A stretch of 63,243 bases of DNA, the filler included, from Reclinomonas americana ATCC 50394 (lineage: Eukaryota), in assembly GCA_048213135.1 (NCBI GenBank). It is 7 parts of 4 records of this genome, joined end to end, with 100 filler letters (N's around TTAATTAATTAA, not from the genome) between each part and the next. Parts side by side here need not be neighbours in the genome. Positions count along the whole stretch, not along the records: positions 43,883 to 52,916 come from PS015619.1; 6 more parts are not named here. One strand, 5' to 3'. The stretch's first letter is position 1, and each line of letters starts with the position of its first letter. Below the pieces are notes generated by a model. The model did no database searches. It was not told where the DNA came from and saw only the letters and a list, made by a program, of their open reading frames with translations. Shown here in pieces: positions 1 to 63,243 of the stretch. A program made the position numbers and the translations under genes.

Positions 1-171
1 GGGCGCACGTGCATGTGCGCGCGAGAGAGTGGGAAGAGTGCGCACCTGCTGATGCCACGTTTGGAGACGCGCAAGCACGAGCGCCGACATTGTGAGTGAA
101 CGATTGTTGGGACAGACGTGCCAGCGAGCACTGTCCTCCCGCCACTTTCCGCACCAAAGGGTTTGCTGTGA

Positions 172-1796
172 ATGGCGAAGCGCACACGAGACGACGAGGA
201 TCGCGCAGTGGTGCCGCGTGATGCGGCCATGGAGGCCGACACCAAGACACTGATGTCGTTCTACTACAGTTCTGTGCACGCACGTACGAGTGTGTGTGAT
301 TCAAGAAAAAAGTGCTCACTTTTTGCCTCACACACACACACAGGCCGCTTCTTCCCGTACCGTGAGATGCACCGCTGGCTGAGCTATGGAGACGGTGCGT
401 TTCTGTCTCTTTCTCTCTCTCACACAGTTGGTGTGTGCCCCTCATGCATGTGAGTTGGCGCAGTGGACACCTTCCAGCGACGCGAGTTCTCCTTCACAAT
501 CGGCGGCGACGTGTACATTCGCTACAAGTCGTTCCGCGATGTGGATGAATTTGCGGCGCAAGTGCGAGAGATGATGCCCGACAAGATCGACATTGGCGCC
601 GTCTTCAACATCATGCCGCGCAATCATGCCTCGGTGGCCTCGGGCAAGTTCTACCCGCTGCAGCGTGAATTCGTGGTGGATATCGACTTTAGCGACTACA
701 ACGACGTGTGGTCGCTGGGCCGCGGCACTGGCAGTGAGGATGGCGGTGGTGCGCTGGTGAACAGCGAGTGGCCGGTGATGGTGGCTGCGGTGCAGTGCCT
801 GACGCGTCTTCTGACCGAGTGCTTCGGCTTCGAGGACATTATGTGGGTCTACTCGGGTCGTCGTGGTGTCCACGGATGGGTGTGCGACGCGGAGGCACGC
901 AACATGACCAACGAGGCCAGAAGCGCAGTGGCCGACTTCTTGCAGGTCTACAAGGGCAGCGACAAGTCGGCCGATCGTGTTCGTCTGGGACCCGGCAAGC
1001 GTGTGCATCCCGCCTTCCGTGCCGTGTTCGAGGAGATCCTGCAGCCCATCTTCCTGATGGTGGCCGAGGAGCAGGAGTGGCTCCTTCGACCCGCCGGCCA
1101 GCAGTACATTCTCGACATGTGCATGAATCACGGTGTGTGTGTGCCAAGTGTGTGCAAGTGTGTGCGTGACAGGAGCTTCTTGCGCGCTCACTTTTCCCGC
1201 CGACAGAGCTGCGGGAGGAGATCTCGCGACAGTGGACGGAGCGACGCGGCGAGACCAACTCGACCGGCATGTATCAGCTGCTGTGTCGCGTGTGCAAGCG
1301 GTTTGCCGAGACGAGCCGCACAGCGACGGCGGCCGCCGCTGCCACCTTTCCCATGGAGGTGGTGTTTGCGTTCTTGTATCCGCGTCTCGATATCAACGTC
1401 TCCAAGGGCATCAATCACTTGCTGAAGACGCCCTTTGCCGTGCACCCCAAGACTGGTACGCACCGCTGCTCTCCTTTTTTTTTGTGGACGACAGCAAAAG
1501 CAACAACAAATCCAAATGCGCCGTCTCGTGCAGGTCGTGTGTGCGTGCCGTTGCCGGTGGATACGGTGGAGGACTTTGATCCGACCAAGGTGCCGCGCGT
1601 GTCGCAGCTGATCAACGAACTCAACACGCTCGGTGGCAACGCCGAGGATCTGGTGGCTCGCTCCTGCATCGGCCCGGCAGTGCAGCTGCTGGAGGAGTTC
1701 GTCTCGAAACTGGAACACAAGCAGCGCCTGGAGAAGCAGCGGGATGATGTGGAGCGGCGACAGGTGGCCGAGGCGAGAGAATGGATGGAAATGTAA
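172..1796 (+). CDS. PRI1: DNA primase small (catalytic) subunit, 5 exons
   Basis: Motifs REFSFT, KIDIGAV, EFVVDID, VYSGRRGVHGWVCD, YPRLDINVS, HLLKTPFAVHPKTGRVCVP. Frame restored by GT-AG introns at ~269-343, 395-463, 1133-1206, 1456-1533. Confidence 0.95.
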
Positions 1797-1811
1797 ATGT
1801 CAATTGTGTGT

Positions 1812-4800
1812 TCATACCTCTGTCATGCTCAGTAACCGCTCCAGCTCACACAGTGTGGCGCCGGCCACAGGCAGGCAGGCGCGAATGCCCCAGTTTGGCA
1901 CCAACTGCACCACCTCGTCGAGCAGTCGCGCCGTCGGCACCTTGCATGACTCGGCGGCAAAGTGTCGCTCCGCGGCCGCTCGCTCCACCGTCACACTGTG
2001 CAGCGCCGACTCGCTGACCGCACCCGACGCGCGGCCGACCACCACTGGATCGCGGAAGAGTGTGCCCGTCAACGGACATGTGTACATGGCGCGCAACTCG
2101 GCCGCCCACATGCGGGTCTCCTCCAGCGCCTCAGCAATCATACAGAACCGTGCCGAATCCGCGTGCAACACACACTGCTCCGGTCTCAACACCACGCCCG
2201 TGCACGGATGTGTGGGTGGCACGCGCGAGGTGCGACAGGCGGCCAACCACCGCTCCGCCACACCTCGCTCAAACGCCTCGCCATCACCCTTGCCGCTGCG
2301 ACTGTGCACCGGTGGCCCGAGAGTGACGGGGTCGCGCATGACAAGTCCCGACACCGGGCACAGCATAATCGAGCGCAGTCGCCGCAAGAGCGCACCATGC
2401 TGTCGAATACGTGAGGAGCAGCGAGATGGAGAGAGATTGAGATTAGGGCTGTCAAGTCTCACCTCGGCCTGCACGCCGGCCAGCACCTCACGAGAGACGC
2501 GGTCACGCACGCACAACTGCAGTCGCGGCGTCTGCAGTGGAAAGGCGGCCAGGTGGTCCTTTTTGGCGGTCTCCCAGTCCGAGGCCGTAAAGATGCGTTG
2601 CGCCACGCCGTGCGGATCAATATACTCGAGCGCGACGCCTGCATCGACCCAGTGCGGATGAGCGGCATACAGTTGAATGCGCTCCCACAACGTGGTGAGG
2701 TCGGTGGCCACGTCAATGGCAATCTCGTAGGCCTCGTCGCCCACGGCCACACGAATCCCCAAGTGCACGGGATCTGCAAGCGACGAAGAAGACTTTTTTT
2801 GTGGCGACGCTCCCACTTGCAGACAGAGAGACAAGACATGCGTACCCGAATCCGCCAACAGAATGGGCGACGGCATGCGGAAGCTGGTGACGGCCACCGC
2901 CTGAAGCTTATCCACACCATCCCACTCGTGCACATCGTCGACCTCGACCACGCGCAGCTCGACAGTGTATCGGCAACCGGGTCGCACGCCATTCACCGTC
3001 AGCTGTCCGTACCGTTGGCCGACCGCAAACACATCGACAGGCGTGCGCAGCAGTGCCGGTTCGAAAGCCTCGTTCGACGCCGATGGAACGGCGGCCGGCA
3101 ACACCACGCAGTCGAGTGGCAACGGGTTCTCCCGCAGGTACTTGGCGAGCCAGTCCGGCAGAGAGCGATTGCCGCCGGGCGCCTGCCATGTGATGACGGC
3201 CTCGCGACCATCGTTGAGTCCCTGCACACCGAGTCGCACCACCGGCGACCCACCGTCCCTCCAGTCGTCGCCAACGCTGTCGCCGCAGTCGACACTCAGC
3301 CAGTCGCCCGGCAGCCACGTGTCCACCTCCGTGGTGGAGCACACCGACACGCGGAGTCGGTGTGTGCCAGCGCCCAGTCCGACCACCAGCAGACCCTCGA
3401 CTCGTGCATCGTCCGTGGGCACGCGCATCACACTGTTGGTCAACGGCACAGCAGCACAAGACGTCTCGCAGAAGCGCTCCACGCGAACAGGCTTCTCCGG
3501 CGAGGCATTCACCAGCAGCAGCGTCACGAAAAAGGCAGTCGGCGGCACCTCCGACAGCAGTCCGACCAGAGCTGCGACGACAGAGAGAGAGAGAGAGGGA
3601 GAGAGTAAGGATGTGTGCGAGAATGTCAAGCGAGCTGCCATACGCATACCTTCGGGAACCGCTTGAACCGACACTGCACCGGCCGATCCGCCGACCACCA
3701 GGTGCGTGCCGTCGGGTGACCACGCAGCACTGTTGAGATGCTCGCCACGGCCGGCGACCACAGCGCGCATCGTCCCGAGTGGCTCGCCACTGCCCGTCCA
3801 CCACAGACGCACAACGCCATCGGCGGAGGCCGAGGCCAGCAGCAGTGGTTGGTGAGGCCGAAACGCCAACGCTCGCACCCTCCCGTCGTGCCCATTATGC
3901 AGCGTCCGCACACACCTCCCAGTGCTCCCGTCCCACAGTCGCACTGCATGATCGAAAGACCCCGTGGCCACCCACTGCTCGCCACTCCATGCGACGCACG
4001 AGACGCCCGCCGGATGCACCAGACGAAACAGAAACACCCACGTCTCCCCACCATCGTCGCCATGGCCACTGCCAGAGGGCTTGGCGGCAAACACATGTGC
4101 ATTGCCGTCGGCCGAGGCCGTGGCCAATCGCCGTGATGCCGAGTTCGAGAGAGCCACTGCGAGTACCCAGTCACTGTGCGTGGGAGTGAGAGTGGCGGGT
4201 CGCTTGTCGTCGCCCGAAGAGAGGCGCATGCACGCCACAGAACCGTCTTGAGCGCCCGAGACAACCCACTCGCCACCACCAGCCACACAGCACACAGATG
4301 CAGTGTCTGTGTGGAAGCTGAATGAGGGAGGGGCGGTGGAGAAGGGGGTGTGGGGAGTGTCGTCACGCAACGTGCACGCGACCAGCGATGGAGTGTGAGA
4401 CCGGTGTGTGCATCCCTCACAGTCACCGTGCATGCGGGTGCGGCGGAGCCGGCGATGAGCAGGCGCGGGTAGCTGGTAATTAGAAGGAGTGGGTGCACAG
4501 GCACATGTGTGTGTATGTGTGTGTGTGAGTGGGTTGAGTGCGCGCCACCTTGCATGCCAGGCGACGCAGCGCGCCGTGCACTTGTATTCTTCGCGCCACT
4601 GCAGTCGACGACTGCCACCGTGGCGATCGAGTTGGAGGATGGACACGAGGCCGCCACGGTCGACACTGGCCACCAGTGTGTGGCCGTCGAGCTCCACTGG
4701 GCTCACGGCCTGCATCTGATGTGGAGGTGGTGGTGGGGGACAACGAAGCAACAATCGCGATTGTTCAACAACAAGTTCGACGTCGCCGCGAAGTCGTTCT

Positions 4801-4853
4801 GCAACGCGTCCCGGTGGTTGGCGAGCGTGTGGTGCAGGCACAACTGGCATCAC
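1812..4853 (-). CDS. WD40 repeats + FN3-like + PB1-like + two U-box domains (putative E3 ligase); true start uncertain
   Basis: WD repeats (VATGSFDHAVRLWD, LASASADGVVRLW), FN3-like LTVNGVRPGCRYTVELRV, PB1-like LEYIDPHG..RIFTASDW, U-box-like LCPVSGLVMRDPV and CPLTGTLFRDPV. Introns near 4310-4545. Confidence 0.8.
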   Translation of the reverse strand: MMPVVPAPHARQPPGRVAERLRGDVELVVEQSRLLLRCPPPPPPHQMQAVSPVELDGHTLVASVDRGGLVSILQLDRHGGSRRLQWREEYKCTARCVAWHARWRALNPLTHTHTHTCACAPTPSNYQLPAPAHRRLRRTRMHGDCEGCTHRSHTPSLVACTLRDDTPHTPFSTAPPSFSFHTDTASVCCVAGGGEWVVSGAQDGSVACMRLSSGDDKRPATLTPTHSDWVLAVALSNSASRRLATASADGNAHVFAAKPSGSGHGDDGGETWVFLFRLVHPAGVSCVAWSGEQWVATGSFDHAVRLWDGSTGRCVRTLHNGHDGRVRALAFRPHQPLLLASASADGVVRLWWTGSGEPLGTMRAVVAGRGEHLNSAAWSPDGTHLVVGGSAGAVSVQAVPEGMRMAARLTFSHTSLLSPSLSLSVVAALVGLLSEVPPTAFFVTLLLVNASPEKPVRVERFCETSCAAVPLTNSVMRVPTDDARVEGLLVVGLGAGTHRLRVSVCSTTEVDTWLPGDWLSVDCGDSVGDDWRDGGSPVVRLGVQGLNDGREAVITWQAPGGNRSLPDWLAKYLRENPLPLDCVVLPAAVPSASNEAFEPALLRTPVDVFAVGQRYGQLTVNGVRPGCRYTVELRVVEVDDVHEWDGVDKLQAVAVTSFRMPSPILLADSGTHVLSLCLQVGASPQKKSSSSLADPVHLGIRVAVGDEAYEIAIDVATDLTTLWERIQLYAAHPHWVDAGVALEYIDPHGVAQRIFTASDWETAKKDHLAAFPLQTPRLQLCVRDRVSREVLAGVQAEVRLDSPNLNLSPSRCSSRIRQHGALLRRLRSIMLCPVSGLVMRDPVTLGPPVHSRSGKGDGEAFERGVAERWLAACRTSRVPPTHPCTGVVLRPEQCVLHADSARFCMIAEALEETRMWAAELRAMYTCPLTGTLFRDPVVVGRASGAVSESALHSVTVERAAAERHFAAESCKVPTARLLDEVVQLVPNWGIRACLPVAGATLCELERLLSMTEV

Positions 4854-5415
4854 ATGCAGTCAACATACACACACCATCCGGAGTTGCTGAAACTGAAACG
4901 AGACGCTGACAAAGACCACATGTTCGACACGCAGTACATTGGTGCACGTGAGAACTCCGAATCCCCAACATGGCTACCTGTATGCACAAAACCACAGTAC
5001 CTGCCCAAGTGGACAGGCTCCGAATGGACAAGAACGCAAGGGCCATGGTTGATTTTCCTTGGTACCAATATCAAGCGCGTTCGATAAAGTACCGTATGTG
5101 GCACGAAGACTTGCTCGCAGACCCTGCTCTTGCAACTTCGGTTGTGCCTGCCCTCCATGCAGCGTCAGAGCTCGCGAATGTAGACGCCACGAAAGGCGTG
5201 TGCTCATTGAGAGAAACAAATTGTATCGGCAAATCGCGATCAACCAGTCACATTTATCGGTGAGGGCCTTTGGCAAATGCGAAACCTCGCAGTATCGCGA
5301 CAGCCTCACCACGTTGCTGACTCTGATTCGCCAGTTGCTTCGCTCGGACCGCGCAACGAATGCAGGAAATTCATCGCTGCCCAACAAATACCGATCGTCG
5401 CCAACGTCAGGCTGA
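4854..5415 (+). CDS. Possible small multi-exon hypothetical gene
   Basis: Several coding-looking + strand segments (MQSTYTHHPELL..., MDKNARAMVDFPWYQY..., ...SLTTLLTLIRQLL) separated by plausible GT-AG introns. No family recognised. Confidence 0.25.
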
Positions 5416-5723
5416 TGCGTTGATGTGCACAGACATGCGCGCGTTTGCATGTGTGTGTGCGTGTGGGTGTGTGAGTGCGTGTGTGGTCAGCCAACCAATC
5501 GGCCAATTCCGGACAGATGAGTCAGCACCTCGCATCTCCACACGCACCCCCAACGCACGCGCAGTGAGTGCGAAAGACAACGGACAGTGAGAGCAGCAAG
5601 CGTCACGCCGCGCCCCAGCGCAGTCACACACGCACACAGACAGAGAGATTCCACACTCTTTTGTGACGGTGTCCAAGTCCAACAAAACCTTTTCGACAAG
5701 CGCAGAAAGGAGACAAGAAAAAA

Positions 5724-6540
5724 ATGAGTGCGCCTCCTCCTTCACTGACGACACTGGCTGAGATCGCGGCGGTGACAACAACACCCTCGTCTCCCAAGAT
5801 GACGTCACCCAAGAAAGGTGTGTGACATGAGAGAGAGAGAGTGCGTGCGTGTGTGTTTGTGTTGGGGGATGTCATGGCCGCGAACAACATACTCTCTCTT
5901 TCATTCTCCCACTTTCTTCATTCTTTGTTGATGTCACACGCGCACACATGTTTGTGTGTGCGTGCATGAGTAACCATCTCCTTTGTTTTCTTGTTTTAAA
6001 GAAATAATCTTTGCGCTCACATGTGTGTGTGCACACAGAACCCACAGCCAATGGCAGTGACTTGCTCGCCTCCATGAAGCCAGTGGAGCCCTCATCATTT
6101 GCTGTTGCGTGTGCCTTTTTTTTTTCGCACATTATGTTTTTTCGTTGATATCGCCCGCCACCGCCAACAAATGTTCTCACTCCAATTGTTTATTGCAGCC
6201 GGCACCGCCTTCTTCTTCATCATCATCGTCATCGGCGCCCATGTTGATGGCTTCGCATTCGTATCCGGTTGGTCATGGCAATGCTTCACCACCGCACCAT
6301 CAGCATCATCACCAGCATCAGCAGCATCATCACCAGCATCAGCAGCATCAGCAGCAGCAGCAGCAGCAGCACCAGCTGCATCATCATCAGCTTCTGCACT
6401 CATCGTCGTCGTCATCGTCGAGCGTACCCACGTCGAATTTTGCGATGAATTCCACCAACGGAAATGGTGTTGGTGGCTCGGGTGGCAGCTCGGCGGCGGA
6501 CGCAGCGCAGTCGTGGGAAATGTGGAAGCCGATTGTTGAA
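5724..6540 (+). CDS. N-terminal exons of an S/Q/H low-complexity protein, possibly the 5' part of the 7243-8796 gene
   Basis: ATG 5724. Exons ~5724-5817, 6048-6103 and 6199-6540 splice in frame (MSAPPPSL...PKK-ANGSDLL...SFA-PAPPSS...HHQQQ...WKPIVE). Donors at 6104 and 6541 are GTTGCGT. Confidence 0.55.
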
Positions 6541-7242
6541 GTTGCGTTTGCTGTTGTTTTGTGAAGATGCAATTCGCTTCCTGTTGTTCTTTTGTTGTTG
6601 TTTTCGTACGCTTTGCTTTGGCACGCTGGAGAGCTGAGTAGCATACACGCACGCACGCACACGCTGGTCGATCTTTGCCCTCTTGTTGATGTGCTTGGGG
6701 AGTGAGCGTCGGAGCCGACCTCTGTCATTCTCCACTCTGCTCGTCTTGGGTGGGAAGATGCTTGCTGTCTTGTGTGCTGTAATGGCAGTCAGTGATGTGC
6801 GACTCTGCGAAGTATCCGCATATGTTGTGTGACCACTGATGTGCTCTTTCTGTGAGTTCGCACCACGAGATCTTCTGTGTGTGTGTGTGTGTGGTGGGCG
6901 AGAAACAGCAGTTCCCGACGATCGGCATCTTCTGTCAGTGCGCGTGAGTGTAGCTTGTGTGAGCAAGAGGGTGCGTGTGCGCGTGTGTGTGCGTGTGGAG
7001 GTGGAGAAGGAGCACGACACTTGCCCTCTTGGTGAATGATGCACCGAGTGCGCATTCTTGTCGCATCTGGGGCCAATCGGCGCAAGTATTACATTGATGC
7101 TGGTCACCACACTTTCTAAAATTCCCTGAGAGAGCGGACCGTCTCGCTTTTCATTCTCTCTGCATTCACGCACACACGCACTCTCCCTGTCTCTCCCTCT
7201 CTTGCACGACGCGGCACTCGGGCACGCCTGCGCTGTGTTAAG

Positions 7243-7779
7243 ATGTTCACTCATTTGACGTACGAACAGCAATATCGCCCGCAGCTGCACACGCTGCCGC
7301 AGTTGCCGCTCTCGGCACTGCCAATACCTCTCCCGTCGGTGACACCCGTCAGTATGGCTGGCCGCTCGAACTCTGGCGGCCTGCCGTCGCCAACGCCGTC
7401 GTCGTCAACCTCCTCGGTCACCTCGTCCACCGCAATTCATCGCTCACCCGGTCCGTCTCGCCATCACCACCTGCTGCAGCAGTCGCTGCTCGGCGGCGGA
7501 AGCGGTGCCGCCCTCAGTGCCAGCAACAACGCCAGTGGCAGTGTGCATGCACGTATGTCTGACTTCTCCAGTGGTGCGCCCACGTCGCCGCCGTCGGCAA
7601 TGACCACCAACACCACGTCGACGGCGCCTGGCTCCAGCATGTTTGGACCGCTGGACGGCACCTCATACGCCCACGTGCTCATGTCGCTGCGCTCATCGCC
7701 CGTGCAGCAGGCTGCGGCCGCGGCAGCGTTGGCCGCCACAGCCATGGACCACCACGGACACCACCAGTCGCACCACCAT

Positions 7780-7818
<39 letters not shown>

Positions 7819-7869
7819 CAACAACAGCTGCAACAGCAGCAGCAGCAGCAACAACAACACCAACAGCAC

Positions 7870-7904
<35 letters not shown>

Positions 7905-8796
7905 CTTGATGCACCACCAGACGGTGACGGTGCCGAGTTCGCCACAGGCACCGCGTACAATGCCGAGCCTGATGACCGGCGGTCACGTTGCAACATCTCC
8001 GCACGTGCTGGCCATGCTGGAGCAGCTCCACCAGGCGTACCCACACGCATACGCCCACATGCCACCGCCACAACCGCCAATGATACTGCCGCATCACGCC
8101 TCGCAACAGCAGCCACAACAGTCCCCGTCGGCGGCAGCACTGCACCAGTATCAGCAGCTGTCGATGATGGCAACACCGTCGGCAACCTCCATGGGCATTC
8201 CGCTGCCACACCACCTGCCACTGCCGCACCACGTGCAAGTTCAAGTCGCCGCATCCCCCGGCTCCCTGCTGACTTCGCATTTGCACTCACACACTCAGCC
8301 GCCACCGCCACCACCGCCGCCGCCTCCCCCTCCACCACCGCCATCATCACAGTCCGCGGCGTCTACCGCCAACGGGCAACCGGTGCGACGCAAGCGCGGA
8401 CGGAAGCGCGATGCGGCGGACGCAATCGGTGGCATCGGTGGCATCGGTGCAGGGGCCGCTGGTGGCGAAGCTGGTATGGTCGGTGGAGAGGACGAGCCGG
8501 CACAGAAGCGTCGTGAGCGGCTCGGCCCGACGCGCGATTTGTCGGCGGAGGAACGGCAGCAGCTGGATCGTGCCATCCAGTGGTTTAGCGGTGCAATTCG
8601 CCTTCATCGCGGTCAAACGCGACTGGCACTGGATCCTCTGCGCAAGCACATTTGCGAACACGTCCTGCAACTGCCGCAAGTGTGGAAGAGAACGCACCCG
8701 TGCTGGAAGGTGCTGCTGCAGGAGCTGTTCGTGGGTCAGCACTTTGAGGTGCGCGCCGAATCTGACGAGTTTCCGCACCTTCTGCGGCCCGGATGA
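7243..8796 (+). CDS. Poly-Q/poly-P putative transcription factor with C-terminal ~90-aa globular (RFX-like winged-helix?) domain
   Basis: 517-aa open frame with Q/H/P-rich tracts, basic NLS-like RRKRGRKR and C-terminal AIQWF...LRKHICEH...WKVLLQELFVGQH. Confidence 0.7.
7780..7905 (+). repeat. Coding CAG/CAA trinucleotide repeat (poly-Gln)
   Basis: Run of cag/caa codons in frame with 7243-8796. Confidence 0.95.
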
Positions 8797-9757
8797 CCGC
8801 GTTTTGGTGGCTTGCGAGGCGATCGAATGTGTGAGAATGTGTGCGCGCATGGAGGCACTTATTATAATGTAGATGGAGTGAGCCGTGCACAGATTATTCC
8901 TGTTTTGGTTTGCGTGTTCGGTGGTGCTGCATAGCCGCTGCTGCGAATGTTGTTTGGCAATTCTGCTGCCTCATGCAATATGTTGAGTGTATTCGAGCCT
9001 GCTTCTTCTGCGCGCGTTTACTTGCGGGATGGGCCACCGGGCTTCCGTGACCATTTGCCGTAGCTGAACACATCGGCGGCGTCGACAATCGCCGCGCGAC
9101 CGACCACCACCTTCTCGTGAGATGCGCTGCCANNNNNNNNNNNNNNNNNNNNNNNNNNNNNNNNNNNNNNNNNNNNNNNNNNNNNNNNNNNNNNNNNNNN
9201 NNNNNNNNNNNNNNNNNNNNNNNNNNNNNNNNNNNNNNNNNNNNNNNNNNNNNNNNNNNNNNNNNNNNNNNNNNNNNNNNNNNNNNNNNNNNNNNNNNNN
9301 NNNNNNNNNNNNNNNNNNNNNNNNNNNNNNNNNNNNNNNNNNNNNNNNNNNNNNNNNNNNNNNNNNNNNNNNNNNNNNNNNNNNNNNNNNNNNNNNNNNN
9401 NNNNNNNNNNNNNNNNNNNNNNNNNNNNNNNNNNNNNNNNNNNNNNNNNNNNNNNNNNNNNNNNNNNNNNNNNNNNNNNNNNNNNNNNNNNNNNNNNNNN
9501 NNNNNNNNNNNNNNNNNNNNNNNNNNNNNNNNNNNNNNNNNNNNNNNNNNNNNNNNNNNNNNNNNNNNNNNNNNNNNNNNNNNNNNNNNNNNNNNNNNNN
9601 NNNNNNNNNNNNNNNNNNNNNNNNNNNNNNNNNNNNNNNNNNNNNNNNNNNNNNNNNNNNNNNNNNNNNNNNNNNNNNNNNNNNNNNNNNNNNNNNNNNN
9701 NNNNNNNNNNNNNNNNNNNNNNNNNNNNNNNNNNNNNNNNNNNNNNNNNNNNNNNNN

Positions 9758-11308
9758 NCCGCCGGCGAGCTCTTCAGCTCCATTGCGCTCACGGTGACCA
9801 CCTTGGGCACACGTGGCGACACTGGCATCGAGCTCACGGCGGAGAGTGGGAGCGATGGTGGCGTTGACATGAACGCCGATGATGCCGACGACGAGGAGGA
9901 TGGCGGAGGTGTCGGTGGCGACACTGAAATCGCCTGATTCACCACCACGTTCACCCACGAGCAGTCGGGCCACTGTGCGGACGACGGCATGCCTCGGCGC
10001 TACATGGAAGTGGGCATGAAAAAGCAGCCCGGAGAGAGGCGACTGCGACAACACAACGCACCACCATCGTCGCATAGTGATCGGCCAACTTGCACATCTC
10101 AGAACGCATGAGCTGCCCGAGCTGTACGAGGCGGCGCACCTCTATCCCCATCAACTCCTTCTCTTGCGTCACCACGGCGAGCTCAGTAAGCAGACGCTTG
10201 TTTTCGGCTTCGAGCGCCTGTTTGCGCTCCGACAGCGTATCACGCTCACCCAACACGCCCTACGCCGCCACCCACCAGTGAGCGCGACTCACACACACCA
10301 CAATGATCGACAAGCACGAAGCCGACCTGGCGACCGACACGATTCTTATCGCGCAGCGTCCTGATCGTCTCCTCCATCTCCTCCTTCTCGCGTGCAGAGG
10401 CCGACTTGGCCTTCTCCAGCGCAATGCACTTGCGACGCAGAGTTTGGTTCTCCGCCTCCTGCTCCGCGACCTTCTTCTCAAACGCTCGTACCACCTTCTT
10501 GGTCGTACGCTGCTCCCCCTCGTATCGATCCCGTTCACGCTCCAGCACCGATCGCAGCTCCTCGGCCTCCGTCGACACACGCGACAGCGTACTACGCTGT
10601 GCCGTGTACTCGCCACGCAGCTCGCTGAGCTCTTGCTTCAATGTGGTCGCCTGGAGAAGGAATGGTGAGATGAGGAGGAAAAATTGGACATGCACTCGTA
10701 CAACACAGACAGACCTCGCTCGCATAGCGTTGGAGGCTCTGCTTGTACTGCTCCTCGGCCTTGTCGCGCAGCTGCAGCGTCATGTCCCACTCGGCATGCT
10801 CACTGATGGCGGCCTCGCGCAAGTCGCGAGCTTCGCTGGCCTGCTGCGCCAACTGCTCCAGCTCGCCCATGTGTTGTGCCATTTCGTTCATCTGTGACAC
10901 CAGGCGATCGCTGTGAAAGGGAGAGAGAAGGAAGAGTATGTAAGAGAGAGACAAGAGGAGACAAGAGGAGACAAGAGGAGAGAGAGAGAGAAACCGTTCA
11001 GTACGCGCGACCGTCGCGACTCGCTTGGCCTCTGTTGCCTCCCTCAGCAGTCGCTCCACCTCATTCTGTGCACGCTCCTCGTTCTGACGCAGTCGCTGGC
11101 ACTCGTCTCGCGTCCCACGCAGCTCGTGCTCCAAGTACTGGCGACACGCAGCGATGGTGAGGATGTGATGCAGCACACAACACACACAGAGAGAGGGAAA
11201 TGAGCGGGAAGGAGAGACCTTGATGTGGTCCTCGGAGGCTTTGAGACTCTTCTGCAATGGACTGGAGACGTGGTCCAGCAGGCCACCCAGCGCGCCGTGC
11301 GACGCCAT
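9758..11308 (-). CDS. Coiled-coil protein, multi-exon, 3' part runs into the gap
   Basis: ATG 11308 (MASHGALGG). E/K/R/Q heptad-rich exons joined in frame by GT-AG introns. Confidence 0.75.
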
Positions 11309-11536
11309 CACAGAGAAGTTGAGTGAAAATTCGGGTTTGGCGGGCCCTCCTATCCGCTGTGCACTTCGGTGTCGAGTGGTTCGCCAGCGGATGCTTCTCC
11401 TTCTACGAGTCGCGTACACAAATAACAAGGAGGTTTTACTCGGTGTGCATGGCGATTGCACTTGTTTTCACAGTTTGTACATCTTGTGTCATGATCATGG
11501 CGGTTGCCGGCAGGCTGCGCTGGACACCGGCGGCGA

Positions 11537-12460
11537 TCACTTGGCGGGCACCGGCACGCCCATCTCCGTGTCGTACGTGACCTGACAATAGCGGAAGCTC
11601 GAGTTCGCACCATTGTAACAAATCGACTGCTCGATGGGCGGGGAGTACACGTGGATCGTCACCGCCCCCACCGACTCGCTCTCGTTCACGACACGGTGCA
11701 CGCCCATACCGTCGTCAATGTAGACGCCTTGGCAGTCGGCCTCGCCGAGCAGATTCACGTGGGAGTCCGCGATCATCTCGCGACCTTGCGCCACGTCTTC
11801 CTCGGTCGGGTACGCGTAGCGGTACTCGTGCAACACGCCGTCAATGTGGCGCATCCAGCACTGCGACTTGTTGTGCGAGTGGATAGCACTGCGTGGGGCA
11901 CCAATGATGAGGAACCGATGCAATACCGGTGACTTCGAACAGACAATATACCTGCCGGTCTTGGGAGCCCAGCAGAGGACGAGGATGGCAAAGCGCTCGT
12001 CTTCGTGCATGAACACCAGGTTGCGGGTGTACTTCTTGCCATGCGGGTCGAACACCATGTACTTGGCCTCCTCGTCGGCCGTCAGACGGACGCGCGCCAG
12101 CACATCGGCAACGGCATCCGGATTGCAGGGTCCATCGCAGGAGACAAACTACGGCGACAGAAAAACAGGAGATGAACAGACGCACACACTCAACACCGTT
12201 TCGTAGGAGGCGCGCGCACGCACGCACGCACTCACCAGCGGCTCAAGCACCGGGCCCAGCTCCTCGAGATGAATCGTCGATGCTGCGTCGACGGCCTTCT
12301 TGTGCAGCATGGGACTGAGGCCATCGCCGGCAGACGGCAGCGCGATGGCGTACCGATCCACTTGTGCATGTGGAGAGTCTTCGCCATCCACGAGCATCGC
12401 GGAGGCGCCCTCGGGCGCAAAGCGAGCTACAGAGAAGAAGTCTTGATCGGGGGCCAACAT
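11537..12460 (-). CDS. CDO1: Cysteine dioxygenase (cupin); start may lie further upstream
   Basis: KYTRNLV, LCW...SAIHSH...QCW, GVHRV, TIHVYSPP. Introns at ~11890-11971 and ~12150-12236. Confidence 0.9.
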
Positions 12461-13015
12461 GATGAGAGATGATCGATTTGTCGGGAAAGCCTTGGCGTTC
12501 TGGAGCAGAGGAAAAAGGAGATGTGTTGTTGTCAGCACGTCGGCAGCTATTTATCGAGCCTCCGTGGTGTGATTGAGGCTCAGTACGCGGCAGACACACA
12601 TTATCAACCGGTGGTGGTGGCTCGAGTCACAATTTCAAGACACGACACCACACGCGTACTTGAGCTTGTGCGTAACTTGCTGTCAGCAACAGGATTCGTC
12701 TCATTGTCAGCAGTGGTGCTCACACTCACGGCACGGCTGTTGTCGACTGTGGTCTGCGCGATCGCTCCCACGCCAGCGCGCTCGCGAGACGATCATCGCA
12801 GCGGCGGAGATTCTGAGGAGCTCTCGTTGTTGTTCGTGGGTGTACAGTTATAATTGGACACAGCGACACATTCTGCGCTGGCTGAATTCGCTGTGGTGTG
12901 ATAAAGCTGTCAGCAACCCGTTTCACGCACAAACCAGACTATCCGACCACCTGACAACAATCGAAAATAAAATACTGGAGCGCACTTGTCAGGCCCCAAG
13001 TACCTCTTTTCGATC

Positions 13016-14187
13016 ATGTCTGCGAGCGATAGCAACGCCTCTTCTTCTTCTTCATCGTCGTCGTCTTCAAAGATGCCACACTGGACGATGCCCGAGACCG
13101 CTGACGGTGCGTTTGTCGACACCGGAGTGCTGGTGTGGAACTCGCTGACGCGCACCAAGGTGAGCGAGCTTGGTTGAACGCACACTGAGCCACGATCGGG
13201 ATGACTAACCTTATGCGCACACGCACACAGGTACCACTTCGCAAGCCGAAGGACAGCCCCCTGCGCTGGTACTCGTGCGGACCGACAGTGTACAACATTT
13301 CTCACTTGGGTCATGCACGGTGAGTCGTCGCTGCGTAGTCTCTCTGCGCGATTCGTCTGGCGTCTCCCTCTAACACACACACACACACACAACAGCAACT
13401 ACGTGTCGCTGGACATTCTGCGCCGAGTGCTTGAGGACTACTTTGGCATCCCCACTCTCTACGTGATGAACATTACCGATGTCGACGACAAGATCATCAT
13501 CGCGGCTGCGCACAAGCACCTGGTGGACCTGGTCGCCGACGTGTCCGAGCGGAGTGGCGCGGAATCGATGGCCGTCAGTCAGGCGCTGGAGGACGCACAG
13601 GCGGTGCTGGGCCGAGAGGACGAGTGGCGCCAGGTGTCGAAGACACACTCGGCGGCGCAGGCGCTCAAGCAGGCCGCACTTGCCGCCGGCATCATCAGTG
13701 CGGACGAGGCTGCATCGGAGCCAGACTTCGAGGGCTACGCCCGTCACTACGAGCAAGACTTTCTGGAGGACATGGCCGCCCTGGGAGTTGCGCGAGGCCA
13801 GCTGCATGCAGCAGCACTTGTGTCAGTTGCATTTTCCTCACACAACAGCTTGCTACTACTGTACAGGTGCGACCGGCTCACGCCATGCCGCGCGTCTCGG
13901 AGCACGTACCTGAGATCATCGCCTTCATCGAGCGCATCATCCGCAACGGCTTCGCGTACGCCACCGCCACTGGATCCGTGTACTTTGACACCAGCGCCTA
14001 CCTGGCCTCCGGACACGACCACCCGAAGCTGGCACCGGAGCGCCGCGATGACCTGGAGCTGATGGCCGAGGCTGAGGGTGCTCTCAGCAGCATCGGATCG
14101 GCGGAGAAGAAGGCCACGGCGGACTTTGCCTTGTGGAAGGCATCGAAGCCCGGCGAGCCGTCCTGGAGCTCGCCGTGGGGACGCGGT

Positions 14188-14220
<33 letters not shown>

Positions 14221-15717
14221 GCCACGTGCGTCTGAAGACTGCTGTTCTGCTGTGTTTTCTTGTCGATCGCCTGCTCACCACCTTCCTCCCACAGCACCGT
14301 GCTCGGCTCCGACACCATGGACATTCACTCGGGTGGCGAGGACCTCAAGTTCCCGCACCACGACAACGAGATGGCGCAGTCGGAGGCCTGCTTCTGCCAC
14401 CACCAGTGGGTCAACTACTTTTTGCACTGCGGTCACCTGGGCATCAACGGCATGAAAATGAGCAAGTCAAAAAAGAACTTTACCAGCATCAAGGCCGCAC
14501 TGGCACCGGGCGAGTGCACCGGACGCCAGCTGCGCTTCCTGTTCCTTCTGCACCAGTACAACGCGCCACTGGATTTCAGCGAGGGCGCGCTGGACGAGGC
14601 CGCATCAGCCGAGCGCACGTTCCGCGAGTTCTTCCACAACATGAAGGCCGAGCTGCGCGCCACCACCCTGCGCACGGCCACGCGATGGGACGACGAGGAG
14701 CGTCAGCTGAAGAGCGCGCTTTCCGCCGTGCAGGCCGGCATCGACGCGGCCCTCCGCGACGACTTCAACACGCCGCTGACGATGCGCTTGCTGGCCGAAC
14801 TCGTCACCACCACCAACGTGTACGTGGCACGCTGCCGCGCCGCCGGCCGTGACCCCCGCGCCGCCGCGCTGCGCGATATCACCGCGTACGTGTCACGCAT
14901 GTTTAACGTGTTCGGGTTGAACGAGACTGGCGCGCTCGGTTTCGCGACAACTGAGGAGCATGGCGGGGTGAGTGTGATTGTGTCTTGTCTGACGTTCACC
15001 ATTCAGTGACTTACCAGTCTGCTGACACGCACAGGTGGAGGCCGCCGTTGCGCCTCTTCTCGACGCGATTGCCGATTTCCGCATGTCGGTGCGCTCGGCG
15101 GCGTTGGGGCGCGTCGACAGCGCATCCATCTTGCGCCTCACCGACGAGTTCCGCGACACGCGGATGGTGGAGCTGGGTGTGCGACTGGAGGATCGCCCCG
15201 ACGCGCCAGTGGCATGGAAGCGCGACGCACCAGAGGTCTTGCAGCGAGAGTTGGCCGCCAGCCGCAAGGCCGAGGCCGCTCGCGAGGCCGATCGCGAGCT
15301 GCGTCGACGCGAGCGTGAGGCCGCTTCAGGTACGCCACGCCTGCTTCTTCTTCGCACAGTAGCTACGTAAATATGACAACTCATGATCGTCACATAACAG
15401 TGCTGCGGAGTGAAATGGCCAAGAAATCGCCACTGGAGATGTTCCGCGACGCCACCGAGCAGTACTCGGCGTGGGACGCACTCGGCGTGCCCACTGCCGA
15501 CGCCGACGGCAAGCCACTCAGTCGCTCTCAGCGCAAGCGTCTGCTGAAGACGTGGCGACAGCAGGCGGAGATGCACAACGAGTTCCTAGTCAGCATGGGC
15601 TTCCCGCCACTGGAGCTGGCCGTGGCAGAGGCGACGGAGACACCAGTTGTGTCGGTGGATCGCGATGAGTGCGCCGGGTGCTGCTCAGCAATGGTCACTG
15701 GCGCCTGCGTGCGATGA
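13016..15717 (+). CDS. CARS: Cysteinyl-tRNA synthetase, eukaryotic cytosolic type
   Basis: WYSCGPTVYN, HLGHAR (HIGH), MNITDVDDKII, DFALWK, GRPGWHIECSAM, DIHSGGEDLKFPHHDNE, KMSKS. Six introns inferred. Confidence 0.97.
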
Positions 15718-15863
15718 GCTGTGTGTGCGTGTGTGAGAACAATGTAAAGCAATCATGTGCGTCTGTTTACGACATGGTGTACCGGTGTACCCGTCGCGAG
15801 GTGGTGAAGTGTTGAATCCGAGCAGGACGCAAGCGCATCTCGTTCTTGTTTTCAATCGTCACA

Positions 15864-16213
15864 ATGAGCACGGAAGAGAAGAGCACGCTGTTCACCATTG
15901 TCGCCGGCGCAGTTGCACTGCTGCCGATCATCAGCGCGGGAGCCTACTCGATCTTTGGCCAGGCGCACAAGAGTTGCGCGCGCACACACACACACACGTC
16001 ACCACTACCATTGCGAATCTTTTCCTCTCTTTCTCTCTTTGTGTCTCATTCTCGCACGCGCACTTGAGAGAGAAACACACGNNNNNNNNNNNNNNNNNNN
16101 NTTTTCTTTTTCTCTGCTGCATCTTTCCCTGCCTTCCCCGCGCGCGCCCGTGAACTTATAAAGTCGTTCGTGTGTGTGTGCGTATTCTCTCTCACAGGCG
16201 GCCCGACCGTGAT
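15864..16213 (+). CDS. Small putative membrane protein (interrupted by gap)
   Basis: MSTEEKSTLFTIVAGAVALLPIISAGAYSIFG hydrophobic helix followed by an intron-like CA/CT tract. 3' end uncertain. Confidence 0.35.
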
Positions 16214-16476
16214 CAGTTGTCTTTTGTATGTGCCCCGTCGTCGCTATGACCACCGCTGCGCTGCGGCCCCTGCGGCCTCTCGACGGAACAACAACAAGTG
16301 TACACTTTTGTAACATGAATCTCCGCCACGTGCTTCCGAGGAGATAGACTCTCTCTACACACATTTAATAACACTTGTCAGTCGGTGAGGTATGCTTGGT
16401 CAGCACACGACAGCTACTACTACTCGTTCTTTCTCTCTTTCTTTGTTTTTTTCTTGTGTTGTTCGCAACCGGCCGG

Positions 16477-19400
16477 TTAGGCCGGTGCACTAACGACGGT
16501 AGTACCGGCTCCGCTCCGATCCACCGCGTCCATGAGCTCTGCCGCGATGCGAGGTCTCGACAGGTACCGTGCCAAGGCGCACGGGTCATCCATCGACGGC
16601 GCCTTGTCGGCCGCCTCGCGAACTATGTCATAATTGCCAAGTGATGTTAGAAACTCAAAAACCCCACGACCGCACACTCGCTTCTCCTCATCCTCACTCA
16701 CCCGCCGACATTCGCAGTCGCAGATCAATCACAACGCGCTTCACGCTCTCGTCGTCGTCATCGTCGTCGCCATCTTCCTCGTCGTCGCCGTCCAACGTGA
16801 GTTCATCTGCGTGACGAACAACAGTAAGTCAACTCCCACCTTCGTTGGACGACAACGCTGACAAACCTTCGCCATCGACATCTGTGCCCGTTTCCAGCTC
16901 CCACGACTCCACGCTGGGCCCGCTGGTCGCTTGTTCCAGGCCCGAGTCGTGTGGCAGCTGCAGGCGTTCCATCAGTGCCGACGTGACACGATTGAGAACT
17001 TCACCGTCGACTGTGCCCGGCGCAGTGGCGACTGTGGTCATCGACGGGGTGCGCAGCGTGCTGGACGACTCCGAGTTGGCCGACATGGCGGAGATGACGG
17101 TCAGGTTCTCCGACTGAGTCGGCAGCAGCGGGGCAAACATCGTGTCGCTGGATCCGCTTGCCTGCTTCGGCCTGGGCGGCTGCTCTGATGTGGCTCGCCC
17201 CAGTCGCGGAAGAACCAGCAGCGGCGGCTCGTCGTCAACCATTGGATCTGTCCCGCTGTCGACTCGCACCTTCTCCACTCCCGCTGCGGATGGTGTGGTC
17301 TGTGCTGCGCTCTCCAACTTGGGCTGTCCATTCGTCGTGCGCACTCGTTGCTGCGGGCGCGCCCATGTTGGGGTGGTGGAGGAGCCAGCAGGCGCGGCGG
17401 CATCGCCCGCCTCCCTGTCTCCCTTGTCGAGTTGACGACCAATGTTGGTCAGCAACTGCACAATGAGATCGCTCGTCTCCACCAGCTGCCGCACAGCATT
17501 CTTGTCGTCACCCGACGCCGACTGCTCGCGCACAATGCGAGTGGCTTCTCGCGCCACAGCACTGACTGCTTGCATGGCCACGACGGCATCGCGCGCCAGC
17601 TGAGGTGACACAAACGAATTGCCGTTGACAGTGGCCGCGCTGGAGACACCGGATTCACGCAAGATGTCGTTGACTGCTGCCGCCGTGCTTGGGTGCGTCA
17701 CCAATATCGAGGCTTCATCGCCTTCCACTGACGGCGACGCAGCGCCTTGACGAATAAATCATACAGTTAGTTCACGCACATCATAGCATAGGGGGCAATA
17801 GACACGCGCAGTACTCACCGGTAGCTGCGCGTGTACCGCCATCAATAATGTCCACCACAGCATCGGTGAGCACGGCGCTCACCAGCTGCTTCACCGAAGC
17901 ACGCCGCCCCATGGTCAGTTGGATGCCTGGTAGATGCTGTGGTGAGAAAAACTAGCGACACGGAACGAGAAGAAGAAGAAGAAAAGGAGAGTGCCGTACT
18001 CTTGTCGCGAATGGACATTTCGACTGCGTCCGACATCAGAGCTCCCACGACAGTTGTCACCGCTGTGAGTTAATCGTGTGAGTATTTTTTGTTGCAAAGA
18101 ACTGACGCGCAGGCATTGCATGGCCTTGCATACCTTCTTCGCGGTTCTGCTGTGCGAGAGACGGTCTGCGGCCGAGCAGCGACGACTTGGACGAGTGTCT
18201 CACCAGGGCGCCCGACGACGACTGCCGGCGAGCGAACGGCATTCGACCTGCTTGTACTGTCGCATCAGTTCACGGCAAATAACTTGCGTGAGGGTGCGCA
18301 AACACAAACACACACCTGCATCATCGTCGGCATCGGTTTGCGTGGTGACATTGTCGAATGTTCTGAGTCGTTGTGCCTGCCGTCGGCGCCGCCGAATCAT
18401 TCCTACCGTGCCTCCGGCCATGTGAGGATCGTCACCAAAAGCGTCTTCGGTGCCAGTCCCGCTGTCGGTGGTTCGCTGGTGGAACATCGAGTCGTCACCA
18501 AACACTGCCGTGTCGTCATCGTCGCCGAGTGTGTCACCCATGATGGGCTCGGAGTGATCGAACAAGTCCTGCGCTGAATCGGCGCCCGCGCCGACTGCCT
18601 TCCGAGAGCTGCTATGAGAGCCACTCGCACCAGTGGTGGTCACGCTCATGAGTGGACGGTTTGTGGACCAGAGAGTGATCAGTGTGCGCGGCAGGCCGAT
18701 TCCTCGACTTTGCAGCGCTGTAAAGGAGAAGAATTAGGCCATTGGAGAAACTACCGAAACGACCACATCAACAGGAACCGCACCCTGCAGTTGGTCTGCT
18801 CTGGTAAACTGCGTGTTGGTCATCAGACACTGCTTTGGCTCGCCCTGATATAAAAGCTCAAGACCGTGAGCAGAAGTGTGGAGAGTGAGTGACTGCTGCT
18901 TGGGCTACGTAACTGCCACGTCGTACAGCTCAACAGGCGCGCTGGAGAGGATGAAAAGCGTTGATGTGGCATCCGGCGCTTCCTCTATCCATCGCCGGTT
19001 GCGTGTGGTGATGCCAGCTCCGTACAGCGTGCCTCCGGTGAAGTCGAGTTCTTGCATCACTCGCTCGTCAAACGAGTGCGACGTGGGCAGCACCGAGAGA
19101 CCGCCAGACACTGATGCAACAACAAACAAGCGGAGCGTGAGTTGATTAGAAGCTTCTCTCCATGTTCTTCTGTTTCTCACTCACCTGTCTGTCGGTAGAA
19201 CACAGCGGATTCGCCATAGGCGGAGTCTGCACAGCGACTGCTGTCGCTACCCTCGGTAGCGAGAAACATGAAGGCGAAGATCACAGGCGCAGCACTGCCA
19301 ACCATCAGTGGTGGCGAGTCCCATCGCAGCTGCCCGCGCATACACGTCACTCATTTTGTTGTAAACATGAGCGTGGCGTGGAAAGCAGGGGAAACACTCA

Positions 19401-22400
19401 CCTGACACGCTGTTGTGAACCACTCTGTGCCACGATTGCCAGTTGAAGTCATACTCAGTGGCGAGGTCGTGCGACTCATGATGTCAAGAACAAACGACTG
19501 GGGAGCCGGTGATGGCGGTGATTCGCCGTCTTCCGAGGCACGCTCGTCGTTGCCGAGGATCACGGGAATGAGGTACGAGTCGTTGCAGAGTGGGAAACGG
19601 TCCAACTTGACGCAGACTGATGGTGGTGATGGGAAAATCAGTGTCATGTCAACGCGGCGCGAAGTGCGGATGAGATGTAACTGTGAGACGACCCAGCAGC
19701 ATTCTGCACGGTCTCGAGAGCCGACACGGGGCCGAGGTATCGCCGACCACCTGCACGTACACAGTCCCGATGAAACTCTGACTTCTTTTTAGTGATAATC
19801 GACTGCGCTGAGTTTCACAAACCGCACGAGTCGGGTTGCGTCAAAATGAGACCTATTGTTGTTGGCAGTGGCTCTGTGTGCATGACAAGCTGAGATGAGT
19901 AATCACGAGGAGCTCACTGCCCATCAGCAACGACCAAACGCAACGTGAAGTCGCACGCAGCGAGATCAGCAGGTCGCCAGCTCCTCCACCCTTGATGCCG
20001 CGAATGATGAGCTGCTGCCCCGCCGACACTTGCTCAGAAACAGGCGGTATGCCACTCTCAACAGTGGACGCCATCCATTTCCCCGCGTATTGCTGTCGCG
20101 TCCAACCTTGTGTGTTGCGTGTGTCGGGCTTGTTAATAACCACATCGGCAGCTTCCGATGATAGCACCGTGACCACAATGGGGACCATGTCGTCGAAACG
20201 CGCAGCCAGCACTTGGCGGCGGTGCTTGAATGCGGGGAGATGCAGCAGGAAGGGTGTCACCACGCATTCTCGCTGGCCATTGGCGCACGTGGTGAACCAC
20301 TGACTGCACTCGCCACAGGTCGAGTGCGTTGTGGCAATGGCATCGCAACGGTAGGCGCTCAGGCCTTGCCGTGCTTGACCACCGGCGAGTGCCTGGCTTG
20401 GACCCTCGCAGAGAGCCAACCCCAGCGAGAATACCGACGCAAAGTTATCCCATTCCACCGTCACACTCTGCGGGGCACGTATGCCGGCAAGTTGCTGACA
20501 TGCCACACAGTGAATGTGATGCCCGCTGTGCGAATCAGTCAACAGTGGTGAGTCGGCCACACAGTGAGAGAGAAGGAGAAGAGGCTCTCACTCACCTCGT
20601 TTCACGGTATCGCAAATCCGCACGCCGCGGAATGCGGAATGACACTCGAATATCACCAGTGGCGCCATTTGCCGTCCTGATGGTCACATGTGGCTTCGTT
20701 TGCAGTTGCAGAATGTCCACATCGCTGCCATCGGCGGAGACGAGCGGATGCCGTGCATCAGACACCAGATCTCCCAGACGTACGAGCATGGTCTCGGAAT
20801 ACACTGCACCGCGCAAGTGAGCGATGAGCAATGCCATTGAGGAAACCAGTGTGCCGGCTCACCATGGAAACGAATGCCAGGCAGTGCCACAGAGGCTGCT
20901 CGTCGGGCGGTGGTGGAATGCAGAGAGGTCGCGCAGGCATCGGCAACAGTGCGCACGGTCTGTCGCCACAAAAGATGCAGCAATTTGCCGTCACACAAAC
21001 CAAGAACGGCATGCGGGTCTGCAGCAAATGGTCAGGTCAGTTTGGCAAGAAAGAGGGCATGCATGCAGTGTGAACAACGCACGTCGCTGCGCCGCGGTAA
21101 AGAGATGTGAGACAAACTTGCGCCGCACCACATCCGGTCGTTGAGTGAGCACAGTGCGCGTGTCTCTCTCGGCTTCCAGCTGCGGCAACCAACACTAGCG
21201 CATTAGCTCCCATCTTAGAACTGTTGAGAAGTGTGGCGGTGAACGTACCACCGACAAAGCCGATAGCAATCTGTGCAGCGCCTGCTCAATGCCGGCACCA
21301 TCCAGCGGAAACGCCTGCGGTCCTCCTTCGTGCACGAGCTCAATAGCACACGCCACGGCGCTGCACAATTCGTACAGTGGCGGCTGCTTGGTGGCGTCCG
21401 TTGGCGTCAGAACCGACGAGAGGATGCTCACCACCGTGGACGAGGCTGGCGAGTCGATCAGCGTCGGCGCTGGACAGGCGAGTAAAGGATATATAGTTGG
21501 TACGATTGCGTCATGGTCACTCACACACACAAACACACACAATGACGTACTGTGATGAATAAGTTCCGCGTACAAATCAAAGGCAAGGGCCAGGAAGCGG
21601 GAGTCGCGCATACGCCGACTCATACCGGAGGCCAACGACTGCACTACCAGGGTCTTGTCGTGAATGTCCAGCACTGCGTAGACGACAGACAATGTTCAGT
21701 CAGCCACATTATTACTTCTACTTTGGCTCTCCCCCTCCATGTCATCCACACCGTTAAGCGGCAGCAGTTTCAGCAGCACCAGTACAGCGTCGATTTGCTC
21801 CAAATCGCTGCCGTAGTCGGAAACATCGGTCTGCGCCACCATGTCGCAGAGGCGGCCCGCGACGTCCATGTCGGGAAAACTCAATAGAGCACGTGCGAAT
21901 TGCAGCGGATTGGTAGCACGTTCCAGCAGCGCACAAACCGCGAGGCTAAAGTACGATCGTTGAGTGACCGAGCGCGACGACAGTGCTCCCAGCATGCGGT
22001 CGAGACCACCGGGTGCCGACAGGAGAACGCCGGCGCAATCGCGCTCTGTGCCGCACACGCAGTTCAAGTTAATGGACGGCCTCCAAAGTCACGCAGATAC
22101 AGCTGGCGGCGTTCGCAACGAGTACGAGCGGCAGACAAGAACTGCCCAATGGAGGCAGGCAGGCAGCGAATAAGCTCTGTCACACTGTTGGCTGCAGCCG
22201 GTCCAGCGGCCGACGAGGTTAATCGACGAGCGTGCTTCTGCTCGGCCGGCACTGGCAGTGAATGATGGCGACTGCTGGCGAGGGGTGTTCGCGTGGCCAT
22301 CAGGGTCGGCAGCGTGAGTGTGTGCGGCGTGGCGGCCGATGATCGCGACGAGATCATGCGATCGTCCGCAGAGTCGAAAAAGGCACGCGGTGTGATCATG

Positions 22401-22785
22401 GAAGGCAATGCTAGTTGCCGACGAGGCGACGACGGCATGCTGAGGCTTGTCGTCAACTGCGATCGCAGACTGGTTGGCAGGAGTGGAGAGGATGAGACAG
22501 ATGGTACGGAAGCAACGTACCTTGGTGCCGGGCGGAACCAGCACCACGCCACCGGATCTGGTGGGTGACACAGGCGCGGACCGAGTGAACTGCTGAGAGA
22601 CTGTTCGAAGGGTTTTTTCGTTGGTGACACGCAAAAGGCGAACAACGGCGACGGCGACAGACGCAACACTCGTTCAGGTTCAGTGCGGGAATGCCTGCAG
22701 TGGTACCAAGCACAAACATGAGAACGTGAAATCCCGCAAACAACGTTGTGCTCTCTGCCACTCACCGTCAGCTGCAGCACTCCGG
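16477..22785 (-). CDS. Large multi-exon hypothetical protein (ARM-like helical region, beta-rich middle, low-complexity C-terminus); 5' truncated
   Basis: Chain of minus-strand coding segments (21696-22067, 21195-21480, 20592-20837, 19853-20560, 18905-19180, 16829-17728) flanked by splice signals. Could be more than one gene. Confidence 0.55.
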
Positions 22786-22829
22786 NNNNNNNNNNNNNNN
22801 NNNNNNNNNNNNNNNNNNNNNNNNNNNNN

Positions 22830-22841
22830 TTAATTAATTAA
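22830..22841. other. Artificial gap linker TTAATTAATTAA (also at 31510, 37914, 43827, 52961, 62051)
   Basis: Identical 12-mer with stops in all six frames, centred in ~100-nt N blocks. Confidence 0.95.
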
Positions 22842-22885
22842 NNNNNNNNNNNNNNNNNNNNNNNNNNNNNNNNNNNNNNNNNNNN

Positions 22886-23923
22886 CGCGGCCGCTGGACG
22901 CTCTATGCCCGGGATTCCCACGTTGACGCAATTGCAGGCGCTCATTGCGGATCCGACTCTGGCTGCCGCCATGTTCCAGAACATGGCGTCACCGGGTGGC
23001 ATGGATGGAGAGCCCGTCAAGAAGAAGGTGAAGCGCGAGGCACGCGACAAGCTGCTGACTCGCAGCATTTCGGAGTCGGAGCTGCTGTCGCTGGAGCCGG
23101 GTCAGCGTCAGGTACATTGCATTTGATTTTTTTGTTTGTTTCTTTCTGCGCTAACTAACCAACCACGTGGCGGCATGCACCCAGTTGCTGCAAGAGGCCG
23201 AAGTCATGTTCAAGCGACGCTTCATGCATCCCAAGCCGCGAGTGCCACCGAACGCCCAAGTCAAGTTGCATCGTGCCTTCTGGATCAACCCGATCAGCCA
23301 GGTGGCATCGCAAAAGGCATACCGCCTGAACATGGGCGTGCTCCGTCAGATGATCAACGACCTGGCCGACGACAAATTCCCGGGGGCCACGCGCGTGGAC
23401 AAGAACTCGACTGCCTGGAAGGTGTTCACACGCACCTGTGACGTCGGTGATCACAAGCGGTACTACGATGTGTTTGACTGGAATGGTTTGTAGTTGTTGT
23501 AGTTGTTGTTGTTTCTTCGCGCAAGAAGAAAAAAACAGGTCTCTGACGTGCATTGATATCACAGTGACCATTGTGGACCCGTCGTCTGGCTACCTGTGGG
23601 TGGTGGCGGAAGACCGCCGTGTGGTGCCTCTGATTGAGGAAGGCATGCATCAGCACAGTACAGCCAAGGTACTCGGACCGGAGCTGGTTGCGTCGCCGCC
23701 TGGCAGTCCGCTGTTATACAGCCCGCCGCCACCTCCACCACCGCCACCACCACCGCCTCCTCTGTCGGCAATTACCGCGGAGTCGTCGGTGACCGAAGCG
23801 GAGGCAGCCGCGATTCTCAGCCGCAGTCAGTTCCAACAGCCGGGTGGCTTGGTTACGCCGCCGGCCTCGGTTCCCTTCGCCGCACAGTACCGCCAGGCTC
23901 CACCACACTTCCCCACGGGCGAT
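22886..23923 (+). CDS. Putative transcription factor fragment sharing a domain with 7243-8796; both ends in gaps
   Basis: Exons splice in frame: ...KKKVKR...EPGQRQ|LLQEAEVMF...WKVFTRTCDVGDH...DWN|VTIVDPSSG, followed by a poly-Pro tract. Confidence 0.65.
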
Positions 23924-24851
23924 NNNNNNNNNNNNNNNNNNNNNNNNNNNNNNNNNNNNNNNNNNNNNNNNNNNNNNNNNNNNNNNNNNNNNNNNNNNNN
24001 NNNNNNNNNNNNNNNNNNNNNNNNNNNNNNNNNNNNNNNNNNNNNNNNNNNNNNNNNNNNNNNNNNNNNNNNNNNNNNNNNNNNNNNNNNNNNNNNNNNN
24101 NNNNNNNNNNNNNNNNNNNNNNNNNNNNNNNNNNNNNNNNNNNNNNNNNNNNNNNNNNNNNNNNNNNNNNNNNNNNNNNNNNNNNNNNNNNNNNNNNNNN
24201 NNNNNNNNNNNNNNNNNNNNNNNNNNNNNNNNNNNNNNNNNNNNNNNNNNNNNNNNNNNNNNNNNNNNNNNNNNNNNNNNNNNNNNNNNNNNNNNNNNNN
24301 NNNNNNNNNNNNNNNNNNNNNNNNNNNNNNNNNNNNNNNNNNNNNNNNNNNNNNNNNNNNNNNNNNNNNNNNNNNNNNNNNNNNNNNNNNNNNNNNNNNN
24401 NNNNNNNNNNNNNNNNNNNNNNNNNNNNNNNNNNNNNNNNNNNNNNNNNNNNNNNNNNNNNNNNNNNNNNNNNNNNNNNNNNNNNNNNNNNNNNNNNNNN
24501 NNNNNNNNNNNNNNNNNNNNNNNNNNNNNNNNNNNNNNNNNNNNNNNNNNNNNNNNNNNNNNNNNNNNNNNNNNNNNNNNNNNNNNNNNNNNNNNNNNNN
24601 NNNNNNNNNNNNNNNNNNNNNNNNNNNNNNNNNNNNNNNNNNNNNNNNNNNNNNNNNNNNNNNNNNNNNNNNNNNNNNNNNNNNNNNNNNNNNNNNNNNN
24701 NNNNNNNNNNNNNNNNNNNNNNNNNNNNNNNNNNNNNNNNNNNNNNNNNNNNNNNNNNNNNNNNNNNNNNNNNNNNNNNNNNNNNNNNNNNNNNNNNNNN
24801 NNNNNNNNNNNNNNNNNNNNNNNNNNNNNNNNNNNNNNNNNNNNNNNNNNN

Positions 24852-26363
24852 CGTCTCGTCCAAATGGCGCACAAGAGCCACGTGATCATTCAACACCGTA
24901 TCCGTGCTCGTTCCGAGCGCCACGGTTTGCAGGGCGCGAGAGGTGGCACCCAAAGCCGACGCCAGGCATTCATTCGACAGCTGCGGCACCAGCACCTCGG
25001 CCACGGACGGCTCGCAGGCCATGCCAACCACCAGTGGCTGCGCCCAGTGCACCGGCGAAAGAATCTCCGCACGCTGGCTGTGCTGCGCCAACCACGTCTC
25101 GTCCAGGTCCTCGTGTGAGGGCGCCATCAAGCGCAGCAGCCCAAAGGCCACCTTGCAGCACCAACGATTCGGCAAGTGGCCGAAAAAGGCGCCCAGCACG
25201 TGTGCGTCGCCGTTGCGCTCGACAATCGCATTGAGAGCGTCGGAAATGAGGCGCCTGCACACACAGCGCAGTGAGACAAATGCGAAGCAGAGAGGCAGGA
25301 CGATGAATCGGCACCAAACTCTTCGCCTTCGACATCCTCCACCGGCAGCTGCTCATTCAGCCGCAAGCCAGTGATGCACTCGATTGCCAGGCGATTCACC
25401 AAGCCGCGATCGACGCCGAGGAAGAACGACAGCGACAGCAGCGGCAGAGCGTTGGCGGTGGTGATCTGTGGAGGAGGAAGGAGAGCATAAAGTGAGTGAG
25501 GGAGCACGCAAACATGCCACATGCAAACTGCACACGCAACATGCATATCGCCAGTGTAAAAGTACGCCAACAGCGAGTGCCACACATGTGCCTCACGCGA
25601 CAAGGTGCGCGGCAACACAACATCCAAATCCACCACACAACGCCGCACAGGGGCCGACGACGACGATGACGACGCCTTGTTGCGCTGCTTCTGCTGCTGC
25701 TTCCCAGTTAATCTCCGATCCTGCTGCTTGCCGCTCTCGCTTGCATCAGCCTCCGCAGCCGGAGCCGCCGCTGCCGATGCCGCTGCATCAGTGTCCACCG
25801 TGTTCAGGTCTTTGGCCACGCGCTCACGCAAATGATTGGCAAACCACGTCGACTGTAAACACAGCATCGTCAGCTCCCATTGTCACATCGGTCGTCAACA
25901 AAAATGCAATGTTACACGCACCCCGTGGACGACAATGGGAATGTGCGCCAAGATGGAGAATCGATGGTGTTGACCGGCGGCTGCTGTGCAACAAAAAAAC
26001 ACGCAAAAAAGTGTGAGCCATTTCCCGCTTGCACATGGCACTTTGACGACGACACACAAAAAAAACAACGCAACGATCGGGCAGCAGCAGGCACAAGTCG
26101 CAATGGCGGCCCTCATCCAGCGCACTGCGGTGGTATCCCTGGTCGCCGAAGGGTCCCACAGTGGCGGCCTGTGGGAGAGGCGGCGGCGGCTGCACTGCAG
26201 CGGAGGACGAGGACGCGGCCTGTGACAGCGACGGGAGAGGCGGTGGAGGCGGAGGTGGAGGCGGAAGTGCCGGTGGTGCGAGTGCAGAGGCGGGTGGTGG
26301 TGGGGGAGGCGGTGGTGGAGGGAGTGGCGGAGGAAGGACGTCGGAGGCGGGGTCGACTTCCAT
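24852..26363 (-). CDS. BTB/POZ domain protein with Pro-rich N-terminus; 3' part in gap
   Basis: Spliced frame gives HCDLCLLL...ILAHIPIVVHGSTWF...LLAYFYTGDMHITTANALPLL, a BTB signature. Confidence 0.75.
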
Positions 26364-26569
26364 CTTGTCGGCGACCAAATGTTCTGCGCGCGCGGTGTGT
26401 ATGTGTCGTGCGTGTGTCTCTCTGGCGCAACACGTATAACTCCAAGCAACGCGCACTCTCGCTTCGCGTGTGTGAGTGTGCGAATGCAACAGGGACAGAT
26501 GGGAAGCGAGCCGCTCGTGTCTGTCCAAGAAACTGTACGGCTTGTTTCGCGGAAGAAAATGCGTTTCAC

Positions 26570-40176: not shown

Positions 40177-41535
40177 TCATCGTCGACGCAGCGAGGCGGT
40201 GGAACGAGGCGTTCGAGCCGAGGATCGCGGCTGTCGGAACGAGAAGTCAGTCATTTCACACTTTGCGGTTTCCCTGCTGGTTTTTTGCATAAACGCAACT
40301 GACGATGAGTTGGAGCCGGGTGGCGGAATGGGTGAGCCTCCGCGACGAGGAATGGGTGGCGGTGGCGGTGGAACAGGCGAGCCGCTGCCGCTCACGTCGT
40401 CGCCTTCGCGGTCGTCAACAGAGCGCGCACTGGAGGGCATGAAGGGCTCCTGGAGCAGTGGACTCGGTGCCTGCGTAAAAGCAAGGGTACAGTGTGAGCT
40501 ACAACATGAAGGGCGCGACCGATGAATGCATCTCCCACGCACCCGAGGCGAGGGGGTGTTCCACCGACGAACACCAGGCGCTGCTGCTGCTGCTGCTGCT
40601 GTGGTCACTTCGGCAATGTCCTCCAGCGGCGGCATGTCGCCCGGCTCCGCGACGGCGTCCGCTCCTACCTCTTGAGGCGATTGCGGAACCTCGGGTGCCA
40701 TGTCACTCGCCATCGACGCGGCAGTGAGGGCGGCGGCGGCTGCCTCACGCCGCACACGCAGAGGCGATTGCACCGCACGCGCTCCCTGCGCCAGCGCCTC
40801 GAAGAATTCACGCTTGTCGGCGAACGTCATGCGACCAGGCGACACTTCGCTGTCATCGTTGGCGCTCGAGCCGACTGCGGCCGCAGCGGCCGAAGAAGCA
40901 GCACCGGCCACGGCACTGGACGTCACCGTACTGAGGTCAAGCTGGGTCGCGGAGGGCGACTTGAACGCCCCCCCACTCTTGACGTCTTGGTCCTCAGACA
41001 CCACTGGAGCCTCGACTTCCAGCAGTTTCACGTCACTCTCCGAAATCACCACCAACGGTGGTGGTGGTGGTGGTGGTGTAGGAGGCGACGCCGGCGGCAC
41101 TGACTGTGCTGGCGAGGCCACCGACGAGTCGGCGCCATGCTGTGCATCCATGTCGCTGGCCACGTGTCGTGGTGAAGGCGGTGGAGAGAGGGAGCGTGGC
41201 GCGGGACGTCCGCGCTTGGAACGGCGTGTCGCCGCTCGCCGCGGTGCCACCAGCACTGGCGGCTCGGTGGAAACCGAGAGCACCGGCACAGCCACTGCAG
41301 GTTGTGCGTTGGGTTCAGGGACAGTGGTGGCGGCGGCGGCGGCGGCAGGAGAAGCAGCAGCAGGAGCGGCGGCGCTGAGAGCTGCAGCATAGACTTGGGC
41401 GTGCGCCTGAGCGGGTGACATCGAGTGCGCCGTGGGACTCACGCGCTCCATCTGGCGAGCCAGCGGACGCAAAACTGTGTGGCACACGAAGCAGTGGTTG
41501 GAAGCAAGCTCGAATTGTCGCTTTTGACTCTCTCC

Positions 41536-41573
<38 letters not shown>

Positions 41574-43782
41574 CAGCAGTTCGGCGACCGGCGTTTCGAT
41601 GCAGCCGCTCATACACATTCGCCGTGGACTCCTCCGGCGCCCCTTGCTGATGATGTGAGTGATTGTCCTCGGTGCTTTGCGACGTCAGCAGGTCGATGTT
41701 GGTAATGTCTTCGTTCGCCGCATCCCCCGCAGTGAGCATGTACATGGCGTCTACAGGCACAGCTGGTGGCTGTGGGCTGTAGAACTCGACCGGCTGCACC
41801 CCCTCGCCTCGATCCTCCTGAACACACGCGTGAGCAACAGCAAATCTATCAAGCGAGTGGCACGTACAAACACACACCATCGAGTCATTTCCGAGGCCAC
41901 CGGCGCCACCGCCCATTGTTTCCGAGTGCGATTCGTCAGCCGACGTGGGCGACAACGGCATGGAGCCGTCATCCGCAGCGGCCGTACCCGACGGTTGTGG
42001 CGTTGACAAGGTGCGTTCCGCCAACTGCATGCGCGGGACGACACAAACATGAGCACCCGATGCACCCAGGAAGAAAAAGCAAATCAATTCTGACATCGTA
42101 CCAGACGAAGTTCGTGCATGGCCGTCTGCAAGAGTCAGTCACAAAAGCATGTGGTCAGCCAGCGAACAAACAAACAAACAGAAATGTGAATGGCACACAA
42201 CACCAACCAGTGACTCGGGAACTGGGGGCGGTGGCAGCAAGCGGGCCTCGCCCTGCTCGCGCTGTCGCTTTTGCGACACTCGGCGTCGGTACCGACCGAC
42301 CGAGAGCCACCACACCAGCAACACCACCAGCACGATAAAGATAATGCCGGCGAACGGAATCACCAGGTACCACAACCACCACCGCGAGTCGGAGCGCACA
42401 ACCACCGACGTGTCGTTGACTGAGGTCGACGTGCTTCGAATCACTGCATACGTGGCATCCGCGCACACGTACGCAGTCAGCAAGCTGCTTGTGCGATCGT
42501 ACTGCTGCGCGGCCGTGGTCGGTGGGCAGCCAGTCTCCGACAACACGTAGGTTTGAGTGCTCGTATCGTAGCGATACAAGCGCGGGTCCGCCTCATCCGC
42601 GGTCGACGACACAGTGAGCGTGGAGACGGCTGAGGCTGACCACGTTGTGGCGGTGCGTGTTGTGGAGGAGGCAGACGACGACTCGGAGCGCGAGGGGTTC
42701 GAAGTGGTCGTGGTGGAGTTTGACGACGACGACGAAGACGAAGAAGAGGTGCTGCTCAGTGTAAAACCGGCGAGCACGGTGCCTGAGCGTGGGGACGGTG
42801 GCGATTGCAGTCCGTTGAGAGAAACCGAGGTCGATCCAGAGGTACTGTCGGTGACACCATCATAGTGAGCGCACAAGGAAACATCAGAGACCGACTTGCA
42901 ACAACTCGGTGAGCGACAAACCCAAACGTAGTGGCCGGGAACATGATGGATACGGACGAAGTGTTGCTGCTGGATGCTGTGGAGCCGCTGATCGACGGCA
43001 GTGGCACAGACGGCAGCGTCACCGATGAACCACCTGTGTACACATGGCGAGATTGAATATTCAGCCACAAACACACATGTCTTCACGATGTGCGTGACAA
43101 GCACACTCACCGAGGCCGTCGGTACGCGACGGATCCTCCACGTTGACAAGAGCGCTGGAGGATGAGGAGGATGTCGAATTTGATGAAGAAGAGGACAAAT
43201 AGGCGGCCAGTGTGATGCGCAGTGGAGCCAGAGGCACAGTCAGTGACGTGCTCTCAGTGCTGGTGAGTGTCGACGTCGGCGACAGTGCGCGCACTGTGCA
43301 CGACACGGAGGCCAAGGTGGACGGGAACGGCTGCAGCAGGTCTCGTGTGGGCACGGCATACACCACTGCAGCGGAGCCAGTGCGCGCTTCGAAAACTCCA
43401 CTCGACGCCACACTGTGAAGCGCACAGAGTTGGCGAAACAAGCGCTGCCAGTGGAATGTCGACAGCGAACTCACCTTGGCGTGCACCGCAGCGTGTACTC
43501 GGAAATGGCAACGTTGTTGCTGACGACCTGTTGCCACACAAAGCGCACCGTGCCGACGAGGTCGAGGAGGGTGAGGCTTGTCGGAGTCGCCGGCGTCGCT
43601 GCAACAAGACGGTGTGAGCGCACGCAAGTCGATAACCCCCACATGAGGACGGAAATCGGTCACGCACCCAGTGGGCCGACAGTGGTGCTCACTTGCACCA
43701 AGTCGCTGCTGGCGCTCTCGCCGACCGAGTTGGCTGCACGGACACGTGCTTCGTACGCCACGCCTGCAGATTTTTTTACAAC
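40177..43782 (-). CDS. Single-pass membrane protein: FN3-like domains, Ser/Thr stalk, TM helix, long S/P/A-rich cytoplasmic tail; probably the C-terminus of the cadherin-repeat gene
   Basis: YEARVRAANSVGES (FN3), TM WWLWYLVIPFAGIIFIVLVVLLVWWL followed by RYRRR. In-frame splicing PESL|TAMHELRL|LAERT links it to the 40177-42030 tail. Confidence 0.7.
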
Positions 43783-43941
43783 NNNNNNNNNNNNNNNNNN
43801 NNNNNNNNNNNNNNNNNNNNNNNNNNTTAATTAATTAANNNNNNNNNNNNNNNNNNNNNNNNNNNNNNNNNNNNNNNNNNNNAGTTCTTGTTGTTGTTGC
43901 TCTGCGTGCTCACCCTACGTGTGTGTTCTTGCATTCATGCA

Positions 43942-45051
43942 GTCTCCTTCAACTTGTGGCCGACGAGCATTTGCGCCGACGCGCTCATTTATCCGGCGCA
44001 GGCTGCACCCAACACGCTCCTGGCCGCCCTCCGTGGCTCCGACCCTGAGAATGACACTCTCACCTTTACGCTGACCAACACGGCCAATAGCGGTGAGTTC
44101 ACCATTGTTAACAATGCGCTGCGAGTTGGCGCGCTGCAGCCCGGCAGAACCAAAACTGTGGAGATTCAGGCCGACGACGGCCACGGCAACACATTCCTGC
44201 AGACATTCACTCTGAACGAAGGTACGACGCGCCAGTGTGCGACGAAACGTGGCATCATTGTTCCAATTGTCATTCTTTGTGCGCAGATGCCATTGCACCG
44301 CAAGCAATGGCACTATCGAATGCGGTGGTAGTGTCGCCAGCAGCCGCACATCGAGTGATCGGCAACTTGAGCTTCACCGACAAGACCTCGTTCGAAAACG
44401 GCACCTTTACTCTGGTGGCAGGCGTCGGCGACCGCGACAATGCTTTGTTTGAGCTTGTCGGCCAGAGCAACTCTGTGTTGCGCGTTGCCGCCGCCGGCAT
44501 TGTGATCGACTCGCGGACTCCGCTGCTGATTCGCGTCCGTTTCACCGACTCGCAGGCGCTGACACTCGAGCAAGTGTTTGTGCTCACCGTCAACCACGCG
44601 CCGACGGGCATTGTGCCGAGCCAGCTCACATTCCCGCCTGGCACTACCGCCACCACGCCACTGGCCACTCTCGATGTGGTGGATCAGGACATGCCGAACA
44701 ACGATACTGTCGTGTACACGCTTACCACAGTCGACGAAATGGTCGTCAACAACAACGATGCGTTTGTGATTGACGGAGTCACGCTGCGCGCCCAGATCGA
44801 CTTGGTGAACCCGTCGTACGCGTTTGAGATCACCGTCACCGACGCGGCTGGCAACCAATGGACTCAGCGGTTCACCATGCTGCAACGTTTCGTCGACTCC
44901 TGCTTTGTCGCGCTGTATTATCTCAGACAGTTGCTCACACAATTGCTTGTCGCAGGCATCACCACTGAACCGGTCATGCTTTTCATGGCGCCAAGTGTGC
45001 TCCGCGCCAGACTGGCGCCTGCGACGCTGCCATCTTACACGCTTACCGTGG
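43942..45051 (+). CDS. Cadherin-like repeats (3 full, 1 partial) on the + strand; likely a mis-oriented internal piece of the minus-strand gene
   Basis: GSDPENDTLTFTL, LVAGVGDRDNALF, NHAPT, VTDAAG. Begins at a splice acceptor with no start. Confidence 0.75.
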
Positions 45052-45869
45052 NNNNNNNNNNNNNNNNNNNNNNNNNNNNNNNNNNNNNNNNNNNNNNNNN
45101 NNNNNNNNNNNNNNNNNNNNNNNNNNNNNNNNNNNNNNNNNNNNNNNNNNNNNNNNNNNNNNNNNNNNNNNNNNNNNNNNNNNNNNNNNNNNNNNNNNNN
45201 NNNNNNNNNNNNNNNNNNNNNNNNNNNNNNNNNNNNNNNNNNNNNNNNNNNNNNNNNNNNNNNNNNNNNNNNNNNNNNNNNNNNNNNNNNNNNNNNNNNN
45301 NNNNNNNNNNNNNNNNNNNNNNNNNNNNNNNNNNNNNNNNNNNNNNNNNNNNNNNNNNNNNNNNNNNNNNNNNNNNNNNNNNNNNNNNNNNNNNNNNNNN
45401 NNNNNNNNNNNNNNNNNNNNNNNNNNNNNNNNNNNNNNNNNNNNNNNNNNNNNNNNNNNNNNNNNNNNNNNNNNNNNNNNNNNNNNNNNNNNNNNNNNNN
45501 NNNNNNNNNNNNNNNNNNNNNNNNNNNNNNNNNNNNNNNNNNNNNNNNNNNNNNNNNNNNNNNNNNNNNNNNNNNNNNNNNNNNNNNNNNNNNNNNNNNN
45601 NNNNNNNNNNNNNNNNNNNNNNNNNNNNNNNNNNNNNNNNNNNNNNNNNNNNNNNNNNNNNNNNNNNNNNNNNNNNNNNNNNNNNNNNNNNNNNNNNNNN
45701 NNNNNNNNNNNNNNNNNNNNNNNNNNNNNNNNNNNNNNNNNNNNNNNNNNNNNNNNNNNNNNNNNNNNNNNNNNNNNNNNNNNNNNNNNNNNNNNNNNNN
45801 NNNNNNNNNNNNNNNNNNNNNNNNNNNNNNNNNNNNNNNNNNNNNNNNNNNNNNNNNNNNNNNNNNNNA

Positions 45870-48800
45870 AAGCGTGCCATCCGATGCACGCAAGCACACG
45901 TGGAGTACACGATCCTGCGGCTTGGTGATGGTCAGCTCGCCCACGAACAGTTGGTTGTTGGTCACAGTGAACAAGTTGTTGTTGGTGTCCACATTGCAGC
46001 TGGCCAACGAGTAGGTGATCGCAAAGCCGTTGGGGTCCTGCGCAGAGATCGTGCCGATCAACGTGCCAGGGGCGGCAGGGAGTGGCAGTGGCATCGTTTG
46101 CAGCGCCATGGTTGGCAGCGTTGGCGGCAGGTTGACTATACAGCACGCGAAGACATGAGCACCAAGTGTACCTATCAACAAACTCGCAACCAACGCAACT
46201 TTCTGTGAGAGTCACTGGAGCGGTCGTTGAAACGGTGCCGTCGTTGACCACAAGAGTGAGCGACTTGGTGCCGGCCAGTGACAGGGTGACGCCAGTCTTC
46301 ACAAAGAGCTGATTGAGGTTGCGTACTTCGAACTCCGCAGCTGCAGCGCCAGCGACCGAGTACGCCAGCGTGTTGCCATCCACGTCCATGCTCGAAATGG
46401 TGCCGACAAACGTGAGCGCCGGTGCGCTTGGGAGGTAGGTCAGTGGACCAGACAAGACCGGTGTACGCGGTGCGCTGTTGACTGGCACCACAAATGTTTG
46501 CACCTCCGTGAGGCCGCCGGCGTCTGTGACGCGAAGCCGCACAATAATCTGTCGTGCAGCCGCCTCGCCAGCAATGCCGCCCATGACAACCACCAGCGAC
46601 GAGCCGTCCACGGCAAAGAAGGCATCTCCGGACCCCGGCATGATGGAGTACGATTTCGTGTCGTTCGCATTGTCGTCGACTGAGGACATGTTACCGACGA
46701 CAGTGCCAGGTGCGGCGGGTAGCGCCAACACCGGAGTCGCCAGCGTCAACTGTAGCGCCAGGCCATACGGAGCCTCATTGGCTGCAACAAGAAGATGGAA
46801 AGCGTCAATACGTCTGCAGTCGGCGTAATGGTTAACATATAAACAGCAAAAAGCGAGACGCAACATTGGTTAATGTTAACATCCTGCGTGAATGACAGGC
46901 CGCCAGCGTCGGTGACCGTGATACGCACCGTCAGCGGGCCAGTGAGATTGGGGTCGGCCACAACGAGTCGATCGCCGGGTGCGCCGAGCACGAATCCAGC
47001 ATTGTTTGCCGCTTCGGCAACCAGCGCATACGAGAACTTGTCTGTCAGCGAAGGGTCGGTGGCAGTGAGCACGCCGACCACAGTTCCCGCGGCCGATAGT
47101 GGTCGGTAGAACGATGGCGACAGCGCGATGCCGGTGGGCGCGGCGTTCACTGCACGGTTGCAAACACGTGGAGGTGAGTCACTGTGGTCACGTCAAAAGA
47201 GAGCAGAAAATGACTTGTGCGCTTCACCTGGAATGATGAAGCGCTGCTGCAACGTGGCTCCATTGGCGTCGGCGACTTGAAGCCGCACTGACAGATTCGG
47301 CGCCAGCGGCGGCGCAAGACCGGCTGCACTAACGACAAGCGTGTTGCCGACGACTTGCACCAGACCATTGTCGGTGTCGCCGACGCCGGCAACCAGCGAG
47401 AACGACTGCGTCTCAGGCACGTTGACTGGCGAAGCCAGTGTGTTCGGATCGGTGGCCGCCAGTGTTCCGATCGGCAATCCAGCAGCCTTGGGGATGGTGG
47501 TAATGGGTGACAGCAGCGTCAGCGTCAGTGACGATGGCGGCATGTTGGCTGTTGTGGTGTTGCACAATGAAAAAAATGTGCATCGTGAGCAACTGTGGTG
47601 ACACATGATGTTCGGTGAATGAAAAAGGGACTGCACCTTCGGTAATCGTCAGCGTCTGCACAAACACTGAACCAGCGCGGTCCACAACTTGCACAAAGAC
47701 AATGCGCTCTCCTGTCATGGACGCCTGCGTGACGACCAAGCTCGTCACCGTACCCACCGTCTGCAGCGTAAACATCGCATTCTGGCCCATGCCATTCGGA
47801 AGCGTCAGAGTCCAAGAGTCGTTGAGGTCGACGTCGGCCACCGTGAGGTAACCGACAACAAAGCCAACGTTGACACGCGGGGGGTACAGGTTGGACGAAA
47901 TGGAGACACCAGTGGGAGACGTGTTGACTGCGCATGTGTGTGTGCGTGAGTCGCAGCAGTCACAGATACTCTAGATCTCGGTGATTTTTCTCGTGCTCAC
48001 CTGGAATGCTGAAGCCGTCTTCCACAAACGCACCGGCTTGGTCAGTGGCACGGATGCGCACACGCAGCGGGGAGTACCACGCGCCGGTGATGCCGGTCAT
48101 TCCGTTGCCGACGCGAAGCTCGTTGCCGACAATCACGAAGAGGCCGTTGTTGTCGCTGCTGGCGCCCGAGCGCAGACTGAATGTGATGGATTCCGAGGCG
48201 TTGGCATCGGCAGCACTCAGAATGCCCACAACTACATTGGGCACGGCAGGAAGCGCAAGTGGGGCAGAGGTGCCGCGATTCAGGGCGACGCTTGACGGGG
48301 CCACATTGGCTGCCGACGAGAGGTGTGAGTGCGAGTGGCGGCGACACGGTGGTGCATCATGTCAACGCATACCTTGATTCAACGTCAGCACCGTGCGTGT
48401 GACGTTGCCGGAACCGTCGGTGGCCGACAGCTCCAGAGTCTTGGAGGTAGCTGGCGCCAGTTGCAGAACATTTCCGGAAACAATGAGCACGTTGCCAGCC
48501 GCCACAGTAAACTCCACGGCACTGGGGCCTCCGCTCACTGCCAGCGTGATGGGGACACCGTCATCGTCAACGTCGGAAGTTGTGAGGATACCAATCACAG
48601 TGCCAGGCGTGGCATTCGGTGGATATGTGCCGGCAGAGAGCGCGATGGGTCTCGGAGGGCTCGACACTGGTGGTCGTCGGTGAGGATTCTGTCGTCACAC
48701 ACAAACAAAACAAGAACTGTCCACTTACCAGGAATAGTAAACGACTGTTGCGATGCGAGAGCTCCATCGCTGACGGTGATGGTGACGGTGGCGTAGGTGT

Positions 48801-51800
48801 GGAGCGCCTCGGCAGCAAGGCCCATGCCACCCACACGTACTTCATTGCCATTGACAATGGACAAGAAGGGCGCGCCGGTGCCGGCCGTGATGGTGTAGGT
48901 CAACGTGGAGGCGGCGTTGGCGTCGGTAGCAGACAGTGTGCCAACCACTATCACACAGTGCACGCGTGAGTGACGACGACGCGTTGAGCAGGAGAAAGAC
49001 GGGGGACGAAACAATGGTTGACAGCCGCAGGCAGAAGCAGCACGGGCGCGGAGAGTGTGAGCGACGGGTCAGACGGTGCGACATTTGCTGCAAGAGAGCA
49101 CAACAAATGAGGCATACGCACGACACTGACACTCGCGAACGCACGCACCTTCCACCACTGTGAGTGAGAACTGAGTCAGTGTGGCACCTCGCGAGTCGAC
49201 CACGTTGACTTGTACAGTTTGAGATCCAGCAATGGAGACATTGTTAATCTCGAGGCGTGCCGGAGCAGTGATGCGGAAATTGTTGTTGCTCGCAACACCG
49301 GCAGGCAGCGTAAAAGTCCACGCATCCACAATGTCGGCGTCCACTGCCGTCAGCGTGCCAACCAAGGTACCCACGGCTGCTCCTGGAACATACTTGTTTG
49401 ACGAGAGCGTCACAGCCGTGGGAAGTGCGTTGACTGATCGGAAACACACAGATGCACGAGGTCAGTTGATGGAAATGACAGTGGCGGTCACCNNNNNNNN
49501 NNNNNNNNNNNNCCGAACGGCGTCGCCGCCATACCAATCGTCAGTGAGTTACCCATCACCGCAAAGGCGTTGCTGACTGACTGCGCCACGATCGAGAACA
49601 CGTGTCCCTGTGCCGTGTCGTCCACTGCCGACAGAGTGGCCACAACACTGCCGGCCCCAGCTGTCGGCGAGTACTGTGTCGTCGACAGCGCCACTTGTGA
49701 CGGCGCATTGTCGACTGCGGGGGAGCACGAAGCAAGCAAGACATGAGCACAGACACCGACAAAGGCACAGCAAATGCCAAGAATCAACGCACTTGCAATA
49801 GTCAACACCGCCTGCAGTGTCAAGTTGGCCGAGTCGCGCACTTGCACCCGCACGCTCAGTGGCGTAGCGAGACCAGTTGGCACACCGACAGCGCCGACTT
49901 GCAGCTGATTACCGCTGATCACAAACAGACTGTTGTGTGTCGCACCCACGCCGTTCACCAGCGTGAATGTCGCCGTGTCGCCCGCGTTGGCGTCGGTGGC
50001 GGCGAGCACTCCAACAGTTACGCCGGGCGCCAGCCCACCAGTGGGAATCAGAATTGGTGTGGCTTGCGGCGTCAGAGTCACCAGAGTGGGTGCCACAGGA
50101 ACTGTGTGCGTAGTCACACAAGAGTGAGCAATCACGAGTGGATCGGTATGCAGATGTAGATACAGAGAGTGAAGCTACAAACCCTCCGACAACGAGAACT
50201 GCTGTTGCAGATTGTTGTTGGCCGAATCGACCACATTGACCACCACTTGCACCGTGCCAGAGATCGGTGCGCTCAGCACCAAGTTGCGACCGGCAATCGA
50301 GAAACTGCCGTTTGCCTGCGGAGATATCGGTCAAAGAAATGTTTGCACAACGAACTCATCTCATTTCTCGCAGACAGCGACTCACCATTTGACCCGCTGG
50401 CAGACTGAATGTGGCCGTGTCCAACGGATCGGGATCGGTCACCGTCAGGTACCCGATCACGGTTCCCGCGACCGATGCCGGCACATACGTAGCTGTCGAC
50501 AACGTCAATGCCGTGGGTGCACCGTTGACTGCAGAGAGAATACAAGAGGAATCAGTCACTTTGCACGTGCATTGCATGCGATAAATACAAGAGTGTTCAC
50601 GCATGCGTACCAGGAATCACAAACGCCTCCTCCACCGAAAGTCCGGACGAGTCCGTGGCGCGGATGCGCACACGCAGCGGATTCGACTGCGGCGCTGTGA
50701 TCGTGACAGTGGCCGAGGTGCGCAGCTGNNNNNNNNNNNNNNNNNNNNTGCACCAACAATGGCGAACAGACCGTTGTTGGTGCTGCCGTTGCCGGCCACC
50801 AGCGCGTAGCTGGCAATGGTGCCACCAGAGCCGGCCGAATTCGGATCAATGGCCAACAGGTTGGCCACAGGAGTGCCCGTCGACGCCGGCAGTGAGAGCA
50901 CCGGCGACACCAGTGTGGCAGTCAACAGTGTCGGTGGCAGAGCAACTGCGAAAAAAAAAGCGAATCAGCGACTGCTTCTTTCATCACCAGCTACCAAACA
51001 GGTGCGCAACTCTCCGTCAACGTGAACGTATTGTCGATAAAGAGGGTCGGTCGAGTGGCATCCGTCGCACGCACAGTGACGGTGACGGAACCGAACGGCG
51101 TCGCCGCCATACCAATCGTCAGTGAGTTACCCATCACCGCAAAGGCGTTGCTGACTGACTGCGCCACGATCGAGAACACGTGTCCCTGTGCCGTGTCGTC
51201 CACTGCCGACAGAGTGGCCACAACACTGCCGGCCCCAGCTGTCGGCGAGTACTGTGTTGTCGACAGCGCCACTTGTGACGGCGCATTGTCGACTGCGGAA
51301 CGCATGGAGCATAGCGTGAGCATGTGCGTTGAGTCAACAACGCGCACATACGCCACACATACTCAACTGGCGAGAGTGAGCACGGTCTCGAAGCTCAAGT
51401 TGGTGGAATCACGAACTTGCACACGAACAGTAAGCGGAGTCGCCAGTCCAGTCGGCAGACCGCCGGCAGAGACCTGCAACTGATTGGCTGCGATCGAGAA
51501 TCGGCTGTTATGCGTGGCGCCGACACCGTTGACCAGACTGAATGTAAATGTCTCGGCTGAATTGGGATCGGCAGCCGTGAGCTGGCCAGCTACGGTGCCT
51601 GGTGCGAGTCCGCCAGTGGGAATGAGCAATGGTGCAGCTTGTGGCGTCAACGTAATGCCCGTTGGCGGCACGGCGGCTGTGTAATTTTGTTGACAGGTGG
51701 TGGTGAGCAAGGAGGAGGAAAACGAATGTTGCGTACACAACAACAACAACACACCTTCGACAATGATAAACGTCTGTTGCAGAGTGTTTCCGGCAAAGTC

Positions 51801-52916
51801 GACCACATTGACCAGGATCTGATTGTTGCCAGTGACGGCGGCCGCATTCAAGAGCAGGTTGCGTCCAGCGATGGAGAAACTTGCATTGCTCTGTCACCCC
51901 CAAGCCAAACGCAGTGAGCGCACACAGCAAAGCACACCAAGAAGACCGAGGGGTCTCAGAACAAACCAGTTGTCCGTTCGGCAGTGAAATCGTCGCGGTG
52001 TCGAGAATGTCGGGGTCAGCAATCGTAAAATAGCCGACAACGGTACCGACAGCCGACCCGGGAACATATATGTTGGAAGACAATGTGATGCCAGTTGGGG
52101 AGGCATTGACTGCAGGACGACAGTCAGTGGACTGGTGCATGAGTGAGAGAGATGTGCACACAAGTTGATGTCCTCACCGAGAATGGTGAACGACTGCTCC
52201 AAGAACAGATTGGTCTGATCCCGCACCCGCACTCGAACACTCTTGGGCGACGTCTGCGCCGAGGCGGATATGCCGGCAGCGGCGACCACCAGAGAATTTG
52301 GCGCCGAAATGCTAAACAAGCCATTGTCACTGTCGCCAACACCAGTCACCAACGTGTAAGTGAACGAATTGCCTGCGGCATTGGGGTCAGTTGCCGACAG
52401 TGTGCCAACTGGCGTTGCCGCCACCGCCGGCAAGTGCAACACCGCGTTCGTCAGAGTCAGCGTCAGCAACGTCGGTGCCACATCAACTGCACAACATATG
52501 AGCGCGTGAGGGTCGCCGACATGCACACCCAAACAGCCAGATACTCAACTCTCGGTCAGCACCACGGTCTGATCCACAAAGAGCGAGGGTCTGCCGCTGT
52601 CGCGTGCGCGAATGGTAATGGTAACCGTTCCGTGCGGTGGCACTGTCCCGATGACCAAGGTGGCGCCCGCAATGGCAAACGCATTCGCCGACGAAGAGCC
52701 AACAACGCTCACGGTGTACGAGGCTGGTGTTGTGTCGTCTTGTACAGTGTACGTTGCGACAACGGCTCCGGCAGCGGCAGTCGGGGAGTAACTGGTCGTG
52801 GATACCACGACAGCCGACGGCGCGTTGTCGACTGTGCGAAAAAAGTTCAGTACGTGTGCGCTGTCGAATGATAAGGAAAGTACAGTCACAGGTAGTTAGT
52901 TGTGCGCAACTTGGAA
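45870..52916 (-). CDS. Giant cadherin-like repeat protein (about 19 repeats in this segment); 5' truncated
   Basis: Repeated NxAP / GTxVGxLxAxDxN / FxLVxGxGxxxNxLFxIxxNxL / VRVxVxDxxG motifs, with phase-1 introns at repeat borders. Confidence 0.85.
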
Positions 52917-53089
52917 NNNNNNNNNNNNNNNNNNNNNNNNNNNNNNNNNNNNNNNNNNNNTTAATTAATTAANNNNNNNNNNNNNNNNNNNNNNNNNNNN
53001 NNNNNNNNNNNNNNNNCACTCTCTCTCTCTGTGTATTTCGACGGTTTGATCACACTCAATCATCATCATTCTTCTCTTCACACACACAG

Positions 53090-53761
53090 GGCACCAAGCA
53101 GTTCTCATTGCACAAGCTGGCCAAGGCCACCCTCGGCAGCGGTGACTTGCGAGCGGCTGTGGTGCTTCCACCCGGAGAGGAACTGAATGAGTGGTTGGCA
53201 GTCAACAGTTGAGCTCACAATTCGTCAATCCTCGCAAAGAACACTCTCCTTGCTCTCCTGTGCTCATTCCTCCTCTCTCCATCTGTTCCGTATTGGCGCA
53301 GCCATTGACTTTTACAACACGACCAACTTGTTGTACGGAAGCATCACTGAGTTTTGCGATGAGACCACGTGCCCGACGATGAATGCCGGTCCCAAGGTGC
53401 AGTTCACTCAGCAGCGTGTGTGGGGGGTGTTTTTTCCCTCCCCCCTCACGGTTGTTGTTTTGCAGTACGAGTACTTGTGGGCGGATGGCGACAAGGTGAA
53501 GAAGCCGGTAAAGGTGTCGGCACCGGAGTATGTCGAGCTGCTGATGCAATGGATTGGCGACACGGTGTCACAAGAAACCATCTTCCCCTCCAAGCCAGGT
53601 GAGCACACGTGCACTCACGAGCAGAGAGAGAGAGAGCAGGGAGCAGCTGTTCGTCATCATCCATACTCTCGATGCAAGTGACTGACTCTCTGTGGGCAGA
53701 TCAACCATTCCCACGCGACTTCTTGTCGATCGTCAAGAAGATCTTTAAGAGACTCTTCCGT
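53090..53761 (+). CDS. MOB1: MOB kinase activator (MOB1-like), partial
   Basis: [34 protein letters not shown]...[17 protein letters not shown]...SAPEYV...IFKRLFR. Confidence 0.93.
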
Positions 53762-53851
53762 NNNNNNNNNNNNNNNNNNNNCTCCCACTCTCACACACAC
53801 TTTCCTTGGCAGCAACGCGTGGCACTCACACACACTCTGTCACCACCCGCA

Positions 53852-55771
53852 GATGCGACCGATTCAATACCTGACCGAGGATCACAAGGTCCGCGTTCGA
53901 GAAATCCGCTCCATGACCTGGCTGCAGCACACTCGCGATGAGGTTGGTCGCGTTCTTTGTGTAGTGGAGAATGCCAACATCGTACTGTGTCCGTAGAAGC
54001 GATGGGGAAGGGCTTCTCTCGTTCCTTCGTTGATCGTTGTCTCTCTCTCTCTCCGTCGCCAGATCTACGACGGTGCCTACGAGCTGCTTCTCGATTCACC
54101 GCACATGCCACCGACGGTGCGCGTGGCCGACGTCATTTACGAGGTGCTCATGCGACGGCATGTGCACAAGAGCGTGGCGGATTTGGTGCGCTCGAGCTTG
54201 AGTGGCACACGCAGTTTTCCGTGGGGGGGCTGACGCGGTGATTTCTCCTTGCGTTGCAGGTGTGGTACGACATTGCGCAGGCGATTCGGCGGCGGGCCGT
54301 GGGCGAGGATCGATCGCTGCGCCAGCTTTATCGCTTTCTGCGGAATGTGAACACGGTGCCCGAGTTCATGTGCTACGCCTACGTGCGGGCGCTCACGGCG
54401 GCCAAGCTCGGTGCGCGAGACATTCAGTTGGCTGTGCCTGGTATCGATGTTGCGTGCCGTGCAATGCACGCCCACTCTCTTTTCCCCTCCCATCACATCT
54501 CATTGTGCGCGCAGTCCTCGTCGAGGAGAGTCGTGCACTTTGATCTGCCACTGGAGCTCGACGTGCACGACGTGACGGAGCAGCTGCTGCCGACACTGCG
54601 ACTGCTGCCCGGCCTAATTCCCGAGACCGCTGTGCAGCGCATCACCGCCTTTGTTGCGGAGAAGCAGCAGGCGCATGCGCATTTGGGAGCGCCGAGCACC
54701 GTTGCTGCGCACGATCTGCTGCAGCTGGTGCTGGAGCACGCCGACTACGACGCCATGTTTGCTGGCTCGGCGGCCGGTCTGCAGGACGCGGCACATGACT
54801 TGGTGTTGACCGGTTCGTTGTTGTCGCCACGGCATGTGCGGCGGTCGCATGTCGCCGGCGAGGAGTACGGCAGTGATCATCCGTCGTCGTTGCTGTCGGG
54901 CTCCTACGGCACCTCCGCGAAGCTGTCGCCGCCTGCGCCGCTGTCATTTAGCTCGTTCCAACAGCCGTCGCCACGGTTGCACCAGCAGCGGCAGGTGGAC
55001 TTTGACGACGGCGATGGTGGTACATTCGGCGAGTCTGCCGACGACGAGTACAATGTCGACAGTGACGACGATGATTACGATGGGGTGGAGGACGACAGCG
55101 GCGACGACGACGACGGTGACATGCAGCCAACTCGCACCATGCTGCCCATGTTTCCGGTGTGTGTGTGTGTGTGTGTTTTCTAGTGCCACCACTTGTTACT
55201 CTGTGTGGTATCCAGCACTCAACTGCCTCCTCCTCGCGCAGGATCACGACAAGATCACGCAAGATCTCTTTCGTGAACTCGAGTCGATTGTGGGACCCGG
55301 TCGCTTGACAGCACTTTCGACCGCGCGTGGCTCGTCGACCTCACCAGGCAGCAGGTGCGTGTTGCTTGTGCGCTCGTGTCGTTGTACTTGGCCAGTTGAG
55401 TATAACATTGTGCTGTTGCCAATGTGCAGTGTGCCGGTGCGACCGAAACCGCAGTCTGTTGCGGGCGGCCTCAGTCGTGAGTGACTACGTCAGCAGCATG
55501 CACTGCTGTGATATTTCTCTTCTCACCATCATCGATATGTGTGCGCGTGCGTCACAGCCGGGAGATCAAGTGGGGCCACGCGTGCTGGATCGGATGGGGT
55601 GAGTAGATCAAATATCCGTTCTCTCGCGCCTCGCTCTCACCACTCGCCGCACAGCCGGTGATGATTGACATTTCCGCCCCTCCACGGAATGAGTTGGCGG
55701 AGCGTGAGCAGTTTCTGCGGCAGGTGGAAACAGCGGCCGACGAACTCACCCGACGCGAATCAGAACGCGTG

Positions 55772-55807
<36 letters not shown>

Positions 55808-56829
55808 TTGGCGGTGCCGACGTTGCAAAAGACACCGGTTCGCTACTCTCACGTCTCTCGTGGAGAATTCTCGCATCTCATTGATACTCTCGTAGGATGG
55901 CGATACGACAAGAGGCGGCGGCGGTGGCGGCGGTGCGGGTGATGGTGGTGGCGGCAATAGTGGACCGACATCGCTCGAGTCATCGTTTGCCAGTCTCGGT
56001 GACGAACCGAGTCGCGAGTGGTCGTCGGTGGACGAGTCATTACTCGGCGGGGCAACTGCAGACGGCGGTGACGATGCCGGTCCGCTGCACTTTGACTCTG
56101 ATCTGTCGGCTCTCCGGCACACCTTCCAGCCGCTCAGCTCAGCTGGCGACAGTGGTGCCGGTGGCAGTGGTGGGTGGATGGAGAACGCGGGTGTGGTGAT
56201 CCGTGTGTGCTCATTACCTACCGCACACAGCTCCCACGTCATCGTTCCTCGAGCTGCCTGTCCCCGTATCGCAATCTCGAGAGTCGCCGCGATCGTCGGC
56301 ATCGTCCACGCCCTCGGCAGCTCGCATGCAGTCCATCCTCGAGGAGTACGATCGACTGAATGCCGAACGCAGCACACGTCGTCTCTCGTCGGAACCAGTA
56401 CCGCCGGCACGAAAGCACCCAGTTCTGCAGCCTATTGTTATGGAGACGGCAGCCTTGGTGGACTCGGCCACGTCGCCGGTAGAGCACCCGTCGTCCACTG
56501 GCTCCGACACCAGACCATCGCGATCGACCGCCAGCGGCGGAGTGGTCAACAGCGGCACGCAACCGAGTGATGACGATGGAGACGACGAACGAGAGGAGGG
56601 CGACGGCGGCGACGATGACGATGACGATGACGACGAGGGCGGCGACTTTGACAGCTACAGTTCCGAAGACGAGGAACTCACCGAGGCCGATTTGCTGGCG
56701 ATTCTCGAAGACGCCAAGTGGAAAGCCGAAATCGCCACGCTGGTCACCGAGGCTCGTGCTGAGTTTGAGCTAGAGCAAGACAGCGATCGCTTCGTGCGCC
56801 GGTACAGCTCGCAGTTCCCGTTGCAGTGA
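53852..56829 (+). CDS. Hypothetical multi-exon protein: helical N-terminal domain (weak resemblance to TSNAXIP1-type domains), acidic/low-complexity C-terminus
   Basis: In-frame spliced exons (IYDGAYELL...ADL|VWYDIAQAI...). Ends ...FVRRYSSQFPLQ*. Confidence 0.6.
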
Positions 56830-56887
56830 AACCATGATGCGTGTCAATTTCCCGCCCGCATTTTTGTTTTCCGTCGCAAACCACCCC

Positions 56888-57231
56888 ATGAGAGGAGCAC
56901 AGACTCTCATCGGCGTCGTCGTCGTCCTCGTCGTCACACTATGTGTGCTTGCCTCACGCGCCACCGCGCAACTCGGAGGTAAGAGCGTCGCAGCACATGA
57001 GTGTGACAGTGGGAGTTTGTGCACACTCACTTCTCTCTCTCTCGCAGGAGGCTTCGGTGGTGGCTCCCTCTTCTCGGGAGGCTCTCTGACGCTGCAGTAT
57101 CAACCACACTCGTTCCCCATTGCCGTGATCGCATACAACAGACCCGACTATCTGCGACGCACACTCGAATCGCTGTTGAAGGCAGACGGTGTCGACGCCA
57201 CACAGATTGTCATCTATCAGGCACGGATGTC

Positions 57232-57262
<31 letters not shown>

Positions 57263-59186
57263 AAGAGGCTGACGATGAGTTGTCTTGCGCGTGCAGGACG
57301 GCTATGATGAAGGCGTGGATCGCGTGGCGCAAGAGTTTGTCGCCTCGTACAGCATGCGACACGTGCAGCACCCGCGCGTGCTCATTCGCAGTGAGGGCGC
57401 CGAGTTCATCGCCGACATGTACGCGTTCGTGCTGGAGCATGTGTTTGGCGAGTTTCCGGAGACCAAGGCATGACGAGGGAGGAGAGGTGTCATGATGGTT
57501 TTTTCGTGCTGGCTGACTCGCTGGCGTGCTCGTGCACAGCATGCTATTATCATGGAGGATGATCTGGAGGTGGCCGCGGATATTTTGTGGTACTTTGCCA
57601 TGATGGCACCGCTGCTCGATCGTGAGGAGGGCGAGCACACGTCCGTGGAAGTCGACGCCACTGTCATGGCCATCAGCGCCTACAACGACAATGGCTTCGA
57701 GGGCCGTGTGCGCTTCTCGAATCAGATGCATCGCACCAACTATTTTGTCGGTGAGTTGCTTCACTTCGCTCTTGTGATTGGTGTGTGGACGTACGACTCA
57801 CCACCCCGCCACTTCTGCTGCAGGACTGGGTTGGCTGTGCAGTCGGTGGCTGGCGGAGGAGCTGTTGCCGCAATGGCCGAGTACGCATTGGGACATGTGG
57901 ATTCGCAAGTCGGCCATTGCAAAGAATCGTGTGACGCTGTATCCTGAAGTGAGTCTCCCTCGTTGTTGTGTGGGAGTTGGCTGCTGAGGTTGTCGCTGCT
58001 GCAGATCTCGCGCGTGTATCACTTTGGCGAGGTTGGCACGCACACTTCCCTCGTACCCACCACCATGTACTCGCGCATCGTGTTGGCCAGCAGTGCCGCC
58101 AGTTGCGTCGCTCTCATATTGTTGAGGGCCATAAACAATAGATCTCATGGTGAGTGGGCAGGAATTCTGGACTGGAGACGGTACCGGGAGGCGGACTATG
58201 ACGCCTTCCTGCAGCAGCAGTTGGTGTCGGCGGTGAGCGTGTCCACCATGGACGAACTGGAGGCCGTGGCCGACATGGTCACGTCACAGCCGTTGGTCAT
58301 GTGGCTCTCTCTCGGAAAAGACGAGGTTTCGTGCGCCACCACCTACCTACCTACCCTCCTCTCCATTCTCTTACATGACTGTCGGTGCAGGAAATATGGC
58401 AATTCGTCGCCAGTGTGTTTGAGCTGTGGCCCAACAGCAACCCTATTCGCAACTCGTACAAGGGTTCGTGGATACTGCGTGTGGGAGTGTATGTGTGCCC
58501 CTCGGTGGTCATTAGAGTTTGTGTGGCTTTCCTGGCTGCAGGTGTCATTCCGCTGTGGTATCGCGAGAGACGACTGTACTTTGTGCTGGACACGTCGCCG
58601 TTTGCCAGCCTGCGACCTGCTGTGGTCCCTGTGATTCCGGCCAACTACTGGCATCGGGTGCGCGTGTACTTTGTGTGGAAGATGCAGCGCCGTCACTGAC
58701 ACTCTCCACCACGCACCAGATGGAGTTGTCGCAGCTCAACGAGTCGTGCGAGGACGCCTGCTGGCGCCACAAGCTGCATTGTGTCGTTGCGCGCGTCCAC
58801 TAGCCGATTTCGTCTCTTCACTGACCCACCCAGTCTCACTCGAGTGTGCGGTGTGTCGCAGCCCGCGCTGTTCTTCGCCTTTAATCAGTGCGCATCGCTG
58901 CGCAAGATCTTTACGTGCGCCAGTTGCGTGGAGAAGAACGCCGACATGGGTCCGGGCTTTGAGATGCAGGTGCGCCATCGTGCATACGCTCCACAGGTTT
59001 CTTTCCTCACTTGCCGCTTAGGATCGGTCGTGCGTCGTCGACAGCGGCCTCGACGGCAGTCGCGAAAGCAACTGCTCACGTCGCAGTGCCACCTTTCATC
59101 AGCTGTGCCCGTGCGCCCGAGAAACACCCTCCGGCCGATGGACCCTGGTCTCCCGAGCACCTGCTCGCCCCACATCGCAATCATAG
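56888..59186 (+). CDS. GT13-family GlcNAc transferase (GnT-I/POMGNT1-like) with C-terminal Cys-rich domain
   Basis: Signal anchor, IAVIAYNRPDYLRRTLESLL, IIMEDDLEVAAD, ISAYNDNG, GLGW, WDMWIR, PEISRVYHFG. Confidence 0.88.
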
Positions 59187-59269
59187 ACTGCTACCAGCGT
59201 CGCATAAAAGAAGCAAAGTCATCTCGTTGTCCTTCGATCGTCCTCCTTCCCATCACACAGCGCCTTGAC

Positions 59270-61234
59270 ATGAGCCACGGCACTCCAAGGGGAGGCTCAG
59301 TGGCCATCAACAGCCCGTACACTGCGGGCAACTCGACGGCATTCCGCTCAGGGTCCACAGACGACATGCTGCGCATGGACGACGCCGGCAAGATCAACGA
59401 CAGTCTCACCCCTGTCGACGGTGACGATGAGAAGCTGGGCTTGCTGGTGCACGGGGAGCGTGACAGACGACCAGCGGAAAGCTCGTTGCGTGTTGGAGGG
59501 AGAGAGGGAGAGAGAGAAAGAATGTGTGCGTGTGTGTGTGTGACTGATGATGCGTGCTCGAGCAGATGGGCAATCGCACTCTTCAACTTTATCAAGTCGT
59601 TCATCGCCTCGGGCATTCTCGCCATGCCGTTCGCCTTCAAGCAGTCTGGCACACTGGTGAGTGGCGTGATGCACTGTCTGTCTCGTGCGTGTGTGTGTGT
59701 GCGTGTGTTGACACTCTCTCCCTCTCGCAGTTGGGCGTGATTCTGATGGTTGTGTGCACCGTCGGCGCCGGCTACTGCATGTTCCTGCTCATTGAGATCA
59801 CCAAGACGAAACCTATGGGAGTCATCAATGAGTACGCTCTTGTTGGCAAGCTGGCTTTTGGAGAGCTTGGCGTGCAAATGGTGACTGCGGAAGAACCAGC
59901 CAGAGCTGTAGGGAAGAGGCACTCACTCGGCCTTTTTGCAGATTGACGCGTTTCTGGTGCTGACTCAAGTCGGCTTTTGCTGCGCGTACATGATCTTCCT
60001 CGGCACCATCCTGTCGTCGCTCATTCCCGCCCTCAACCACTACGAGTGGATTCTGATTGCGTTGCCGGTGGTGATTCCGCTCAACTTTTTGCGCGATGTC
60101 CACAAGCTGGCGCCGTTCTCCATGGTTGCTCTCTGCTGCGCCATGGTGGCCATTGTTGTCGTGTCTGGTGAGTGTGTGTGTGTGTGTGTGTGTGTGCTGT
60201 GAACGAGAGCGTGTGCCATGTACTAACGGAGCGACAGTGTTTGCCGGCGAGCACATCACGTCGCTGCCGGCCGGCTGGGCCAAGACGCGCTCGTTGGCCA
60301 CTTGGAATTTCCCGGTGGCCATCGGCACCTTTGTGTACGCTGTCGAGGGCATTGGCCTGGTCATTCCCATCTACAACACGCTGCGCAACAAGGATCGCTA
60401 CCCGTCGATCATCATTGTCGGCATGGTGGTCATGTCGCTGCTCACCACTGGCTTTGGTTTCTTCGGGTACCTGGCGTACGGCGATCAAGACACCAAAGAC
60501 AACATCATCGACAGCATTCCCAGCCATAGTATCTTCACCAGTTGCGTGCGTACGGTGCATTTTCTTGCAAGATGAGCTGCGAACCAATTTACACTTGTGT
60601 GTGTGCGTGCACAGAAATCATCAAATACATTCTCTGCGTCGTGATGCTGTTCACGTGCGTGTGTCGTGTGGTTGCCAGTGTGTGTGTGTGTGCGCGCAGT
60701 CATGTGCGCTAACAGCATTGCCCTTCTTCACAGGTACCCCATGCAGATGAACCCGGTGCTGGATCTGACGGAGCGCCGTATCTTCCGCAAGTATCCGTGC
60801 GTATCTCAGTGCTCTCGTCTCTCTGTGTAATCGCGCTGGCGATCTTACCCTCTCGTTCTGCCCTGCAAGTGTGTTGGATCGACCAACGTGGTGGGTGAAT
60901 GCGTGGCGTGCGCTGCTCGTGGTGACCACGGCGCTGGTGGCCATGGGCATCCCGCATTTCGGCGACTTCATCTCGGTGATTGGCTCGGCCGGCAGCACCA
61001 TGCTCGCGTTCACTTTCCCCGCCCTCTTCCACTGGAAGGTGCTGCGCAATACGCTTTCGCTACGACAGGTATGTGTGTGCTTGTGCATTTGTGTTTACGA
61101 CGCTTGCTGATCCCCCCACCTGCCGGCTGCGACAGAAAATCATCGATTGGACTTTCGTGATTGTCGGCAGCATTTTGTGTGTCGTCTGCACCACGTTCTC
61201 GGTGTGGAACCTCGTCAAGGTTATGACATCGTAG
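59270..61234 (+). CDS. Amino acid transporter (Aa_trans, SLC36/38-like)
   Basis: FNFIKSFIASGILAMPFAF, QVGFCCAYMIF, VYAVEGIGLVIPI, GFFGYLAYG, FTYPMQ, AFTFPA. Multiple TM segments. Confidence 0.93.
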
Positions 61235-61446
61235 GTTTAGAGCGTGATCAATATTTTTGCCACCACGCCCCCCAAACAACAACAACTCATAGTGAATTCA
61301 TCATCATCAACAACACCCCTCCCTAAACAAACAACGAAAACAATCAACGAAAGAACAACAACAACATAACTCTAGCACAGCAACAAACAGGTTACAGATG
61401 CGACTACAGTTGTACAGCAGTGTGTGTGTGTGTGTGAGCCTGCTCG

Positions 61447-62006
61447 TCACGCCTCGACACCGACATCTTGCGGTGCATCGGCGGCCACTCCCAGCAACTC
61501 GGGCGACGCTGCTCCTGCGCCCTCCGACTCGTCATGTACAACAAAGTTGACCACTCCGTCGCTGGCCAGACGGAGTCGCTCAATGTGGTCGAGAACGCCA
61601 ACAGGAGGCAAGTTTCCTGCACGTCGTCGCCAGTAAGCAAAAAGCAACAAACAAGGGAAACAGAAGCAGCAACGCAACTCAGCGCGTACAACGAGCGCAG
61701 CGTGGGACACGACCGCGAGTATGCAACTCGCGCCAATGCCAGCGTGTGCATCCTGGCGCCACACACTGCCGCCACTCGCAGAGTGAGTACATGAGACACG
61801 CACGCGAGCGTCAATCATGTTGTACGCAACTCGAGGCCGCAAACTTGCGCAGTGAGCGGTTCTGAGCAACGCCCTCGGCGATTCTCACAATGTGCCTATT
61901 GAACGAGTTCTCTGTAGCAGCCAAATGACGTGAGCGGTACAATGGAGGAGAGATGTGAGGCGGGTTGCGACGCAGGACGCAACTCGAAATCGACATTTCT
62001 TCCAGG
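61447..62006 (-). CDS. RNI-like leucine-rich repeat protein, 3' exons only
   Basis: LEEMSIS-K-NSF...IAEGVAQNRSLRKFAAS-M-CG...LRSLYAL-R-N. Three introns at the same repeat position. Confidence 0.6.
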
Positions 62007-62106
62007 NNNNNNNNNNNNNNNNNNNNNNNNNNNNNNNNNNNNNNNNNNNNTTAATTAATTAANNNNNNNNNNNNNNNNNNNNNNNNNNNNNNNNNNNNNN
62101 NNNNNN

Positions 62107-62335
<229 letters not shown>

Positions 62336-62408
62336 TCTCCTCCCCCCCCCCCCACCCCCTCCTCCTCCTCTTCCTCCCCGGCTCATCCCCCTTCCCCTCT
62401 CTCCACAG

Positions 62409-62965
62409 GCTGCGGCGACGGCATCCTCCCCGAGATCGGCTTCTCCTACGACCCAGTGGATTTCCAGCGCGAAGGCAGTTGCGCAATCACTCTCGCCTTC
62501 TCTCCTCCGGCCCTCACTCACATCTTTCCTCTCTTTTCTCAGTCTCCTACTACAATCTGTGCTGGCGCGACATGACGGCACCCGACTACAACATTGTCAT
62601 GAACATTTGCCACCTGGCGGCCATGCATCGCGAGTACGACCAGAAAATCCTCGTGCACTGCCATGCGGGACTCGGTCGCACTGGCCTGGTGATTTCGTGC
62701 TTTCTCGTTTTCCACGAGGGCCTCTCGGCACAAGAGGCCATCACGCACACCAGAGCGAAGAGGTCGGGCCGCGTTGCATAGTTCTGTGTTCGCCCTTGTC
62801 GCTCACCACGCTGTGCAGACCCAAGTCCATTCAGACGCGCGGTCAAGTCCGTTTCGTGTATCGCTTTGCCGAGTATGTGTCGCTGCTGAGGCGCGTGTAC
62901 GAGGATGTGCCGGCCAAGCGAATGTCGCTGCATGGAATCATGGAGAAGCAGCGGATTCTTTGTTG
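62409..62965 (+). CDS. Protein tyrosine/dual-specificity phosphatase, PTPDC1-like, partial
   Basis: CGDGI...GFSYDP, YNLCWRDM, active site VHCHAGLGRTG, R|PKSIQTRGQ. Confidence 0.85.
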
Positions 62966-63243
62966 CGTGGGCTGCATGACAGCTCCTGTCGTTACCTCTC
63001 TCTCTCTCGTTTCCCGTTCTGGTTCTTTTTTCTCGCTCACGTCCTTCGCACCTTGCATCCCTCCTCTTTCTGCTCTCACAAGGCACCCTTTCACAACACC
63101 TTTTCTGTCTTCGTCTCCTTGCCCCATCCTTTCACGACTTCCACTTGTCGTCTCTCTTTCTACTCTCCCCTCACACTCCGTTTTCCTTTCCCTTTCCCTC
63201 TCCCTGTCGCACTTCCCCCGTATCCTTTCTTTTCTTCCCGCAC

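Follow-up and report, generated by a model that had tools for sequence, protein, structure and literature searches.

Two classes of GT-AG donor associated with the exon-end base in Reclinomonas americana, with a shifted U1 register as a candidate explanation

Shifted and bulged registers of U1 pairing have both been proved in human cells (PMC4856993; reviewed in PMC9311317). The shifted (+1) register, attributed by Tan et al. (2016; PMC4856993) to Roca and Krainer (2009), is found at rare atypical human 5' splice sites; as described there, cleavage is at GU, the U1 helix lies one base downstream, G is conserved at +6, the canonical register is very weak, and the model oligonucleotide in Table 2 has an exon end of A. 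For the bulge (+2/+3) register (Roca et al. 2012, cited in the same study), Table 3 lists 68 predicted sites among 201,541 in human. Exon-end G and +5 G compensate mutually in human introns, and 6 of 1,990 introns (0.3%) in the sample described by Artemyeva-Isman and Porter (2021; PMC8283771) are without both guanines. In the tunicate Fritillaria, the account in PMC13326754 describes a large share of donors off the usual consensus, altered snRNAs and a lineage-wide change of the donor rule, and raises a shifted U1 register as a possibility; there, GT is lost in most introns, whereas the donors described below keep GT-AG and differ only in register and consensus.

We analysed 63,243 nucleotides of R. 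americana ATCC 50394, filler included (the window), in seven contig pieces from an intron-rich eukaryote with a G+C content of ~58% and an intron length of ~75 nt. A gene finder that ignored exon bases and scored donors on +3 to +7 only, with equal weight for both registers and flat weight for the inserted base, predicted 161 introns across the whole window; most window junctions are such predictions and some are wrong. Two kinds of GT-AG donor were present. The common kind, GT[G/A]NG[T/C], is mostly preceded by a G-ending exon. The shifted kind, about one-sixth of predicted introns (27/161), has one additional T and a conserved G at +6; almost all of its members read GTTGCG[T/C], with GTTGAGT, GTTACG and GTTTCG as rare forms, and it follows exons ending in A, less often in T or C and hardly ever in G (A14 T6 C5 G2). 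The initial annotation had counted 25 such donors (A15 T4 C4 G2), against 27 in our independent parse. Shifted donors occur in 7/7 contig pieces, and the inserted base was T in 28/50 to 35/48 out-of-register calls despite never being trained. One shifted call, at 59485, probably fuses two genes, and two acceptors, in the cysteinyl-tRNA synthetase and transporter introns, were mis-called.

We curated 22 introns in the contig at 43883-52916, which carries a cadherin-like repeat gene; the cadherin label is not established, as PF00028 (Pfam) reaches 13-19 bits where the cut-off is 28.8, and the match to Big_9 is borderline. For the minus-strand gene, we listed all GT..YAG pairs that lie in frame between adjacent exons and span 45-130 nt, and the introns at 44222, 44887 and 52910 were examined separately. 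The exon-end base is given in lower case before each donor.

44222..44286, plus strand: intron of 65 nt, canonical donor g/GTACGACG, phase 1, junction peptide FTLNE-D-AIAPQA
44887..44955, plus strand: intron of 69 nt, out-of-register donor c/GTTTCGTCG, phase 1, junction FTMLQ-R-ITTEPV
52832..52910, minus strand: intron of 79 nt, out-of-register donor a/GTTGCGCAC, phase 1, upstream exon cut by the contig end; ..P-I-DNAPSA matches the repeat border
52487..52549, minus strand: intron, out-of-register donor a/GTTGAGTAT, phase 1, sole GT..YAG candidate, junction TVVLTE-I-DVAPTL
52110..52177, minus strand: intron, canonical donor g/GTGAGGAC, phase 1, in-frame listing
51891..51966, minus strand: intra-domain intron g/GTTTGTTC, T at +3 and G at +5 (canonical register), phase 0, sole candidate
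51677..51754, minus strand: intron, canonical donor g/GTGTGTTG, phase 1, in-frame listing
51293..51367, minus strand: intron, out-of-register donor a/GTTGAGTAT, phase 1, junction TVLTLA-I-DNAPSQ, shifted-register energy -7.7 kcal/mol
50946..51010, minus strand: intron, out-of-register donor a/GTTGCGCAC, phase 1, junction TFTLTE-I-ALPPTL
50529..50610, minus strand: intron, canonical donor g/GTACGCAT, phase 1, in-frame listing
50316..50385, minus strand: intra-domain intron, canonical donor g/GTGAGTCG, phase 0, in-frame listing
50102..50182, minus strand: intron g/GTTTGTAG, T at +3 and G at +5 (canonical register), phase 1, in-frame listing
49715..49792, minus strand: intron a/GTGCGTTG, the exception, canonical donor after exon-end A, phase 1, junction AVLTIA-I-DNAPSQ
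49088..49148, minus strand: intron, canonical donor g/GTGCGTGC, in-frame listing
48948..49012, minus strand: intra-domain intron, out-of-register donor t/GTTTCGTC, in-frame listing
48667..48728, minus strand: intron, canonical donor g/GTAAGTGG, in-frame listing
48310..48372, minus strand: intron, canonical donor g/GTATGCGT, in-frame listing
47928..48000, minus strand: intron, canonical donor g/GTGAGCAC, in-frame listing
47549..47636, minus strand: intron, donor g/GTGCAGTC, in-frame listing
47150..47227, minus strand: intron, donor g/GTGAAGCG, in-frame listing
46782..46864, minus strand: intron, out-of-register donor t/GTTGCGTCT, phase 1, junction DVNINQ-S-NEAPYG
46136..46199, minus strand: intron, out-of-register donor a/GTTGCGTTG, phase 1, junction PVTLTE-I-NLPPTL

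All 13 G-ending exons are followed by donors in the canonical register with G at +5, including two with G/GTTTGT, in which G is kept at +5 and T stands at +6. After the nine exons with another final base, eight donors have the additional T and G at +6: GTTGCG at 52910, 51010, 46864 and 46199, GTTGAG at 52549 and 51367, and GTTTCG at 49012 and 44887. G at +6 was thus found after 0/13 G-ending and 8/9 non-G exons (Fisher p = 2.8e-5), with A/GTGCGT at 49792, already singled out in the initial annotation, as the lone exception; the donor positions given there were all present in the sequence as described. The use of this gene as an internal control also holds, because the 16 domain-border introns share phase 1 and one place in the repeat (h-x-h-x-[EPQAL], the split codon V/I/A/S, then x-x-x-P). 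An earlier suggestion of 1-nt intron sliding finds no match at these borders, where 16/16 paralogous introns share their phase regardless of donor class. Because the gene is built as a super-repeat of four domains, the exon-end bases owe something to paralogy, and the 22 sites do not count as wholly independent.

Across the window, our analysis shows the two sequence classes and their tie to the exon end, and confirms the proposed link between exon-end base and donor class. The exon ended in G at 2/27 shifted and 55/100 canonical donors (p = 5.5e-6), and the difference was retained when an ORF was required (1/18 against 39/65, p = 2.9e-5), when the repeat-gene contig was excluded (2/20 against 46/89, p = 8e-4) and in a second parse (2/34 against 62/103, p = 7e-9). 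As a share of shifted plus canonical donors, shifted donors made up 0.52 after A, 0.28 after C, 0.24 after T and 0.04 after G. T at +3 had been taken as the discriminator; what matters instead is the position of the conserved G, since among +3T donors exon-end G was found in 6/10 with G at +5 and in 2/27 with G at +6 (p = 0.002). Exon-end and intron positions are interdependent here as in human introns. At least 25 of the 161 predicted introns are without both exon-end G and +5 G, the second G being displaced to +6, compared with the 6 of 1,990 in the human sample.

Codon-position composition would give A5.0 C8.0 G8.8 T5.2 at the exon ends of shifted donors, against the observed A14 C5 G2 T6, an excess of A (p = 9e-5) and a depletion of G (p = 0.0035). 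The base preceding 55 non-donor copies of GTTGCG was T18 C13 G13 A11, with A less frequent (11/55) than at shifted donors (p = 0.005). The exon end at shifted donors is re-constrained, with G avoided and A favoured, rather than freed from splicing constraint as had been suggested for the final codon. The intron side is also restricted: shifted donors have G at +4 in 25/27 and C at +5 in 24/27, whereas canonical +4, the matching position for shifted +5, is A35 C31 T32 G2 (n = 100; C in 24/27 against 31/100, p = 7e-8). The class is almost one heptamer, GTTGCG[TC], and does not simply repeat the canonical spectrum one base along. GTTGCGT occurred in 36 copies against 17.5 +/- 4.8 in shuffled sequence, a count reached by 0/100 shuffles; the hexamer GTTGCG alone was not enriched in the window (77 against 70 expected).

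Judged against homologues, the exact GT junction is fixed for three shifted donors, those of MOB1, cysteinyl-tRNA synthetase and an amino-acid transporter, with the repeat register as a control.

13787..13866, plus strand: cysteinyl-tRNA synthetase intron a/GTTGCGCGA, phase 0, fixed by homology
53208..53301, plus strand: MOB1 intron a/GTTGAGCTC, phase 1, fixed by homology
60541..60614, plus strand: amino-acid transporter intron a/GTTGCGTGC, phase 1, by homology
32224..32297, plus strand: kinesin-14 intron c/GTTGCGTCT, phase 2, lengths match KIFC3

The GT model of cysteinyl-tRNA synthetase aligns without gaps to 38/38 homologues. Aligned to chain 4jiz_A, the MOB1 exons stop at residue 21 and resume at residue 23, so that a single residue remains for the split codon A/CC. 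In the transporter, the GT model places nine residues between two anchors, and 38/43 homologues have eight or nine. The kinesin-14 junction adjoins a variable loop, where comparison with KIFC3 lengths does not discriminate.

A shifted U1 register is, in our view, the best available and a partly supported explanation of the shifted donors (probability roughly 0.5); from these patterns we infer U1 as the reader, its standard 5' end and the register itself. The U1 snRNA 5' end would pair one base out of register, so that exon-end A would occupy the -2 slot (U1 U10), intron G+1 the slot of exon G-1 (C9), U+3 the U+2 slot (A7) and G+6 the G+5 slot (C4); U+2 would be a tolerated mismatch (C8), and cleavage would stay in front of GU. 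Which register prevails would turn on the last exon base: a G at -1 would give the canonical register an additional G-C pair and let it win, with A the two would be about equal, and with C or T the canonical register would be mildly better. This competition predicts a shifted share in the order A > C > T > G, the order observed.

Counted against the 11-nt U1 5' end AUACUUACCUG, the 27 shifted donors form a mean of 6.85 pairs in the shifted and 4.11 in the canonical register, a gain of ~2.7, and the shifted register is ahead in 26/27. The excess of exon-end A fits this register, where -1 A would pair with U10. It exceeds a pure positional shift, because canonical donors show no such preference for A at -2 (17/55 of those with G at -1), although the fit to such a shift is not rejected (chi-square p = 0.10). 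A -1 G could still wobble-pair with U10, and its near-absence requires the added competition argument. Averaged over the 27 donors, the nearest-neighbour energy is -1.22 kcal/mol in the shifted, -0.24 in the canonical and -0.76 in the bulged register, against an average of -5.7 kcal/mol at canonical donors. With the standard U1 5' end most GTTGCG donors score 0 kcal/mol in all three registers; for the GTTGAGTAT sites the values are -6.0 and -7.7 kcal/mol, obtained in the shifted register alone. The energy comparison proposed in the initial annotation thus gives the shifted register the lowest mean by a thin advantage, and its idea that intron G+1 replaces exon G-1 agrees with the pair counts and the A excess. 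Standard U1 does not explain the +5 C of GTTGCG[TC], which would mismatch U1 position 5. Were the canonical spectrum simply displaced by one base, GTTGAGT would be the commonest form, and the total of three GTTGAG donors counts against the shifted reading. The shifted register would be a mechanism known in human that looks unusually frequent in these contigs. The rare human sites, which these donors resemble in the +6 G, the exon-end A and the very weak canonical register, need long pairing to U1 bases 1-6 through an AAGUAU-type tail (PMC4856993), whereas such a tail is found in 2/27 donors here, and the main form has C where A would pair.

A bulged U would retain the normal register (G+1/C8, U/A7), with one U of +2/+3 bulged and +4 onward pairing as +3 onward. 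The donors resemble the human bulge sites in having GUU followed by normal +3 to +6 letters and the same base-pair gain over canonical. At 6.59 pairs the bulged arrangement equals or betters the shifted one in 15/27 donors (shifted better in 12, equal in 8, worse in 7), a near-tie that counts against singling out the shifted register. We still regard it as quite unlikely: the exon end would face U1 C9, so G should be favoured as at canonical donors (55/100) and yet stands there in 2/27, the model gives the A excess no role, and its energy is no better. A dedicated reader, either a variant U1 complementary to the heptamer plus the preceding A or a protein factor specific for GUUGCG[U/C], would account for the near-invariant +4 and +5, whose canonical counterparts carry little or no information, for the near-zero energies with standard U1 and for the twofold enrichment of GTTGCGT; variant U1 snRNAs are described in humans (PMC3561869). 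We nevertheless find it doubtful. Both GTTGAGTAT donors extend shifted pairing to the first three bases of standard U1, which suggests that a standard U1 exists here. Few RNA sequences are as strongly conserved as the U1 5' end, which weighs against a dedicated variant; no snRNA was found in the window. The introns are otherwise ordinary in length, with a CAG acceptor and a branch-like motif. U12-type introns are likewise a second discrete donor class of high information that does not need exon-end G, but their donor and branch-site consensus bears no relation to GTTGCG, and the introns here end in ordinary CAG acceptors and lack a special branch motif.

Relaxed constraint, by which the exon end is simply not needed and -1 drifts with coding demand, would suit the presence of all four bases at -1 and the varied split codons at repeat borders (Ile, Ser, Leu, Arg); the A enrichment and G depletion relative to codon-position composition make it very unlikely. 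That the class reflects mis-annotation, gene-model errors, paralogy inside the one repeat gene or chance we consider highly improbable. Each GTTGCG has an in-phase GC three bases on, so the true donors might be GC-AG (GTT/GCG); the junctions are mostly predicted, repeat-gene sites are related by duplication, GTTGCG is common and at least one shifted call is probably false. Yet the GC model of cysteinyl-tRNA synthetase inserts a residue found in 0/38 homologues, that of the transporter creates an in-frame stop codon, the repeat borders stay in register only with GT, and GTTGAG and GTTTCG contain no GC. Erroneous calls would raise the count of G at -1, since G precedes 13/55 non-donor GTTGCG copies. 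The donor choice was blind to exon bases, and the association persists outside the repeat gene and in two parses.

The initial annotation had proposed that the last exon base (the exon end, −1) tracks the type of donor that follows it. As defined here, canonical donors have a conserved G at +5, and shifted, or out-of-register, donors have an extra T that places this G at +6 (GTTGCG, GTTGAG or GTTTCG). We curated 22 introns in a repeat gene that occupies the contig at 43883-52916, listing for each pair of neighbouring exons all open-frame GT..YAG introns of 45-130 nt. A repeat protein is encoded on the plus strand up to a gap at 45052, and a repeat protein on the minus strand after it (45869-52916); each repeat of ~100 residues is essentially one exon. 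The gene serves well as the internal control that it had been suggested to be, since all 16 domain-border introns share phase 1 and one position in the repeat (h-x-h-x-[E/P/Q/A/L] / split codon for V, I, A or S / x-x-x-P). For 13 of the 22 introns the preceding exon ends in G, and every one of these donors has the conserved G at +5 (GTGAGG, GTGTGT, GTACGC, GTGAGT, GTGCGT, GTAAGT, GTATGC, GTGAGC, GTGCAG, GTGAAG, GTACGA and two GTTTGT). The other nine follow A, T or C, and eight of these carry the extra T with G at +6 (Fisher p = 2.8e-5). The two G|GTTTGT donors are canonical-register sites with T at +3, and were probably what had been counted as shifted donors after G.

Donors after an exon ending in A, T or C in the repeat gene
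52910, 51010, 46864 and 46199, minus strand: GTTGCG donors
52549 and 51367, minus strand: GTTGAG donors
49012, minus strand, and 44887, plus strand: GTTTCG donors
49792, minus strand: the exception, A|GTGCGT

The gene is built as a four-domain super-repeat, with a recurring order of borders (LTE|I, IP|V, VE|A, T[LI]A|I), and its exon-end bases are therefore partly inherited. The introns themselves have diverged in sequence: successive copies of the type-A border carry GTTGAGTAT and then GTTGCGCAC, and those of the type-D border GTTGAGTAT and then GTGCGTTG. Judged from these paralogous borders, class switches left the junction in place: the 16 of 16 introns in phase 1 include both classes, which does not support the suggested route to one-base sliding. 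A switch at a fixed junction would need only a one-base change in intron length and a change of the exon end. The label of the repeats has to be a cautious one. The cadherin domain PF00028 scored 13.1-18.9 bits against a gathering threshold of 28.8, with matches at E ≤1 in three of eight repeat exons scanned, and the scan of 105 exons gave no PF00028 match at E 0.001 in the repeat gene; the name cadherin is not established. Big_9 was borderline (22.2-23.6 bits, cut-off 23.6), and as far as this evidence goes the repeats are at most a "Cadherin-like Ig-type repeat". Two repeat exons on the minus strand (~49515-49715 and ~51093-51293) code for an identical stretch of 60-odd residues, and the introns upstream of them are wholly unlike and of different donor classes (GTGCGT at 49792, GTTGAGTAT at 51367), which points to recent duplication, exon-only gene conversion or an assembly artefact.

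Across the window, we used a gene finder that was blind to the exon-end base. It combined a 3-periodic second-order Markov coding model, introns of 40-400 nt and masking of strand conflicts with a donor score that saw +3 to +7 only and took the better of a four-column core placed at +3 or at +4, with equal weights and the skipped base unweighted. A finder based on codon usage only was too weak, splitting or merging genes, and was dropped for this model; self-trained rounds over-split long open reading frames and were kept as a robustness check only. The finder predicted 161 introns, which regular expressions divided into 27 out-of-register (GTT[GAT][ACT]G), 100 canonical (GT[AGT]NG) and 34 others. 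Exons ended in G at 2/27 out-of-register and 55/100 canonical donors (p = 5.5e-6). The same held for introns required by the reading frame (1/18 vs 39/65, p = 2.9e-5), outside the repeat-gene contig (2/20 vs 46/89, p = 8e-4) and in the second, over-splitting parse (2/34 vs 62/103, p = 7e-9), and out-of-register donors were found in all seven contig pieces. A contingency test of +3T donors against all others in the window also upheld the association (exon-end G in 8/37 vs 63/124, p = 0.002), and the split was sharper when +3T donors were divided by the position of the G (6/10 with G at +5, 2/27 with G at +6, p = 0.002). The link between exon end and donor class thus holds for the curated introns and for the window parse alike.

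The finder missed the donors at 44222 and 44887, mis-set acceptors at 13848 and 60715, probably joined two genes in its call at 59485, and is blind to in-frame introns, such as the probable one in MOB1. These errors add noise and do not create the association. Where GTTGCG does not serve as a donor, it was preceded by T in 18 cases, C in 13, G in 13 and A in 11. At both mis-set acceptors (13848/13866 and 60715/60733, plus strand) the parser took an upstream AG; moving to the following CAG, 18 bases downstream, removes a six-residue insertion from each alignment with homologues.

The 27 out-of-register donors come close to a single consensus (GTTGCGT 15, GTTGCGC 6, GTTGCGA 1, GTTGAG 3, GTTACG 1, GTTTCG 1), with G at +4 in 25/27 and C at +5 in 24/27. 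Canonical donors are dominated by GTGAGT (24), GTGCGT (15) and GTGTGT (14) and have G at +3 in 75/100; their +4 position is uninformative (A 35, C 31, T 32, G 2), unlike the corresponding +5 of the out-of-register class (p = 7e-8). The usual optimum, GTAAGT, is rare, with a single case in the curated donor at 48728, and GTAAGC occurs twice. Out-of-register and canonical introns have mean lengths of 76 nt (range 50-132 nt) and 74 nt, CAG acceptors in 23/27 and 95/100, and a branch-like CT[CGA]A[CT] motif at similar frequency. Pairing of donors with the rest of their own intron revealed no class difference and no extra self-complementarity. The 3' end is unusually strict among all 161 predicted introns (CAG 149, TAG 9), and the base before it is mostly G or A.

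U12-type introns are marked by a specific donor and branch-site consensus; we rejected this identity for introns that have GTTGCG donors, mostly CAG acceptors and an ordinary branch-like motif. A mobile, introner-like family was also rejected, since its copies would share sequence and the 27 introns, compared by eye, have none in common beyond about +8. Two GTTGCG-type introns contain a second GTTGCG a few bases inside (46185-46199 and 38829-38854, minus strand), and extra GTTGC copies number 0.26 per shifted and 0.16 per canonical intron.

The window consists of seven contigs with N44-TTAATTAATTAA-N44 spacers between them, plus further N gaps, and has a G+C content of ~58%. Linkage is not implied between genes on either side of the joins.

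Contig joins, each N44-TTAATTAATTAA-N44
22786-22885
31466-31565
37870-37969
43783-43882
52917-53016
62007-62106

A search of the window against Rfam returned no family at gathering score, and its three matches at E ≤1 were sub-threshold, at chance level and included no snRNA. Genes were named by running Pfam on 105 predicted exons, with short exons handled separately.

Genes named by Pfam on predicted exons
DNA primase small subunit
WD40/U-box protein
cysteine dioxygenase
cysteinyl-tRNA synthetase (CysRS)
kinesin-14
family-2 glycosyltransferase
MOB1
GNT-I family glycosyltransferase
amino-acid transporter
dual-specificity phosphatase

The best relatives of CysRS are only ~50% identical, the named ones including diatoms and brown algae, so the collection searched holds no close relative of the source organism. 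For the 994-aa WD40 open reading frame, 88 pattern matches in metagenome contigs yielded no confirmed relative.

Several of these genes fix shifted junctions by homology. In MOB1, exon 1 runs to residue 21 and exon 2 from residue 23 of chain 4jiz_A, leaving one residue, which we take to be Thr, to be encoded by the split codon A|CC. The GT model of CysRS, once its acceptor is set at 13866, reads ALG|VRPAH and aligns ungapped with 38/38 homologues (LG-V-x-P-P); alignment with solved structures was not residue-exact. The GT model of the transporter has nine residues between two conserved anchors, where 38/43 homologues have eight or nine; these homologues came from a HMMER library search, a word-indexed protein search with the exon having given no matches. 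GC-AG introns were rejected because a GC donor would add a residue to CysRS that is present in 0/38 homologues and would create an in-frame stop in the transporter. In the repeat gene, GT junctions keep the repeat register at six domain borders, and a GC donor three bases downstream would make shifted borders one residue too long. Kinesin-14 lengths fit KIFC3, but its junction adjoins a variable loop and does not tell GT from GC. The three shifted donors fixed by homology (MOB1, CysRS and transporter) are all preceded by A, and cleavage at the GU one base upstream of the U1 register fits these three junctions and the six repeat borders. The hexamer GTTGCG is common in the window (77, 70 expected). 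GTTGCGT occurs 36 times against 17.5 ± 4.8 in shuffles, a twofold excess that none of 100 shuffles reached and that is about the number of donors with this heptamer (15).

At least 25 of the 161 predicted introns lack both exon-end G and +5G, a state reported for 6 of 1,990 introns in a human sample, in which sites trade the two guanines (PMC8283771). With both absent in the canonical register, shifted donors must be recognized differently. We assumed for this organism the U1 5' end printed in PMC4856993 and scored pairing in three registers: canonical, shifted (G+1 in the slot of exon G−1) and bulged (one U of +2/+3 looped out). The 27 donors formed on average 4.11, 6.85 and 6.59 base pairs, respectively, with the shifted register ahead of the canonical in 26/27; canonical donors formed 7.59 in their own register. 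Nearest-neighbour energies averaged −0.24, −1.22 and −0.76 kcal/mol (canonical donors, −5.7) and were zero in all three registers at most GTTGCG sites, so that the main heptamer gains no energy from the shift; GTTGAG sites reached −4.9 to −7.7 kcal/mol in the shifted register. The pairing advantage anticipated for the shifted register shows in base-pair counts and is slight in energy.

The exon end separates the shifted register from the bulged one. In the shifted register it would face U10, favouring A and making exon-end G unneeded, and if each site settled in its better-pairing register, the share of shifted donors would fall in the order A, C, T, G. Both features were present in the 27 donors: A ends 14 of the exons (5.0 expected from codon-position composition, p = 9e-5), G ends two (8.8 expected, p = 0.0035), and the shares are 0.52 for A, 0.28 for C, 0.24 for T and 0.04 for G. 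A bulge at +2/+3, which comes close in base pairs, would pair G+1 with C8 and leave the exon end facing C9, so that G would be favoured as in canonical sites, yet G is scarce at the shifted donors. From the excess of A, the deficit of G and the order of shares, we prefer the shifted register, and give it about even odds. The initial interpretation is thus supported in part: its register shift fits the exon-end bases; its idea that the final codon is freed is unsupported because the position is constrained anew, and sliding finds no support in the repeat gene.

Parts of the donor fit the standard U1 poorly. The preference for C at +5 opposes pairing, as A would pair there, and canonical donors are not A-rich at −2 (A in 17/55). 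Either the shifted sites depend on proteins, or their cognate RNA departs from textbook U1 at the bases opposite +2, +4 and +5. A wholly different U1 is at odds with the two GTTGAGTAT donors, in which shifted pairing reaches as far as the initial bases of the standard molecule. We regard it as unlikely that the genome has two donor codes, with the near-invariant GUUGCG[U/C] of about one-sixth of introns read by a dedicated variant U1 snRNA. The 5' end of such an RNA would be complementary to the heptamer and the preceding A, and G+1 would pair with the base usually opposite the exon end. On this view, the preference for A and avoidance of G at the exon end would reflect a second snRNA and not flexibility in standard U1. 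The unexplained C at +5 raises the question of the U1 gene sequences of this organism.

Shifted and bulged U1 registers are already established for human sites (PMC4856993; reviewed in PMC9311317), so the proposed mechanism is not new. Validated non-canonical registers are estimated there to cover 1.5% of sites; of 201,541 sites, 68 were predicted to use the +2/+3 bulge (PMC4856993). In contrast to this small fraction, out-of-register donors make up ~17% of the introns predicted here; what appears to be new is this frequency, the near-single consensus and the clean exon-end rule. The open-access literature that we searched contained no report of a genome rich in GUUGCG donors: the motif letters matched primers and unrelated RNAs only, and work on shifted, bulged and noncanonical registers concerned human, yeast, worm and tunicate. 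Until now, out-of-register recognition was an oddity of a small fraction of human sites, proved minigene by minigene. A genome with such donors in maybe ~15% of introns would offer a natural experiment in how intron starts are recognized, with a simple rule in the last exon base and paralogous introns of either class at the same codon position. Donor models trained on −3 to +6 would score shifted sites as hopeless because both exon-end G and +5G are absent, and genes would be mis-annotated.

Two other odd strings recur among the predicted donors, GTGTTGT (10706, 16456, 42203 and 30988) and GTGG.G. (30882, 53964, 33076, 12651 and 32517); these could represent additional registers (with an extra G at +3 or a two-base offset) or mis-calls. 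Exon predictions for the two strands collide at 61447-62006: the minus-strand model uses GTTGCG donors at 61830 and 61678, the plus-strand model GTAAGC/GTGAGT donors, and one of the two must be wrong. In the second MOB1 exon, a stretch of 21 in-frame codons (~53400-53462, plus strand) has no counterpart in the alignment with human MOB1A, in which the two matched stretches abut; from this alignment, they are probably a stop-free intron with a length divisible by three.
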